A DNA stretch of 64,000 bases from Candidatus Kaiserbacteria bacterium (GTDB lineage Bacteria > Patescibacteriota > Minisyncoccia > Phycocordibacterales > UBA2100): the NCBI GenBank assembly GCA_016432285.1, contig CP066682.1:602274-666273 (forward strand), given 5' to 3'. The position numbers were made by a program, and so were the translations under genes. Positions 1 to 64,000 of the stretch are shown here, piece after piece. The stretch's first letter is position 1. Each line of letters starts with the position of its first letter. A model generated the notes under the pieces. It had not been told where the DNA came from, made no database searches, and worked only from the letters and a program-made list of their open reading frames with translations.

Positions 1-15
1 CGAGCAACACTTCGG

Positions 16-525
16 TCATACGGCCTTTGCTTCACACGAGCGGCATTGTCCAAAAAATTCGAGCGAATGGGCTTTGATACGCGTGAAGTTGTGAGAGCGT
101 CGTAGCACATCTTTCTCCGCGCGCTCGCCGACGCAAAAATCAACGTCCTCGCTCGTGCCGCAATCGTCGCATGTGAGGTGGTGATGGTGCGTGTCGGCAA
201 GCTCGAAGCAGACGCCGCGCTGCCGGAGGTCGCTGCGGACAATCACCGTTTTTTGCGCCAACGCTTCGAGCGCCCGGTATACGTTGGCCTCGTCGAGAAA
301 ATCCCGCGCTGCGACGGCGATCTCGGAAATCGCGAGCGGCCGCGCAGCCGCCTTGAGGATCGAGAGGAGTTTCAGTCGGCCTTCCGTGGAACGAAAACCT
401 GCATCGCGAAGAATCGCCTGCAAGGCCTTGCGGTCGGTGCCCGCATAGTGCTTCAGCCGCGACAGCCGCGACGCATGGCTCGCTGCATTCTTTTTTCGGT
501 CGCGCGTACGGCGACTGGTGATCAT
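16..525 (-). CDS. Fur/Zur/PerR-family transcriptional regulator
   Basis: ANVYRAL helix, HHHHLTCDDCG and C-terminal HSLEFFGQCRSC motifs; TTGCAA-17-TAGAGT promoter 6 nt upstream of ATG. Confidence 0.9.
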   Translation of the reverse strand: MITSRRTRDRKKNAASHASRLSRLKHYAGTDRKALQAILRDAGFRSTEGRLKLLSILKAAARPLAISEIAVAARDFLDEANVYRALEALAQKTVIVRSDLRQRGVCFELADTHHHHLTCDDCGTSEDVDFCVGERAEKDVLRRSHNFTRIKAHSLEFFGQCRSCEAKAV

Positions 526-531
526 CGCACG

Positions 532-560
532 ACTCTATCACTAACGCGAATTTCTTGCAA
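532..560 (-). promoter_or_regulatory. sigma70-type promoter of fur-family gene (probably leaderless)
   Basis: TTGCAA (560-555), 17-nt spacer, TAGAGT, 6 nt, ATG. Confidence 0.65.
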
Positions 561-648
561 TAGTGTCCGTGGGAAGGCCCCAGAATCTACTACCCTGCGG
601 CTGCCCCTTCCCTCCGCTCTTTCTTTTCCTACCGCGTATAATGGCTCC

Positions 649-1008
649 ATGCTGCATCAGAAACTCCGGAGCTTCCGCTATTCCATGAGAGGGCTCGCAA
701 TCGCGTGGCGTGAGGAGTTTAATTTCCGAGTCCACGCCGCAGCGACCGCGCTTGTACTCTTCCTCTCGTGGTTCCTCGGCATATCGGCAATCGAATTTCT
801 CTTCGTGCTTGGAGCGGTTACCCTCGTGCTCGCAGCCGAGCTCTTCAACACCGCGCTTGAGGAGCTCTGCGATAAGTTTGGCACCGATCCTGATCCGCAC
901 ATTGCAAAAATCAAAGACCTCGCCGCAGCGGCAGTTTCGGTGGCCGCACTCGGAGCGTTCGTGATCGGCAGCATAATCTTCATCCCCTACGTGCTCGCGC
1001 TCCTATGA
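649..1008 (+). CDS. dgkA: Diacylglycerol/undecaprenol kinase (DgkA family)
   Basis: EFNFRVH, ELFNTALEELCD, KIKDLAAAAV motifs; TATAAT 6 nt before ATG 649. Confidence 0.9.
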   Translation: MLHQKLRSFRYSMRGLAIAWREEFNFRVHAAATALVLFLSWFLGISAIEFLFVLGAVTLVLAAELFNTALEELCDKFGTDPDPHIAKIKDLAAAAVSVAALGAFVIGSIIFIPYVLALL

Positions 1009-1544
1009 GCGGCTTCGACACGTACGTACTCGAGGCACTCTATCGCCTCCGCGATCCGGAGTGGGTGCAAGCGCTCATCTGGATCAGCGAGCTCGGGAGC
1101 GCGTGGACCGTGTACGGACTTGCGGTCGCAGGAGCGCTCGCCTTCCTTTTCTACCGGAAGTACTCCACGGCCGCGGGACTCGCGCTTTGCATGGGTGCGG
1201 TCGGTGTGTTGATTCTTCTTCTCAAAGGCGTAACGGCACGCCCGAGGCCTCCGATCGAGTACCAGGCCTACCTCGAGATCTGGTATGCCTTCCCGAGCGC
1301 GCACGCGGCGCTCGCGGCGGCCTTTTATGGATTCCTGTTGCTACTTTCGTGGCGAGAAATACGTACTCCGCTGCTTCGGTTTGCGAGTATCTTCGCGCTC
1401 GCGCTCGTCATCGTCTTGGTCGGATTCAGCCGCGTCTATCTCGGCGTCCATTACGTAAGCGATGTGCTCGCGGGCTACCTCCTCGGCTTTTCATCAGCGT
1501 ACCTTGCGATGCGGTACGCGCGATTTGTTAAGATGCCGCGATGA
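1005..1544 (+). CDS. PAP2-family phosphatase (undecaprenyl-PP phosphatase-like)
   Basis: KGVTARPRP, FPSAH, SRVYLGVHYVSDV motifs; ATGA overlap with dgkA. Confidence 0.92.
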   Translation: MSGFDTYVLEALYRLRDPEWVQALIWISELGSAWTVYGLAVAGALAFLFYRKYSTAAGLALCMGAVGVLILLLKGVTARPRPPIEYQAYLEIWYAFPSAHAALAAAFYGFLLLLSWREIRTPLLRFASIFALALVIVLVGFSRVYLGVHYVSDVLAGYLLGFSSAYLAMRYARFVKMPR

Positions 1545-2308
1545 CCATCTTTGATTCCATCGTCCTCGGGGTCGTCGAGGGCATCACCGAATTTTTGCCG
1601 ATCTCCTCGACCGGGCACCTCATCCTCGCGAGCGAGCTTCTGCGCATCCCCGATTCCGAATACCTCAAAACGTTCGAGATCGCGATCCAACTCGGCGCGA
1701 TCGGCAGTGTCGTCGCCCTCTACTGGAAATCATTTTTCGACGTCGAGATTCTGAAGCGCCTCGCAATCGGCTTCATCCCGACGGGCGTGATCGGACTCGC
1801 ATTCTACGGAATCGTGAAAACGTACCTCCTCGAGAGTACGGCTCTTGTGCTGTGGATGCTGCTTCTTGGCGGCGTCGCACTCATTGTCTTTGAGCTGCTG
1901 CACCGCGAACCGGGAGACGCCCCGGGCTCGGCGCACGATATTTCGTACCTGCAAGCAGCGCTCATCGGACTCTTCCAGTCGATCGCTATCGTGCCAGGAG
2001 TCTCGCGAAGCGCCGCGACCATCGTCGGCGGGCTTTTGCTCGGGATCCGGCGCGTTGCGATCGTTGAGTTTTCATTTCTCCTTGCTGTCCCGACGATGCT
2101 TGCAGCGACCGGGCTCGATCTTGTGAAAAACGCCAGCCTTTTCACTCCCGACCAGTTCCTCACGCTCGCGATCGGCTTTGCGACGGCCTTCCTCGTGGCA
2201 CTACTCGCCATCACATGGCTGCTCGCTTTCGTCCGCACCCGCTCGTTTATCTCGTTCGGCGTGTACCGTATCGTCATCGCGCTGTTTTTTATCGCCATTC
2301 TCCTGTAG
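1541..2308 (+). CDS. uppP: Undecaprenyl-diphosphatase UppP/BacA
   Basis: VEGITEFLPISSTGH, IQLGAI, PGVSRSAATI, EFSFLLAVP. Confidence 0.96.
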   Translation: MTIFDSIVLGVVEGITEFLPISSTGHLILASELLRIPDSEYLKTFEIAIQLGAIGSVVALYWKSFFDVEILKRLAIGFIPTGVIGLAFYGIVKTYLLESTALVLWMLLLGGVALIVFELLHREPGDAPGSAHDISYLQAALIGLFQSIAIVPGVSRSAATIVGGLLLGIRRVAIVEFSFLLAVPTMLAATGLDLVKNASLFTPDQFLTLAIGFATAFLVALLAITWLLAFVRTRSFISFGVYRIVIALFFIAILL

Positions 2309-2402
2309 CCCCTGCTTTTGACTCGCGGAGACTGGTATGACACCATCGCGAAGACCGACCTGAGCAAGAGTGAATCAGGTGAGGTAACGAAGGGAGCTGG
2401 AA

Positions 2403-2729
2403 ATGAAAACGCTTCTTTTTGCTTTTCTGTGGCCGTCTCAAGCGACGTGGCAACTCGGCGCCGGGATGTATCGCTTCGACACGCTCTGGATCCGGAACGC
2501 GGTCAGGATCTGCGTCGTCCTCGACGTACTGGTCCTCATCGCGATCGGTGCGATGATCGAAACGCGCGCGTTCGGCTGGTGGTTGGTGATCGCCGTGATC
2601 GCTCACGTCGTCATCGGATTCGTCTACCACATGACGTATCTCAACAGCCGCCTGAAAGAGGCGGAGGACAACAGCCGCCCCGGGAGCGAGCAGATCGTAA
2701 CCGGACCGACGACCCGCATTCGCGGATAG
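2403..2729 (+). CDS. Hypothetical membrane protein
   Basis: GGGAG SD, two hydrophobic segments, followed by terminator. Confidence 0.6.
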   Translation: MKTLLFAFLWPSQATWQLGAGMYRFDTLWIRNAVRICVVLDVLVLIAIGAMIETRAFGWWLVIAVIAHVVIGFVYHMTYLNSRLKEAEDNSRPGSEQIVTGPTTRIRG

Positions 2730-2741
2730 CGCGCAGAGCTC

Positions 2742-2776
2742 GGCCCGGGCGGCAATCGCCCGGGCCATCGTTTTTT
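2742..2776 (+). terminator. Intrinsic terminator
   Basis: GGCCCGGGCG/CGCCCGGGCC 10-bp stem then T-run. Confidence 0.7.
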
Positions 2777-3293
2777 ACGATCGCCGGATACCCAACGTCG
2801 ATACATCGAACGCTTCGTTTTGGATCACCCAACGGTAGAGCGCAGGGGCAAGCAACACAGAGAAAGTGATCGTCCCAGTGAGGTGCATGAGCGTAAACGG
2901 GATTTGGCCCACGACTGCGACTGCGAACGACTGGTTGTTGAAAAGAGGGCCGATGAGCATGGTGACCGCGTCGTAGATGATCGTCGCCGGCACGCCGAAC
3001 ACAAGAAAATTCTTCACCGACGCGGCGCGATTTTTGAAAAAGTAGTGCGCGCCGAGCCCCAGGAGGCCGTACGAAAGCGCCGTGACAGCTGTCCAGCTGC
3101 CCCATCCACTCGTTACCGCGTCGTAGAGGACGATGCCGAGGAAGCCGAACAAAAAGCTGCCTGCCGGGCCGTACCGCTTCGAGAAAGGCATCACCGTCGC
3201 GAGCATCGGCTCAAAATTCGGCGGCCGGAAGGGGATCAGCCGGAAGAGAAAAACGGCCACCCAACCGATCACGAATTTGAGTGATGAATCCAT
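2775..3293 (-). CDS. Membrane protein resembling an ECF transporter S component
   Basis: RLIPFRPPNFEP N-terminal motif, about 5 TM helices, IPFTLMH; TGnTATAGT upstream. Confidence 0.65.
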   Translation of the reverse strand: MDSSLKFVIGWVAVFLFRLIPFRPPNFEPMLATVMPFSKRYGPAGSFLFGFLGIVLYDAVTSGWGSWTAVTALSYGLLGLGAHYFFKNRAASVKNFLVFGVPATIIYDAVTMLIGPLFNNQSFAVAVVGQIPFTLMHLTGTITFSVLLAPALYRWVIQNEAFDVSTLGIRRS

Positions 3294-3342
3294 GGGATTA
3301 CGACTATACCACGAGCTGCTTGCGGTAAACGTGTCGAACTGT

Positions 3343-3375
3343 GCACAAAACCCCGCCGAAGGCGGGGTTTTGTGC
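3343..3375. terminator. Bidirectional intrinsic terminator
   Basis: 15-bp perfect stem GCACAAAACCCCGCC/GGCGGGGTTTTGTGC. Confidence 0.85.
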
Positions 3376-3384
3376 TAAGTGGGA

Positions 3385-3890
3385 TTAGTCGTTCTTTTCG
3401 TGGCCGATCTTGAGGCCGTTGTTGAATCCGAAGAACCATCCCTTGTGCTTGCCGTGCTTCTCCTTCCACTCCTTCATGTTCTCCTTGAAGGCCTTCGTGG
3501 AGGTGGCCATTCTTTCCTTGATCGCTTTGGCCTCAACCGTGAGGTTGGCGCCCGATCCGGAGAGCTTGCCGAAGAAGCTCACGGTATCACCGACGGCGAT
3601 CTCGAGAAGCCCCGTGAATCCCTTGCCAAACTTCCCAAAGAGGGTCGTCGACGAGGCGATTACGTTCCAGTTGATGGTGTTGCCACCGAGATTGGTCGTG
3701 GCGGTGAGGCCCGTGGTCGAGGTGGCTGTAACGGTAGCACCGCGTACGAAGGCGTTGCCATCGCGCTGATAAAGACGCCGGTGCCGCCCTTGGTGTCGGC
3801 GCTGACCGCAGCGATGCCGAAGGCAAAGAACATGATCATGCCGATCACAAGCGGCACGGAGTACTTAGCTACGAATTTTCTGGTTGTCAT
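3385..3890 (-). pseudogene. Secreted DUF5666-like protein split by an apparent 1-nt deletion near 3763 (real or assembly error)
   Basis: Signal peptide ORF MTTRKF...VFISA continues in the -1 frame as DGNAFVRGATVTATS...EIAVGDTVSFFGKL to stop 3385. Confidence 0.7.
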
Positions 3891-4006
3891 GAGATGTTGG
3901 CGCGCAGGCTCTTTAAGTAAATACCTGCCGCCTGTATGAAGACGGGCCGACCGCCGTCGTCTTTCTTGACAACATTCATCTTTTATTGTTTCGTCTGTTG
4001 AGGCCG

Positions 4007-4033
4007 AAATATGGACATTCGATGTCCATATTT
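4007..4033. repeat. 12-bp perfect inverted repeat
   Basis: AAATATGGACAT-TCG-ATGTCCATATTT, intergenic. Confidence 0.8.
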
Positions 4034-4065
4034 TCTTCATTTTGCACGCACCGCTACCCTATCGA

Positions 4066-4713
4066 TCAACCCAGATGCGCGTGGTCGTTCCACACTTCGA
4101 GCACCCATTCCGACCGGGCCGTCTTATTCACTTCCCCACCGCGCGTCGCTACGGAGAGCGCCGTATTTTCGAGCTGTCCGAATCCGTTGATGACATGCCG
4201 ACACTCGTGCGAGGTCATTTCCTTGCCGAATAGAATGGCGGCCGCCACTACGTACATAAAGAAACCGTGGCTCACGACCAGAATGTTGCTCTCCGTTCGC
4301 TCTGCCAGAAAGTCGAGCGCTGCCAGTGCACGCATTTTCAAGTCTTCAAAATTTTCGCCGCCCGGGAATCTCCAACCGGGTTCGTCGAAACGATCCCACG
4401 ATTCCATGACGATTTTCCGCACCTCGGGATCATCATGATCTCTTCCGAGAATGACGGTCGCGGTTATTCGCTCCCGAAACAGCGCTGAAAACTCAGTCTT
4501 GAGATTTGTTCCTGCGACGATGTGGCCCGCGGTTTGTCGCGCACGCTCCATATCGCTCGCAACCACAACATCGATCGGAAGCTGCTGGCATCGCTTTGCA
4601 ATCTCGAGTGCCTGCGCCTCTCCCGCCTTCGAAAGCGGAGTGTCGATGTCGTTGTACTTGTGTGTGGCGTTATTGACACTCTCGCCGTGCCGCACGAAGT
4701 AAACGGTTTTCAT
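4066..4713 (-). CDS. Histidine phosphatase family protein
   Basis: VRHGES, SDMERARQTA, VVSHG. Confidence 0.92.
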   Translation of the reverse strand: MKTVYFVRHGESVNNATHKYNDIDTPLSKAGEAQALEIAKRCQQLPIDVVVASDMERARQTAGHIVAGTNLKTEFSALFRERITATVILGRDHDDPEVRKIVMESWDRFDEPGWRFPGGENFEDLKMRALAALDFLAERTESNILVVSHGFFMYVVAAAILFGKEMTSHECRHVINGFGQLENTALSVATRGGEVNKTARSEWVLEVWNDHAHLG

Positions 4714-4715
4714 CG

Positions 4716-5954
4716 TTAGAGTACGAACTTCCCGTCTTTGTAGATCACTTTCATGGATCCGTCTTTAAGATGCGCAGTTACGGTCCGGCGCGTCGTCGAG
4801 ATCATGTCGGTGTGCACAGAGGAGTCGTTGAAGCCGAGCTTTTTAGCCTGCGCCTTTGTGAGCTTCGATACATCTCCAGAAAAGGTGTCTTTGTACGACA
4901 TGCCGACCGCGATGTGCGTGTTGCCAAAAGGTCCGCCCATGTTTTCGTCGAAGAGCGTCTCGGCCATGAACTTCGTGATCCGTGAGTGGCGACGATCAGT
5001 GAGCGAGTATTCGCCGATCTGATCCGCGCCGGGCGTCGCGACCATTTGTTTGAGGAGCTTCTCGTTGGTCTTGGCTGTGGCCTTCACCACTTTCCCCTTT
5101 TTGAACCACAGTTGAATGCCGGTAACCTTGCTGCCGTAGCGGTATAGCGGCTGGTTGAAGCGAATCCACCCTTCGGTGCCGCGCCAATCGGGCGAGGTGA
5201 AGATCTCGAAGCTTGGCATGTTGAAGCCGCGTCCCGCGAGCCATTGACGCTTTTCCCCGAGTGCGATCCACAAATCCATGTCGGGCCCTACGGCGTGCAG
5301 CCTGTCGATCTTCGGCGAGAGCTTGTTGAGCGCGAGCTTGTAGCGCTCGATCTCGCGATACACCTCCTTCCATTTTTTGATCGGATCTTTCTGATCCAAA
5401 AAACACGCCTTGATGATCTGGTTCCAGTATTCCTTTTCGGAAAGCCCCGCCTCTTTGGCCATGGCGGGCGTGCCGTACATGCCGAGCGTCCATGTGAACT
5501 TCCCTTTGTGCTGCTTTTCGTTGCGCCAGTCCATAAAAGGCTTCAGGGCAACGCCGCGGCGCATGATTTTTTTGGGGTCAATGCCATCGAGCGCGTGCAT
5601 ATCGGCGTCGGAGAGAATGAAGAGCGAGTGGTCTATCTGATCGATGAGGCCCTTGAGGTACTTCGCGGGGAAAAAGTCGAGCTGCTCGTCGCTCGCGTGT
5701 TCGTAGAAGTAGCGGGTGAAGCTCTCGTTGCGGCGCTTGTCGCCCTGTTCGTCGTCCGGCGAATAATGGCCGACCACGTGGCCGCCGGATTTGACGATGG
5801 CGTTGCAGATTGCGACGTAGAGCGGCTTACATGATTCGTTGCCCGAAACGCGCACGACGTCGCCCTTCCTGATCCCCTTGCCCATGTTGAGGGCGAAGTT
5901 TACGAGCACGTCGGCGTATCTTTCTAAAATTTTCCTGCTGGGTTTGTATGCCAT
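4716..5954 (-). CDS. Aminopeptidase, M29 (AmpS/aminopeptidase II) family
   Basis: NMPSFEIFTSP, IGEYSL, LFDENMG, NTHIAVG, SSVHTDMI. Confidence 0.93.
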   Translation of the reverse strand: MAYKPSRKILERYADVLVNFALNMGKGIRKGDVVRVSGNESCKPLYVAICNAIVKSGGHVVGHYSPDDEQGDKRRNESFTRYFYEHASDEQLDFFPAKYLKGLIDQIDHSLFILSDADMHALDGIDPKKIMRRGVALKPFMDWRNEKQHKGKFTWTLGMYGTPAMAKEAGLSEKEYWNQIIKACFLDQKDPIKKWKEVYREIERYKLALNKLSPKIDRLHAVGPDMDLWIALGEKRQWLAGRGFNMPSFEIFTSPDWRGTEGWIRFNQPLYRYGSKVTGIQLWFKKGKVVKATAKTNEKLLKQMVATPGADQIGEYSLTDRRHSRITKFMAETLFDENMGGPFGNTHIAVGMSYKDTFSGDVSKLTKAQAKKLGFNDSSVHTDMISTTRRTVTAHLKDGSMKVIYKDGKFVL

Positions 5955-5986
5955 TGCGATACAGTAACAAACTTTTCTTCCATCAC

Positions 5987-6011
5987 AAAAGCCCCGCGGT
6001 GCGGGGCTTTT
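5987..6011. terminator. Bidirectional intrinsic terminator
   Basis: AAAAGCCCCGC-GGT-GCGGGGCTTTT. Confidence 0.85.
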
Positions 6012-6027
6012 GGAAAAAGCCTGCGAG

Positions 6028-6984
6028 TTAGTTGGCGCTCACCGATCCGGAAGCATCGGCCGCTGCCGTGGCAGAGGCAGATGCGTCGGCCGCAAGCTCG
6101 CTTTCCATCACCGCTTTCATTTCGGCGACGAGCTTCGCCTGGGCTTCCGCCGCAAGCTTCGCAGCCGCGTCAGCGTTGGCACCGGCCTCGGCTGCGGCAT
6201 TCGCGCCCGCGCTGCCGCTCACCGATGTGCCGTTGATTTCCGCGCCGCCTTCCGCCGCAAGCGTCGCATCTACCGTGCTCTGGAGTTTCGCTTCGAGCGC
6301 CGCCTCATTGGTGCTCGCCAGGAAGGCATACCACGGGAAGCGCACGTCCACATCACCCTTTGCGTCGACGTTCGCGGTCGCGTTCAAGGTGATCGGGATG
6401 AAGCCGAAGAGCTTCGCGTGCTGCTTGTAGGTGACAGCCACGTTGTCTGTCGACACCTCGATGCGGGAGACGTTCTTGTCGCCCTTGACCTGCGCTTTCA
6501 CGAACGCGCCGAGATCGGCCTGCGACCTCACGCTCGTCGCTCCCAGGGAGACAATAGCTTTATCGTCCGCGTCAACGTCGCCGCGCGTAATGACGAGCAC
6601 TTCAATACCGGAGTTGGCAGAGGTGCTGGCCCCCGCACTCGCGCTGCCACTGCCGGAGCTATCGGCACTGGTGCCCGCGTTTGTGTCGTTGGTGTTGGCG
6701 GAGTCGCCCGAGCCCGCATCACTGCCTCCGGCACTGCCGACGATCGCGTTGAAGACGCCTTTGACCCCGGCCCCAAGACCGGCATCGAAGAAGCCGCCCA
6801 CAGATGCATCACTTGAAGCGCTACCGCTCCCGGAGACACTCGTCGAGCCGACGTTGGCTGCAACACTGGCATCGAGAGAGGCATTGCCGCTTACTGAGTA
6901 TTCTGCCGCCGCCGCAGGAAGCGCAAGACCGAGCGTCATCGCAGTAGCGACCGCGGTAGAAAGAATTTTCTTACTGATGTTCAT
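6028..6984 (-). CDS. Secreted Ala/Ser/Gly-rich hypothetical surface protein
   Basis: Signal peptide ending LPAAAA, low-complexity ends, central KLFGFIP...PWYAFL segment. Confidence 0.8.
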   Translation of the reverse strand: MNISKKILSTAVATAMTLGLALPAAAAEYSVSGNASLDASVAANVGSTSVSGSGSASSDASVGGFFDAGLGAGVKGVFNAIVGSAGGSDAGSGDSANTNDTNAGTSADSSGSGSASAGASTSANSGIEVLVITRGDVDADDKAIVSLGATSVRSQADLGAFVKAQVKGDKNVSRIEVSTDNVAVTYKQHAKLFGFIPITLNATANVDAKGDVDVRFPWYAFLASTNEAALEAKLQSTVDATLAAEGGAEINGTSVSGSAGANAAAEAGANADAAAKLAAEAQAKLVAEMKAVMESELAADASASATAAADASGSVSAN

Positions 6985-7138
6985 AGTGAATTCTTTTAAT
7001 TGCTAATTTCGTTGTAAGCCCTTTAAGGGCGTAGACCTCAGAATACCTCCAAGATCTCAGCTCATGAAGACGGTTCATGCTGAGGCGCATTACCTTCTCG
7101 GCAGATGTCGTAGAATGGCTCAACAGAGCCATTAAATA

Positions 7139-8608
7139 TCACTTGCCTGAGATTTCTCGTGCACGTTCGCGAATATCGATCGGGTATACCCCATTGAAAC
7201 AAGATGTCGAAAAATTCGATTCAGGGAGAGCTGTCGCGGCGATCATCCCTTCGTATGAAAGATACGTGAGCGACGTGGCGTCGAGATATGCTCTGATTTC
7301 TTCGATCGACTTTGTTGCAGCGATGAGATCGGTCTGTTTCGGCGTATCGATTCCGTAGAAATCCGGGAATCTTACCGGTGGCGACGAGACAAGAAAATGC
7401 ACTTCCTTCGCGCCTGCCTCGAAAAGCATCTCGACGATCTGGCGCGACGTGGTACCGCGCACGATCGAATCATCCATGACGGCGACACGCTTGCCGCGGA
7501 TCACGGAAGGAATCGGCGTGAGCTTGGCCTTTACCCCCTGCTCGCGCACATGCTGCTCGGGCGTGATGAATGTGCGATGGATGTATCTGTTTTTAGTGAG
7601 ACCCACTTCCATGGGGATTCCGGTCGCCTGCGAATAGCCAATGCTCGCGGGGATAGCGGTTTCAGGCACCGGAATTACCACATCAACGTCTGCTTTGTAT
7701 TCCTTGGCGAGCTGTCGACCGCTTTCCTTGCGCATGTCGTAGACCGACTTCCCCAAAAGCTCGCTGTCCGGGCGGGCGAAGTAGACGAACTCGAAGATGT
7801 CGAGCTTGAGGTTTGCGGGCACCACCTGCTCGCTCCGCAATCCTTGACTATCGATCACGACCATTTCCCCCGGATTGATCTCCCGCTCAAGCGTCGCGCC
7901 GATCGGCGGGAAGGCACAGGTCTCCGAGGCGATCACGTAGCCCCCATTGAGGCGCGCGAGCGCAAGCGGACGGATGCCGCACTGATCGCGCGCCGCCACG
8001 AGTGTGTCGTTGGACATGACGAGAATCGAAAACGCGCCGGTAAAGAGCGGGTACGAATCCTTCACCGCGCTCGGCAGATCCACTCCCTCGCGCATCCGCG
8101 CCGCGATTGCTTCCACCATCATGCGCGAATCGGAAAATTCCGACGGATCGATCCCCTTTCCGCGTAGGTACGCTTCGAGCTCCTTCGTGCTCGGGAGGTT
8201 GCCGTTGTGCGCGAGCGCGATCGCGCCGTCGTCCGGTCCGGAGGCGAGCGAGATCGAGTCGTTGAGGCTCGGATTCGGATCCTCGTAGAGCACCTTCTGA
8301 ATCGTGGTGGAGCCTGCCGCGAGCATGGGCTGCGCGTGCTTCACCTTGGAGCCACCGGTCGTCGAATAACGATTATGCGAGACCGCGAGGTGGCCCGGAA
8401 GACCTTTCAAAATGTCATCATTGAAAACCTGCGAGACGAGACCCATGCCCTTGTAGAGCGTGAGCGTATCGCCGTTGCTGGTGGCAATACCCGAGCTCTC
8501 CTGTCCGCGATGTTGGAGCGCGAAGAGTCCGAAGAAGGAGAGTCGCGCGACGTCGAGGCCCTTACCGTAGACCCCGAAGACCGCGCACTTTTCTCCGAGT
8601 TGCTCCAT
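7139..8608 (-). CDS. purF: Amidophosphoribosyltransferase
   Basis: Propeptide MEQLGEK then CAVFG, LQHRGQES, HNRYSTTG, AHNGNL, VYFARPDS, DDSIVRGTT. Confidence 0.96.
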   Translation of the reverse strand: MEQLGEKCAVFGVYGKGLDVARLSFFGLFALQHRGQESSGIATSNGDTLTLYKGMGLVSQVFNDDILKGLPGHLAVSHNRYSTTGGSKVKHAQPMLAAGSTTIQKVLYEDPNPSLNDSISLASGPDDGAIALAHNGNLPSTKELEAYLRGKGIDPSEFSDSRMMVEAIAARMREGVDLPSAVKDSYPLFTGAFSILVMSNDTLVAARDQCGIRPLALARLNGGYVIASETCAFPPIGATLEREINPGEMVVIDSQGLRSEQVVPANLKLDIFEFVYFARPDSELLGKSVYDMRKESGRQLAKEYKADVDVVIPVPETAIPASIGYSQATGIPMEVGLTKNRYIHRTFITPEQHVREQGVKAKLTPIPSVIRGKRVAVMDDSIVRGTTSRQIVEMLFEAGAKEVHFLVSSPPVRFPDFYGIDTPKQTDLIAATKSIEEIRAYLDATSLTYLSYEGMIAATALPESNFSTSCFNGVYPIDIRERAREISGK

Positions 8609-8656
8609 AGAGAAAGAGGGATTGTACCACACAAGCCCGCCCCGGCTAAGACGCGG

Positions 8657-9954
8657 CTATGTACCTTTCTGGAGCGCCGCGATGCGGGCGCGGTACGTTG
8701 CGAGCGAGAGATTGCCGGGAGCCCCGAGCGATTGTTTGGTTGCTATGTTTTGCAAAAGGTCCACGCTTCCCGGATCCATGTCGGCCGCCTTCTTGTACGC
8801 ATCACGAAAAGGCATCCCCTCTTTTTGCACGAGGTCGTTGGCGATATCGGCGGTAAAAATACCGGAATTGATCTTGGCGCGGATGCTCTCGGGCTTCGGC
8901 GAGATGCCGGCCACAACGACCGTGGCCACCGCGAGACTGTCCTCGGCTATCTTCGTGCTCTCAAAGAGCGGCTTTTTTATGAGCTGTCCGTCTCTGTTGT
9001 AGCCGGAGAGGAGATTCTTCGCGATGTCTTTGACGATCAGCTGATTGCCGATTACGACAGACACGTTGCCGCGCATGATTTCAAGCGGATCGAGATTACG
9101 CTTATGCGGCATGATGCTAGAGCCAGTCGTGAGCGACGGATCGATCGCGAAAAAGTCGAACTCCTGCGAGGTGAAAAGCAGTAGATCGCCCGCAAACTTC
9201 CCGAGCGTGAGCATGACCTGCGCGAGAGCTTCCATGTACATGCTCTCAAATTTGCCGCGACCATTTTGGGCATACAGCGAATTGATCTGCACGGCGGAAA
9301 AGCCGAGCTCCCGCGTCGTGAATTCCCTATCGATCGGAATCGACGTGCCGAAGCCCGCGGCCGTGCCGAGCGGATTTTTATCGATGTGTGCGCGGACTCC
9401 CGCAAGGAAGCTGGCATCGTCGATGAGGCTTTCTGCGTACGCCGCGAAGTAGTGGCCCACGCTTGAGAGCATCGCTTGCTGCGTGTGCGAGTAGCCGGGC
9501 ATGGGCGCGTCTTTGTACTTCTCGGCCGCGTCGACGAATTTCGTGGCGAGCTCAAGCGCCAGCGTTTGTACACGTGCCAGGTGCGCCTTCATGTAGAGCC
9601 GCGTGGCTACGGCAACTTGGTCGTTCCTGCTTCTTCCGGTGTGGATCTTCTTGCCCGCCTCGCCGATTTTCTCGACGAGGTAATTTTCGATCACCGTGTG
9701 GCAATCTTCGTCCTCGGGTGTGATCGAGATAGCGCCTTTCTCTGCATCTTTTTCCAAATCAGAAAGAGCGCTCTCGATTGAAGCAAGCTCATCCTCCGAG
9801 AGTATGCCGATTTTCTGAAGGCCCTTCGCGTGAGCTAGCGACCCCTCTATATCGAAGGGCAAAAGCTCCACATCAAAAATGTAGTCGGTGCCCGCCGTGT
9901 ATTGCTCCACGACAGGATCGATCCGTGTATCTGTTTTTTTCCAAAGCTTAGCAT
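8657..9954 (-). CDS. argH: Argininosuccinate lyase (start ATG out of frame by one base)
   Basis: EDCHT, IHTGRSRNDQ, MPGYSHTQQA, TGSSIMPHKRNLD; N-terminal AKLWKK is preceded by an ATG in another frame. Confidence 0.93.
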
Positions 9955-9975
9955 AGTGCGGATAAGTATAACTCT

Positions 9976-10197
9976 TTATTGCTCCGTTTTTTCGGCAATA
10001 CGCGCTCTTGCCCCAGCCACAATCTCCGGAATGACGGTGGCATCCCACGAGCCCTGGGCGAGCTTCTCCTCGTGGGCCTTGAGTTCTTCTTTCGTATACG
10101 CCCGCTGCACCATATGGAAATCATCCTCTGAACCGCTGAGGGCTTTTTTGAGGACTGGATATTCTATTTTTTTCTTTTCTTGAGTTTCAAAATTCAT
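9976..10197 (-). CDS. Small hypothetical protein (73 aa)
   Basis: ORF MNFETQEKKK..., charged helical composition. Confidence 0.5.
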   Translation of the reverse strand: MNFETQEKKKIEYPVLKKALSGSEDDFHMVQRAYTKEELKAHEEKLAQGSWDATVIPEIVAGARARIAEKTEQ

Positions 10198-10235
10198 ATG
10201 CGAGAGAAGTTGCAGGGACGGGTAATGAGTACGAA

Positions 10236-10439
10236 TTACTCGTCCCTGCGTTTTTCGATTTTCCGCCATGCTCCCATGAGCTCAAGCTCGAGCATGTCGG
10301 GATTGTGATCTGCGACGCCGTCCAGCCGTTGAAGCTCTTCGATCGTGCAGTGCGAGAGGAGGGTTTCAAGTTTCTCCTGCCGCTCCTTCAGTGCCCTCCG
10401 AAGCGACGGATAACCGTCGATCGGAAACTGAACCGACAT
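10236..10439 (-). CDS. Small hypothetical protein (67 aa)
   Basis: AAGGAG SD before ATG; MSVQFPIDGYP... Confidence 0.6.
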   Translation of the reverse strand: MSVQFPIDGYPSLRRALKERQEKLETLLSHCTIEELQRLDGVADHNPDMLELELMGAWRKIEKRRDE

Positions 10440-10518
10440 CGTCCATCTCCTTGTCGTTGTCGAGCAGTGCACGGGAGGGGTACGCAATACCTCACCCCTC
10501 CCGCTGCCAATGCCCGAA

Positions 10519-11550
10519 TTAGTTCCAGCAGATCTGTTTCTCAGGATAGCTGTCGATCTCCTGCTTGATCTGCTTCCTCACATTCCAGTAGAGATACTGC
10601 TCAGGCGGCCTCCAGCCGGAAGCCACCGCGCCGCTGAGGTCGTTGGTGAGACACGCTGCCGCACCGCCGCCGTCCCAGAACAAACGTGGGAGATTCAGCG
10701 GATGCACCTTGTAGCCATACTCCTTCAGGACCTTGGAGTAGTAGATCGACAGACCGTTCGGTGCGTACACGTGACCGTCGGGATCTTCCCGAATGTTGGT
10801 CGCGTAGCCGTAGCCATCTTTACTGGACACGCAGTGCAGTTGAGTCTGGCCCCTGTCACTCGTCGTCTCGGCGGAGACGAATTCCAGAAGTTGCTCGTAC
10901 GCGACGTCAGGATCCCAACCGCTGCCGTCTGCTTCCGCGAATGCGGAGCGGCAGACCACAACCAGCGGATCTCGAGTGGATAGCGACGCGAGAAGCGTAT
11001 CGAGATGAATGTGAGGCTCTTTCATCTTGATACGAACGACTGCGTGAGGATCGAGACCGAAGAGGTCGATGATCTCGTCGCAGGACGCTTCTTCGGCACG
11101 AACGCCATAGCCGAGAATGGCGAACGTCTTCTGCGGCGAGTGCCGCATGCACGACGATCCTTCCCACTTGCTCTTCGTTGAACCGGCGACCTTCAGACGA
11201 AGCTTCTTCTGAAGGAAGTGGCCGACGTATTCCGATTCATCGTGCCGGTGCGGGGCGCTATGGTTGGACAGCACGAAAGCTTTGAGCTTATCCGACCACG
11301 CGCCAGCATCCGCGGTATAGAGCTTGTCGAATGTCGTTTGCGGCTTTCTGCCGCAGGGCATGATGGCAAGATTTGCCTTGGAGGAGAGCTGATCGGCTGC
11401 GCCGAGCCACTCGTATCCTGCCTCACGAGGATTTGTGCCTCCGCGAAAGTTGTTGGCAACTACGCCGTATTCGGTGCCGTCCGCACGCCAACAATGTGGC
11501 GTGGGCGACATCAGGTAGGTAGGTCGCCTTGGATCGAATTTCTGTTTCAT
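10519..11550 (-). CDS. Pentein-fold hydrolase (DDAH/amidinotransferase/arginine deiminase superfamily), divergent; alternative GTG start 11625
   Basis: LYTADAG, HRHDE, WEG, IHLDT, YATN, GGGAAACLT with catalytic Cys. Confidence 0.8.
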   Translation of the reverse strand: MKQKFDPRRPTYLMSPTPHCWRADGTEYGVVANNFRGGTNPREAGYEWLGAADQLSSKANLAIMPCGRKPQTTFDKLYTADAGAWSDKLKAFVLSNHSAPHRHDESEYVGHFLQKKLRLKVAGSTKSKWEGSSCMRHSPQKTFAILGYGVRAEEASCDEIIDLFGLDPHAVVRIKMKEPHIHLDTLLASLSTRDPLVVVCRSAFAEADGSGWDPDVAYEQLLEFVSAETTSDRGQTQLHCVSSKDGYGYATNIREDPDGHVYAPNGLSIYYSKVLKEYGYKVHPLNLPRLFWDGGGAAACLTNDLSGAVASGWRPPEQYLYWNVRKQIKQEIDSYPEKQICWN

Positions 11551-11722
11551 TGCTGGCCTCTGCTTCTTGCGATGGTTGTTGGTGAATCCCGTCTGCCGTC
11601 CCGGCAAGGCGAGACAGTGGATCACGGTCCGTTGATTTCGGGCACTGTTTTGGTTGTACTCAAAGATCTTTTCACGGTCTCCTTCGTTGAGGCCGCTTTT
11701 GGAATGTTTGCGAACAAACGCT

Positions 11723-11782
11723 CTAAAGCAGTCTCAACAGAACTGCTTGTCGTCGAACCGAAAGACGTGCGAGAGTCGTCAT
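11723..11782 (-). other. Candidate Arg-sensing uORF MTTLARLSVRRQAVLLRLL
   Basis: ATG 1 nt after argG stop; CGA-CGA at 11755-11750; overlaps alternative hairpins. Confidence 0.4.
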
Positions 11783-11783
11783 A

Positions 11784-13049
11784 CTATTTTTTGCGCCTAT
11801 TTTTGCGTGCTATCTCATTTGCGATTTTCATCTGGAGCGTCGCCACTTCGATGAAGCCAGCCGACGCATTGACGTTGTACTTGTAGCCCTCCTTCACATT
11901 GAACGAAGCGTGGCCGAGCGCGTACGGCGAGTCGATCGCGACGACATTCGTGCTGCCCTTGAAAAGCTCCACTGTCACCTCCCCCTCCACCTTGGAGTTG
12001 ACCTCGTCGTTGAAGGCATTGATCGCATCCATGGCCGGGTCGTACCACTTGGCGCCGTAACAGAAGTAGCCCCACTTCACGTCGAGCTGCGATTTCACTT
12101 CGTTGAGATCGCGCGTGGATACGGCGCGCTCCAGCGCGCGGTGCGCCTCGATGATGATATGCGCGCCCGGCTGCTCGTACACGCCGCGGTCCTTGAGTCC
12201 AATCATGCGATCCTCGATCATGTAGACCACGCCGACGCCGTGCGCGCCGCCCGCGATATTGAGCTTCCTGATGATCTCGTGCAGCTCCATTTTTTTGCCG
12301 CCGAGCGAGACCGGCACGCCGCCTTTGAACTGGATTTTGACCAACGTCGATTTCGAAGGCGCGTTTTCTGGGCGCGTGTAGGTCGTGAGAAATTTCTTGA
12401 CCTGCGGGATCGACTTCGGGTTCTCCACCTCGCCGCCCTCCCACGTCATGCCCCACATATTGTCGTCCACCGAGTACGGGAAATCCTTTTTGACCGGCAC
12501 CGGGATCTTGTGCTTCAGGGCGTACGCGATCTCCTCCTTGCGGTCCATGTTCCACTCGCGCACGGGCGCAATGATTTTCATCGAGCTGTCGAGTGCGAGC
12601 ACGTAGCCGTCGAAGCGCACCTGGTCGTTGCCCTTCCCGGTACAGCCGTGAGCGATCACCTTGATGCCCTTCTGCTGCGCCACGCGCACACCTACCTTTG
12701 CGGTGAGCGCGCGCCCCAAGGGCGTGGAGAGGTGGTACTCGCCCTGATACGAGGCGTTGGCCTTGATGCCCTTGGCGATAAATTCGTCGGCAAATTCTTT
12801 CTTGGCGTCGTAGACGATCGCGTCCGCCGCGCCGAGTTTCAGCGCCTTCTTCCGGATGAAATCGAGGTCGTCCTGCTGCTGGCCGATGTCGAGCGTGAGG
12901 GCCGTCACCTTGGCACCGTAGCGATCTTGGAGCCACTTCAGCATCACCGAAGTGTCGAGACCGCCCGAATACAAAAGCAGCACCTTGTCGACATGGTCTT
13001 CCTTGACCTCGTACGAGGTTACTTTTTGATATGTCTGTGTTTTGTCCAT
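11784..13049 (-). CDS. argG: Argininosuccinate synthase
   Basis: LYSGGLDTS, AHGCTGKGNDQVRF, YSVDDNMWG, EDRMIGLKDRGVYEQP. Confidence 0.97.
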   Translation of the reverse strand: MDKTQTYQKVTSYEVKEDHVDKVLLLYSGGLDTSVMLKWLQDRYGAKVTALTLDIGQQQDDLDFIRKKALKLGAADAIVYDAKKEFADEFIAKGIKANASYQGEYHLSTPLGRALTAKVGVRVAQQKGIKVIAHGCTGKGNDQVRFDGYVLALDSSMKIIAPVREWNMDRKEEIAYALKHKIPVPVKKDFPYSVDDNMWGMTWEGGEVENPKSIPQVKKFLTTYTRPENAPSKSTLVKIQFKGGVPVSLGGKKMELHEIIRKLNIAGGAHGVGVVYMIEDRMIGLKDRGVYEQPGAHIIIEAHRALERAVSTRDLNEVKSQLDVKWGYFCYGAKWYDPAMDAINAFNDEVNSKVEGEVTVELFKGSTNVVAIDSPYALGHASFNVKEGYKYNVNASAGFIEVATLQMKIANEIARKNRRKK

Positions 13050-13093
13050 AATGATTTCTCGATTCGCACTACTGTACACAAATTTAGGAGGGT

Positions 13094-13142
13094 GAGAAGG
13101 GGGCGATGGGGATCGAACCGCTATGGTTGTCGCCCCCTTCTC
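13094..13142. other. 13-bp stem-loop between the 54-aa ORF and argG (no U-tract on the minus strand)
   Basis: GAGAAGGGGGCGA...TCGCCCCCTTCTC. Confidence 0.7.
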
Positions 13143-13164
13143 CGCGAGCTTCAGGCTTTCGCCT

Positions 13165-13329
13165 TCAGCCCGCATTCTCGACGAGTTTCTGGCCGAACTT
13201 GGCCTTCTCGACTTCCGAGGGCTTGAGCTTCGCGAACACATCGCGAACCGCATCCCCGAGATTCTTGTTGTCCGGATCAACGCGGACGCGTTGATCATGG
13301 ACAGTGAAGTCGTTCTTTGCTTCCGCCAT
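13165..13329 (-). CDS. Small hypothetical protein (54 aa), absent from the ORF track
   Basis: GAGGAG SD; MAEAKNDFTVHDQRVRVDPDNKNLGDAVRDVFAKLKPSEVEKAKFGQKLVENAG. Confidence 0.7.
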   Translation of the reverse strand: MAEAKNDFTVHDQRVRVDPDNKNLGDAVRDVFAKLKPSEVEKAKFGQKLVENAG

Positions 13330-13406
13330 TGCCTGCTCCTCTCTCGTTTAGACGTGGCTCACAGCGAACGAGTATTCGCTCCGAGCCGCGCCCAAACCTT
13401 TGTGTG

Positions 13407-13437
13407 CAAAGAACAACCGGCCTTGAGGCCGGTTGTT
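13407..13437 (-). terminator. Attenuator terminator upstream of the arg cluster
   Basis: AACAACCGGCCT-CA-AGGCCGGTTGTT then CTTTG; its 5' arm is shared with a 24-nt antiterminator. Confidence 0.8.
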
Positions 13438-13472
13438 TGAGTTTATGGAGAGATAAACGCAAGCAAGCAGCC

Positions 13473-13535
13473 TCAAAGGGAGCCGGCTCGTCGTCGGAGT
13501 TGAATCGCCGATATAAGGTTGGCAATCCGAGTCAT
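13473..13535 (-). CDS. Arginine attenuator leader peptide MTRIANLISAIQLRRRAGSL
   Basis: Three tandem CGA codons (13496-13488); stop overlaps the antiterminator arm; TTGACG-16-TAAAGT-6-ATG. Confidence 0.75.
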   Translation of the reverse strand: MTRIANLISAIQLRRRAGSL

Positions 13536-13541
13536 GCGGAC

Positions 13542-13569
13542 ACTTTACACTTCGCCACAATTTCGTCAA
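13542..13569 (-). promoter_or_regulatory. Promoter of the arg leader (leaderless)
   Basis: TTGACG (13569-13564), 16 nt, TAAAGT (13547-13542). Confidence 0.7.
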
Positions 13570-13655
13570 GGGATATGTCCGCCTGGGGTGCACAAACAGT
13601 CCGACCCAACGCGCAGCGTAGGGTCGGTAAGTATTTTCACGTCATAGGTGAACTA

Positions 13656-14489
13656 TTATGGAACTTTTTTCAGAACGATGAACCACTCCCAAACGCGCGA
13701 CCCACCCCCTGGCACGGGACGGATAAAAACGTGGCACTCGCCGTAGCGAGGGATGAAGTAGACCACGCTCGGGAAGAATCCCTGCGTGTTCAGTTGTCCT
13801 GCAAGTACGCACGGGCCCAGATTGTCCACGATCGGACTCTTGAGGACCATGAGCACATCAAGACCTTCTTTCGGTGTCGCAACTTCGGCGCTTCTTTCCG
13901 AGCACCATTTCAGGAGTTCGTCTCGGGATAATCGCCGCCGAAAACGTACTGCCGTAGCCGTGAAGCGTTGTGTGCCTTTCCGATGATCTGGGAACTCGAT
14001 ATCAAAAGCCGACTCGGGGTCTCCCAGAATGAGTCGCAAGCGCTCTATCCGCTTAAGTTTCGAGGAGATCGATTCATCGTAGTCGATCACGTACTCCCCG
14101 AGTGCGATCTCAATGGGCGGACCGGGCTCGTTCAGCAGATCCATATATTCAGACTGAAGTAGGTTGCCGTCGTCGTCGTATGAGAGATCGAACCTCTTGC
14201 GGCATGATTTGCACACTGCATGCACCTCAGTGCTGACCGAGTCCGCATGAAAACGGAACTCGAACGGATGCGTGAACAAGAGCGCACGATCATTAGCCCG
14301 TCGACATGTCTTGAAGTGCTCTTTTGCAAGTTTTTCGAGCACAGTCATTTGTATCGCGTCGACGTGGAAGGTTTGCGGTTGCTTCCAGCCATGATTCGCC
14401 TCGGAGCCAAGTTGCTGAAAGGCGCGGTCCAGAGGGTCATGTTGGCCTTTTAGCGTGTATACATTGTCTTCAGTGCCATTCTCGGTCAT
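13656..14489 (-). CDS. Hypothetical protein with CxxC
   Basis: 277-aa ORF, GGAG SD, HFKTC...VCKSC. Confidence 0.6.
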   Translation of the reverse strand: MTENGTEDNVYTLKGQHDPLDRAFQQLGSEANHGWKQPQTFHVDAIQMTVLEKLAKEHFKTCRRANDRALLFTHPFEFRFHADSVSTEVHAVCKSCRKRFDLSYDDDGNLLQSEYMDLLNEPGPPIEIALGEYVIDYDESISSKLKRIERLRLILGDPESAFDIEFPDHRKGTQRFTATAVRFRRRLSRDELLKWCSERSAEVATPKEGLDVLMVLKSPIVDNLGPCVLAGQLNTQGFFPSVVYFIPRYGECHVFIRPVPGGGSRVWEWFIVLKKVP

Positions 14490-14722
14490 CTTCGTTCTCC
14501 ATATTGTCGCTTAGCTCAGCGACCCTTCGAAAGTCTAGTACAGAAAGACCGGCATCGAAAGGACCGAGCAGACGTGCTTCAAGAGACCAGCCCTCCCATT
14601 GGCAAAAAAATGTGCTGGACGGGGGCTTCATTAACGCGGTATGCTCATTCTTGGCCGTGCTGTTCTTTGTCATCAAGGAAGAGCGCAGCCACACCCAAAC
14701 TCACACGAAAGGAGTACAGACC

Positions 14723-15823
14723 ATGAAGGTCTGGAACGCTACCGAAAAGAGCGCCTCCCGGCAAGCGATTGCTGCCCTGGAGGGCGGAATTGGAATCTCG
14801 ACCGTCATGCAGGTTGATGGTGACGGGGGCTTTCGCATGTCACAGAATGGCCCCGGTATCTTCGAAATCACCTGCGAATCCACGTTGCCTCCGCTCGTTC
14901 TGACCGGCGGCATCCATGGCGACGAGAAGGCGGGGATCTCGATTCTCGACAGCCTGATCGACGACATCGTCAGCGGCAATCAGCGCGTCAAGCGCAGCGT
15001 GCTGCTGATGTTCGGAAATCTCCGTGCGATGCAGACCAACGGCTTCAAGGGTTGTCGCTGCATCGAAGACGAGGTCGGCGAGACCTCCAACCTCAATCGC
15101 TGCTTCGGCAGGGGCTACTTCGAAACCCCGCGCTGCTACGGCGAGCATCGGGCCAACGAAATGATGCGTGCTGTTGAAGACTTTGCGGACACCCATGGGT
15201 GCCCCGAAGTCATCGACATCCACCAGAGCTTCGCGGTGCCCACGCTTCGTGATGTGCGCGGCGGCGTCGCCGACCGGAGCGATTACACGTACGCAATGCT
15301 CTACCCGGTCGAGGACGATCTCGCGTCTGCTCTTGGCTGGATCCATGAGCAGTACAGCGACATCGTCGCAGGCGCCGTGGTCAACGACATGCAGCTCCGG
15401 CACCATACGTTTGCCGGCTACATGGCGTCGACATTCGGCTCTCGGGCGGCGACCTTCGAGCAGGGCAACATCGGGTACGTTGATCACTCGACGTTTACCC
15501 CCCAGCTCGAAGACAACCTCTCTCGCAAGATTGCGGGCGAGACGAAGCTCGACAAGATGGAAGGCTTCGACGTGTGGAGGTATCTTCGTCAAATCCGCAA
15601 GGAGACGAAGGACTTCACCTTCATCGACGACGAGGGCAACCGCACCAACGCCCCCCTCGACTTCCTTCCGTTGCCGGCCGGTCGCATCGCGCGGGACGGC
15701 CACCGGGAGCACGAGCTTCGGATGGGCGAGAGACTGCTCTTCGCCAACTCGACGGTCCCGATCGGGGACCGCGCGGCGGCAGTCATCGAACGGCTGCACA
15801 CGGACCTCGTGCCCGCTCCTTGA
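14723..15823 (+). CDS. Succinylglutamate desuccinylase/aspartoacylase-family (M14) zinc hydrolase
   Basis: GGIHGDEKAG, NLNRCF, IDIHQS, FEQG; AAGGAG SD. Confidence 0.82.
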   Translation: MKVWNATEKSASRQAIAALEGGIGISTVMQVDGDGGFRMSQNGPGIFEITCESTLPPLVLTGGIHGDEKAGISILDSLIDDIVSGNQRVKRSVLLMFGNLRAMQTNGFKGCRCIEDEVGETSNLNRCFGRGYFETPRCYGEHRANEMMRAVEDFADTHGCPEVIDIHQSFAVPTLRDVRGGVADRSDYTYAMLYPVEDDLASALGWIHEQYSDIVAGAVVNDMQLRHHTFAGYMASTFGSRAATFEQGNIGYVDHSTFTPQLEDNLSRKIAGETKLDKMEGFDVWRYLRQIRKETKDFTFIDDEGNRTNAPLDFLPLPAGRIARDGHREHELRMGERLLFANSTVPIGDRAAAVIERLHTDLVPAP

Positions 15824-15898
15824 TAACAGCACGAGACAAAGACTTCGCAGCGCGGAGGGTGAAATATCTCTCCGCCTGTTTTTTTGAGTTGAATATCC

Positions 15899-15929
15899 AA
15901 AAAAGGAAAGGCCCGCGCGTACGCGGGCC
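15899..15929 (-). terminator. Terminator after hisIE
   Basis: GGCCCGCG/CGCGGGCC stem followed on the minus strand by TTTCCTTTTTT. Confidence 0.7.
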
Positions 15930-15936
15930 CCGTGCC

Positions 15937-16707
15937 TCACTTTTTCTTTCGCGAGGCTTTTTCTTTAATGCCGGATTTCCCCTGCCGCTTTAAGAGTTCC
16001 GTCTCGACCATCGAGAGCGAGAGGCCGCTCGCGATGAGAAGAACCAGCAGGTGGTAGAGGAGATCAGCCGATTCGGCAATCAGCCGATCGGAAGTCTCGT
16101 GCGAAGCGGCCGCCATCACCTCCATGCCTTCCTCGCCTACCTTCTTCGCACAGTGCCTCACGCCCTTCGCGAGCAGTTGGCACGTGTACGATTCTTTAGA
16201 CGAGGTCTTCGCGCGCTTGCGGAGACGATGCTCGAGTTGCGAGAGATCCCACGTGACGTAGCCCCCGTTCTGCGGCGGCCCCAGTCGCGCGAGTCTCATA
16301 AACTTCTCGTTCACCTCCGCATTCACCGTCTGAAGCGCTTCCGCCTCGCCGGCTTTCGGCGCAGGAATGCCAAGATCGCGCCGGAGTGCCGAGCGATAGA
16401 AGCATGTCCGAGCGCCAGTGTGGCAGGCCACCCCTTCGCCTTTTTGCACGACGATATACACGACAGCGTCGCCATCGCAATCGATTTTGACGTCGATCAC
16501 CTCCATGACGTTGCCGCTTTCTTCCCCCTTCATCCAGATCTTCTTTCTCGAAGTAGAGAAGAAGTGGGCCTTGCCGGTCGCGAGCGTGAGGAGATATGCG
16601 ACCCGATCGACGTAAGCGATCATGAGGATTTCCTTCGTGATGCCATCCTGCACCGCCGCGGGTATGATTCCTCCTCGTTTCTCGAACTTTGGCATGTAGA
16701 TTTTCAT
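15937..16707 (-). CDS. hisIE: Bifunctional PR-AMP cyclohydrolase / PR-ATP pyrophosphatase
   Basis: SRKKIWMKGEESGN, DCDGD, ACHTGARTCF; SYTCQLL, KKVGEE, ESADLLYH. Confidence 0.95.
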   Translation of the reverse strand: MKIYMPKFEKRGGIIPAAVQDGITKEILMIAYVDRVAYLLTLATGKAHFFSTSRKKIWMKGEESGNVMEVIDVKIDCDGDAVVYIVVQKGEGVACHTGARTCFYRSALRRDLGIPAPKAGEAEALQTVNAEVNEKFMRLARLGPPQNGGYVTWDLSQLEHRLRKRAKTSSKESYTCQLLAKGVRHCAKKVGEEGMEVMAAASHETSDRLIAESADLLYHLLVLLIASGLSLSMVETELLKRQGKSGIKEKASRKKK

Positions 16708-16788
16708 GGGATTCCTCCGTGTGGCTTCCGAGACGACGTCTCGGCAGCTCGGTGAGTGGTGTCCAGCGGGGAGAGTCCCCGCCGGATA

Positions 16789-17697
16789 TCAGATGATGGA
16801 ATGCGCATCCAGCTCGACGATGCCCGTTGCTCCAGCCTTCAAAAGCCGGAGCTTCAGAGCGGCGAGCCCTTCGAGCGGAACCACCGACGAGACGGCGTAA
16901 TCGCCGTTCGCCAAGCTCTGCATGGTGGGGCTCTCGATCGAGGGCAGGATCCGCACAATCTCGTCCAGCTTCTCACTCGGGACGTTCATCGTGAGGTAGC
17001 GCTTGTCGCGCGCCTCGATGGCCCCGAGCAGCAGCTTCGCGAGAAAGTCGACCGCCTCTTTCGCCTCCGGATTCGCGTACATCGCCCTATTGGCGATGAG
17101 AACGGTTTCAGACCGGAAGACAGTCGCAAGCTCCACGAGTCCGTTGACCTTGAGACTCGTCCCAGTTTCCACGAGCACGAGGCAGTAGTCGTACACGCCC
17201 GCAGCGACGAGCGATTCTGCACCGCCCGCGCACTTCAGGATCTTCGCCTTGATGCCCTGCTTCCGGCACCAGCGGCGCGCCGCTTTCGGATATTCGGCGA
17301 GAATGGTTTTCCCGCCGCGCCGCAAATCCTTGAGCGAAGGGCCGTTTCGTCTTCCGACGATCACGCCGCGGGTTCCGCCGTTGCTTGCCTTGCTGTATGC
17401 GAGGTTCGCAACGATCTTGAGGGACTTCCGTAATCCAGACTCGATGACTTGATCGAGCCCGGTGATCGCGGCGAGGATCACGCCGCTCTGCACATGCTCC
17501 GGTATCTCCGATGCCTTGAGCCGGAGGCACTGATCGAAGCCCGGCAGATCCTTGAACGTGCCGATGCAGGAGCGTGGATGAGAAAACTTCGGCCGGATGT
17601 TTGCTTTGCCGAAGATGTCCGTCGTCGGCTCCTCGATATTCTTGCCGCTCGGCCACCCGAATGTGCGCTTGGGATTGAGACGATTTCGCTTGGCCAT
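16789..17697 (-). CDS. hisG: ATP phosphoribosyltransferase, long form, divergent
   Basis: EIPEHVQSG, ITGLD, VETGTSLKVNGL, C-terminal regulatory domain LPSIESPT...LLKAGATGI; GAGGAGG SD. Confidence 0.88.
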   Translation of the reverse strand: MAKRNRLNPKRTFGWPSGKNIEEPTTDIFGKANIRPKFSHPRSCIGTFKDLPGFDQCLRLKASEIPEHVQSGVILAAITGLDQVIESGLRKSLKIVANLAYSKASNGGTRGVIVGRRNGPSLKDLRRGGKTILAEYPKAARRWCRKQGIKAKILKCAGGAESLVAAGVYDYCLVLVETGTSLKVNGLVELATVFRSETVLIANRAMYANPEAKEAVDFLAKLLLGAIEARDKRYLTMNVPSEKLDEIVRILPSIESPTMQSLANGDYAVSSVVPLEGLAALKLRLLKAGATGIVELDAHSII

Positions 17698-17775
17698 GGG
17701 TATGACCTCCTCTTTTGTGTCGCGTGCGTGCGCGATCGATGTGAATGTGCACTCTCGCAAGCCTCGGGTTTACGC

Positions 17776-17800
17776 AAAAACCCCCTCGCGAGAGGGGGCT
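17776..17800 (-). terminator. Attenuator-type terminator between hisR-like gene and hisG
   Basis: AGCCCCCTC-TCGC-GAGGGGGTTTTT. Confidence 0.8.
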
Positions 17801-17830
17801 GGTTTGAAAAATGATGCAGACACTATCAAC

Positions 17831-18139
17831 TCAACCCCCTCGTGCGATGGGAATCGAGCGCCCGTGCAAACGGTTGATGACCGCACGGTAGCCGCCCTGC
17901 CGGCCCTTCAGCCACTTTGAGACACGTGCGACGGTGGTGGAAGAGAGGCCCGTCGTTTCCTCGATGCGGGAATACGGCTCGCCTACAGCGAGCATTTCGG
18001 CCGCCCGGAAGCGCTTTGCGAACTCCTCGATCTCACCCTCCGTCATCAGATCCCGGAGAAAACGGCGCCCCTCAGACGGGTTTTTGAGCACCAAAAGGGC
18101 TCGGACAAGGCGGACTATTTCGGGCTTATTCCAGTTCAT
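17831..18139 (-). CDS. TrpR-like YerC/YecD (HisR-like) repressor
   Basis: FLRDLMTEGEI, YSRIEETTGLSSTTVARVSKWL..GGY; lies upstream of his genes. Confidence 0.92.
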   Translation of the reverse strand: MNWNKPEIVRLVRALLVLKNPSEGRRFLRDLMTEGEIEEFAKRFRAAEMLAVGEPYSRIEETTGLSSTTVARVSKWLKGRQGGYRAVINRLHGRSIPIARGG

Positions 18140-18144
18140 AGCAC

Positions 18145-18182
18145 CACTTTATTCTATTACAGTGCTTTAGTCAAGTAAAGCT
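18145..18182. promoter_or_regulatory. Two tandem palindromic operators overlapping the promoter TTGACT-17-TAAAGT
   Basis: CACTTTA-TTCTAT-TACAGTG (18145-18164) and TGCTTTA-GTCAAG-TAAAGCT (18163-18182). Confidence 0.78.
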
Positions 18183-18235
18183 TGTGGACAAGCGGGAAGT
18201 GCGGTAGCATCGCCTTCTGTTCATTGGAGGAAAAG

Positions 18236-18406
18236 ATGATGCACGGAAACGACGACGCTCCCCCGCCCCACCGCACTACAGCGAAGGGACGACCGAGCGG
18301 CGAGAGCAAAGACGGCGCGAAATCTGCACCAGAGCAGCAACAGCAGGCCGCCGCCGCGGAGCAACGGCAGCTCGACGAGCTACGCCCGAAAAAACCACGC
18401 TTCTAG
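18236..18406 (+). CDS. Small hydrophilic hypothetical protein (56 aa)
   Basis: GGAGG SD, followed by terminator. Confidence 0.55.
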   Translation: MMHGNDDAPPPHRTTAKGRPSGESKDGAKSAPEQQQQAAAAEQRQLDELRPKKPRF

Positions 18407-18412
18407 GCGCAC

Positions 18413-18452
18413 GCAGTCCGCGAGGATGATCCTCGCGGACTGCATTATTTTT
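18413..18452 (+). terminator. Intrinsic terminator
   Basis: 15-bp inverted repeat GCAGTCCGCGAGGAT/ATCCTCGCGGACTGC plus T-rich tail. Confidence 0.8.
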
Positions 18453-18457
18453 GTCGA

Positions 18458-18838
18458 TCACTTTTCGGCGAGGATTTTGACAATGCGATCGAGCTTGTCG
18501 TTTTCGATGCGGACGAGGCGCTGCTGCAAATCCTCGATCTCAACCTTCGCGGCGAGATTGGTCTCGTAGTCGGCCTTGGCCTGGCGCCGATCGCGTTCGG
18601 CCTGCCTGTTCTGGCTCATCATGATAAAGGTCGAAAGCAGGATCGCTTCGAGCGAGACCACGGCCGTAAGGAGGCCAAACGGGAAGGGCTCGACGGGAAG
18701 CAACAGCCACACGCCGAACCACACGATGTGGAGGTAGATAAAAGGCCACGAGCCGACGAAGTTGGTGATCCGATCCGCGATCCGCTCCCCCGCGCTACGC
18801 TCCTCGACGTACCAATCGTGCCACGATTTTCCGTTCAT
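18458..18838 (-). CDS. DUF1003 membrane protein
   Basis: FVGSWPF, PFPFGLL, VSLEAILLSTFIMMSQNRQ. Confidence 0.9.
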   Translation of the reverse strand: MNGKSWHDWYVEERSAGERIADRITNFVGSWPFIYLHIVWFGVWLLLPVEPFPFGLLTAVVSLEAILLSTFIMMSQNRQAERDRRQAKADYETNLAAKVEIEDLQQRLVRIENDKLDRIVKILAEK

Positions 18839-18845
18839 ATCCTCA

Positions 18846-19613
18846 TCAAACGCCCTTGGTGAGTTTCAAGAGCTCCTTATGCAGCGACGGATTTGCGGCC
18901 ACAATTTCCAGCGCCTGCGGTTTCCACGTCCTGCCTTTCGTATCGGTTACCTTACAGCCGGCTTCCGAGAGAATGAGCCCGACCGGCGCGAAATCGTGGA
19001 GCGCACCCGTAAGCGCGATCATCCAGTCGCGCCTGCCGCATGCGGCATAACACGCATTCATCGCCATACTGGCCATCGAGGCGAACTGAATATCCTCCTT
19101 CTTCGCCGCTTTGATAAGTGCCAGGAGGAGTTTTGCGGTGCGTGTCCTGATGCTAGAGGACCCGGTACCAAAACTGTTGTGGACTCTCCTGCGTCGCGAA
19201 CAATGGATGCGTTTTCCATTGAGAAATGCTCCCCATCCTTTTTTTGCAAAAAACAGCTCTTTTGAAGCAGGCAGGTCGATAGCCGAAAGTACCACTTCTC
19301 CCTTTCGCATAAGACATACCATGACGCCGAATTGGGGAGCACCATTGGCAAAATTGAAGGTGCCGTCGATCGGGTCAATCACCCATACATACTCGGCTTC
19401 GCTCTGGTAGCGACCGCTCTCTTCTGAAATGATGCCGTGCGTCGGATAGTTCTTCTTGATCGCCTTTACGATCATCGAGTCCGCCAAAAGGTCTGCTTCC
19501 GTGACGCAATCCCACAACGCCTCCGATTTCATGTACTTCACTCCCACTTTACCGAATTTCTTCATGACGGCAGTACCTGCCGCGCGAGTTATGGTGCGGA
19601 TGAAGCGATCCAT
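18846..19613 (-). CDS. Inositol monophosphatase family protein (SuhB/HisN-like)
   Basis: VTEAD, SEES, WVIDPIDGTFNF, HDFA. Confidence 0.9.
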   Translation of the reverse strand: MDRFIRTITRAAGTAVMKKFGKVGVKYMKSEALWDCVTEADLLADSMIVKAIKKNYPTHGIISEESGRYQSEAEYVWVIDPIDGTFNFANGAPQFGVMVCLMRKGEVVLSAIDLPASKELFFAKKGWGAFLNGKRIHCSRRRRVHNSFGTGSSSIRTRTAKLLLALIKAAKKEDIQFASMASMAMNACYAACGRRDWMIALTGALHDFAPVGLILSEAGCKVTDTKGRTWKPQALEIVAANPSLHKELLKLTKGV

Positions 19614-19622
19614 TGCTGGACC

Positions 19623-20009
19623 TTATCCCCTATTCCACTTCCTGTCGAGCGAAAATTGATCCGCGCCAAACAGTGCGATGGAGATCGTCGCGATGGCGAG
19701 CGTGAAATCGCGCACGCCCACATCGTTGTAGCCGACCTCGTACGCGATAAAGAGAAGATGCAGCGAAAGCAGCACCGCCACAACTCGTGTAAAGAGTCCG
19801 AGCGCCAAAAGGGCCCCGAACACGACTTCGAAGCTCCCGTTCAAAAACACGATCGTCTCGGCAGAAAGGCCCGTCAAATCCGTGGGCCACTGCGGCACCC
19901 AGGCGCTCCACGCAGCCGGATCGAGCACCTGCGAGATCCCGAACCACAAAAAGAGCGCGACGAGGCCGAACCGAAGAAGCGGAAGTGCGAATCGAGAAAG
20001 ATCGCTCAT
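19623..20009 (-). CDS. DoxX-family membrane protein
   Basis: LLRFGL..FLWFG, GLFTR, VGVRD, SLD. Confidence 0.85.
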   Translation of the reverse strand: MSDLSRFALPLLRFGLVALFLWFGISQVLDPAAWSAWVPQWPTDLTGLSAETIVFLNGSFEVVFGALLALGLFTRVVAVLLSLHLLFIAYEVGYNDVGVRDFTLAIATISIALFGADQFSLDRKWNRG

Positions 20010-20022
20010 ACGAAAAAGGGTA

Positions 20023-21291
20023 TCACGTGCTCGAGCCGAGACGCTGAAGCGCCACTATGTAGGCGGCTTCACGGAGCGACACCTTGTACTGCATGGCCGC
20101 GCCTTGCGTGGCCTCGGCGGCAAGCTCCATTTTCTCGCGCAGCTTTTCGAAGACATCCATTTTCGACCATCGCTCGTTGTGCTGATTTTGGTACCACTCG
20201 AAATATGAGACGGCTACGCCGCCCGCGTTGGCGAGAATGTCCGGTATGACGGTAATCCCCTTCTTCTTCAAAATCTGATCGGCCTCCATGGTCGTCGGGC
20301 CATTGGCGAGCTCCAGTACGATCGACGCTTGGATCTTTCTGGCGTTCTTATCGGTGATGGCGTTTTCAAGCGCGGCGGGCACGATCACGTCGACCGGGAG
20401 CGTGAGCACTTCCTCGGGAGAGAGATCGCGGCCGCCCATCGCCTCCATGTTGGAAAGATCGCAGACGGAGCCGACGCAGTAGCAGCCCGCGATCCGGCCG
20501 CTGCGCTCCTTGCACTCTTCGACCGCCTTCAGGTCGGTAATCCCGCGCGGCACGTACATGCCGCCCTTCGAGTCGGAGAGCGCGACGATGACAAATCCGA
20601 GCTCCTGAAGATAGCGCGCGAGATAGCTTCCGACGTTCCCGTAGCCTTGGATGGCGACTGTCATGCCGCGCGGATTGCGCTCAAGGAGCCGCAGAAATGC
20701 GGCGAGCACGTAGCTGCCTCCGAGGCCCGTCGCTTCGGGCCGCCCTTCGGAGCCGCCCGCGTCGAGTGGCTTTCCCGTTACCACGGCCGCAGCCTCGTGC
20801 CCCGTAACCGCCTCGTACTCCTCGCGAATCCACTGCATCACCTTCGCGCTGGTGTTCACGTCCGGCGCCGGAACGTCGAGCGCGGGGCCGATCGCGGGTG
20901 CGAGCTTTCGCGTAAACTCTCTCGTGAGCCGCTCGAGCTCCCCCGCCGAGAGTTTTTTCGGATCGACAGTGATGCCGCCCTTGCCGCCACCAAAGGGGAC
21001 GTCCACGAGGGCGTTTTTCATCGTCATCCAAAAAGCGAGCGCCTCCACTTCGCTCATGTCGACTTTGGGGTGGTACCGCAAGCCCCCTTTGTATGGGCCG
21101 CGAATGTTGTTGTGCTGTACGCGAAACCCATCAAAGACGCGTATGCTGCCGTCGTCCATGCGAAGCGGCATCGACACCTCAATCACGCGGTCGGGATGTT
21201 CGAGCCGCGCGAGCATCAGGGGGTCGAGCTCGAGATGGGAAGCGGCGGCGTGCAGTTGCGCGAGCGCCCGCTTCCACGGATTGTTGTCCAT
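20023..21291 (-). CDS. gdhA: Glu/Leu/Phe/Val dehydrogenase (glutamate dehydrogenase-like)
   Basis: GPYKGGLRYHP, PFGGGKGG, DVPAPDVNT, QGYGNVG, ELANGP, PDILANAGGV. Confidence 0.95.
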   Translation of the reverse strand: MDNNPWKRALAQLHAAASHLELDPLMLARLEHPDRVIEVSMPLRMDDGSIRVFDGFRVQHNNIRGPYKGGLRYHPKVDMSEVEALAFWMTMKNALVDVPFGGGKGGITVDPKKLSAGELERLTREFTRKLAPAIGPALDVPAPDVNTSAKVMQWIREEYEAVTGHEAAAVVTGKPLDAGGSEGRPEATGLGGSYVLAAFLRLLERNPRGMTVAIQGYGNVGSYLARYLQELGFVIVALSDSKGGMYVPRGITDLKAVEECKERSGRIAGCYCVGSVCDLSNMEAMGGRDLSPEEVLTLPVDVIVPAALENAITDKNARKIQASIVLELANGPTTMEADQILKKKGITVIPDILANAGGVAVSYFEWYQNQHNERWSKMDVFEKLREKMELAAEATQGAAMQYKVSLREAAYIVALQRLGSST

Positions 21292-21329
21292 GGGCAACAT
21301 TCTAACAGACCGCGCCCGCGCGCTGTGAA

Positions 21330-21995
21330 CTACAGGGAAAGATCGGCGATTTTCTCGCCCTCATCAAACGTAACGACGCGCAGGCCTTCTGCACGCACAG
21401 AGGCGAGCACCCGCTTCAAAAGATCGAGGGAAACATTCTTCCCATCGTGAGTGCTTGATTCGTCCACCCGATAGATCTGGATCACGATCCACTCCTTCGA
21501 CTCCACGGCCGCGTCGATAGAGCTCTTCACTTCCTCCCAGGGAATTTCAGAAGAGAGCTTGATCGTCCGGAGCACCATCCCGTCGGTGGATGAGACCTCG
21601 TGACCGCGCTTTTGCACCGATGCGAGCTGCGCTTCGTTGATGTATCCGAGATAACCGATGTACTCGGGAATGACGGTATAGCTCGCCTTTAATCGCGCAT
21701 CATCAAAAAGCGGGAGGGCTTTGAGGTAAGCCGATTGAAAACCCTCGCGAATATCGAAAGTAATCATCGCGGCGGGCAGATCGAGCGAACCGGTGGGGGC
21801 GGAAGAAGCGCCGGTATTCGGTATGTCGGGTACGCCCACAAAACTGTTGTTGCCGCCGGCGACCGACAGGCGCTTCGCTGCCGCCGGTGCGATCACCGAG
21901 GAGAAAACGATCGCGCCCGAAAGCGCGAGCAAAAGCCACGCCCCGATGAGCGCGTGGCGCTGATCGATTCTTGGCAGCCGCTGTACGAGTTGCAT
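21330..21995 (-). CDS. Membrane-anchored degenerate polysaccharide deacetylase-like protein
   Basis: N-terminal TM; ITFD, GHEV and WIVIQIY remnants, but canonical TFDDG and HxxxH are absent. Confidence 0.6.
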   Translation of the reverse strand: MQLVQRLPRIDQRHALIGAWLLLALSGAIVFSSVIAPAAAKRLSVAGGNNSFVGVPDIPNTGASSAPTGSLDLPAAMITFDIREGFQSAYLKALPLFDDARLKASYTVIPEYIGYLGYINEAQLASVQKRGHEVSSTDGMVLRTIKLSSEIPWEEVKSSIDAAVESKEWIVIQIYRVDESSTHDGKNVSLDLLKRVLASVRAEGLRVVTFDEGEKIADLSL

Positions 21996-22067
21996 ACCGG
22001 TAAGACGCGCGCGTAAGGCGCCGCTTACCGTTTGTACCAGCAAAGAAGTGAACGCGGGATGAAATGC

Positions 22068-23618
22068 TTACCGCATCTCATCTGCTTTCTCACGCAGATA
22101 CGCCAAAAATTGGTTGGAGAAGTTGAGGAGGCGCTTGAAGGGCGTCTCGATGATGAAATCCATGATGAGCACGAAGACATTGATCGAGGAGAATGTCTGC
22201 GAGAGCCACCTGCCTGCCCGCACGATCGGCACGGCGAGCACTCCCGCCAAGACGGCGAGGGCGCCCTGGTCGTGCACCACCTTCCAGCGGCGTGCCTGGT
22301 ACCGGATGCGAAAGGCAAAGTACGAAACGAGCGCGAGGAAGAAGAGGAAGAGGATGATCGAAACCGGGTTGAACTTGAGAAGCTGCAAGGCGCCGATGAG
22401 TCCGCCGAAGACGATAAAAAAGAGGAGCACGTATGCAAAGCCGAACGCGAGCGAAAGGCGCGTGTACCCACCGCCTACGCGGCGCGACCTGACGGCCCCT
22501 TCGTAGATCACGCGGTGAATCCCCTCGATGATCGCCTCCGTATTTTTTTCATCGAGTGCGCCGACGCGCCGCGTGAGTCCGAAAAGCAGGAGGGGGTGGA
22601 AGAGCACATTGACCGCGAGCGGAAAGTAGTGGACGCCGCCGAGCACAAAGAGCTCGTATGGCAGCTCGACGATGAGCGCAACCGTCATTTTCGTGATGAA
22701 AAGATACACGACCGCCCGCACGCCGCTTTGGCGGATGCGGTCGTTCTCTTTTTCGTATTTCTTTTCGAGAAAGCCGCGCGCGAAAGCGTCGAGATCCCGG
22801 GCACTCTCGAGTACGCGCCCTGCACTCTGAGGCGTCTCAAGGATGGCTTCACGGATGATGCGGAAATAGATGCTCTCGTTCTTGATCTTCGGCGCGAGCT
22901 GCCACTGGAGAGAGTCTTCGATCACGCTTTTGATCTTCGCGATGATCGCGGGGAGCTTGCCGGCCACTTCTTCGAGCCGCGCGTTGCCGTGCTTCCACTC
23001 GGGCACGTACAGAAGCCAGAGCGCGTACGCGAGGCGATCGTTGTCGGCCGAGAGGAGCGAGCGCCACGCAGCGCAGTAGAGCTGCGAGTTGGTGTGCTCT
23101 TCGCTAAAGCCGTACGCCGATACATGGCCATGCATCGTGCGATAAAAGGCCTCGGCTGTTTCGTGGTCGATCGCGTACTGGAGAGGGCTGATGCGGGAGT
23201 CGATCTCGGTGGCGGCAAACGAGACGAGCCGTCTCGCCACCTGCCCATTCTGGTGGCCGCTCTGGCGCAGCAGCTCAAGGAACTTCGTGATGATGGCGTC
23301 GATCTCCTTTCCGAGCGCCTCGGAGGTCTCCTCTTTTTGTATGTACTTGCCGTCGACCAGTTCCTGCAACAGTATTTCGCCGCTTTCTCGTTTGCCCTCA
23401 ATGAAGACCCGGCGCTTCAGGATGCGCTCGAGCGCGGCCCGGCGGATCGTGTGCTCCTCGCGGTAATCGATGAGGTAGCGCACCTTCTCGTAGAAAGAGG
23501 CCGCCTTCGAAATGATCTTGTTCATTTCGAAAATCCCCTCACTCTGGGGCCGCACGCGCTCCGCCTCTTCCGCCGCCTGTACTCGCTCCACGAGCTCCCG
23601 AATGGGCTCTGATAGCAT
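22068..23618 (-). CDS. Hypothetical membrane protein (516 aa)
   Basis: Long ORF with YEKVRYLIDYREEH and C-terminal TM helices; TACAAT-7-ATG. Confidence 0.8.
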   Translation of the reverse strand: MLSEPIRELVERVQAAEEAERVRPQSEGIFEMNKIISKAASFYEKVRYLIDYREEHTIRRAALERILKRRVFIEGKRESGEILLQELVDGKYIQKEETSEALGKEIDAIITKFLELLRQSGHQNGQVARRLVSFAATEIDSRISPLQYAIDHETAEAFYRTMHGHVSAYGFSEEHTNSQLYCAAWRSLLSADNDRLAYALWLLYVPEWKHGNARLEEVAGKLPAIIAKIKSVIEDSLQWQLAPKIKNESIYFRIIREAILETPQSAGRVLESARDLDAFARGFLEKKYEKENDRIRQSGVRAVVYLFITKMTVALIVELPYELFVLGGVHYFPLAVNVLFHPLLLFGLTRRVGALDEKNTEAIIEGIHRVIYEGAVRSRRVGGGYTRLSLAFGFAYVLLFFIVFGGLIGALQLLKFNPVSIILFLFFLALVSYFAFRIRYQARRWKVVHDQGALAVLAGVLAVPIVRAGRWLSQTFSSINVFVLIMDFIIETPFKRLLNFSNQFLAYLREKADEMR

Positions 23619-23633
23619 AGGCGGTATTGTAGC

Positions 23634-24545
23634 CTATTTTTTTACCGAGTGCCCTCCGAACTGCTCCCGGAGTGCGGAGAGAATTTTGCCTACAAACGAA
23701 GGCTTTTTTGCGGATTGTACTCGGAAGGCGAACGACTCTTCGATGACTTTCGCCTCGATCCCCATTTCCTTGGCAGTCTTCGCCGTCCACTCGCCCTCCC
23801 CGGTATGTCCCACCGATCCCGACACCTCGGCAAGATCTTGTCCGTGCTGCGCGAAGCCACTTTTGAGCCAGCCCATGAGGCGCGACTCGATCACGCTCCC
23901 GTGATTGTAGATGTCGGCAACCTCTGCAAGCTTGAGCCGGTAGTCCGACTTTTCAAGAATGCCAAAGCCCTCGGCGATCGATTGCATCATGCCGTATTCG
24001 ATTCCGTTGTGGACCATTTTCACGAAATGCCCTGCGCCGGCGCCGGGGAAAAATTTGTAGCCGCCGGGGAGCGAAAGGTCGCTGAAAAGGGGCTCCAGCG
24101 TACGGAACGTGTCTTCATCACCGCCGATCATAAGGCACGCGCCGTTGCGGGCGCCCGCGGGGCCTCCGGAAAAGCCGACATCGATATACTTGAGCCCGAG
24201 CTTCTCGATTTTTTTTGCGCGCGCGATCGAGTCTTTGTAAAAGGAGTTGCCGCCATCAATGATCACGTCGCCCTTCGAGAGCTTTTTTGCGATACCGTCC
24301 TCGCCAAAAAGGAGCGTCTCCACCGGCTCCCCCGCGGGCACCATGAGCCACAAAAGACGCGGAAACTCGAGTGATCCGATGAGCTCCTCTGATGATGCTG
24401 CGCCGTGGATCCCCTCCCGTTCGAGCTCCTGCACGGCGGATACAGATGAGTCGTATCCATGCACCGTCCATCCCTTCTCCCGGAGGCGCCGCGCCATGTT
24501 GCTCCCCATTTTCCCGAGACCGATGATGCCGATTTCTTTGCTCAT
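23634..24545 (-). CDS. gnd: 6-phosphogluconate dehydrogenase (short type)
   Basis: GLGKMG, DGGNS, SGGP, GHFVKMVHNGIEYG, LREQFGGH. Confidence 0.95.
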   Translation of the reverse strand: MSKEIGIIGLGKMGSNMARRLREKGWTVHGYDSSVSAVQELEREGIHGAASSEELIGSLEFPRLLWLMVPAGEPVETLLFGEDGIAKKLSKGDVIIDGGNSFYKDSIARAKKIEKLGLKYIDVGFSGGPAGARNGACLMIGGDEDTFRTLEPLFSDLSLPGGYKFFPGAGAGHFVKMVHNGIEYGMMQSIAEGFGILEKSDYRLKLAEVADIYNHGSVIESRLMGWLKSGFAQHGQDLAEVSGSVGHTGEGEWTAKTAKEMGIEAKVIEESFAFRVQSAKKPSFVGKILSALREQFGGHSVKK

Positions 24546-25972
24546 ACACGTGCGATTTCTGTTATCTCTTTTGAATCCGGCGCGTACGTCGCAAGCGTCG
24601 GAGTGCCCTTCGCCCAGGCTTCGAGTATCGGATCGGTGAAGCGCCACATCGCCCTGATCTCCTCGGTGGAGATAAAGAGCGATTGGTCGCCCCGCACGCA
24701 GTCCAGGAGCAGCTTCGCGTACTCCTCCACGTACGGCACATGCTCGGAGACCGGCCGGTGCAGGTAGCGGAACATCCGCTGCTCTGTCGCGAAAGAAAAG
24801 CCAGGCCGTTTGACCCAAAACTCGACGAGAATTTCTTCCTGCGGCTCCATGCGGATGACGATTTCGTTTTTGTGATGCGGCTGCCCGGGCGGGCACAGGC
24901 ACGGCGTCGGATGCTTGAAGGTTACCACAACCTCCTTTTGCGACGCCCCGAGGCGCTTGCCGCTTTCGAGAAAGATCGGCACATCGCGCCACTTCGCGTG
25001 GTCGAGGTACGCGCGCACCTTGAAGTACGTCTCCGTGCTGGAGCCTGGCGTCACGCCGGGTATCTCACGGTAGCCATCGTATTGCGCACGAAAGGTGTGT
25101 GCCTCAATCTCTTCCGGTTTCAGTACTTTCAGGGCATGCAGAATATCCGCACGCTTCCTTTGGATCTCACCCGCATCGAAGCTCTCCGGCACATCCATGG
25201 CGATGAGCGCGAGCATCTGGAGAAGATGGTTTTGCCCGACGTCGCGGAACGCGCCCACGCCATCGTAGAAGGAGCCGCGCTTTTCCACGCCGATTTTTTC
25301 CAAAAGCCGGATCGTGATCGATTCGATCAGGCGCCCGCCCCACTGAAGCTCGAAGAGATTGTTGGAAAAACGGAAGGTGAGAATGTTTTGGAGCATTTCT
25401 TTGGCGAGGTAGTGGTCGATGCGGTAGATCTGGTCTTCTTCGAAAAGCTGACCGAGCAGCTTGTCGATGGCCTTTGCGGTATTCGAATCCATGCCAAAGG
25501 GCTTCTCGACGATCACGTGCGTCCAGCCTTCCCCCGGCGCACACGGCTCCGTAAGGCCGTGCTTTGAAATATCGCGCAGTATCCCTTCGTAGAATTCGGG
25601 TGCCACCGAAAAGTAGAAGAGCTTGTTGGAGCAGACGCCCCATTCCCTGTCGCATGCGTCGAACGCGGCCTTTAGCTCCTCGTAGCTCCGGGGCTCCTCG
25701 AAGTAGCCGCGCTGGAAACGAAAGACCTCTAAAAATGGTTCGAGTCCCGCGACGGGACCCTTTTGATGCTCTTCGATCACCTCTTTGATAAACCCCTGGA
25801 ACTGCTCATCGCTCCACTCCCTTCGCGAAAAGCCGATGACGCGGAAGCGGCTCGGCAGCTCGCCCTTCGTATACAAGTGAAAAATCGCGGGAATCACCTT
25901 GCGGCGCATCAAATCCCCCGTGGCGCCAAAGGCCGCAAAGACGGTCGGGATATTCTGCTGCGGCGCAACCAT
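24542..25972 (-). CDS. zwf: Glucose-6-phosphate 1-dehydrogenase
   Basis: GATGDL, EKPFG, RIDHYLAKE, RDVGQNHLLQ. Confidence 0.96.
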   Translation of the reverse strand: MVAPQQNIPTVFAAFGATGDLMRRKVIPAIFHLYTKGELPSRFRVIGFSRREWSDEQFQGFIKEVIEEHQKGPVAGLEPFLEVFRFQRGYFEEPRSYEELKAAFDACDREWGVCSNKLFYFSVAPEFYEGILRDISKHGLTEPCAPGEGWTHVIVEKPFGMDSNTAKAIDKLLGQLFEEDQIYRIDHYLAKEMLQNILTFRFSNNLFELQWGGRLIESITIRLLEKIGVEKRGSFYDGVGAFRDVGQNHLLQMLALIAMDVPESFDAGEIQRKRADILHALKVLKPEEIEAHTFRAQYDGYREIPGVTPGSSTETYFKVRAYLDHAKWRDVPIFLESGKRLGASQKEVVVTFKHPTPCLCPPGQPHHKNEIVIRMEPQEEILVEFWVKRPGFSFATEQRMFRYLHRPVSEHVPYVEEYAKLLLDCVRGDQSLFISTEEIRAMWRFTDPILEAWAKGTPTLATYAPDSKEITEIARV

Positions 25973-26019
25973 AGCGCCGTCATTATATACTCCCGGCGCG
26001 CTGCGGCACGGGGACAACT

Positions 26020-27111
26020 CTAGTGCGCGATGTAGCCTTTTTTGTACGCGAGCTCCGCGGCGAGAATGCCGCCTCCGGCAGCGCCGCGCACGGTGTTGTG
26101 CGAGAGCGACGCGAATTTGAAGTCGAAGACCGAATCCTCCCGGAGCCGCCCCACGCTCACCGCCATCGCCTTGTCCGCATCGCGGTCCTTCCGCGGCTGC
26201 GGCCGATTCGGCTCGTCGCGGTAGATGATCGGCTGCTTCGGGGCGAACGGCAGATCGAGCGTCTGCGGATCCGCGCGAAATGTCTGCCAGATGGAAAGTA
26301 TCTCTTCTCGCGACGGCTTCTTCTTTCCGAATGCCACGTTGACGCACGCGAGGTGGCCGTCGGTGACCGGCACGCGGTTGCAGTGCGCGGAAATTGCGAG
26401 CCCCCGGTGGGGTACGAATGTGCCGCCTTTCGCTTCTCCCAAAATCTTCAGCGGCTCGTTCTCGGTTTTCTCTTCTTCTCCATCGATGTAGGGCACCACG
26501 TTGTCTACCACGTCGAGCGAGGCGACGCCGGGATAGCCCGCGCCCGAGATTGCCTGGAGCGTCGTAATGATGAGTTTCTCCACCTCATACCCTTCTTTCA
26601 TCAGCGCAAAAATCGGCGTGAGGTAGCTCTGGAGCGAGCAGTTGGGCTTCACGACGATGAATCCCTTTTTCCAACCATTTTGCTTTTGCTGCTCCGGAAT
26701 GATGTCGAGATGGTGCGGGTTGATTTCGGCGATGATCATCGGCACGTTGTCGGTGCCGCGGTGCGCCGAGGCGTTGGAAAAGACCGGCATGTCGGCGGCA
26801 GCGTACTCGTTTTCGTATTGCCGTATCAAATCTTTCTCCGGCATCTCGAATGCGGAAAAGACAAACGCGCACTTTTTGGCGGCTGCCGCCACATCGCTCA
26901 CGTCTCCGACGACAAGCTCCCCGACTCGGGCAGGCAATTCTCCTCCGACAAGCCAGCCATTCTTGAGTGCCTCTTTGTACTGCTTGCCAGCCGATTGCGG
27001 CGAGGCGGCCACGTACGCCACCTCAAACCACGGGTGATTCTCCAAAAGGCGGATGTACTGCTGCCCCACCATGCCAGTGGCGCCGAGGACTCCGACGGCA
27101 ATTTTCTGCAT
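26020..27111 (-). CDS. asd: Aspartate-semialdehyde dehydrogenase (archaeal/fungal-like type)
   Basis: GATGMVGQ, PNCS, QAISGAG, CNRVPV, HNTVRGAAG. Confidence 0.95.
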   Translation of the reverse strand: MQKIAVGVLGATGMVGQQYIRLLENHPWFEVAYVAASPQSAGKQYKEALKNGWLVGGELPARVGELVVGDVSDVAAAAKKCAFVFSAFEMPEKDLIRQYENEYAAADMPVFSNASAHRGTDNVPMIIAEINPHHLDIIPEQQKQNGWKKGFIVVKPNCSLQSYLTPIFALMKEGYEVEKLIITTLQAISGAGYPGVASLDVVDNVVPYIDGEEEKTENEPLKILGEAKGGTFVPHRGLAISAHCNRVPVTDGHLACVNVAFGKKKPSREEILSIWQTFRADPQTLDLPFAPKQPIIYRDEPNRPQPRKDRDADKAMAVSVGRLREDSVFDFKFASLSHNTVRGAAGGGILAAELAYKKGYIAH

Positions 27112-27162
27112 GTCTTCTTTATACAGTATTTTTTCTCCCAAGCGAGGGAGGCGGCGCTCGCG

Positions 27163-28527
27163 TTACCGTATGTATTCCTTGTGGAGAAGCTGCAACGCTT
27201 TCTCGGCGTCGCGTTCGTGGACGATAAAGGTGATGCTCACGGCGGACGAGGCCTGCGAGATCATCTCCACGTTGATGTCGCTCTTGCCGAGCGCGGTAAA
27301 CATCTTCCCAGCCACGCCCGCCGCGTTGATGCCTCCACCGACAGCGCACACGATCGCCTTGTGCTGCTCGATGTGCACGCGGCCGAGCGTCGCCAGCTCC
27401 GCGATGATCTGCGGGAGATGTTGCTGACTATCAATCGTGAGCGAGACCGAAGTGACGGAGGTGGCGACCACGTCGACGCTCGTGCGATATTTCTCGAAGA
27501 TGCGGAAAATGGCGGCCATGAGACCGTTGGCGTCGAAGAGCTCTGGCGAATGTATGTGCACGATCGTGATCGGACGCTTGAAGGTAAGAGCGTCGACCGT
27601 GTGGCTCTTCACTTTGCGCTTTGCGAAATCCGCCACGATCGTCGTGCCGCGATCCTTCGGCCTGAACGTGTTCAGCACCTTCACCGGAATCCCCTCCCGC
27701 ATCGCCGGGAGAATCGTCTTGGGGTGCAGCACCTTGGCGCCGAAGTACGCAAGCTCGCCCGCCTCCTCAAACGCCAGCTCGGGCACCACCTTCGCATTCT
27801 TCACGAGCCGCGGGTCGGCGGTCATGACACCGGAGACGTCGGTCCAGATCTCGATCGCTTTTGCCTTGAGAGCCGCTCCGAAGATCGCGCCGCTGTAATC
27901 GCTCCCGCCGCGGCCGATCGTCGTCGTTTTTTTATCCTCCGTGGCGCCGATGAAGCCTGTTACCACCTGCAACTTTTTGTGTTTTTTGAAATAGGCGGCG
28001 ATTTGCCTGTTGGTCGTTTTAAAATCCACCGCCGCAGAGCCGAAGTTCGCATCCGTGCGCACTACGTGCCGCGCGTTGAGGTACTCGGCGGGCACGCCCT
28101 TGTCGTTGAGGGCTTCGGTCAGGATGTGTGCCGAGAGCCGTTCGCCGTAGCTCATCACATAATCGAGTGCCTGCGGTGAGACGTCGCGCACCAGTTCCAC
28201 CCCCTTGAGGGCATCCGCAAGGTAGCGGAACATCTTCTCCACCTCCTTGTGCGCTTTCACGCGATTTTTCGCGCTCACGAGATCGTCGACGGCCTTGAGG
28301 TGCCGCACGCGCACTTCCTCCAAGAGAGCCTTGTAGGCTTTGTGCTCCGCCGCCTCATGCGCGATTTTGATGAGCGTGTTCGTAACGCCGTTCATGGCCG
28401 AAACGACGACGGCGCGGACAGCCGCGTCTTTTTGGGGCTTTCGCACGATCTCGATCACCTGCCGCATCGCCTCCGCGGTTCCCATGGAGGTACCGCCAAA
28501 TTTGAGGACCTTCACGCTTGTGCCCAT
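27163..28527 (-). CDS. lysC: Aspartate kinase with ACT domains
   Basis: KFGGTS, VVSAM, GRGGSDYS, TDVSGVMTADP, GAKVLHP. Confidence 0.95.
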   Translation of the reverse strand: MGTSVKVLKFGGTSMGTAEAMRQVIEIVRKPQKDAAVRAVVVSAMNGVTNTLIKIAHEAAEHKAYKALLEEVRVRHLKAVDDLVSAKNRVKAHKEVEKMFRYLADALKGVELVRDVSPQALDYVMSYGERLSAHILTEALNDKGVPAEYLNARHVVRTDANFGSAAVDFKTTNRQIAAYFKKHKKLQVVTGFIGATEDKKTTTIGRGGSDYSGAIFGAALKAKAIEIWTDVSGVMTADPRLVKNAKVVPELAFEEAGELAYFGAKVLHPKTILPAMREGIPVKVLNTFRPKDRGTTIVADFAKRKVKSHTVDALTFKRPITIVHIHSPELFDANGLMAAIFRIFEKYRTSVDVVATSVTSVSLTIDSQQHLPQIIAELATLGRVHIEQHKAIVCAVGGGINAAGVAGKMFTALGKSDINVEMISQASSAVSITFIVHERDAEKALQLLHKEYIR

Positions 28528-28567
28528 AGTTCACGCACGCTAACAGGGGGCCCCGCAGCTGTCAAAA

Positions 28568-29434
28568 CTAGAAATTGAGGTCGCGGATGATCTCCGCGTC
28601 GATCTCGCTGAAATTCGTCGGCCTGATTGCGCCCCAGAAGCGCACCATATCTCCCTCCGCAAAGCGTTTGAGGCTTGTGGCAGCCTTCGACTTGCTTAGG
28701 ACGAACGCTTTCGCGTTGAGGTACACGGTGTAGTCGGTGCCGTCGACGGCGACTACGACGGTGATTGGCAGCGTTGTGCCCGAAATGCTCTTCAACGTCC
28801 CCTGAAAGTTCTTCGGTTTGAAGCGCGACGTGTCCTGGTAGATCTCCACCTCCTGTGCTTGAAGCTTTTGCGATTCGTAGTCGTACACGCCCGCAATCGA
28901 AACCACCCGATCGCCCACCGCGATCTCGCCAAACTCAATCTGCCGCGCACCCTTCTTGATCGACACCGAGGCGGAAATCACCACCGACGTTTCTCCGAAC
29001 ACGGAGTTGGGTACCACAATGCTGCGCTCAGTGGCGTTGACGCTCTTTACCGTGCCCGAGATTTTCTTGGACTCCTTGATGAGGGCGATGTCGCGAATCT
29101 TCGTCGCGTTCACCATGATGCTGTCCGCGCCCGAGGCGAGCTTGCCCTCGACATCGATCACGTGCTTCTCGAGTATGTCGGCCGTCGTCGCGCGCTCGCC
29201 GTAGTTTTTGGTAATCATCGTCGAGGTGCCGACGAGCACCGTCACGCGGATGAAGGCGTTGCCCCAGATCGCACGCGTAAAAAGATTACCCCCCGATTTC
29301 TGGAGGATCGTGAGATTCTTTCCCAAAAATTCTCCGCTCGGAGTGATGGTGATTTGCGAATCAGCGCTCGCGAGGAGTGGGAGCACGAGGGCCGTGAGCA
29401 GCGCGGCTGCGGCCGATCCGTAGGCTTTTTTCAT
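28568..29434 (-). CDS. Secreted protein with three DUF5666-like repeats
   Basis: Signal peptide, repeated GTVKS...EIAVGDRV..G units. Confidence 0.7.
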   Translation of the reverse strand: MKKAYGSAAAALLTALVLPLLASADSQITITPSGEFLGKNLTILQKSGGNLFTRAIWGNAFIRVTVLVGTSTMITKNYGERATTADILEKHVIDVEGKLASGADSIMVNATKIRDIALIKESKKISGTVKSVNATERSIVVPNSVFGETSVVISASVSIKKGARQIEFGEIAVGDRVVSIAGVYDYESQKLQAQEVEIYQDTSRFKPKNFQGTLKSISGTTLPITVVVAVDGTDYTVYLNAKAFVLSKSKAATSLKRFAEGDMVRFWGAIRPTNFSEIDAEIIRDLNF

Positions 29435-29470
29435 GCGGCTGAATATAGCAGCTTCGTGGCGAGCCGACAA

Positions 29471-29905
29471 TTAGCCCTGCGGCGGTGGCGAGAGTCTGAA
29501 TATTTCTTTGAAATTGCCGCGAAAGCCTTGCACCTCCGCGCTACCCTCCTCCACGTCGCCCGATTTCGCGACCGGGTACTCGCCGCCCTCGTCGAACACT
29601 CCGATCTCCGTGCCCCCGCCGGCCCACCAGCAGATCACACCGGAGAGCTCCTTTTCAAGGAGCTGCCAGTCGGAGTTTTCGATCACGAAGCAGTTTCCCT
29701 CGTACTCGCCCGCAGAAAAGATGGAGCCGCGGTACGTAAGCGCGATCGCCGTCCGCGGTACCTCGCCCGTCTCGGGAAGCTCGGTGAGCTTCCACTCGAA
29801 CTTTCCTGCTCCCGTTTGCTGCGGAGCAACGCTAAAAAAGTACAAGAAACCGGCGACCGCCGCGAGAGCGGCGACCGCCATGACCCATCGCGCGGTGTTG
29901 TTCAT
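29471..29905 (-). CDS. Membrane-anchored hypothetical protein
   Basis: N-terminal TM, GNC...CWWAGGG; TATACT-6-ATG. Confidence 0.75.
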   Translation of the reverse strand: MNNTARWVMAVAALAAVAGFLYFFSVAPQQTGAGKFEWKLTELPETGEVPRTAIALTYRGSIFSAGEYEGNCFVIENSDWQLLEKELSGVICWWAGGGTEIGVFDEGGEYPVAKSGDVEEGSAEVQGFRGNFKEIFRLSPPPQG

Positions 29906-29973
29906 GGCGAAAGTATAGCACCGCGCCCATCAGTGGCCGCCAACGAGCGGCGCACACGAGCGGTGCAATTCTC

Positions 29974-30165
29974 TTAAGCTCGGCGGCCCGATGCCTGTCC
30001 GCCTTTTCTGCCGGCTGCGGCCGCGCGCTGGGGGTTGTTGGCGAAGTTGCCGGGATTATTCTCCCTCCCCTGACTCTGTCCGCCCTTGCTTGCGATCTGA
30101 CGCTGCTTATCCGGGTCCATCGCCGCAAAACCGCGATTGCTTTTTCCTTGTGAATCCATGGCCAT
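29974..30165 (-). CDS. KGG-motif stress-induced protein
   Basis: RGFAAMDPDKQRQIASKGGQ, GNFANNPQRAAAAGRKGGQ. Confidence 0.9.
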   Translation of the reverse strand: MAMDSQGKSNRGFAAMDPDKQRQIASKGGQSQGRENNPGNFANNPQRAAAAGRKGGQASGRRA

Positions 30166-30333
30166 ACGTAAGAAGTGAATCGTTAGCTGCTAAAACCGTA
30201 ACGAACCTTCTCTTTTTTACTGATACGCCGTGAATGATCGGTTAAACGCCGCTTTGTGGCACGCAAAAAAAGAATGGGGAATTTATGAAGTTTGGACTCT
30301 AAAAACGGCTCCGCATACAATCGGATCTACTTC

Positions 30334-30975
30334 ATGGGAGCATCATTGTTTTCGTTGTATACCTTTGCGATCGCTGCGGCGATCGCCGTCTCCACGCCCG
30401 GCATGGCACCGCAGCTTCTGATTGCCGCCCCCACTCCTGCCGAGGCCTTCGTGAGCCCTCCGCAGCCCTCCTTTGAGCAGCTCTCGCGCGATCTAAGCGC
30501 CGCGATCGTCGAGGCGATGCCGGAGATTGCGGGCCCGCAGGACATGCCGGTGCGCGTGCGGATCCCCTCGATCAAGCTCGACTCCCCCATCGAGAATATG
30601 GGGATCAACGCAAAAGGCGAGATGGACGTGCCGGACGGCGCCACCAACAACGTCGGCTGGTACAAGGACGGTACCGTCCCCGGCTTTACGGGAAGCTCGG
30701 TCTTCGACGCGCACGTGTACGCCGCATTCGCGAAGCTGCGCTACGTCAAAGTCGGCGACGAAATCTTCGTCACCACGGCGGGCGGCAAAACGCTTCGCTT
30801 CGTCGTCTCGGATTCCCGTGTATACAAACTGAACGAGCTCACCTCCGACATGCTCTTCGCGCAGAAAGACGCGAAGCGCCTCAATCTCATCACCTGCGCA
30901 GGGAAATTCGTCAAAGCGATCGACACGTACGACAAACGCCTCGTCGTGTACGCGATCTTCACTGGAGAGATCTGA
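30334..30975 (+). CDS. Class F sortase
   Basis: RIPSI, VGWY...PG, AHV, LNLITC, YDKRLVV. Confidence 0.9.
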   Translation: MGASLFSLYTFAIAAAIAVSTPGMAPQLLIAAPTPAEAFVSPPQPSFEQLSRDLSAAIVEAMPEIAGPQDMPVRVRIPSIKLDSPIENMGINAKGEMDVPDGATNNVGWYKDGTVPGFTGSSVFDAHVYAAFAKLRYVKVGDEIFVTTAGGKTLRFVVSDSRVYKLNELTSDMLFAQKDAKRLNLITCAGKFVKAIDTYDKRLVVYAIFTGEI

Positions 30976-30984
30976 TCCCCCGCC

Positions 30985-31353
30985 TCAGGCCTCTACCTCG
31001 ACCGTGAACCCTCCGTACGCCATGCGCTTCATGTCGAAGGGCATGTCTTTCATCATGTCCTCTCCATATTTTTCCTCGAAGTGCGCCATCACCTTTTTAT
31101 TGACCGCGTCGCGGTGCGCCCGCGACTTGAAGACGATGAACGAAAACCACACGTTTTCCGTTGGCTTCGCTTTTGCCATGATCGGGAACGTAAAAGAAAC
31201 CCACTGCGGTTTCTGGTCGTTGATCAGACATTCCTTGTAATCGAGCGCGCCGAATTTCTTCCACACCCTTGCCGCGTCTTTTGCCATCTTCCGATATTTT
31301 GCGGTATTTTTTTTCGGAACCGTCAGCACGAACCCATCAACGTATTTGGCCAT
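30985..31353 (-). CDS. DUF1428 (YbaA-like) protein
   Basis: YVDGFV, GALDYKEC, MPFDMKRMAYGGF. Confidence 0.92.
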   Translation of the reverse strand: MAKYVDGFVLTVPKKNTAKYRKMAKDAARVWKKFGALDYKECLINDQKPQWVSFTFPIMAKAKPTENVWFSFIVFKSRAHRDAVNKKVMAHFEEKYGEDMMKDMPFDMKRMAYGGFTVEVEA

Positions 31354-31468
31354 AGCATTTATTTACTCGCGAGTAAAAGCGCATGTTCGCCCGAAAACAT
31401 TAATTTGTCATGAGGTTTAATCGCCGCAAAAGTTTGTTAGTATCCAAGGGACCGCGCGAGCGGACTTT

Positions 31469-31539
31469 TGCCGGATCGTCTAACGGTAGGACACCGCCCT
31501 TTGGAGGCGGGTATCTTGGTTCGAATCCAAGTCCGGCAA
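31469..31539 (+). tRNA. tRNA-Gln(TTG)
   Basis: TGCCGGA/TCCGGCA acceptor, CCGCC-CT-TTG-GA-GGCGG, GGTTCGAATCC. Confidence 0.95.
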
Positions 31540-31621
31540 CAAAAAATTAGGAACTTTTGACAATCAGATCAGACGGGTGTTTGCTGGCGCGCGGGAGGCA
31601 TTTCGCCTCGGAGGATTAACC

Positions 31622-32062
31622 ATGACGCATGCTCTGACGGCTCAGGCTGCACAAGCAACTCTCGGCCCATTCCAGCAGGCGGCGAACAGGCTGAAACAGT
31701 TCGCAGTCGACTGCAAGGTTCCGAACGCCGCTAAGATCAAATTCGATGGGCAACTTGACCTCGAATGGAAGAAGGCGTTGGAGATGATTTTCATTGACAA
31801 CGTTCTTCGACGAAGATTCGACTATGGGGTTTTGCGCGAGGTTCGCGATTCTCTCGTTCCGATCATGGGGCGCTGGAGTTTTGTCGGCGATATCGGGCAG
31901 AACGCGGGGCATTACCAGTTTCTGGGACTTGTCCGGCGAATGGCGCAAACAGAAGCACGACTCAATATCGTGCGCTGGAACGCCCAACGCGACAAACTAA
32001 GAGCAGAACTCCATCGTTTGACCGACTGGCGTGCCATCAACAATCTATTATCCTGGGATTGA
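31622..32062 (+). CDS. Hypothetical protein
   Basis: GGAGG SD; followed by GCAGCGAGG/CCTCGCTGC hairpin and T-run. Confidence 0.65.
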   Translation: MTHALTAQAAQATLGPFQQAANRLKQFAVDCKVPNAAKIKFDGQLDLEWKKALEMIFIDNVLRRRFDYGVLREVRDSLVPIMGRWSFVGDIGQNAGHYQFLGLVRRMAQTEARLNIVRWNAQRDKLRAELHRLTDWRAINNLLSWD

Positions 32063-32183
32063 CGAGTGGGCGCGAACGCAGCGAGGCTCCGCAAGGGTCC
32101 TCGCTGCAATTTTTAATTTGCATTCTCCTCCATTCGTGCCAAAGAGGTCGACGTCAAACCAAACACGCAACACGAATAACCAA

Positions 32184-32921
32184 TTACTCGACGCGGGTGT
32201 AGGTGAGCACGCCGCCGCGGTCCATATAGATCAGCTCAAGCTGATCGGGCGTCATTTTCGTCACTTTGAAGTTCAGATTGTCGGCCTGCGTGCCGCTCAT
32301 CGTAAGCTGGAGGTATGCGGTGTCTGGCTCGATCGGAAAGGCGACCGTAACGGGCTTTTCTTTCGTAAAGACCTTCCACGTGCCCGTAGAGACTGATTTA
32401 TTCTCGTACCAGTCTGTCACCGTGCCGTTTTCCATGAATATCCGCGCGGATTTCGGATCGTCCGTCGCTTGCCACTTGCCAAGAATGCTCTCGCTCACGA
32501 TAACCACGAGATCCTGCTGCAAGCCTCCACCTTCGCCCGGATCACCCCAGTTCCACGGCGCCATGTCGGTGCTCGGCTTCGGATTGCAGACGGCCATCTT
32601 CTCCCCCACCGTCAGTTGCACTTCTTCACCTGCCCCGGAGAAAACGACGAGCGGGCCCGTTGTGGTCTCAAAGTGCGCGGCGTCGCCCATCTTGGCGAGT
32701 TTGATCGTGCCTGTGAACAGAGCCTGCGCCCCGGCCTCAAGCGTGATCTCGCTCACATCGGCCGAAGGACTCATGGAGAACTCCGAGCCGTTGTCGCAGA
32801 CGTAGGCGTATGTCCCCATGTCAGAGTTCATCGCAGCGTCCTGCGTCTTGGTGCTCTGGAGATACCACAGCACACCACCGATAATCACGATCGCGCCCAA
32901 AACCCATGTGAAGATTTTCAT
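32184..32921 (-). CDS. Membrane-anchored protein with MliC-like and lipocalin-like beta domains
   Basis: N-terminal TM, YVCDNGSEF...VC, ILGKWQ; TATCCT-6-ATG. Confidence 0.65.
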   Translation of the reverse strand: MKIFTWVLGAIVIIGGVLWYLQSTKTQDAAMNSDMGTYAYVCDNGSEFSMSPSADVSEITLEAGAQALFTGTIKLAKMGDAAHFETTTGPLVVFSGAGEEVQLTVGEKMAVCNPKPSTDMAPWNWGDPGEGGGLQQDLVVIVSESILGKWQATDDPKSARIFMENGTVTDWYENKSVSTGTWKVFTKEKPVTVAFPIEPDTAYLQLTMSGTQADNLNFKVTKMTPDQLELIYMDRGGVLTYTRVE

Positions 32922-32941
32922 ACCCGCAGGATAGCGCCCCT

Positions 32942-33988
32942 TCACGCGGCGTCAATGCCCTTTTTGGTGATGTCGAGTATCGCGAGCTCGAGCGGCAGGT
33001 GTGGCACGGCTGCGTACGCCATGGTGGCGTATGCGTCGAGGAGCGCACGCAGCGTGTCGGAAGTGATCCCCGGATCCTTCGAGAGCTCCGTGCTAAGCGC
33101 GAGATCGGCTTCCGAGAGCTCGCGCGAGAAGGAGGCGGCGAGCTCGGGTGCGTACCGCAGAAGCAGCACCGCCCGCGTGCGGTGGATGAGGAGCTTCGCG
33201 AGCATGCGTGCATCGAGGTTTTCCGCAATTGCCCCTTCCAGCGTGCCGAGCGCCGCCGCTGTATCTTTTTTCACGATTGCCGAAAGTATCTGTCGCACGA
33301 TTTCGCCCCGTGGTGCGCCAGAGACCATCTCGACTTCGCTCACGTCGATCTTCTTGTCTTTCGACACCGCAAGCACCTTCTGGAGGATCGAGAGGGCGTC
33401 GCGGAAGGAGCCTTCCGCAAGAAGCGCCACGAGCTCGGCGGCTGATTTCTCGAGCGCGTATCCCTCCTTCTTGGCGATGTCGCTCACGATCTCCGAAAGA
33501 ATCTCGCGCGACGGCTGCTTGAAGGAATAGATCTCGCAGCGCGACTGGATGGTTTCCGGCACTTTATCGCGCTCGGTCGTCGCGAGCACGAAAATCGCGT
33601 GCGCGGGCGGCTCCTCGAGCGTTTTTAGGAAGGCGTTCCACGCGTCTTTCGTGAGCATGTGCGCCTCGTCGATGATGTAAAACTTGTACGGCGATTCAAA
33701 GGGCATGGCGAAGACACCCTCCCGCAGCTCGCGGATGTCGTCGATGCCGCGATTCGACGCCGCGTCGATTTCGTAGAGATCCTTTGCCGAGACGCCGAGC
33801 TCGCTCGCGAGGATGCGCGCCACCGAGGTCTTCCCTGTTCCCCTGCTTCCCGCAAAGAGGTAGGCATGCGCGAGGCGCTTGTTCTTGATCGCCTTTTTCA
33901 AGACGTCGGTCACGTGCGCTTGTCCGCGGACCTGCTCGAAACTGTCGGGGCGGTAGGTGCGGTACAAAACCCCGCGGCTCTCTTTCAT
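32942..33988 (-). CDS. dnaX: DNA polymerase III subunit gamma/tau (short)
   Basis: YRTYRP, GSRGTGKTS, EIDAASNRG, IIDEAHML, LKTLEEPP, SRC. Confidence 0.96.
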   Translation of the reverse strand: MKESRGVLYRTYRPDSFEQVRGQAHVTDVLKKAIKNKRLAHAYLFAGSRGTGKTSVARILASELGVSAKDLYEIDAASNRGIDDIRELREGVFAMPFESPYKFYIIDEAHMLTKDAWNAFLKTLEEPPAHAIFVLATTERDKVPETIQSRCEIYSFKQPSREILSEIVSDIAKKEGYALEKSAAELVALLAEGSFRDALSILQKVLAVSKDKKIDVSEVEMVSGAPRGEIVRQILSAIVKKDTAAALGTLEGAIAENLDARMLAKLLIHRTRAVLLLRYAPELAASFSRELSEADLALSTELSKDPGITSDTLRALLDAYATMAYAAVPHLPLELAILDITKKGIDAA

Positions 33989-34000
33989 GCGCAGCAGTAT

Positions 34001-34030
34001 AACAAAACCCCGGCCGGAAAGCCGAGGGGT
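34001..34030 (-). terminator. Intrinsic terminator
   Basis: CCCCTCGGC...GCCGGGG followed by TTTTGTT on the minus strand. Confidence 0.6.
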
Positions 34031-34101
34031 GAGAACGACACAGAGTCGTCTCTTGGAGGTGGGCCCGAGGGCCGAACAACGAAGAGCTCTTGTAGGCGCT
34101 C

Positions 34102-34311
34102 TTATTTTACAGTGTCCGCGCAGATGGCGCGTGACTCGGCGTCGAGGCGGACGCGGACGCTTGACTGGCCTCGCCAGTGCGCGACGCGCGCGGCGCGATC
34201 CAGCACGTGCAGGTGCGACTGCACGACGGACGAATGCCTCAGAAAAAAGGCGATATCGGGAATCATGATCTCCTCACCCGATGATTGGATGCCGTTTAGC
34301 GCAAGGTTCAA
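34102..34311 (-). CDS. Small hypothetical protein
   Basis: GGGAGG SD before TTG. Confidence 0.45.
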   Translation of the reverse strand: MNLALNGIQSSGEEIMIPDIAFFLRHSSVVQSHLHVLDRAARVAHWRGQSSVRVRLDAESRAICADTVK

Positions 34312-34433
34312 GGTATCCTCCCGTTTCCTGTGATTGTTGACTCACGCACGCGGTACGCCAGAAATAGGAACAACTTCACTTCGATCTTCTGTGTAGCACC
34401 TTTCAGATGTCTATTTGGTGAAGCGGCAAACAG

Positions 34434-34462
34434 AAAACCGGCGGCACTTCGTGCCGCCGGCC
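34434..34462 (-). terminator. Intrinsic terminator
   Basis: CCGGCGGCAC-TTC-GTGCCGCCGG stem, T-run on the minus strand. Confidence 0.75.
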
Positions 34463-34484
34463 AATGCTCTGTCATGTGGCTCAG

Positions 34485-34724
34485 TCATCCGACGAGCCAG
34501 CTCGCGAACTCAGGACTCTGGGAGCGGTGTTTTTCAACTTCCGCCAACGGAATGCTCATCAACTTCGCAACGTTGTCGACGGTAAGCCGAGCGCCCCGAA
34601 AATCGAGCACGATGAGCGCCGCGTTAAAGGGCGAAATCGTGTAGACCCTCTTGGGGTTCGATCTCATGGAGCGGCCAAAGAGCGGCGCTCGTGTCTCAGG
34701 TGTGAGCGGTTGGAAGCCAAGCAT
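34485..34724 (-). CDS. Small HTH-like hypothetical protein
   Basis: GAGGAGG SD; TVDNVAKLMSI...PEFASWL. Confidence 0.6.
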   Translation of the reverse strand: MLGFQPLTPETRAPLFGRSMRSNPKRVYTISPFNAALIVLDFRGARLTVDNVAKLMSIPLAEVEKHRSQSPEFASWLVG

Positions 34725-34815
34725 ATGATCCTCCTCTTTCAGATCGATACTAGGTGATGCGGAGACGACCTACTCTCTAGCATCCCAAAAGCCCTGTGTC
34801 TATCTCGTGAGCAAC

Positions 34816-34846
34816 AAAATCGGCCGGTGCAAGGACCGGCCGATAT
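34816..34846 (-). terminator. Intrinsic terminator
   Basis: ATCGGCCGGT/ACCGGCCGAT stem plus T-run on the minus strand. Confidence 0.7.
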
Positions 34847-34853
34847 GCCGCAG

Positions 34854-35396
34854 CTACTTCTTGAGGGTCAGTGTAACGGGTGGCGGAGCGTCCAAGAGTT
34901 GCGAGGCGAAGAGCGGATTGCTCGTCGCATACGTCTTGATCACGAATGGCGTCACGCCGGCGGCTGCGGCGACGTTGCTGACGGTACGCTCGGGAAGTGG
35001 GAGCTTCGCGAGCGCTTCCGCATAACGACGCGCAATAATTTCCCTTAGTTCCGCGTCGCTTCGGATCTGGATCTGTTCCCTTTTTTTGGGCTCATCGATC
35101 CTGCGCGATTGGACAGGGGAGCGCTTCGCCCTTCGGTACGCCGCCTCCGCCTCCTCGCCGATGCAGATCGTCCGAATCCTCCCCAAATCCGCCGGCTCGA
35201 GGCTCGTGAGAAAGTTGTAAACGATGTAGCCGGACGCGAGGCCGCAGCGCTTGTACACGCGGCGCGCAAACTTTGTCCGCCAGTCCCAAGGCTCCATAAA
35301 GCCCTCGGAGCGGCACTCCTGCGCGACGATCGTGAGGGTTTTCACGCGGTCTGCGTAGCGTTCGCCAAAAACAAGTCGGGAAGCATGCGTGTTCAT
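34854..35396 (-). CDS. Hypothetical protein with C-terminal HTH-like segment
   Basis: GGAGGAG SD; TVSNVAAAAGV...PLFASQL. Confidence 0.62.
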   Translation of the reverse strand: MNTHASRLVFGERYADRVKTLTIVAQECRSEGFMEPWDWRTKFARRVYKRCGLASGYIVYNFLTSLEPADLGRIRTICIGEEAEAAYRRAKRSPVQSRRIDEPKKREQIQIRSDAELREIIARRYAEALAKLPLPERTVSNVAAAAGVTPFVIKTYATSNPLFASQLLDAPPPVTLTLKK

Positions 35397-35420
35397 TGGT
35401 GTCTCCTCCAACAACGCGAC

Positions 35421-36437
35421 TCACGCGTTGATTTCCGATGACACTATAGCTTCCAGTTCTGCCACCGCAAGTTCCGTGAGGAGCAACTCCTTTGCGGCGG
35501 CCGCCGATTCAGTCTCCATCAAAAGCGTTCGAAGATCCTTGGCACCAGCCCATCCGGAAATGTACGCCTTGAAATGCTTTTTCATCACCGCGTAGTTGGT
35601 CGTATCGCCAAGCAGCTCCTCAAAGAGATTGAGATGCTCGATCAGTGCCCTGATGTTCCGCTGCGGAACATTCTCACATTCTTGAGAATGTGAGAATAAC
35701 CACGGCGTACCGAAGATGGCGCGGCCAAGCATCACGCCGTCGCAGCCGCTTTCGGCGGCTTTCTTTTGCGCGTCCTCCATATTCTCCACGTCGCCGTTGC
35801 CGATGATCAGCGTCCTCGTCGAGGCCTCGCCTTGACGATTGTTGCGAATGGCGACAGCCCGCTTGATGTGATCCCACCGCGCGGGCACGTCCGACATTTC
35901 CTTGCGAGTGCGGGCGTGAATGGCGATCGCGGCAGGCGCTTCTGCGAGCAGCTCCGGCAGCCAGGATTCGAGCTCGTCTTTGTTGTAGCCGATCCGCGTC
36001 TTCAGCGAGACGGGCAGACCCGGAGCGCCGCGCTTTGCGGCCCGTAAGAGCTCCCTCGCAAGCGCCGGATGCTTGATGAGCGCCGCGCCGCAGCCACTTT
36101 TTTCTACCGCCCTGTCCGGACAGCCCATGTTGATGTCTACGCCGTCGAAGCCAAGCTCCCCGATAATCGCCGCCACGCGCTCCAGGGTATCGGGCACTGA
36201 GGTAAACACTTGCGCGACGATCGGCCGTTCCGATTCGGAGTAGAGCAGCTTCTTCAGGAGTTTCTGCTTCCCCTTTTCGTCAGCGAGCAAAAGGCCGTCG
36301 GCCGAAGTGAACTCGGTGTACATCACATCGGGCTTTCCGCACGATGCGATCAAGCGCCTGAAGGCGGCGTCCGTTACGTCTTCAAGCGGAGCCAGCGCGA
36401 AAAAAGGCCGCGGGAGTCGCTGCCAAAAAGATTTCAT
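35421..36437 (-). CDS. dus: tRNA-dihydrouridine synthase
   Basis: LAPLEDVTD, DINMGCP, KTRIG, HART, GNGDV, GVMLGRA. Confidence 0.95.
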   Translation of the reverse strand: MKSFWQRLPRPFFALAPLEDVTDAAFRRLIASCGKPDVMYTEFTSADGLLLADEKGKQKLLKKLLYSESERPIVAQVFTSVPDTLERVAAIIGELGFDGVDINMGCPDRAVEKSGCGAALIKHPALARELLRAAKRGAPGLPVSLKTRIGYNKDELESWLPELLAEAPAAIAIHARTRKEMSDVPARWDHIKRAVAIRNNRQGEASTRTLIIGNGDVENMEDAQKKAAESGCDGVMLGRAIFGTPWLFSHSQECENVPQRNIRALIEHLNLFEELLGDTTNYAVMKKHFKAYISGWAGAKDLRTLLMETESAAAAKELLLTELAVAELEAIVSSEINA

Positions 36438-36558
36438 CGAAAGAATATAGCAGGTGCGTTCATTTTTTGACAGAAATTATGAAGAAACGCATAATCAGTC
36501 AGGACCGGGACATGTAGTGCGTTCCTTGTCCTCTTTGAAATCCAACGAGGAATGTGAA

Positions 36559-36798
36559 ATGGCGGATGATGACTCGAATCTCTGTTCGCTCCTGATCAGC
36601 TTTGGCTCTATCGCCAACCCGACGCCGCAACAGCTCGAATACCTGAAGGTGTTGCGGACGATGAGCCACGAGGCGCTGGGTCAGATCGTTCACACAAAGC
36701 TCCGGAAGTACCTGGAGCTCCACGGCGTGAAATGCTTCGAGGAAGCAAACATGGTGCTCCGACGGGCCGACTTCGCTGACGTCAGCGGGAAGCACTAA
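36559..36798 (+). CDS. Small hypothetical protein
   Basis: GAGG SD; followed by GGGCGGTC/GACCGCCC-TTTT terminator. Confidence 0.55.
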   Translation: MADDDSNLCSLLISFGSIANPTPQQLEYLKVLRTMSHEALGQIVHTKLRKYLELHGVKCFEEANMVLRRADFADVSGKH

Positions 36799-36844
36799 GA
36801 TCACCGGCAGAGAGAAGGGGCGGTCCTGCGCGACCGCCCTTTTC

Positions 36845-37738
36845 CTATTCCTCGCTCTCCTGCTCCTCCCCCCCTTTCAATTTGTAGTACACGCGATTCC
36901 CGAAGCGAAGATCCACGTATTCGAGCTCGTTCTCCTTGCCGCGAAGTGTGGGCGAGGAGAGCACAAGCTCGAGATTGCCGACAAGTCCCGGGGAGTCGCT
37001 GCCGTAGGAGACTTTGAGCGCGTACCCTTTTGCGAGCGTGAGCAAAAAATCCTTGTCGGATTCTGCCGACACCTCCCGCACTTCAAATCCCGCCTGTCCG
37101 AGACGCTGCACCAGGGCCTCCACTCCGGCAAACCTCCCCGAGAGAAATGTTTTGCCGATGGGGGGCACTCCCGCCTCAAGATCGCCGCGATAAATCTGCG
37201 CGGTCGCAGGCTGTGTGCTCGTCGCAGAGGCGAAGATAAATCCCTCATCGTCGAGGAGGTAGCACGTTTGCCCCTCGCACCAGCGCGCGTACGGCTCGCG
37301 CTCGGCCACCATCACGGTGATCGCGGTCGCGAGGAGCGATTCGCGCGTTATCGCCGCAGTGCGGATACGAGGGAAGAAGTCGGCGAGCTCCTCTTCGATT
37401 GCGCGTCGCGGATAGAGAAAAATGTTGCTGCGGGAGAGTGCCGTGAAGGCCCCGCTGTAGAGCTTGGTCTCGACGAAGCGGACGATGAGGTTTGTCGGCA
37501 CGGCCTTCGCTCCCGTCACCGCGATCGACTGGATCGTGAATTGCGGGCTGTACGAAAGCCACGAGAGGCCGAAGCCCGCGGCGGCAAGCACGGTGAGCGC
37601 GACGAGGGCGATCAGAGCGCGCGTGCGCCGCCGCCGCCAGCGTAGCGGCGATCTGCGCTTGCCGGAAAACGGAACGAGCGGGAGCGGCACATGAGAGCCC
37701 GCTTTCTTTCTCCGGAGGTCAACGATTTTTGATCTCAT
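36845..37738 (-). CDS. FtsQ/DivIB-like cell division protein
   Basis: Basic N-terminus, TM, POTRA-like IAVTG, EREP, YVDLRFGNRVYY. Confidence 0.8.
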   Translation of the reverse strand: MRSKIVDLRRKKAGSHVPLPLVPFSGKRRSPLRWRRRRTRALIALVALTVLAAAGFGLSWLSYSPQFTIQSIAVTGAKAVPTNLIVRFVETKLYSGAFTALSRSNIFLYPRRAIEEELADFFPRIRTAAITRESLLATAITVMVAEREPYARWCEGQTCYLLDDEGFIFASATSTQPATAQIYRGDLEAGVPPIGKTFLSGRFAGVEALVQRLGQAGFEVREVSAESDKDFLLTLAKGYALKVSYGSDSPGLVGNLELVLSSPTLRGKENELEYVDLRFGNRVYYKLKGGEEQESEE

Positions 37739-38987
37739 CTTTGCCCATGGCGGCCCGGAGCGCCTCCGGGATCGAGATCGAACCATCGGCCCGCTGATTG
37801 TTCTCGACGATTTGGCAGAGGATGCGCGGTGTCGCGAGCGCGGTGTTGTTCAGGGAGTGGACGTAGCGCACCACCCCCTCGTCGTCGCGGTAGCGGATGT
37901 TGAGACGGCGCGTCTGAAAATCGTGGAAGTACGAAGAGGAGTGCGTCTCGCGATATTTCTTTTCGCTCGGCATCCATGCCTCGATGTCGTACTTCTTCAC
38001 CTGCCCCAAGCCGAGATCTCCCCCGCAGTTGATCACGACGCGGTACGGCAGCTCCAAGGCTTGGAGCAGCTCCTCGGCGTTTTTGGTAATCTCCTCGTGC
38101 CACCGGACAGACTCTTCGTGATTGGCTTCGCAGAGGATCACCTGCTCGTATTTTTGAAACTCGTGGATGCGGAAGATGCCCTTGGTGTCTTTGCCATGAC
38201 TTCCCGCTTCGCGTCGGAAGCACGGAGAGAATGAGAGGAACTTTTTCGGCAGATCTTTTTTGTCGAGAATTTCGTCCATGTAGTAGCCCATGCTCGCCAC
38301 CTCGGCGGTGCCAGCGAGATATTCGCCGTCTTGGGTACGGTAGAGATCCTCCTCGCTCTGCGGCAGGTAGCCAGTGCCGACGAAACTCTCGCGCCGCACG
38401 AGCGATGGGACGATCATGGGCGTAAAGTCCTTCGAGGCAAATTGATCCTGCGCGAAGCGCTCGAGCGCCCAGACGAGCCGCGCGCCATCGTTTTTAAGAA
38501 AGTAGCCGCGAAAGCCGGCGACCTTGGCACCGCGCTCGTAATCGGCCATGTCATGCATCAAAAGAAGCTCACTGTGGCTTTTCGGCTCAAAGTCGAATGC
38601 GGGCTTCGTGCCCCACGCACGCACCTCTTTGTTGTCAGCGTCGGATTCCCCGTCGGGCACCGACATGTCGGGAACGTTCGGCACGAGCACCATGAGCGCG
38701 CGCCACTCCTTCATCGCCTCCTGGAGCGATTCCTCTTCGAGCTTCAGGGTCTCCTTCAGCGATTGCATGCGCGCGATGATCTCGCCGCGCTCCGCATCGC
38801 TTTTGGAGGAAGTGATTTTTTCGGAAGCTGCGTTTTGCTCGGCGCGCTTCTGATCCACGGAGGCCTGAAGCTCGCGGCGCTTGTCGTCAACGGCGATGAG
38901 CCTGTCGAGATCAACGTCGATGCGCTTTTTTTTGGCGCCCGCGGCGACGATCTCTTTGTTTTCCCGAATGAATTTGATGTCGAGCAT
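37719..38987 (-). CDS. serS: Serine--tRNA ligase
   Basis: MLDIKFIREN, GTAEV, FRREAGS, KYDIEAW, HSLNNT. Confidence 0.97.
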   Translation of the reverse strand: MLDIKFIRENKEIVAAGAKKKRIDVDLDRLIAVDDKRRELQASVDQKRAEQNAASEKITSSKSDAERGEIIARMQSLKETLKLEEESLQEAMKEWRALMVLVPNVPDMSVPDGESDADNKEVRAWGTKPAFDFEPKSHSELLLMHDMADYERGAKVAGFRGYFLKNDGARLVWALERFAQDQFASKDFTPMIVPSLVRRESFVGTGYLPQSEEDLYRTQDGEYLAGTAEVASMGYYMDEILDKKDLPKKFLSFSPCFRREAGSHGKDTKGIFRIHEFQKYEQVILCEANHEESVRWHEEITKNAEELLQALELPYRVVINCGGDLGLGQVKKYDIEAWMPSEKKYRETHSSSYFHDFQTRRLNIRYRDDEGVVRYVHSLNNTALATPRILCQIVENNQRADGSISIPEALRAAMGKDEIKNR

Positions 38988-39023
38988 AGCGGGCGGGTGA
39001 TCGAATGTACAATATATAGTACT

Positions 39024-39887
39024 GTGGCCGACGATTTGCGACAACTCACGCGTAGCGACTTCCCGCCGCTTCTGCGGGAGATACCAGATGCGCCCAAAAA
39101 ACTCTACGTGCGCGGTACCCTGCCGGATGCAGACCGACGCTGGCTCGCGGTCGTTGGCTCGCGCGCGCTCACGCCGTACGGCAGCGCGGTCTGCAAACAC
39201 CTGATCGAAGGCCTCCGGGGCTATCCCATCGTGATCGTGTCGGGGCTCGCATACGGCGCGGATGCGGCGGCGCACCGCGCGGCGCTCGAGTGCGACATCC
39301 CGACGGTGGCCGTGCCCGGGTCTGGCCTCAGCTGGAGCGCGCTTTATCCCCGCGCGCATGTCAACCTCGCGAGACAGATCGTGGAGGCAGGCGGCGCACT
39401 CATGTCGGAAGAAGAGCCGGAAACGAAGGCTGCCGACTGGACCTTCCCCAAGCGCAATCGCGTGATGGCGGGGCTTTGCCGCGCGACGCTCATCATCGAG
39501 GCCAAGGAGCAATCGGGCTCCCTCATCACGGCGAGGCTCACCACCGAATACAACCGTGAGCTCCTCGTCGTGCCCGGCTCGATCTTCAGCAGCGAAAGCA
39601 AGGGCACGCATCAATTCCTCCGGCTCGGCGCCACGCCGATCACCTCGCCAGAAGACATTCTCGTGGCACTCGGCATAGAAAAGCGGGAGGGCGAAAACCT
39701 CGCTTCGCTCCGCGAGGATCTTTCTGAAGAAGAGAGGCGCGTTATTGCACTCATCGGTAATCCGCTTTCCCGCGAGGATCTCATCGAAGCGCTCGCGCTG
39801 CCGATTACGGAGGCCAACGTGCTTCTCTCCACGATGGAAATCAAGGGACTCATCGCGGAGGAGCTGGGAGTCGTGCGCGTACGGTAA
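39024..39887 (+). CDS. dprA: DNA-protecting protein DprA
   Basis: VVGSR, IVSGLAYG, FPKRNR, SGSLITA, C-terminal wHTH; GTG start. Confidence 0.94.
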   Translation: MADDLRQLTRSDFPPLLREIPDAPKKLYVRGTLPDADRRWLAVVGSRALTPYGSAVCKHLIEGLRGYPIVIVSGLAYGADAAAHRAALECDIPTVAVPGSGLSWSALYPRAHVNLARQIVEAGGALMSEEEPETKAADWTFPKRNRVMAGLCRATLIIEAKEQSGSLITARLTTEYNRELLVVPGSIFSSESKGTHQFLRLGATPITSPEDILVALGIEKREGENLASLREDLSEEERRVIALIGNPLSREDLIEALALPITEANVLLSTMEIKGLIAEELGVVRVR

Positions 39888-39960
39888 GCGAAGGCGACGC
39901 TTGACGTGTGATAGGCTTTTGAAGTATCACTACGCCTCGAACGTCTCACGTTCACAGACT

Positions 39961-42126
39961 ATGAAATTGGTTATCGTAGAATCGCCGTCGAAAGCGAAAA
40001 CCATCGAGAAGTATCTCGGGGGCGATTTTACCGTGCGCGCCTCCGTCGGACACATCCGCGACCTCCCCAAGAGCAACAAAGACGCCGTGGACGTGGAGGC
40101 GGGATTCGTGCCGCGCTACCAGATCGTGAAGGAAAAGCAGAAGGTCATAGACGAGCTGCACCGCGAGGCAGAAAAGGCCGACGAGGTGATCCTCGCCACC
40201 GACCCCGACCGCGAAGGTGAAGCGATCGCGTGGCACCTTTCGGAGACCATCGGCCTCAAATCGCCGAAGCGCATCGTTTTTAATGAGATCACCGAGAGCG
40301 CCGTGCAGCACGCGCTTCAGAATCCGCGCGCCATCGACGACGAGCTCGTAAAAGCGCAGGAGGCGCGGCGCGTGCTGGATCGCCTCTTCGGGTACGACCT
40401 CTCCGGACTCATTTGGAAAAAAGTGCGCTACGGCCTTTCGGCGGGTCGCGTGCAGTCCCCCGCGCTTCGCATTCTCATGGAACGCGAGCGCGAAATTCGC
40501 GCGTTCGTGCCGGAAAAATTTTGGGTCCTCTCCGCCGACGTGAAAACGAAGAAGGGCGAACAGTTCACGGTCATCTGTGCGGAAGAGCCGAAGACAGCGG
40601 AGGAAGCAGAGCGCGTCCTGAAAGCCGCCGAGGGCGGAAAGTGGAGCGTGATCGATGTCGAGGAATCCGAAGCCTCGCGTACGCCGCGTGCGCCCTTTAC
40701 CACCTCCACGCTCCAGCAGGCCGCCTCGACACGGCTCGGCTATTCGCCCTCGCGCACCATGCGAATCGCGCAGAAGCTCTACGAAGCCGGCTTCATTACC
40801 TACATGCGCACCGACAGCCCAAATCTCGCCAAAGAGGCGCAGGCCGCGCTCATCGCAACGGCCCGCAAGGAATTCGGCGAACAGTACGTGGCACCGCGCG
40901 TCTTCAAGACGAAATCCAAGAGCGCGCAGGAAGCGCATGAGGCCGTGCGCCCCACGAATCCCGGCAAACGCTCCGCAGGCGCCAACGACGAACAGAAGAA
41001 ACTGTACGAGCTGATTCGCGCCCGCGCGCTCGCTTCCCAGATGGCCGACGCCAAGATGCTCCGGACGAAGATCATCGCAAACGTCGAGGGAAGCCCCATT
41101 CCTGATTTCGCTGCCAACGGCTCTCGAGTCATCTTCGACGGCTGGCTCGCGGCCGACCCGGCGGCGCGCGGCGAAGACGTGGAGCTGCCAAAGGTTGCCG
41201 CCAAGGATCCGCTCACGCTCATGGCGGCGCATTCGGAGGAAAAGGAAACACAGCCGCCGGCACGGTATTCGGAAGCAGGGCTCGTGAAAGAACTTGAAAA
41301 GCGCGGCATCGGTCGCCCCTCCACCTACGCGAGCATCATCAAGACGCTCGAGGATCGCGGCTACGTGGAAAAACAGGGCCGCACCCTGATCCCGACGCAC
41401 ACCGGCGACGTGGTCTCCTCCTTCCTCGAAGATCACTTCAAGGAGTACATCAGCGACACCTTCACCGCGGAGATGGAAGATGAGCTCGACCAGATCGCGG
41501 AAGGCAAGCGGGAGTACGAAAAAACGCTACGTGATTTCTATGCGCCCTTCACGAAAGCAGTGAAGAGCAAGAACAAAATCGAGAAGCTCACCAACATGGG
41601 CGATGCGCCGCCGGAATTCCCCTGCCCCATCTGCAAAGGCCCCATGGTTTACAAGCTCTCGCGCACTGGCCGTTTCATGAGCTGCGCGCGTTTCCCCGAA
41701 TGCCTCGGTGCGCGCAAGGAAGACGGTAGCGAAATTGCGCCTCCAAAAGAGATCGGAGAAAACTGCCCGCAGTGCAAGGACGGCAAGCTCATCGAGCGCG
41801 AGGGCCGCTTCGGGCGATTTATCGCCTGCTCCAACTACCCGAAATGCAAATTCGTGAAGCAGGACCCGGCCGAAGCCGAGCGCGCTAAGACCGGCGTGCC
41901 GTGCCCCGTCTGCAAAAAAGGTGAAATGGTGGAGCGTCGCGGGCGCTTCGGCCCGTTCTTTTCCTGCTCCAACTACCCCGAGTGCAGAAACGCCATCAAG
42001 GCACGCCCTACAGGAAAAATCTGCGAGATGTGCGGATCCCTCATGATGGCGGGGACCAAAACGATTCCCGAGAGATGCAGCAATAAAACCTGTCCGATGC
42101 ACAATCCGCATAAGCTCACGAAGTAA
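39961..42126 (+). CDS. topA: DNA topoisomerase I with C-terminal zinc ribbons
   Basis: VESPSKAKTI, DPDREGE, SAGRVQ, ITYMRTD, GIGRPSTY, repeated CPxC. Confidence 0.97.
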   Translation: MKLVIVESPSKAKTIEKYLGGDFTVRASVGHIRDLPKSNKDAVDVEAGFVPRYQIVKEKQKVIDELHREAEKADEVILATDPDREGEAIAWHLSETIGLKSPKRIVFNEITESAVQHALQNPRAIDDELVKAQEARRVLDRLFGYDLSGLIWKKVRYGLSAGRVQSPALRILMEREREIRAFVPEKFWVLSADVKTKKGEQFTVICAEEPKTAEEAERVLKAAEGGKWSVIDVEESEASRTPRAPFTTSTLQQAASTRLGYSPSRTMRIAQKLYEAGFITYMRTDSPNLAKEAQAALIATARKEFGEQYVAPRVFKTKSKSAQEAHEAVRPTNPGKRSAGANDEQKKLYELIRARALASQMADAKMLRTKIIANVEGSPIPDFAANGSRVIFDGWLAADPAARGEDVELPKVAAKDPLTLMAAHSEEKETQPPARYSEAGLVKELEKRGIGRPSTYASIIKTLEDRGYVEKQGRTLIPTHTGDVVSSFLEDHFKEYISDTFTAEMEDELDQIAEGKREYEKTLRDFYAPFTKAVKSKNKIEKLTNMGDAPPEFPCPICKGPMVYKLSRTGRFMSCARFPECLGARKEDGSEIAPPKEIGENCPQCKDGKLIEREGRFGRFIACSNYPKCKFVKQDPAEAERAKTGVPCPVCKKGEMVERRGRFGPFFSCSNYPECRNAIKARPTGKICEMCGSLMMAGTKTIPERCSNKTCPMHNPHKLTK

Positions 42127-42179
42127 CGCTGCTCTCGCCCGATTTGCGAAGCTGCCGCGCGGCAGTATGATCAATTTCT

Positions 42180-43724
42180 ATGGCTCCCGCTGCTGCGCGC
42201 CCCCTCCCAGACATCCTCGCGGCGATGGCGAGCAAAACAGATGCCGATACTGCGCTCGTAAAGAAAGCGTACGAGTTTTCGAAGGAAGCGCACAAAGATC
42301 AAAGGCGCTTCTCGGGCGAGCCCTATTTCTTCCATCCGGCGGAGGTCGGCTTTTTTCTTGCGGAAGCGGGCATGGACGCGGAAGCGATCGCCGCGGGGCT
42401 CCTCCACGACACGATTGAGGACGCGGGCGTGAAGCCGCAAAGCATCTCAGACGAATTCGGCGCCAGCGTCTTGCGGCTCGTGGAGGGCGTGACGAAGCTC
42501 GGCACGCTTCGATACCGCGGACTCGAGCGGCACACGGAGAGTCTCCGCAAGCTCTTTGCGGCGACCGCGAAGGACATCCGTGTCTTGATCATCAAGCTCA
42601 TGGATCGCCTCCACAACGCACGCACCCTGGAGCATGTGCCGCGTCCCGAAAAGAGAATCCGCATCGCGCTTGAGACGCTTGAGATCTACGCCCCGATCGC
42701 GGACCGGCTCGGTATGAGCGTGACGAAACAGGAGCTGGAGGACGCGGCTTTCCCCCACGCCTATCCCGAGGATTACAAAAAGATGCTCTCGCTTCTCAAA
42801 GAGCGCGGCGGCGAGCGCGAGAAGCGCATGGAGAAAGTCGAGCGCGACCTGAAGCGCGAGCTCGGGCAGGCGGGCGTCCGCAACTTCCGCACCGAGGCGC
42901 GCATCAAGGGCACCTACAGCCTCTTCCGCAAACTACAGCGGAAGAATTGGGACATCGACAAGATCTACGACGTGCTCGCGCTTCGCGTGATCTTCCCTGC
43001 GGTCGCTGATTGCTACACCGCGCTCGGCATCATCCACGCGCAGTGGCGGCCGGTCCCGGGCAAGATCAAAGACTACATCGCCTTCCCGAAACCCAACGGC
43101 TACCAGTCGATTCACACGACCGTGTACACGGGAGATGGGAGCGCGCTCGAGATTCAGCTCCGTACCGAGGCGCAGCACCGCGAGGCGCAATACGGCATCG
43201 CCTCACACCTCACCTACAAAGAGGCGCAGAGCGGATCCGGCGGCGGGCGCGGAGGACTCGACTGGGTGCGGCAGTTTTTCCCTGCATGGCGCAAGAGCGC
43301 CAAGGACCCGGGCGCAGCGCCGGTGCGCGGCACGGTGCCCGATTGGGTGAAGGAGCTCGCCCACGCCGATCAGGTAGAGGCTTCGGAGGAGTATCTCGAT
43401 ACCCTTAAGACCGACTTTTTCAGCCACCGCGTCTTCGTCTTTACCCCGAAGGGCGACGTGATCGATTTGCCGATCCACGCGACGCCGATCGATTTCGCGT
43501 ACGCCGTGCACTCAGATCTCGGCAACAAGATGTCGGGAGCGCGCGTCAACGGAAAGATGGTCTCGCTCGACACCGAGCTCCGCAATGGCGACGTGGTGCA
43601 GGTGGTTACAAAGCCCTCCGCGAAGCCATCGCGCAAGTGGATCGACAACGCCAAAACCAACATGGCAAAAAAGCACATCCGCGCCGCGCTCTCCGCGCTC
43701 CAGAAAAACGAACCTAAACGGTGA
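42180..43724 (+). CDS. rel: RelA/SpoT family (p)ppGpp synthetase/hydrolase, HD+SYN+TGS, no ACT domain
   Basis: LHDTIED, DRLHN, KPNGYQSIHT, EIQLRT, FTPKG, DFAY. Confidence 0.93.
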   Translation: MAPAAARPLPDILAAMASKTDADTALVKKAYEFSKEAHKDQRRFSGEPYFFHPAEVGFFLAEAGMDAEAIAAGLLHDTIEDAGVKPQSISDEFGASVLRLVEGVTKLGTLRYRGLERHTESLRKLFAATAKDIRVLIIKLMDRLHNARTLEHVPRPEKRIRIALETLEIYAPIADRLGMSVTKQELEDAAFPHAYPEDYKKMLSLLKERGGEREKRMEKVERDLKRELGQAGVRNFRTEARIKGTYSLFRKLQRKNWDIDKIYDVLALRVIFPAVADCYTALGIIHAQWRPVPGKIKDYIAFPKPNGYQSIHTTVYTGDGSALEIQLRTEAQHREAQYGIASHLTYKEAQSGSGGGRGGLDWVRQFFPAWRKSAKDPGAAPVRGTVPDWVKELAHADQVEASEEYLDTLKTDFFSHRVFVFTPKGDVIDLPIHATPIDFAYAVHSDLGNKMSGARVNGKMVSLDTELRNGDVVQVVTKPSAKPSRKWIDNAKTNMAKKHIRAALSALQKNEPKR

Positions 43725-44688
43725 AGTTGCGGATCGAGTAGAGGTCGTCCTGCGCTTTTTCCTCCTGCTGCTCTTTCGCTTGCGGCTCCTCCGCTTGCGA
43801 AATCTCCTCCTGGATTTCTGGGATTTCGCCCGTGGCAGCGGCAACAGCAGACGGCGAGGCAGCCGCCTCTTTCAGCGTCAGCATGGAGCGGATGTGCGCG
43901 AGGTCGTCCACAGAGAAAAAGTCGATGAGTACCTTGCCACCCTGGTCCTTCTTCTCGATCCTGACGCGCGTGCCGAGCTTTTCGGTGAGCTCACGCTCCA
44001 GAAGCAGGAGCTCGGGCGTAAGGTCGCCCTTGCGGATCCGCTCGGTGGCGACTCGTCGCGCAAGCTGCTCCGCGTCGCGGACGTTGAGCTTGCGGGTGAT
44101 GATGTCGGTGTACAGCGTTTTTTGCTCGGCGGGCCTGTCGGAGAGCATGAGGAGGGGGCGTGTGTGGCCCTCGTTGATCGAGCCTCCTGAGAGCGCCTGC
44201 TGCATCTCCTCGGGGAGCATGAGAATGCGGAGCGTGTTGGATACGTACTCGCGGCTCTTGCCGACGCGCTTGCCGATGTCGACGTGCTTGAGGCCAAACT
44301 CGTTGGCGAGCCGCTGGAAGGCTTTCGCACGGTCGAGCGCGTTGAGATCCTCGCGCTGGAGATTTTCGATGATCGCGAGTTCGAGCTTCATGCGGTCGGT
44401 ATCTTCGGCGCTCCGGATCACGATCGGGACATTCAGGATCCCCGCGAGCTTCGCGGCTCGGAGGCGGCGCTCACCCGCGATCAGTTCGTACTCGACGAAG
44501 ATCCCCTCGCCCGGGCGCTCGATCTCTTTGCGGGTAACCGTAAGCGGCTGCAAGACTCCGTAGCTGCGGATCGATTCGGCGAGCGAGGTAAGCGCCGCGT
44601 CGTCGAAGACTTTGCGTGGCTGGAAGGGGTTGGGCTTGATCCGATCCACCTCCACCCAGAATATCGAGTCGTTGTAGTAGGACGACAT
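43714..44688 (-). CDS. parB: ParB/Spo0J partition protein
   Basis: NPFQPRK, IAGERRLRA, ENLQREDLN, GKSREYVSN. Confidence 0.95.
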   Translation of the reverse strand: MSSYYNDSIFWVEVDRIKPNPFQPRKVFDDAALTSLAESIRSYGVLQPLTVTRKEIERPGEGIFVEYELIAGERRLRAAKLAGILNVPIVIRSAEDTDRMKLELAIIENLQREDLNALDRAKAFQRLANEFGLKHVDIGKRVGKSREYVSNTLRILMLPEEMQQALSGGSINEGHTRPLLMLSDRPAEQKTLYTDIITRKLNVRDAEQLARRVATERIRKGDLTPELLLLERELTEKLGTRVRIEKKDQGGKVLIDFFSVDDLAHIRSMLTLKEAAASPSAVAAATGEIPEIQEEISQAEEPQAKEQQEEKAQDDLYSIRNFTV

Positions 44689-44725
44689 GCCGCGATTATA
44701 CCATCAGCGAGATTGAAAAAATTTG

Positions 44726-44807
44726 TGCCGGAGGAGGGACTCGAACCCTCACACCTTGCGATACACGATTTTGAGTCGTGCGCGTCTACCAATTCCGCCA
44801 CTCCGGC
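44726..44807 (-). tRNA. tRNA-Leu(CAA)
   Basis: GCCGGAG acceptor, CACGA-CT-CAA-AA-TCGTG, long variable arm. Confidence 0.95.
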
Positions 44808-44837
44808 TTCGCGGCAAATAATACGCTACCAAGCGCA

Positions 44838-45176
44838 TTAGTTGAAGCGATGGCGATTGGCGGCGACGATGCGATAGCCGAGACGGACGAAGAAGTGGAT
44901 CCCCGGCAGGTGGCCGAGCTTCGCGGCCCACCGCCAGCCCGGGTATTGTGCGAGCACGGCGAGGATGCCGTCGGCCCCGCTGTGAATCCTCCCTTTTTCG
45001 TCGACGACATGCACCTCGTGCATCGCCTCTTCCTTGCTGATCCCCGCCCCGAGGTGGCCTTCCGAGGCGTCGACGCTCTCAAAGCGCGATTCCTGCGAGC
45101 CCTTTTGGATTTTGTCGACGAAGCCGCTACACATCGTGCAGGTGCCGTCGTAGTAGATCGTTACTTTCCCGTCCAT
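44838..45176 (-). CDS. DCC1/DUF393 thiol-disulfide oxidoreductase family
   Basis: YYDGTCTMC, YRIVAANRHR. Confidence 0.9.
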   Translation of the reverse strand: MDGKVTIYYDGTCTMCSGFVDKIQKGSQESRFESVDASEGHLGAGISKEEAMHEVHVVDEKGRIHSGADGILAVLAQYPGWRWAAKLGHLPGIHFFVRLGYRIVAANRHRFN

Positions 45177-45199
45177 GCTCCGTATTGTACTGTGCTCTG

Positions 45200-46087
45200 A
45201 TGTTGCAGAAAGTGATCGCTATCGTGGGGCCTACGTCGTCGGGAAAAAGTGCGCTCGCCGTACGACTGGCGAAGCGGTTCAAAGGAGAAGTGATCTCGGC
45301 CGACTCGCGGCAGGTCTACAAAGGTCTCAACATCGGCACCGGCAAGATTAAAAAGCGCGAGATGCGCGGGATCCGGCACCATCTCTTGGACGTGGCTTCG
45401 CCAAAACGGACCTTCACCGCCCACGATTTTATGCGCGAAGCGCAAGAAGCGATCACTATGATATATCAGAGTAAAAAACTTCCGATCGTCGCGGGCGGGA
45501 CGGGCTTTTATATCGATGCGCTTCTTGGGCGAATCTCACTTCCGGACGTGCCTGCGGATCCAAAACTGCGCGCTCGGCTCGAAAGAAAACCACTTGCTGC
45601 ACTCCTCCGGATGCTGAAGGGGCTTGATCCGAAGCGAGCAAAGACCGTCGAGCCCCACAATAAGCGCCGCATCGTGCGGGCAATCGAGATCGCGCTGTCA
45701 GCCCAAAAAACCCCAGAGACCAGGTCTCTGTATAAAACTCTCTGGATCGGGATCGCGCCACCATTTGCCGATCTCGAGCGAGCGATACGGAGCCGCCTCC
45801 GGGAGCGCATTCGCAAGGGGCTCATTCCAGAAGGTGCTCGGCTGCGGAAGCAGGGGCTCTCGTACAAGCGGATGCGGCAGCTCGGGCTTGAGTACGGCGC
45901 TCTCGCCGACTTGCTGGAAGAGATGATTGACAGGAAAGAATTCGAGGAGCGACTCTACCGGCACATCCGTCGGTACGCCAAAAAGCAACTCGCATATTGG
46001 AAACGAAATCGGTCGATCATGTGGTTCGACCCGTCGGATTACGCCCGCATCAAAAAAACAGTCACGAAATTTCTCGCGACGAAATAG
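45200..46087 (+). CDS. miaA: tRNA dimethylallyltransferase
   Basis: GPTSSGKS, SADSRQVY, GGTGFY, YAKKQ. Confidence 0.95.
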   Translation: MLQKVIAIVGPTSSGKSALAVRLAKRFKGEVISADSRQVYKGLNIGTGKIKKREMRGIRHHLLDVASPKRTFTAHDFMREAQEAITMIYQSKKLPIVAGGTGFYIDALLGRISLPDVPADPKLRARLERKPLAALLRMLKGLDPKRAKTVEPHNKRRIVRAIEIALSAQKTPETRSLYKTLWIGIAPPFADLERAIRSRLRERIRKGLIPEGARLRKQGLSYKRMRQLGLEYGALADLLEEMIDRKEFEERLYRHIRRYAKKQLAYWKRNRSIMWFDPSDYARIKKTVTKFLATK

Positions 46088-46088
46088 T

Positions 46089-46721
46089 TCAGACCCTGCC
46101 CTTGCTCTCGTTGGCCGCGCGAATCTCTTTGCCGGTGATTTCACCTTCCGGACTCACGTCGTAGATATACACCTCCCCCGTCCCGATTTCGAGCTCCGAT
46201 ATTTTATCGTCAGGGATATCCTCGAGGTGCTTCACGAGCGCGCGCAGCGAGTTGCCGTGCGCCACGACCAGGATGTTCTTGCCCGATTTCAGCTCTGGCA
46301 GAATGTACTGCTCGTAGTATGGGACGACGCGCGCATGGACGTCCTTCAACGTCTCGCCTTCCGGGATCTTTACGTCCCATCCGCGACGTAGCTTCTGAAA
46401 CGCCTCCTCACCAATCTCTTCTTTCACTTCCCACTTGTTCTTGCCGGTGTATACGCCATAGTTCCGTTCCTTGATCGCAGGATGGACAATGCTCTTCATA
46501 GTGGGCTGGTCAATGACACGACAAATCTCCGTAAATGTCTCTTGCGCGCGCTTGAGGTCCGAAATAAAAGCGCAGTCGATGGATATGTCTTGTATCGCCT
46601 TGCCAGCGCGTTGGGCCTCCTTCACTCCCTCTTCGACGAGGCCGATGTCGGTAAAACCCGTCCACTTACCGAGCAAATTCCATTCCGATTTGCCGTGTCG
46701 TATGAGAATAAGTTTCGCCAC
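46089..46721 (-). CDS. gpmA: 2,3-BPG-dependent phosphoglycerate mutase
   Basis: RHGKSEWN, ERNYG, AHGNSLRAL; GTG start. Confidence 0.93.
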   Translation of the reverse strand: MAKLILIRHGKSEWNLLGKWTGFTDIGLVEEGVKEAQRAGKAIQDISIDCAFISDLKRAQETFTEICRVIDQPTMKSIVHPAIKERNYGVYTGKNKWEVKEEIGEEAFQKLRRGWDVKIPEGETLKDVHARVVPYYEQYILPELKSGKNILVVAHGNSLRALVKHLEDIPDDKISELEIGTGEVYIYDVSPEGEITGKEIRAANESKGRV

Positions 46722-46731
46722 AGTGCGATTA

Positions 46732-47268
46732 TTATACGTCGAACTCCTCGACGGACGCATTTCCAATGTGTTGAACAGCAGTTTCTTTAAACAACAGATG
46801 AGCGAGCCTCAATATGCCGGCGTGAGCGACGATAAGAACCGTCTGCCTTTCGTAGCCTTGCTTGATTTCATCCACTACTTTGAGAAACCGCTTCTTAAAA
46901 CCGAGAGCAGATTCGCCGCCAAGCGGACGGTAGTCGTAGTTTTGAGCCTTGTCGAGAGCTTTCAGCTCATCCGCATTCTCAACCTGATCCCACGTCTTCC
47001 CAGAAAGTGAGCCGAAATCGCGCTCCATCAGTTCCTTGCGCAACTCTATGGGGATATTCTTGTCCCTTGAAACGATTTCTGCCGTTTCTCGCGCCCGCTT
47101 GAGTGGTGAAGAAAAAATCACGTCGATTTTCGTCGACGCGAGCACGGCCGCAAGGGCTTCGACTTGACGACGACCTTCGGCGTTCAATGGCTGATCAATA
47201 CGCTGGCCTTGTATGACGCCGGTTGCGTTGGAATCCGTCTGCCCGTGCCTTGCCATCAGTACTTTCAT
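46732..47268 (-). CDS. Histidine phosphatase family protein
   Basis: RHGQT, SSPLKRA, ERDFG, VAHAG; ATGA overlap with eno. Confidence 0.9.
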
Positions 47269-48554
47269 GCACTGAAGATATTGCCTGCAAAAACGGCCTT
47301 GGAGCCGAGCTGCTCCTCGATTCGCAGCAGTTCGTTGTACTTGGCGGTGCGGTCGGTACGACTGAGGGAGCCCGTTTTGATCTGTCCGGTGCCGAGCCCC
47401 ACCGCGATGTGCGAGATCGTCGTATCTTCGGTTTCTCCCGAGCGGTGCGAGATCACCGCCTTCCACCCGGCTTTGTGCGCCATGTCCACGGCAGCGATCG
47501 TTTCGGTGAGCGTACCGATCTGGTTGACCTTGATGAGAATCGCATTGGCGGATTTTTCATTGATCGCGCGCTCGAGAAACTTGACGTTGGTCACGAGGAG
47601 GTCGTCGGCCACGAGCTGCAACTTTGCCCCGAGCCGCTCCGTCAGCTTCTTCCAACCGTCCCAATCGTCCTCTGAGAGCCCGTCCTCGATCGACTTGATC
47701 GGATACTTCGCCGAGATCCGCTCATACCACGCAATCATCTCTTCGGGAGAGAATTTCACGTTTTCCATCCGCGAGAGATAGCCTTGTGCTTCCCGCAGCT
47801 CCGACGCCGCCACATCGAGCGCGATGACGACATCTTCGCCGGGCCGGTACCCCGCCTTCTCGATCGCTTCGACAATGAGAGCGAGTGCCTCCTCGTTGCC
47901 GCCCTTTACCGCAGGCGCAAAACCGCCTTCGTCGCCTACCGTGGTGCCGTATCCTTTTTCGTGGAGCACTTTTTTGAGCGAGTGGAATACTTCCGTACTC
48001 GCGCGAATCCCCTCCCGAAAGGTGGGGGAGCCGACAGGCTGGACCATGAATTCCTGCACGTCGGTCGACTGCCAGCTCGTATGCGCGCCGCCGTTGAGGA
48101 TGTTGCACATCGGGAGCGGCAGCAGCGGCTCGCGCGGCGCACCTGAGAGCGCACCGATGTATTCGTACAGTGGAATCTTTTTGGAGCGTGCGGCGGCGTG
48201 GGCGGCGGCGAGCGAGACGGCGATGATCGCATTGGCACCGATGCGCGACTTATTTTCCGTGCCATCGAGTGCGATCATCGCCTCGTCGACACCCTTTTGA
48301 TTGAATACGTCTTTACCCGCCAGCGTCTTTTGGATTTCTGTATTCGTGTTTTCAACAGCGTGCAAAACACCTTTGCCCCCGTAGCGTTTCTTGTCGCCGT
48401 CACGTAGCTCGTGCGCTTCATGGGAGCCGGTCGAGGCCCCGGAAGGCGCTATCGCGCGCCCGAGCGTGCCATCTTCGAGCAGCACGTCGGCTTCAACGGT
48501 CGGATTCCCTCGCGAATCCAACACCTCGCGCGCGTGAACCGATTTGATTTTCAT
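47265..48554 (-). CDS. eno: Enolase
   Basis: [37 protein letters not shown]. Confidence 0.98.
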
Positions 48555-48636
48555 ACCACAGTATACCCGAGCGCGGAGAATCCACCTGCCGCGATATTGC
48601 GCAAAAAGCCCCGCTCGCGTATAGTACGGCCCACAT

Positions 48637-48795
48637 ATGTCGCAAGATCAACTGATAAAACTCGCCTGCACGAAGTGTTCGCGCACCAACTATTGGTCGC
48701 GCAAGAACAAGAAGCTCGTGGAGCGCAAAATTGAGCTCAAGAAATTCTGCAAATGGTGCAGAGCGCAGACTCCGCACAAAGAAACGAAGAAGTAG
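48637..48795 (+). CDS. rpmG: 50S ribosomal protein L33 (zinc-ribbon type), absent from the ORF track
   Basis: [14 protein letters not shown]...NY...[11 protein letters not shown]...HKE; TTGCGC-17-TATAGT upstream. Confidence 0.95.
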
Positions 48796-48831
48796 ATGGG
48801 CCTACACCCGTGCGCTATACTCAGCGGCACT

Positions 48832-48902
48832 GGGCGATTAGTTTAGTGGTAAAACTGCCGTCTCCAAAACGGCTGTCGGGGGTTCGATTCCCTCATCGCC
48901 CG
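48832..48902 (+). tRNA. tRNA-Trp(CCA)
   Basis: GGGCGAT/ATCGCCC, GCCGT-CT-CCA-AA-ACGGC. Confidence 0.93.
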
Positions 48903-49298
48903 CTAGCAGATCTTGTTCCAGGGGCCGAGCTCGGCGCCGGTAAATACGCGCATGATCGTGTCGACAATCAGCCACGCCGCGAGAAGCAGCGCGAGGCCGA
49001 TGAAGACGTTCATGAATATCTCCTTGCCTTTGGTCTTGCCGCCCTCGCCGCCCGCCGTCATGTACGTCCAGCCCGCGTACGCGAAGAGCACTGCCGAAAT
49101 GAAGATCGCGATGTAGATGCCTGCGTTGAGGATATTTTGCGCCGACTTCGCGAGATCGCAGATGCCGCACGGCGGCTGCCCCGTGTTGCCGCATTCGACC
49201 AGCGTCGGGATTACGTTTTGCGCGGAGGCAGCGTAGGGGAAAACGACGAACGAAGCGAGCAGGAGCGTGAGGAGCGCAACGCGGACGCTTTGTACCAT
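48903..49298 (-). CDS. CPR-type pilin-like protein (VirB2/T4SS_pilin-like) with Cys pairs
   Basis: Signal ending AASAQ, ECG..PCGICDL, YAGWTYMTAGG, LAAWLIVDTI. Confidence 0.8.
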   Translation of the reverse strand: MVQSVRVALLTLLLASFVVFPYAASAQNVIPTLVECGNTGQPPCGICDLAKSAQNILNAGIYIAIFISAVLFAYAGWTYMTAGGEGGKTKGKEIFMNVFIGLALLLAAWLIVDTIMRVFTGAELGPWNKIC

Positions 49299-49344
49299 GC
49301 GAAATATTGTAGCACGCTGCGAAATACGGCATACTGGGCCAGTC

Positions 49345-49427
49345 GCACCGGTGGTAGAGCGGTCAATTACAACGCGCTGTAGACGCGTCGCCTTCGGGCT
49401 ACGGGGGTTCGAATCCCTCCCGGTGCA
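49345..49427 (+). tRNA. tRNA-Tyr(GTA)
   Basis: GCACCGG/CCGGTGC, ACGCG-CT-GTA-GA-CGCGT, long variable arm. Confidence 0.94.
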
Positions 49428-49429
49428 CA

Positions 49430-49906
49430 ATGAGAATCCGATTCCAGATGCGGTACTGGTGGAATCGAATGTTTTGGTTTGCCGCCCGCCCCATCCGCAG
49501 CGTGTATGCGTTCGTATTTAGGCCGCGGCGAAGAACCGCAAAGATTTTGATAAGAAGCGACAATAATATACTTCTCGTACGACCAAACTATGGGCACCGC
49601 AAGTGGACACTCCCCGGTGGCAAAGTGGAGGGCCGAGAATCATACGAGGATGCCGCTCACCGCGAGGTGCTCGAGGAAACGGGACTTCAGCTACGGTTCG
49701 TGAGGGCAATAGGACGGCATGAAAATATCTGGGAGAATTATCGCAACACTGTTGAATATTTTCTCGCAGCGCCCGCCAGTATCGATCCGGTCGTCGATGG
49801 GATAGAAATCAAAGAAGCCGGGTGGTTTCCGATGGATGTGCTGCCATCCGACCGATCAGCAGGCGTCGATCGCTGTTTGCAAATGTATAAACAAACGCCG
49901 CCTTAA
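49430..49906 (+). CDS. NUDIX hydrolase
   Basis: [28 protein letters not shown] Nudix box; start could be 49448. Confidence 0.9.
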
Positions 49907-52587
49907 ACACGCGCGGCGGCGCGAGCGCGAGCGCCGCGAGCGCGCTCGGGGCCCTTGCGGACATCAAACGTAAATTCGTCGCCTTTGAAATCCACGGATA
50001 CGGATCCGCCCTCCATCACGCCACGGGCGACCATCATGTTGGCGATCGGCGTCATGATCTTCGTTTGTATGAGGCGCTTCAGCGGGCGGGCGCCGTACTG
50101 CGGGTTGTAGCCTTCTTTTGCGAGATGTTCGAGCGCCAGCTGCGAAAGCGAGAGCGTGATGCGCTTGTCCTCGAGGCGCTTTGCGACGATGTCCACCTGC
50201 ATGCGCACGATCTCCTCGATCGCCTGCTGCGCGAGAATGTTGAAGAGAATAATCTCGTCGAGGCGGTTGAGGAACTCGGGGCGGAAGAACTCCTTCAGCG
50301 AATCCATCACCTTCCCCTTCACCTGTTCGTAGCGCTCGTCGTTGGTGACCGAGTGCCCGCTCGTAAATCCGAGGCCCGACATCTTGTCGATGTGCTCGGC
50401 GCCGATGTTCGAGGTCATGATGATGACGCTGTTTTTAAAATTGACTGTCCTCCCCTTCGCGTCGGTAAGGCGTCCGTTGTCGAGGACTTGGAGCAGGATG
50501 TTGAAGACCTCCGGATGCGCCTTTTCGATCTCGTCGAAGAGGATCACGGAATACGGGCGGTGCCGCACGAGCTCGGTCAGCCCGCCGCCTTCGTCGTAGC
50601 CGACGTATCCGGGCGGAGAGCCGATCATCTTGGAGACGGAGTGTTTCTCCATGTACTCCGACATATCGACGCGGATCAGCGCCTTTTCGCTGTTGAAAAG
50701 AAATTCGGCGAGGGCGCGCGTGAGCTCCGTCTTCCCCACGCCAGTCGGGCCAAGGAAAAGAAATGAGCCGACGGGGCGGTTCGGGTCCGCAATGCCGGCG
50801 CGCGATCTCTTGATCGCATCCGCCACCTTCTGCACTGCTTCGTCCTGACCGACGATGCGCTTTTTAAGCTCTTCGTCCATGCGGGAGAGCTTTTCGGCCT
50901 CCTCCTCGAGCATGCGGGAGACAGGCACGCCGGTCCAGCGTGAGACGACGGCGGCAATGTCTTCTTCGGTGATCTCCTCCCTCAAGACGCGGCGCGTCTG
51001 CTGGAGCTTTTTGAGGCGCTTCGTGGAGGCATCGATCGCGCGCTCGAGCGCGGGCATCCGGCCGTACCGGATTTCTGCGGTCTTCGTGAGATCGGCCGCG
51101 TTCTCCGCTGCATCCGCTTCGACACGAGCGCGCTCAAGCTCGCTCTTGGCGTTTTTGATCTCCGTGAGCGTCTCTTTTTCGTTTTTCCACTTCAGTTCGA
51201 GCTCATGCGTGGAGTCTTTGAGATCGGCGATCTCCTTCTCGATCGATTTTACACGCGAGCGGGCCTTGCCCTCCCCCGCTTCCGCCTCTTTTTTGAGGGC
51301 CTCGCGCTCAATCTCAAGCCGCGTGATCTTGCGGTGGGCCTCTTCGAGCTGCGGTGGTTTGTTCTCGAGTGAAAGACGAAGCGCGGATGCGGCTTCGTCG
51401 ATGAGGTCGATCGCCTTGTCGGGAAGGAAGCGCTCCGTGATGTAACGAGAAGAAAGCTGCACCGCCGACACGATCGCGTCGTCGGTGATCTGGACTCCGT
51501 GATAGAGCTCGTACCGCTCCTTGAGACCGCGCAAGATCGCCACCGCATCGTCAACCGAGGGTTCGTTGACATAGACCGGCTGGAAGCGACGCGTCAGCGC
51601 GGGATCATGCTCGATGTGCTTCTGGTACTCCTTCAGCGTGGTGGCGCCGATGACGCGGATTTCTCCGCGCGCGAGCGCCGGTTTTAGCATGTTGGAAGCG
51701 TCCATGGAGCCTTCGGCCGCACCCGCACCCACGAGCGTGTGCATTTCATCGATAAAAAGAATGATCTTGCCTTCGCTGCGCTCGACTTCTTTCATGACAG
51801 CCTTCAAGCGCTCTTCAAACTCGCCGCGGTACTTCGTGCCAGCGATTAAAAGCCCGAGGTCGAGCTGCACGACTTCCTTGCCGCGAAGCGACTCCGGCAC
51901 GTCGCCCGAGGCGACGCGCTGCGCGAGACCCTCGGCGACGGCTGTTTTGCCGACGCCCGCCTCTCCGATCAGGACCGGATTGTTTTTGGTGCGGCGGCTG
52001 AGGATTTGAATGACACGCGTGATCTCTGTGTCGCGGCCGATCACCGGATCGAGCTTGTTTTCGCGGGCGCGATCGGTGAGGCTCCGGGCGAAGCGCGTGA
52101 GTGCGCGCGGCTTTTTGGGCTCGTCCGCATCGCGAATCTTCCCTTCTTTGATATCCGAGAGCACGCGCGCGAGAGCAGCACGGTCGATGCGGAAGCGCGC
52201 GATCACATCGGACGCGGGGCCCGGATGCTCGGTTACGCCAAGGAGGAGGTGCTCCGGAGAGACGAACTGATCGTTGAAGGATGCGGCGATGCGCGGCGCG
52301 GCTTCAAAGACGCGCACTAGCTCCGGCGTGAGGTAGAGCTGGAACGACGGCGAGACGGCGGTGTTGCCCGAAGTGCCCTCGATGAGCTCCAAAACGGAGT
52401 CCGTGAGGTGCGCGGCGTCGATTTCCACCTGCTCCAGCATGGGGATGACCATCGATTCTTCCTGCGTGAGGAGCGCCGCAAGGAGGTGCAGCGTCGAGAC
52501 CTGATTGTGGCCGCGCTCCACCGCGAGCTGGTGCGCGCGATGGATCGCTTCCTTTGCCTTTGTCGTGTAATTGTTGAATGGTGTCAT
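49903..52587 (-). CDS. clpB: ATP-dependent chaperone ClpB
   Basis: [16 protein letters not shown], long middle coiled coil, [17 protein letters not shown]. Confidence 0.96.
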
Positions 52588-52713
52588 GTTGTTTTGAGCC
52601 CGGTCGAGACCGAACTGGTATCCCGTCTACACAATCGGGATTGCTGCTATCAGCTTACAGCATGGAAAACCGAATTTCAAATTGCGATGAACTGCGCCCT
52701 GCTTTTTTCTCTG

Positions 52714-53541
52714 CTACCGCTCCGAAGCGGCTTCGCTCGTATCGGGAAAGAGGGCGGCTACCGACAGAAAGCCCGTAGGTGAAGACGCGCGGGAGATCTC
52801 TGTGCTTACACCAACCACGTTGCCGTCGATGTTGATAAGCGGGCTTCCGCGCATCACCGCATCATCATTCACGTTGGTGTCGAGCACATCAGCGGTGCCC
52901 TGACGGGCGGCGATGAGCGCCGTTACGATACCGTCTTCGATGCGGGCGACTGTTTTGCCGGAAAGGACGATGACGGTGGCGCCAAGCACGGGCCGCGCAG
53001 CCGCGAGTGACGCCGGCTTCCACGAAATGGGCTTCTGCACATCGCCCACCGTGGTACTCGTCGCGGCCTGCAAAAACGCGAGACCGTTGCCGTTGTCGCG
53101 CGCGGTTACGATAGCGCGCACGCGCGTGCCGTCCGGCAAGGCAACGTTGGCGTCGCCGGAATCCCCCAGCGCGAGCGTGTCGGCGACGAGCGTGCCCGAG
53201 GCGTTCAAGACCACCGCAAGCCCCAAAAAGACGGGGCTCTCCGGATCACGCGTGTAGAGGCGCGCTATGCTCGGCGAGACCTTCTCGACAGCCGCCGCCA
53301 CGAGGTCGGACTCTTTCACGACAACCGTTTTTTCCTGCGTAACGACAGTCGAGGCGGCTTGCCCCTGCGGCACAACCTTTTCGACGGTGCGTTCGATGAT
53401 GCGATTGACCGTCTGCGCGATGGCGGGCGGCGCCTGGTCCATGAGCGAGACGGTTACGATGCCGGTCGCAATCGAGGTGACGAAACTGACGAGGAGCGTG
53501 AGGAGCACGATCTGACCTTTCGAGAGATGCTCAAGATCCAT
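52714..53541 (-). CDS. Membrane-anchored trypsin-like protease homologue, probably inactive
   Basis: LLTLLVSFVTSIATGI TM; GSPLINIDGNVVG without the catalytic GxSG. Confidence 0.7.
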   Translation of the reverse strand: MDLEHLSKGQIVLLTLLVSFVTSIATGIVTVSLMDQAPPAIAQTVNRIIERTVEKVVPQGQAASTVVTQEKTVVVKESDLVAAAVEKVSPSIARLYTRDPESPVFLGLAVVLNASGTLVADTLALGDSGDANVALPDGTRVRAIVTARDNGNGLAFLQAATSTTVGDVQKPISWKPASLAAARPVLGATVIVLSGKTVARIEDGIVTALIAARQGTADVLDTNVNDDAVMRGSPLINIDGNVVGVSTEISRASSPTGFLSVAALFPDTSEAASER

Positions 53542-53557
53542 ACGTAGCGCTACTGTA

Positions 53558-54736
53558 TCACTTTTTGGAAATGGCGGCGACAGCGGAAAAAGCGCTGATA
53601 ATTCGGGGCAGATCTGATGCGCTCACCCCGGCTCCGAGCGAGATGCGCAAAGTATTCGAGGCCCGCCACGTGGGCCCGCCAAGCGCTTCCACCACGTGCG
53701 AGCGATCCTGCCCCTCCTTGCACGCGCTCTTGGTGGAAACCGCGATTCCCTGCCGATCAAGCGCGAGCGCGAAATACTCGCTGGAAACTTCGGGAATCGA
53801 GAGATTCAATATATGCGGCAGCCCGGCCGCAAGATCGCCATTCACCAGCGTACCGGGCAGGCTCTCCAAGATTCCCTTCGCGAGGTCCGATCGGATTTTT
53901 AAAAGACGACGCGACTCCTCTTCGCGCACCCGCACCATATCTTCGAAGGCGGCGGCAAAACCGGCGGCGAGGGCCACGCCCTCCGTGCCCGGACGCATTC
54001 CGCGCTCTTGGGAGCCGCCGAAGATCGCAGGAGAGAGATCGACGCGCGAGCGATTTACGAGCGCACCGATGCCGTGCGGACCCCGGAGCTTGTTGGAGCC
54101 GAGCGTGAGGAGGTCGACGCCGAGGCTTGAAACAAGCGTCGGCAGGTAGAGAGGTGCCTGCCCGGCGTCGGAGTGAAAAACTATTTTCGAAGTACGATCG
54201 TGATCGAAATCGCGAATCGCACGCGCGATGTCCGCAAGCGGCTGCACGACTCCGATTTCGCCGTTGGCCCATCCCACGGATACGAACACGGTCTCCGGCC
54301 GCAAAGCCGCGGCGACACGCGCTGGTGCTACGATCCCGCGATCGTCCGGCGCAAGATGGGTCACGCGTCCGCCCATGCGCTCGATCTCGGAAAAGCTCTC
54401 GAGCACCGAGGAATGTTCGATGATGGTGCTGATCCAGTGCGTGCCCTCAAGCCCTCTCCTCGTCCGCTCGAATGCGCGGGCGAAGCCGACAATCGCGAGC
54501 GCGTTGCCTTCTGAAAGGCCGGAGGTGAAGACGACTTCGCGCGACTTGCATCCGATCAGCAGCGCGATTCTCTCCCGCGAAGCCTCAAGACTCGCTTTTG
54601 CGGCGACGGCTTCCGCGTGGAGCCCTCCGGGGTTTCCCTCAAGCATCTCTGCTGCACGCATCGCGCGAATTGCCGCCTCGCTGACGGGCGGCGCGCTCGC
54701 GTAATCGAGATAGATCCGTTTCTTGAACCATCGCAT
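53558..54736 (-). CDS. iscS: Cysteine desulfurase (IscS/NifS family)
   Basis: YLDYAS, HSDAGQ, SNKLRGP, RPGTE, STKSAC. Confidence 0.88.
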   Translation of the reverse strand: MRWFKKRIYLDYASAPPVSEAAIRAMRAAEMLEGNPGGLHAEAVAAKASLEASRERIALLIGCKSREVVFTSGLSEGNALAIVGFARAFERTRRGLEGTHWISTIIEHSSVLESFSEIERMGGRVTHLAPDDRGIVAPARVAAALRPETVFVSVGWANGEIGVVQPLADIARAIRDFDHDRTSKIVFHSDAGQAPLYLPTLVSSLGVDLLTLGSNKLRGPHGIGALVNRSRVDLSPAIFGGSQERGMRPGTEGVALAAGFAAAFEDMVRVREEESRRLLKIRSDLAKGILESLPGTLVNGDLAAGLPHILNLSIPEVSSEYFALALDRQGIAVSTKSACKEGQDRSHVVEALGGPTWRASNTLRISLGAGVSASDLPRIISAFSAVAAISKK

Positions 54737-54755
54737 GCCGCCTAGTCTATGCTGC

Positions 54756-54779
54756 AAAATGCTTTTGCAAAAGCATTTT
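54756..54779. repeat. 24-bp perfect palindrome over the -35 region between divergent iscS and infB
   Basis: AAAATGCTTTTGCAAAAGCATTTT; TTGCAA-17-TATACT toward infB. Confidence 0.85.
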
Positions 54780-54827
54780 TTGGCGAGTATACTCACGCCA
54801 TTCTTACCGCTATGCCGCACCCCGCGT

Positions 54828-56330
54828 ATGAACGCCACCAAGCACACAGAGGAACGTCCACCGATCGTGGTCGTCATGGGGCACGTGGATCACGGTAAAT
54901 CCACGCTCCTCGATTTCATCCGCAAATCAAATACAGTCGCCAAGGAAGCCGGCGGCATCACGCAGCACGTTGCCGCCTACGAGGTGGAACGCGAGAAGGA
55001 AGGGCAGAAGCGGCGCATCACCTTCATCGACACTCCCGGGCACGCAGCGTTTGCGGCGATCAGGGCGCGCGGCGCCAACGTGGCCGATATCGCGATTCTC
55101 GTAGTGGCCGCCGACGACGGCGTGAAGGCGCAGACGCTTGAAGCCCTCCAGCAGATCCGCGATGCCAAGATCCCCTTCGTGGTGGCCATCAACAAAATCG
55201 ACAAACCGAACGCCGACCTCAACCGCACGCAAGCCTCTCTCATGGAAAAGGAGGTCTACCTCGAGAAGCTGGGCGGCGACGTGCCGTGGGCGGCGATCTC
55301 GGCGAAGACCGGGGCGGGCGTCGAGGGGCTGCTTGACCTCATTCTGATCGTGGCCGAGCTCCATGAATTGAAGGGCAGCCCCAGCGCTGACGCAGAGGGC
55401 TACGTGATCGAAGCGCACCGCGACCAAAAGCGCGGCCTCGCAGCCACGCTCGTGATCCGCAACGGGCACCTCCGAGGCGGCATGGCGGTGCTCGCCGGAA
55501 GGGCGATAGCGCCGGTGCGCATCCTCGAAGCGACGACCGGCAAGACGCTTCGCGATGCGACATTCTCCACGCCAGTGCAGCTCGTCGGCTTTGACGAGCT
55601 GCCGCGGGTAGGCGAAGCCTTCAAGGCGTACAAGAACAAAAAAGAGGCGGAGGCGGCCCGTCCGAAGCCGGAGGCCCCGGTCAATCGCGCGCCGCAGGCC
55701 GCTCCCGAAGACGAGGAAGGGCACTTTGCCATGCCGGTCATCGTGCGCGCTGACACCACCGGCTCGCTCGAGGCGATCACGCACGAAGTAGTTACCATCG
55801 GCGATGAGAAGGATTACGTTTCGATCGTCCAGTCGGGCATCGGCACGATCTCCGAAAGCGACGTGAAAGCTGCGCTCGCCGGCCGCAACCCGGCGGTCGT
55901 GATCGGCTTCAACGTCGGCGTTGACGAGGTGGCCAAGGAGTTTGCGCGACAGCACGGCCTTCGGATCGAGCTTTTCGACATCATCTACAAACTCACCGAG
56001 CGTCTCGCCGAGCTCCTGAAAGAAACCCGGCCACGCCGAGAAGTGGAACAGGTATTCGGCCGTGCGAAAGTCTTGAAGCAATTCAGCAGCCGCAAGGACC
56101 TCCACGTGATTGGCGGCAAGGTGGCCGAAGGCTATTTGCAACGCGGCACCTCGGTGCGCGCCCTGCGGCGCGGCGTCGTGGTAGGCGTCGGCAAAATCCA
56201 AAACATGCAGGCCAACAAGCAGGACGTGAACCGAGTCGAAACGGGCGGCGAGTTCGGCGCGCAGGTGGAGAGCGCCTTCGAGATCATGGAGGGCGATTCG
56301 CTCGAATGTTTTTCGGTCACGATGGCGTAG
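54828..56330 (+). CDS. infB: Translation initiation factor IF-2 (lacks N-terminal domain)
   Basis: [23 protein letters not shown]. Confidence 0.95.
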
Positions 56331-56332
56331 GT

Positions 56333-56656
56333 ATGTCTTCCCGACGGGAAATACAAGTGGCGGAGACGCTCCAGCATCTTGCGGGAGAGTATTTCGTGCG
56401 GGAGTCCAATCGCGAATCGCTCATGACGATCACGCGCGCCGAGATCGCGCCGAACTTGAAGAGCATAACGATTTTTTTCTCGGTGTTGCCGGAGAACTTT
56501 GAGGAGAAGGTGCTCGATTTCGCCAAACGATCACGCAGCGACTTTCGCGAATACGTCAAAAAGCACAGCTTTCTGCATCCGGTGCCGATGATCGACTTCG
56601 AGATCGACTACGGTGAGAAGAACCGTCAGCGCATCGACGACCTTACGCGCTCCTAA
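56333..56656 (+). CDS. rbfA: Ribosome-binding factor A
   Basis: Follows infB; TITRAEIAPNLK, PMIDFEIDYG. Confidence 0.85.
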   Translation: MSSRREIQVAETLQHLAGEYFVRESNRESLMTITRAEIAPNLKSITIFFSVLPENFEEKVLDFAKRSRSDFREYVKKHSFLHPVPMIDFEIDYGEKNRQRIDDLTRS

Positions 56657-56699
56657 AGCCCGCCCGAATATCGGAGAGGGATGATATATTGAGCGCGTC

Positions 56700-56772
56700 G
56701 GCCACATGGCGAAGTAGCAACGCGGCGGTCTGCAAAACCGCTACTGGGTGGGTGCAACTCCCACTGTGGCCT
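56700..56772 (+). tRNA. tRNA-Cys(GCA), T-loop TGCAAC
   Basis: GGCCACA/TGTGGCC, GCGGT-CT-GCA-AA-ACCGC, U discriminator. Confidence 0.9.
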
Positions 56773-56773
56773 C

Positions 56774-57577
56774 ATGAAAAAAAGGATCAATGATCTTGAT
56801 CTTTCAAAGTGGAAAAAGTACGAGGATCTCTGGACCGACAGTCTCTGGATGATCGACGCGCGCGACCGAAGCGGCGCGCACACCAACACTTACCACGGCA
56901 ATTTCGTGCCCCAGATCCCCCACCAGCTGATGCGCCGCTTCACCAAAAGGGGCGACGTGGTGCTCGACGGCTTCCTCGGCAGCGGTACGACGCTGATCGA
57001 AGCGAAACGCCTCGGGAGGTGCGGCATCGGCGTGGAGCTTCTGCCGCAGGTCGCGAATCGCGCCAAGAAGAATGTGCAGGCACAGGAAGGCGCGGGAAAG
57101 AGTGAAATTGTCGTCGCCGATAGCACGACGAAAAAAGCACACGCAGGAGTGGCGACGGCACTCAAGAGTATGAGGAAAAAATCTGCGCAGCTCCTGCTAC
57201 TGCACCCGCCGTATCACGACATCATCAAGTTCAGCAGCAAAAGGGGGGATTTGAGCAACGCAACGACCGTCGAGGAATTCACGCGGCGCTTCGGCGATGT
57301 GGTCGCCAATCTCTGCCCCTTCCTCGCAAAAGGCGGACATGTGGCGGTGGTGATCGGCGACAAGTACTCAAACAGCGAGTGGGTGCCGCTCGGCTTCTAT
57401 CTCTTGCAGGAGACGCTGAAGCGCGATCCATCGCTCAGGCTGAAGAGCGTGATCATCAAAAATATGGCGGGCAATCGCGCGAAGCAGAATCAGGGGCGCC
57501 TGTGGCGCTACCGCGCCCTCAAGGGCGGGTACTATATTTTTAAGCACGAGTACGTACTCCTTTTCAAAAAAAGCTGA
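56774..57577 (+). CDS. Orphan N4/N6-type DNA (or RNA) methyltransferase
   Basis: HGNFVPQIP, VLDGFLGSGTT, HPPY. Confidence 0.85.
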   Translation: MKKRINDLDLSKWKKYEDLWTDSLWMIDARDRSGAHTNTYHGNFVPQIPHQLMRRFTKRGDVVLDGFLGSGTTLIEAKRLGRCGIGVELLPQVANRAKKNVQAQEGAGKSEIVVADSTTKKAHAGVATALKSMRKKSAQLLLLHPPYHDIIKFSSKRGDLSNATTVEEFTRRFGDVVANLCPFLAKGGHVAVVIGDKYSNSEWVPLGFYLLQETLKRDPSLRLKSVIIKNMAGNRAKQNQGRLWRYRALKGGYYIFKHEYVLLFKKS

Positions 57578-57591
57578 TAGAGTATCCGCAC

Positions 57592-57674
57592 GCCGGGGTG
57601 GCGAAATTGGTCATACGCGCGCGACTTAAGATCGCGTTCCGCAAGGAGTGTGGGTTCGAGTCCCACCCCCGGCA
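57592..57674 (+). tRNA. tRNA-Leu(TAA)
   Basis: GCCGGGG/CCCCGGC, CGCGA-CT-TAA-GA-TCGCG. Confidence 0.95.
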
Positions 57675-57851
57675 CAACAACAGTTGAAGCGGGAGCGAAG
57701 CTCTCGCTGATCACTGTTGTCTGCCGGAGTGGGACGAGAAGGCGAGCGGCGGAGGCTCCGCCAACAGGCGGAGCGCCGTGAGCAGGGCCGAGAGGAGTGA
57801 GGAGCGACGGCGACGAAAGAGCTCTTGGCCGAGCAAACTCACCGGCACAAC
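57669..57851. repeat. Structured tRNA-associated element bounded by the 10-bp direct repeat CCGGCACAAC
   Basis: Repeats at 57669-57678 and 57842-57851; inverted copy of the tRNA 3' end at 57722-57735; three hairpins. Confidence 0.65.
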
Positions 57852-57890
57852 CCTACAAAACGAATCTTTTTCGTGTAGAATCTCACAGAT

Positions 57891-57963
57891 CCGCCCATAG
57901 CTCAGTTGGTAGAGCAGTCGCCTCTTAAGCGAACGGTCGTAGGTTCGAATCCTACTGGGCGGA
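57891..57963 (+). tRNA. tRNA-Lys(CTT)
   Basis: CCGCCCA/TGGGCGG, TCGC-CT-CTT-AA-GCGA, GGTTCGAATCC. Confidence 0.93.
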
Positions 57964-57970
57964 CAATGAT

Positions 57971-58354
57971 ATGAACATGGGAGAAGAGCGTTACGTGGTC
58001 GATATGCGTATCAAGGAGCACGCCCTCGATCTGGAGGTTCGCTTTTTTACACATTGGTCAGTGCTATCCGGCGGCACATTCTCACTCTTGGTTCCGCTAG
58101 TACAGAGCTTAAAAAAGCCGATGTCCGCCGTTGTGTTTTTTCAAATGGGAGAGGTCTTTTTGATAATTTCGCTCTTAGTTGCTGCATTGGGATTATTTGC
58201 CTCAAAGAACTATGCGAGGGAACGGTCATTCCACGGAGACCCCGCATCATCGTTGAGTAAGACGACGAAGGATTTGTGTGGGAAGACGGCGCTGGTTTCA
58301 TATGCACTGGGAATAATTGCGATAGCTATTTTCATAGACAGCAATCTGCTATAA
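57971..58354 (+). CDS. Hypothetical 3-TM membrane protein, visibly lower GC
   Basis: ORF fills the gap between two tRNAs. Confidence 0.6.
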   Translation: MNMGEERYVVDMRIKEHALDLEVRFFTHWSVLSGGTFSLLVPLVQSLKKPMSAVVFFQMGEVFLIISLLVAALGLFASKNYARERSFHGDPASSLSKTTKDLCGKTALVSYALGIIAIAIFIDSNLL

Positions 58355-58364
58355 CTAGCGAATC

Positions 58365-58446
58365 GGGCGAGTGGCGGAACTGGTACACGCGCACGGCTTA
58401 GGACCGTGTCCCGAAAGGGATGAGAGTTCGAGTCTCTCCTCGCCCA
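58365..58446 (+). tRNA. tRNA-Leu(TAG)
   Basis: GGGCGAG/CTCGCCC, CACGG-CT-TAG-GA-CCGTG. Confidence 0.95.
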
Positions 58447-58472
58447 CACTTCGACAAGCTCAGTGTAAACAC

Positions 58473-59291
58473 ATGGATTTCAAATACTTTTCCAAGAATG
58501 GCGTGGCCCTTCCTTTGGCCGAAGCGGTCGTGCCGCTTTCGAATATCGAATACCAATACGGCTTCGGGGTGTACGAAAACGTGCGGGTCGTGCGCGGCCG
58601 GCCGCTCTTTCTCGACGATCACGTTGAGCGGCTCGAAGAATCGGCGCGGATCATCGGTCTCGAGCATCCGTTCGAAAGTACTGCGATACATCATAGTGTC
58701 GACGAATTGATCGCGAAGAATGAGATCGACACTGCAAATCTGAAGCTGCTTCTCCTCGGCGGCCGCAGCGAGGCAGAAGCGAGCCTTTTTATACTCCCCC
58801 TCAATCCCCTTTTCCCCGACAAAAAAATCTATCGCGACGGCGTGCTCTTGGTGAGCCACCAGTACGAACGGCTCTTTCCGCACGCGAAGACTCTCAACAT
58901 GCTCGGGAGCTTCCTCGCCTACCGCAAGGCGAAAGCGGCAGACGCGTACGATGCGCTCTTGATCGACCGCCAAGGCTTCGTCACCGAAGGCACCCGCACC
59001 AACTTCTTCGCGCTCAAAGGGAAAACGATTTATTCGCCTCCGGAATCCGAGATTCTCCTCGGTGTTACCCGGAAGTACGTGCTTGAGGCCGCGCATAGGA
59101 GCGGATTCGCGCTAGAGGAAAGAAAGATCACTCTTGCGGACCTGAAGGAATACGACGCCGCGTTCATCACGAGTACCTCTTCAAAAATCCTTCCGGTGCG
59201 GCAAATCGACGACGCCTCGGTCGACGTGAGCGCGCCCGCGCTGCGGGAGCTGATGACTGCGTTCGACGACTTTTTACAAAAGACTACTTGA
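58473..59291 (+). CDS. Class IV aminotransferase (IlvE/Dat/PabC family)
   Basis: YGFGVYE, HVERL, AKTLN, EGTRTN, LLGVTR, FITSTS. Confidence 0.92.
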   Translation: MDFKYFSKNGVALPLAEAVVPLSNIEYQYGFGVYENVRVVRGRPLFLDDHVERLEESARIIGLEHPFESTAIHHSVDELIAKNEIDTANLKLLLLGGRSEAEASLFILPLNPLFPDKKIYRDGVLLVSHQYERLFPHAKTLNMLGSFLAYRKAKAADAYDALLIDRQGFVTEGTRTNFFALKGKTIYSPPESEILLGVTRKYVLEAAHRSGFALEERKITLADLKEYDAAFITSTSSKILPVRQIDDASVDVSAPALRELMTAFDDFLQKTT

Positions 59292-59601
59292 AGCCGCCGC
59301 CGGGCGCGGAGAGATTGTTGAGGCCCGAGGTGTCGAAGCCCTGCCCGCTCAAGGCGCCGAGATTGAAGGTGTTGTCGAGGAGCGCCAGGATGCCGTAGAC
59401 CGACACCATGATCACCATGCCGATGATGCCCCAAAGCATGTGCCGTACGCCGTCCTCGCGCTTACCGCCCTCGTCGAGCCCGAGCACGAACTGCACGAGC
59501 CCCCACATAAACATAAAAAAACCGGCGGCGAATACGACGAGTATCGCCGGATTGATGATGTAGGTGACGAATCGTCCGAGGATCGTTGCGGCTTCTTGCA
59601 T
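59284..59601 (-). CDS. CPR pilin-like protein
   Basis: FFMFMWGLVQF, HMLWGIIGMVIMVSVYGI. Confidence 0.82.
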   Translation of the reverse strand: MQEAATILGRFVTYIINPAILVVFAAGFFMFMWGLVQFVLGLDEGGKREDGVRHMLWGIIGMVIMVSVYGILALLDNTFNLGALSGQGFDTSGLNNLSAPGGGFK

Positions 59602-59633
59602 GCGCCGGAAGTGGCCCTTACGGGCTCACCGCG

Positions 59634-60002
59634 TTAGTTGGAGTAGTAACCCGGATTCACCTGGATGCCCTTGGGGATGATCGGATCGGTGGAGGTAACC
59701 TTGAGGGTGCTCTGGAGGAGGCGGATGATGCCCCAGATACTCACCATCACGAAGATAGCGATGAGGCCCCAGAACATGATTTTGAGGCTCTCGTGCGCGT
59801 TCTCCGTGTCCATGCTCCAGAGGTACTTGATGAGCCCCCAAAAGAAGACAACGATCGCGAGCGTGATGAAAAGGCCGATGATGCCGTTGAGGAAGGTGCT
59901 CACGAAGACGAGCGTGTCCTGAAGCGTGGCGGCCGCGGCGAGAGCAGGGAGCGCGAGCGACAGGGCGGCAATCGACGAAACGGCTGCAAAACGTGAACGC
60001 AT
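59634..60002 (-). CDS. CPR pilin-like protein
   Basis: LPALAAA signal; FFWGLIKY, MFWGLIAIFVMVSIWGI. Confidence 0.85.
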   Translation of the reverse strand: MRSRFAAVSSIAALSLALPALAAAATLQDTLVFVSTFLNGIIGLFITLAIVVFFWGLIKYLWSMDTENAHESLKIMFWGLIAIFVMVSIWGIIRLLQSTLKVTSTDPIIPKGIQVNPGYYSN

Positions 60003-60113
60003 AAATAGTGCTGATTAGGTTAGAGTAGTAGCTTCATGGTAGCCGTCCATGGCCAAAATACAATCAGCTTCCCACGCCGCTGTGGATAAAGCCGGCAGCG
60101 GGAAATAGCTGCG

Positions 60114-60521
60114 CTAGTGCTCGTCGTCTCTTCCTCCCTCCTTCTTTTTCTTCGGGGCCGCGGCGGTGCGGAGTATCACCACGGCCATCGCGCCGATGAG
60201 CAGCACGCCGAGCACGAAGAGCGCCTGCTGCGTGTACCAATGGAAGAGCCGCACGAGCCCCAAGAGCACGATGAGCACGAAGGCCATCGTAACGGCCCAC
60301 TCAAGCACGCGGATAGCCGTCTCCCGGTGCGTGGGCCAGGTGCCGAGGCGCGCGAGATAAACGAAGAATCCGGCGGCAAAAGTGAGGAGTATCGCCACCA
60401 GAAAGAGGCCGACGAAAAGATAGAAGAGTCCCAAAAGCTGCGGCACGGTCATCGCCTCGGCTGGCTGCGGAAACAAGGTGGCGAGAAAGAGGAGTGGGGC
60501 GCTGCGAACGATGAACCTCAT
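60114..60521 (-). CDS. Pilin-like membrane protein
   Basis: PQPAEA signal, 3 TM; in the pilin operon. Confidence 0.7.
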   Translation of the reverse strand: MRFIVRSAPLLFLATLFPQPAEAMTVPQLLGLFYLFVGLFLVAILLTFAAGFFVYLARLGTWPTHRETAIRVLEWAVTMAFVLIVLLGLVRLFHWYTQQALFVLGVLLIGAMAVVILRTAAAPKKKKEGGRDDEH

Positions 60522-60925
60522 ATTGCTTGTACACCGTACTGGTCGATGGTGCCGGGCCGCGTGGTGCCACCGCTGCCGCCGCTGCTACAGACGTTGATCG
60601 GCTGCCCTCCCTCGCCAACGCCGTTGTCGAAGAGCGTATTTTTCACGATCGCCACAATGCCCCAGATGCTGAACATGACAAAGAGAATGATGAGTCCCCA
60701 AAAGAAGTAGGCCTTCACCTTTTCGTGATCCTTCTCCTCCCCGAAATGCCCGATGTTGGTCGCGATGCCGTAAAAGTAGGCGACGAGGCCGAGGAGGATC
60801 ACGGTCATCGTGGCCGTATCGAGAATGCTCACCACCGTGCAGGCGAGTTCGGTGAATGTCTTCGGCGCCGCGAGCGCGACGCCGGGCAAAAAAAGCGTGA
60901 GTGCCGCGAGTACCGCCCGCTTCAT
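60518..60925 (-). CDS. CPR pilin-like protein
   Basis: LPGVALA signal; FFWGLIILFVMFSIWGIV. Confidence 0.85.
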   Translation of the reverse strand: MKRAVLAALTLFLPGVALAAPKTFTELACTVVSILDTATMTVILLGLVAYFYGIATNIGHFGEEKDHEKVKAYFFWGLIILFVMFSIWGIVAIVKNTLFDNGVGEGGQPINVCSSGGSGGTTRPGTIDQYGVQAI

Positions 60926-60929
60926 ACAA

Positions 60930-61283
60930 TCAGCCAGTGAGTTGCCGCACAGTGCCAGCGATTAGAGTGGCCAGCACCCACGCCCCCATGATGAGGAGCG
61001 CGCCGAGTATCACGTAGACGAAATTGCGCTTCGCGGTTTCAAGCTCCCCCGGATTCCCCTGTGCCGTGATGAACTTGAAGCCCGCGATCACCACGAAGAG
61101 CGTGATGATGGGAATCGCGATCATCACGAGCACTTTCATCGCGCCCGCCACAAAGGAAGCGATGTCGGAAAAGTTGAGCGGATTTTTGAGCGCAACTTCG
61201 GCGCTGCTTACAAGCGGGAGCAGCAAAAAGAGCGCCGAGCCAGCAGCGGCGGTCGCACGTGCTATGAATCGTGATCGTGTCAT
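60930..61283 (-). CDS. CPR pilin-like protein (TrbC/VirB2-like)
   Basis: LKNPL, AGFKFITAQGNP..LETAK, ILGALLIMGAW. Confidence 0.87.
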   Translation of the reverse strand: MTRSRFIARATAAAGSALFLLLPLVSSAEVALKNPLNFSDIASFVAGAMKVLVMIAIPIITLFVVIAGFKFITAQGNPGELETAKRNFVYVILGALLIMGAWVLATLIAGTVRQLTG

Positions 61284-62584
61284 TGTCCTAAAATCACGGC
61301 GAGCTCCTGATTCGCGCGCTGGATGGATTCGGTGATGCGCAAAGCCCCGCTCGTCACGCCCTCAATCATAGCGCGGAAAATCGAATCGGTTTTCTGCGGA
61401 TCGGGATCGGTCCAGGATTTCGCAACGATCGCCTGCTTGTTGAAAAGATCTTCGCTCCCTTCGAGCCGCGGCTGCGAAAGAAGGTCGCGCCGCGCCGAGG
61501 GTATCCCGAGCGCCGTCGAGAGCGCGGCGGAAACTTCGCGCGCCGCGAGGAGCGTGGCGACCGTGATCGCGCCCTGCGGATTCTTGCTCGTGCGCGTCGT
61601 GGCGAGGCCCCACACGTGCGCGGCGGTGATCGCGCGCTCCGCGCCCTGCACCTGCGGCACCGGAGCGACGCTGAAATTGAGGTTGGGGTTCATGCGGGAG
61701 ATGAGCGGGGCTTCGCTCGCGTAGCCAAAGTAGAGCGCGAGATCCCCCGCCGCGAAGGCGGCACGCGCCTCCGGAAGCGCCCTGCTCCATGAGTAGTCGG
61801 CCTTCGACGGATCCGCAAACTCGGTATAGAAGCGGATCGCGCTCTCTACGGCTTGGCTCGTGCCGACGCCGGTGCGCTGCGAGAGCGAAGGGACGAGACG
61901 GCCGGTGTTGTCTCTCGAAGTGATCGAGCCGCCGGCCTGTAGGATGAGTGTGGCGATGATGTCTTTGGCGTTGTTCACATTCTGGTATTCGCCGAAGGCA
62001 ACCGCCGCCTTCGTGATTGAGCCGGATTCGTTTTTCTTGACCACGGCCTTCGCGATGTCGTTGAGCTCGCTCCAGACTTTCGGCGCCTGCGCGAACCCGG
62101 CAGTCGCAAGCACATCTTTGTTCCAGTACATCACGAGAGGGTCCGCGAGGATCGGCGCAGCGAGCGCGCCACTCGGCGTGAAGTACGGGTCCGCCGCTTC
62201 CACAAAGACATTTTTGAATTGCGCCTCCGGCAGCAGGCTCGTGGGTATCGCCACCACCTTGCCGCTATCGCGCATCGCGTAGTCCTGTCGGAGGAGAAAG
62301 AGATCAGGGCCGGTGCCGCTCGCGAGCGCGTTCAAGAGCTCCTCCTCGTAGGTCTCGCTGTCCTTCTCCACGTACGTTACTTGCCCGAGGCGGCTGTCGT
62401 CTTCGGCGACCTGCCGGATTACCGCCGCGAAGGCGCTCGGATTGAGGGGGCCCCAAATCGTGATCGGCCCGATGCCGCTGCCGCCGCCTCCGCCCACAAA
62501 GAGAGCGAAGATAAGAATCCCGGCGACGCCAAAAGCGCCGAAGGCCGCTAGCAGAATCACCTGGAACGGGGAGAAATTTTTCAT
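61280..62584 (-). CDS. Membrane-anchored extracellular solute-binding protein (family 1)
   Basis: ITIWG, LASGTGPDLF, DPLVMYWNKD, FAAGDLALYFG. Confidence 0.88.
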   Translation of the reverse strand: MKNFSPFQVILLAAFGAFGVAGILIFALFVGGGGGSGIGPITIWGPLNPSAFAAVIRQVAEDDSRLGQVTYVEKDSETYEEELLNALASGTGPDLFLLRQDYAMRDSGKVVAIPTSLLPEAQFKNVFVEAADPYFTPSGALAAPILADPLVMYWNKDVLATAGFAQAPKVWSELNDIAKAVVKKNESGSITKAAVAFGEYQNVNNAKDIIATLILQAGGSITSRDNTGRLVPSLSQRTGVGTSQAVESAIRFYTEFADPSKADYSWSRALPEARAAFAAGDLALYFGYASEAPLISRMNPNLNFSVAPVPQVQGAERAITAAHVWGLATTRTSKNPQGAITVATLLAAREVSAALSTALGIPSARRDLLSQPRLEGSEDLFNKQAIVAKSWTDPDPQKTDSIFRAMIEGVTSGALRITESIQRANQELAVILGQ

Positions 62585-63165
62585 ACGGAGGCGACGTACG
62601 CGGGCCGCAGCAGAAGGCCGTAGTGATGCGCCCCCACCGAAAATTCCCGCAAGAGCGCGAGCCCCGCCCCACCAGCGAGGGCGAGCGCTGCTTCTTTTTT
62701 GACCACTTCCTCTTTCACGGGGCCGAGGCCGCCAAACGAATCGCTCCAGTCGATCACTGCCACGCTGCCGCCGGGCTTCACGATGCGGCGTGCTTCGCGG
62801 AGCGCCGGGATTTTGTCGGGGAGTTGAAACAAGAGATTGGAGATGAGCACGAGGTCGATGCTCTGGTCGGCGAGCTTCGAGGCGCGAGGCGCTTCAAGAT
62901 CGGTCCAGATCACCTCGACGTTTTTCAGGCCGCGATGCGCGGCTTCGTTGGCGGTGCGCCGCAAGAGATCCCGCTGCACGTCGATCGCGTACACGCGACC
63001 GCTTCCTTCGAGTCTCTCCGCGATCGCGAGCGTGTAGGCGCCGCTCCCCGAGCCGAAATCGGCAACTTGAAACCCGGCCTGAATGCCGAGCGAGGAAATA
63101 GCGCGCTTTGGCTGTGCGAAGCCCTCCGTGCGAAGCGGAGTCCGATGATGTGCAGTCTTCTGCAT
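62581..63165 (-). CDS. Class I SAM-dependent methyltransferase
   Basis: ADFGSGSG, YAIDVQ, IVKPGG, VIDW, HHYG. Confidence 0.9.
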   Translation of the reverse strand: MQKTAHHRTPLRTEGFAQPKRAISSLGIQAGFQVADFGSGSGAYTLAIAERLEGSGRVYAIDVQRDLLRRTANEAAHRGLKNVEVIWTDLEAPRASKLADQSIDLVLISNLLFQLPDKIPALREARRIVKPGGSVAVIDWSDSFGGLGPVKEEVVKKEAALALAGGAGLALLREFSVGAHHYGLLLRPAYVASV

Positions 63166-63247
63166 CCTCTCTATTATATCCGCGTATGAAGCGTATGGTG
63201 GCTTATGAGCGCGGAATCTGGGGAAATAGAATCACGCATCGGGAACC

Positions 63248-63279
63248 AAAAAGAAACCGCGGCGCTTCGCGCCGCGGCA
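63248..63279 (-). terminator. Intrinsic terminator
   Basis: CCGCGGCGC/GCGCCGCGG stem with TTTCTTTTT on the minus strand. Confidence 0.75.
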
Positions 63280-63301
63280 TTTCAAAAAACGAATGGACAA
63301 T

Positions 63302-63751
63302 TTAGTCGTCCGGCTTCCAGCCGCGTACGACCCACTTGCGGATCTGCACCTCAAATACTTCCGTGCGACCTCCTTCCCTTTTCACGCGGTTGACGGCGAG
63401 AAAGAGATTCGGTAAGCGCTTGATGAGCTTCTGCGTTTGCCGCAGCACGGCGAGGCGGTTTTTATCGAACCGGATCGGTTGGTTGCCGCCCATGAGAAGC
63501 AGTCGAAGCACTCCCTTCCTGATACTGTCTGGTTCGAGCATCGCCATGACGCGCTCAATGCGGCTGGTGTCGAGCTCCGAGAGCACCGATGTATGCGCCT
63601 CGGAGAGCACTTCGAAGCGCACACGCACCTGCTGCTCGGGAAATGGCACGGCGTTGGCCCCGCCCCACTCCACAGCCAGCGCGAGAAGACGCGCTTCCAT
63701 TTGAGCGCGCCGCGCTTCAAACGTTGTCTTTTCGACCATCACGACCTCCAC
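63302..63751 (-). CDS. Hypothetical protein
   Basis: ORF between gyrA and terminator; start uncertain. Confidence 0.55.
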   Translation of the reverse strand: MEVVMVEKTTFEARRAQMEARLLALAVEWGGANAVPFPEQQVRVRFEVLSEAHTSVLSELDTSRIERVMAMLEPDSIRKGVLRLLLMGGNQPIRFDKNRLAVLRQTQKLIKRLPNLFLAVNRVKREGGRTEVFEVQIRKWVVRGWKPDD

Positions 63752-63808
63752 GATGGATGCGCGGAATTGCGCCCACGCGATTAGAGCACAAACAGTGTGA
63801 GGAGTACA

Positions 63809-64000
63809 TTACTCGCCCGCGTCGGCTTCGAAAACGACGAATGATGCAACACTGTCGCCTTCGCGCATTTTCATGACCCGCACTCCCTGCGTCGCGCGCG
63901 AGAGTGAGGGGATCTCGTCGAGCCCCGTGCGGATCGTCTGCGATTTCTTGGACATCGCGACGAGTTCTCCCCCTTTGGCGATCACTGCGCCGCCGACAAG
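63809..64000 (-). CDS. gyrA: DNA gyrase subunit A, C-terminal end (partial)
   Basis: Translates to ...QTIRTGLDEIPSLSRATQGVRVMKMREGDSVASFVVFEADAGE*, a beta-pinwheel blade. Confidence 0.85.
   Translation of the reverse strand, partial: LVGGAVIAKGGELVAMSKKSQTIRTGLDEIPSLSRATQGVRVMKMREGDSVASFVVFEADAGE

Follow-up and report, generated by a model that had tools for sequence, protein, structure and literature searches.

A Candidatus Kaiserbacteria argininosuccinate synthase gene (argG) is preceded by what is probably a transcription attenuator through which the ribosome senses charged tRNA-Arg, a reading of its sequence and modeled folds to which we give a probability of about 85%. Control by a repressor (ArgR) instead of leader-peptide attenuation is typified by arginine synthesis, and we know of no attenuation of the arg genes of Escherichia coli. 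The initial annotation of the DNA analyzed here, a stretch of 64,000 nucleotides that we call the window, had proposed an attenuator at this position. That proposal, in which the regulation itself is what we infer, is supported by a run of Arg codons in a leader open reading frame (ORF) and its spacing, by conservation and by covariation in three helices, by the arginine genes that lie downstream, and by the lack of ArgR.

The leader and all of its parts lie on the minus strand. A sigma-70-type promoter (13542..13569) consists of TTGACG (13569-13564), a 16-nt spacer, and TAAAGT (13547-13542), and 6 nt past the -10 hexamer, at 13535, stands the ATG of the leader ORF, all as first annotated. A promoter scan agreed, scoring the site 9/12 and reporting 2 sites in 1.4 kb versus 0.5 in shuffled sequences. 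Since the start codon follows the -10 hexamer by only 6 nt, the leader mRNA is predicted to be leaderless. The ORF (13473..13535) has 20 codons and a TGA stop (13475-13473), and its codons 14 to 16 are the CGA-CGA-CGA (13488..13496) that had been put forward as Arg control codons. Genome G000 has five tRNA-Arg genes, with the anticodons TCT, GCG, TCG, CCT, and CCG; none has ACG, so CGA has its own tRNA. The leader folds better than any of 200 shuffled sequences (z = -4.11). In an Rfam search, no family reached threshold, and the three matches returned were chance-level hits to unrelated families (E up to 5); neither the covariance models of the Trp, His, Leu, and Thr leader families nor that of the T-box riboswitch (RF00230) matched the leader.

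We name the helices by their segments, 1:2, 2:3, and 3:4, as is done for classical attenuators. The antiterminator (2:3, 13421..13478, -25.1 kcal/mol) comprises 20 Watson-Crick pairs, one G-U pair, and three mismatches over 24 positions, a recount that reproduces the annotated pairing exactly. The intrinsic terminator (3:4, 13408..13437) lies where it had been placed and has the U-rich tail ascribed to it (7 U in 9 nt, 13416-13408, past a 6-bp G+C core), but its helix (13437-13412, -18.9 kcal/mol, also reported by the promoter/terminator scan) is one of 11 bp with a 4-nt loop rather than of 12 bp, because a twelfth pair would leave a loop of 2 nt. To this description we add a protector or pause hairpin (1:2, 13464..13490), which is irregular in the window (-10.7 kcal/mol) and regular in most relatives and which completes the classical four-segment layout.

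Folding with ribosome-position constraints had been suggested in the initial annotation as a check, and we modeled the ribosome as an unpaired block, with its footprint counted in nucleotides past the A site. The window leader switched, with an outcome that varied with the footprint chosen: segment 2 stayed free when the ribosome stood on the control codons and was covered when it stood at the stop codon, and the terminator replaced the antiterminator as the best fold once the ribosome moved from codon 16 to codon 17. In the partition function, the probability of the terminator was 0.00 to 0.52 with the A site on Arg14 or Arg15 (footprints of 6 to 12 nt), 0.93 to 0.98 from codon 17 or 18 to the stop, and 0.95 to 0.98 at the stop itself. 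A stall on Arg16 gave 0.28 to 0.52 at footprints of 6 to 9 nt and at least 0.93 at footprints of at least 10 nt, so that the modeled switching margin is narrow, and at the larger footprints a stall on the third Arg codon would no longer block the terminator. Whereas trp and his terminate by default, the untranslated window leader preferred the antiterminator at equilibrium (0.96) and, in transcripts ending at 13465-13435, had as its best fold a competing hairpin that uses segment 2.

In the mechanism that we propose, RNA polymerase would start at or beside the ATG, and a ribosome would load on the leaderless 5' end. The computed folds predict that, when Arg-tRNA is ample, this ribosome would reach the stop codon and cover segment 2, leaving segment 3 free to form the terminator, and that when Arg-tRNA is scarce it would stall on the Arg codons and cover segment 1 only, allowing the 2:3 hairpin to form and transcription to read through. 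The 1:2 hairpin, to judge from its conservation, is a probable pause or protector when no ribosome follows.

Arg-run upstream ORFs and covarying stems, which the initial annotation had suggested seeking in related genomes, are both conserved within the genus. A covariance model made from 12 leaders, with the terminator as the sole structure given, found the element at 56 sense-strand places in 49 of 116 genus genomes (E < 1e-5). Leaving out one place cut by a contig end, 49 of the 55 scored copies carry a run of two or three Arg codons, 5 have Arg-x-Arg, and 1 has a single Arg, a count that is partly circular in that the model was trained on Arg-containing leaders and that kin are not independent. 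A -10-like hexamer lies 5 to 9 nt before the leader start at 46 of the 56 places, and the distance from the last Arg codon to the antiterminator core is 12 to 16 nt in 35 of the 36 copies measured. Stalling lowered the terminator probability to below 0.5 in 44, 42, and 38 of the 55 copies at footprints of 7, 9, and 11 nt, respectively, and 11 to 17 homologues showed no switch in equilibrium folding. The L013 copy (1270-1472, plus strand) has a duplicated segment 2 and an ORF lengthened to 27 codons, and it did not switch in constrained folding.

Across 53 aligned copies, the 1:2 helix was 82.8% paired, the 2:3 helix 90.9%, and the 3:4 helix 95.8% (the last being a helix that the model itself had fitted), values reached in 0 of 500 shuffles each, although these shuffles ignore kinship; slid registers of the three helices were 21 to 61% paired. 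Double changes were seen in 12 of the 16 antiterminator pairs. The 1:2 helix had 21 cells with a double change versus 9.9 in shuffles, and its count of pairs with double changes was not above that of shuffles (173/500). RNAalifold, run on a 12-row alignment, returned the terminator only, and the other helices were set by hand and then counted. In these alignments, all three helices are kept across the 53 copies, with compensatory changes. Were the element a small RNA or a plain terminator, the Arg codons would be a by-product of RNA conservation, and the 1:2 pairing does explain part of the coding sequence past the Arg run. The Arg codons, however, lie mostly ahead of the helices and vary in their third position, and the frame is open from a start just past the -10 hexamer; moreover, the helices are mutually exclusive, the spacing is fixed, and no Rfam family is matched at threshold, all of which makes this explanation very improbable.

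Codon usage bears on a different alternative, namely, that the switch is real but reads another signal, either the slowness with which tRNA-Arg(UCG) decodes CGA or a ligand- or drug-induced stall at an Arg-rich motif of the kind seen in speF orf34 and in Arg-x-Arg resistance leaders. CGA accounts for 92 of the 131 control codons in the family (the others being 25 CGT, 12 CGC, 1 AGG, and 1 AGA) versus 12 of the 161 Arg codons in eight window genes, and this bias speaks for such a signal, as do the 5 leaders with Arg-x-Arg and the many downstream GNAT proteins whose best solved relatives are phosphinothricin acetyltransferase-like (with weak E values). Yet CGT and CGC serve as well, as do AGG and AGA in the second leader family described below; the residues ahead of the Arg run vary widely among leaders when compared by eye; and the downstream genes of known function are arginine biosynthesis genes. 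We consider a signal other than arginine supply improbable.

Downstream of the window leader, the gene order is a 54-amino-acid (54-aa) orphan ORF, argG, a pentein-like gene, two small ORFs, argH, and purF. The argG gene (11784..13049, minus strand) scores 426 bits against TIGR00032 (cut-off, 268) and argH (argininosuccinate lyase; 8657..10048, minus strand, open-frame limits with the start not fixed) scores 330 bits against TIGR00838 (cut-off, 279.5), whereas the gene between them (10519..11550, minus strand), resembling DDAH or arginine dihydrolase, was recognized through sub-threshold matches to NF045659 (E 2e-6) and PF19420. On the opposite strand, between the his and arg genes, lies an AstE/aspartoacylase-like gene that is below cut-off (14324-15823, plus strand).

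We found argG in 23 of the 116 genus genomes, one of them of a distant type (31% identity); its closest named relatives (79 to 84% identity) are mostly from Ca. Kaiserbacteria (Patescibacteria). Among the 15 relative loci inspected first, the leader immediately precedes argG in 9 and other arg genes in 2; the rest comprised 1 with a terminator-like remnant only, 2 cut by contig ends, and 1 of the distant type. The 49 genomes with the element divide into 18 with an argG match and 31 with none, and 4 argG genomes are without a strong element match, one of which (L163) bears a weak copy with Arg-x-Arg in front of an argC-like gene. Full-length argC genes, over cut-off, follow the element in L020, L152, and L153 (TIGR01850 was tested on L020 and L152), and in L020 argC is followed by argJ, argB, argD, and argG. 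Behind elements, argG, argH, argC, argJ, argB, and argD are found with scores over NCBIfam cut-offs.

The element in genomes without an argG match mostly precedes proteins of 160 to 200 aa that are kinase-like or GNATs. The kinase-like protein has a truncated amino-acid-kinase fold, with acetylglutamate kinase as its one solved match (E 6e-4), and in L133 (475-1473, minus strand) it is fused to the GNAT, a fusion that resembles ArgA-type synthases in domain order. Truncated kinases of ~165 aa and GNATs of ~175 aa were noted behind the Arg leader in L133, L167, L168, and L175. Of 14 Arg-leader loci that were extended, 3 hold an ornithine carbamoyltransferase-like gene, just below cut-off, and 8 have a purF-like gene, recognized by its N terminus, soon after. 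Several ORFs downstream of the element match no family, and the membership of the GNAT and mini-kinase genes in the arginine pathway is uncertain. ArgR (PF01316) was found in none of the 116 genus genomes, in a search in which 9 of 14 controls were positive, and it was likewise not found in one genome that is 97% complete. Most likely, the element stands in for ArgR in this genus and heads the arginine genes together with a variable cassette near purF.

A second copy of the element (11664..11782, minus strand, E 1.3e-5), which the initial annotation did not contain, has a 19-codon ORF that starts 1 nt past the argG stop codon. It retains two CGA codons (11755-11750) and an intact antiterminator; its terminator is weak and has no U tract. 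Second copies behind argG are also present in L021 (E 5e-8), L017 (E 0.003), and L022 (E 0.14), and in all four loci the copy lies ahead of a pentein-like gene. We envisage that copy 1 would gate the 54-aa ORF and readthrough toward argG and that copy 2 would probably gate the pentein gene and argH. The 54-aa ORF, the first gene past the attenuator (13165..13329, minus strand), has a Shine-Dalgarno-like site and looks coding (codon-position G+C of 0.69/0.30/0.72); it has no match in the 115 other genus genomes, and the close relatives L017, L021, and L022 carry other, unrelated small ORFs between copy 1 and argG.

Between the 54-aa ORF and argG lies a further feature (13071..13142, minus strand), made up of a 13-bp hairpin (13142-13094) that no U tract directly follows and a promoter-like site (TTCTCA at 13098-13093, 16 nt, and TACAGT at 13076-13071) that overlaps the 3' arm of the hairpin. 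The TACAGT had been pointed out 21 nt upstream of the argG ATG and is indeed there. By its sequence, the site is a candidate for a basal promoter that argG may have of its own and, since it scores 8/12 and TAnnnT is common before starts, no more than a candidate. The attenuator might accordingly be real and yet control mainly the 54-aa ORF, with argG transcribed from this internal promoter and copy 2 controlling what follows, an arrangement that is compatible with our main reading. The hairpin and a TT(C/G)TCA-16 nt-TAnAnT site ~20 nt before the argG start recur in the window, L017, L021, and L022, which are the four loci with an inserted ORF and the same four that have the second copy, and the 16-nt spacing is also that of the leader promoter. 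Nevertheless, we regard this arrangement as unlikely, if well worth keeping in mind: the window's site was absent from the output of the promoter scan, TAnnnT occurs within 33 nt of the start in 37% of 774 long ORFs of the window genome, readthrough from copy 1 should pass a hairpin that has no direct U tract, and the attenuator abuts argG in most relatives. The hairpin is not a repeat in the window genome. The original proposal that copy 1 governs both argG and the pentein gene is weakened all the same; with a promoter-like site and a hairpin conserved before argG and copy 2 behind it, copy 1 may not be the sole control of argG, and the pentein gene stands behind copy 2.

Outside the genus, where 150 further genomes of the order were searched, the genus model matched 6 (E < 1e-4), of which only L184 has an Arg-Arg leader, the others looking like terminators only. 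More widely in the CPR, we surveyed 80 arginine loci by position at the first arg gene, 73 of them untruncated. A T-box-like motif, scored by a short sequence motif, was present in 32 of the 73, and Rfam, run on 8 of the motif-positive loci, passed 1 (L028) at the RF00230 gathering score, so that the remaining motif-positive loci are T-box-like only. An ORF anchored to a -10 hexamer and containing adjacent Arg codons occurred in 17 of the 41 loci without the motif versus 4 of the 32 with it. A second leader family (n = 17), in records labeled Roizmanbacteria, Levybacteria, or Microgenomates or labeled less exactly, precedes argH or argG and has a differing sequence, mostly AGG and AGA codons, and a C-rich terminator; in many of its best folds, the antiterminator and the terminator are both present, and their overlap is less clean. 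A Dojkabacteria record (L068) holds a further form of Arg leader, in tandem with a T-box-like motif (below the Rfam gathering score) upstream of argG. Judging from these loci, CPR arginine operons use either T-box-like elements, one of them confirmed by Rfam, or Arg leaders. Between argH and argG, L078, L089, L090, and L096 have hairpin-less ORFs of 11 to 14 codons in which two Arg codons are adjacent; these tiny ORFs just before argG are possibly translational controls or remnants. Upstream of argG in L038 is a leader of another type, a short ORF without adjacent Arg codons whose stop codon overlaps a terminator that immediately precedes argG.

Candidate leaders for other amino acids were noticed along the way. 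Two weaker matches, L155 (2515-2613, minus strand) and L161 (370-468, plus strand), have the same RNA layout with leaders containing three Ile codons and precede ORFs of ~105 aa without an assigned function. In the window, hisG is preceded by a leaderless YerC/HisR-like gene (17777-18139, minus strand) whose only His codon stands 11 codons before the end, and the 5' arm of a terminator can base-pair with the final codons of that gene; in constrained folding, the terminator probability was 0.00 with the ribosome on His and 0.96 at the stop. Among 30 loci of the genus, a His-containing tail and a terminator of this kind occur together in 20, and 15 of the 20 switch at the first His, which suggests that the repressor gene may double as a His leader. 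A candidate Met attenuator (G000:C1:683506, minus strand; L182) combines a strong terminator with a leaderless ORF of 22 codons, in which Met codons form two runs, and is followed by a small Cys-containing ORF and then, by eye, by pyrF-like and pyrE-like genes. These observations can be drawn together in a more speculative picture, which we offer tentatively and hold to be rather doubtful as a whole: the arginine regulon of the Kaiserbacteria would be run wholly through leaderless attenuators without ArgR, within a network of ribosome-stalling leaders (Arg, His in the HisR-like tail, Met, and Ile), the element would mark a mobile, variable slot, and the 31 genomes without an argG match would have an as yet undescribed starvation-induced route. 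That route would consist of the truncated acetylglutamate-kinase-like protein, the GNAT, and the ornithine carbamoyltransferase-like enzyme, working perhaps on host-derived ornithine, citrulline, or arginine.

The element seems to work like a classical attenuator and displays nearly all of the features that computation can address, the folds of the untranslated leader pointing both ways on default termination. Like E. coli trpL and hisL (and also thrL, leuL, and pheL), it combines a short ORF, tandem cognate codons, and three helices with cognate biosynthesis genes; unlike them, it is arginine-specific, leaderless, without an Rfam match, and found in Patescibacteria, and its untranslated window copy favors the antiterminator at equilibrium. 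Mycobacterial polycysteine attenuator ORFs are leaderless sensing ORFs as well, for another amino acid. The fungal arginine attenuator peptide also places arginine genes under arginine control through an upstream ORF, but it does so at the level of translation, through a conserved nascent peptide that stalls when free arginine is high. T-boxes (RF00230) read tRNA charging, gate a terminator likewise, and serve arginine operons in other CPR genomes; in them the RNA reads the tRNA, whereas in the window element the ribosome would. Published accounts cover the classical mechanism (PMC9413887 and PMC9291695), His attenuators and HisR (PMC9413887), the hisL pause (PMC9291695), and a Cys leader and one with Arg-Leu-Arg (PMC8632094). 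Among the nearest systems is the Salmonella speF leader, in which orf34 has two consecutive Arg codons and pausing at low arginine alters mRNA folding; it differs in controlling ornithine decarboxylase through Rho, unmasking of a ribosome-binding site, and RNase G, with no intrinsic terminator before arginine biosynthesis genes (PMC6386406). The Staphylococcus aureus rbfL upstream ORF also senses arginine limitation through Arg codons but occludes a downstream ribosome-binding site, so that starvation lowers expression, and its target is a biofilm regulator (PMC13009471). In the open-access literature, we found no attenuator with a leader peptide for arginine synthesis in bacteria, nor any in Patescibacteria, although subscription papers or supplements, such as those of large computational surveys, could hold a prediction. 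We conclude that the element belongs to no Rfam leader family and is probably an arginine-specific, leaderless form of classical attenuation.

CPR bacteria are mostly uncultured and poor in regulators. If our reading is true, arginine joins the amino acid pathways under leader-peptide attenuation, and CPR bacteria would need leaderless initiation as well as transcription that is closely coupled to translation. The element, which fits in 170 bases, would also serve as a tag that assigns small genes of unassigned function to arginine starvation.
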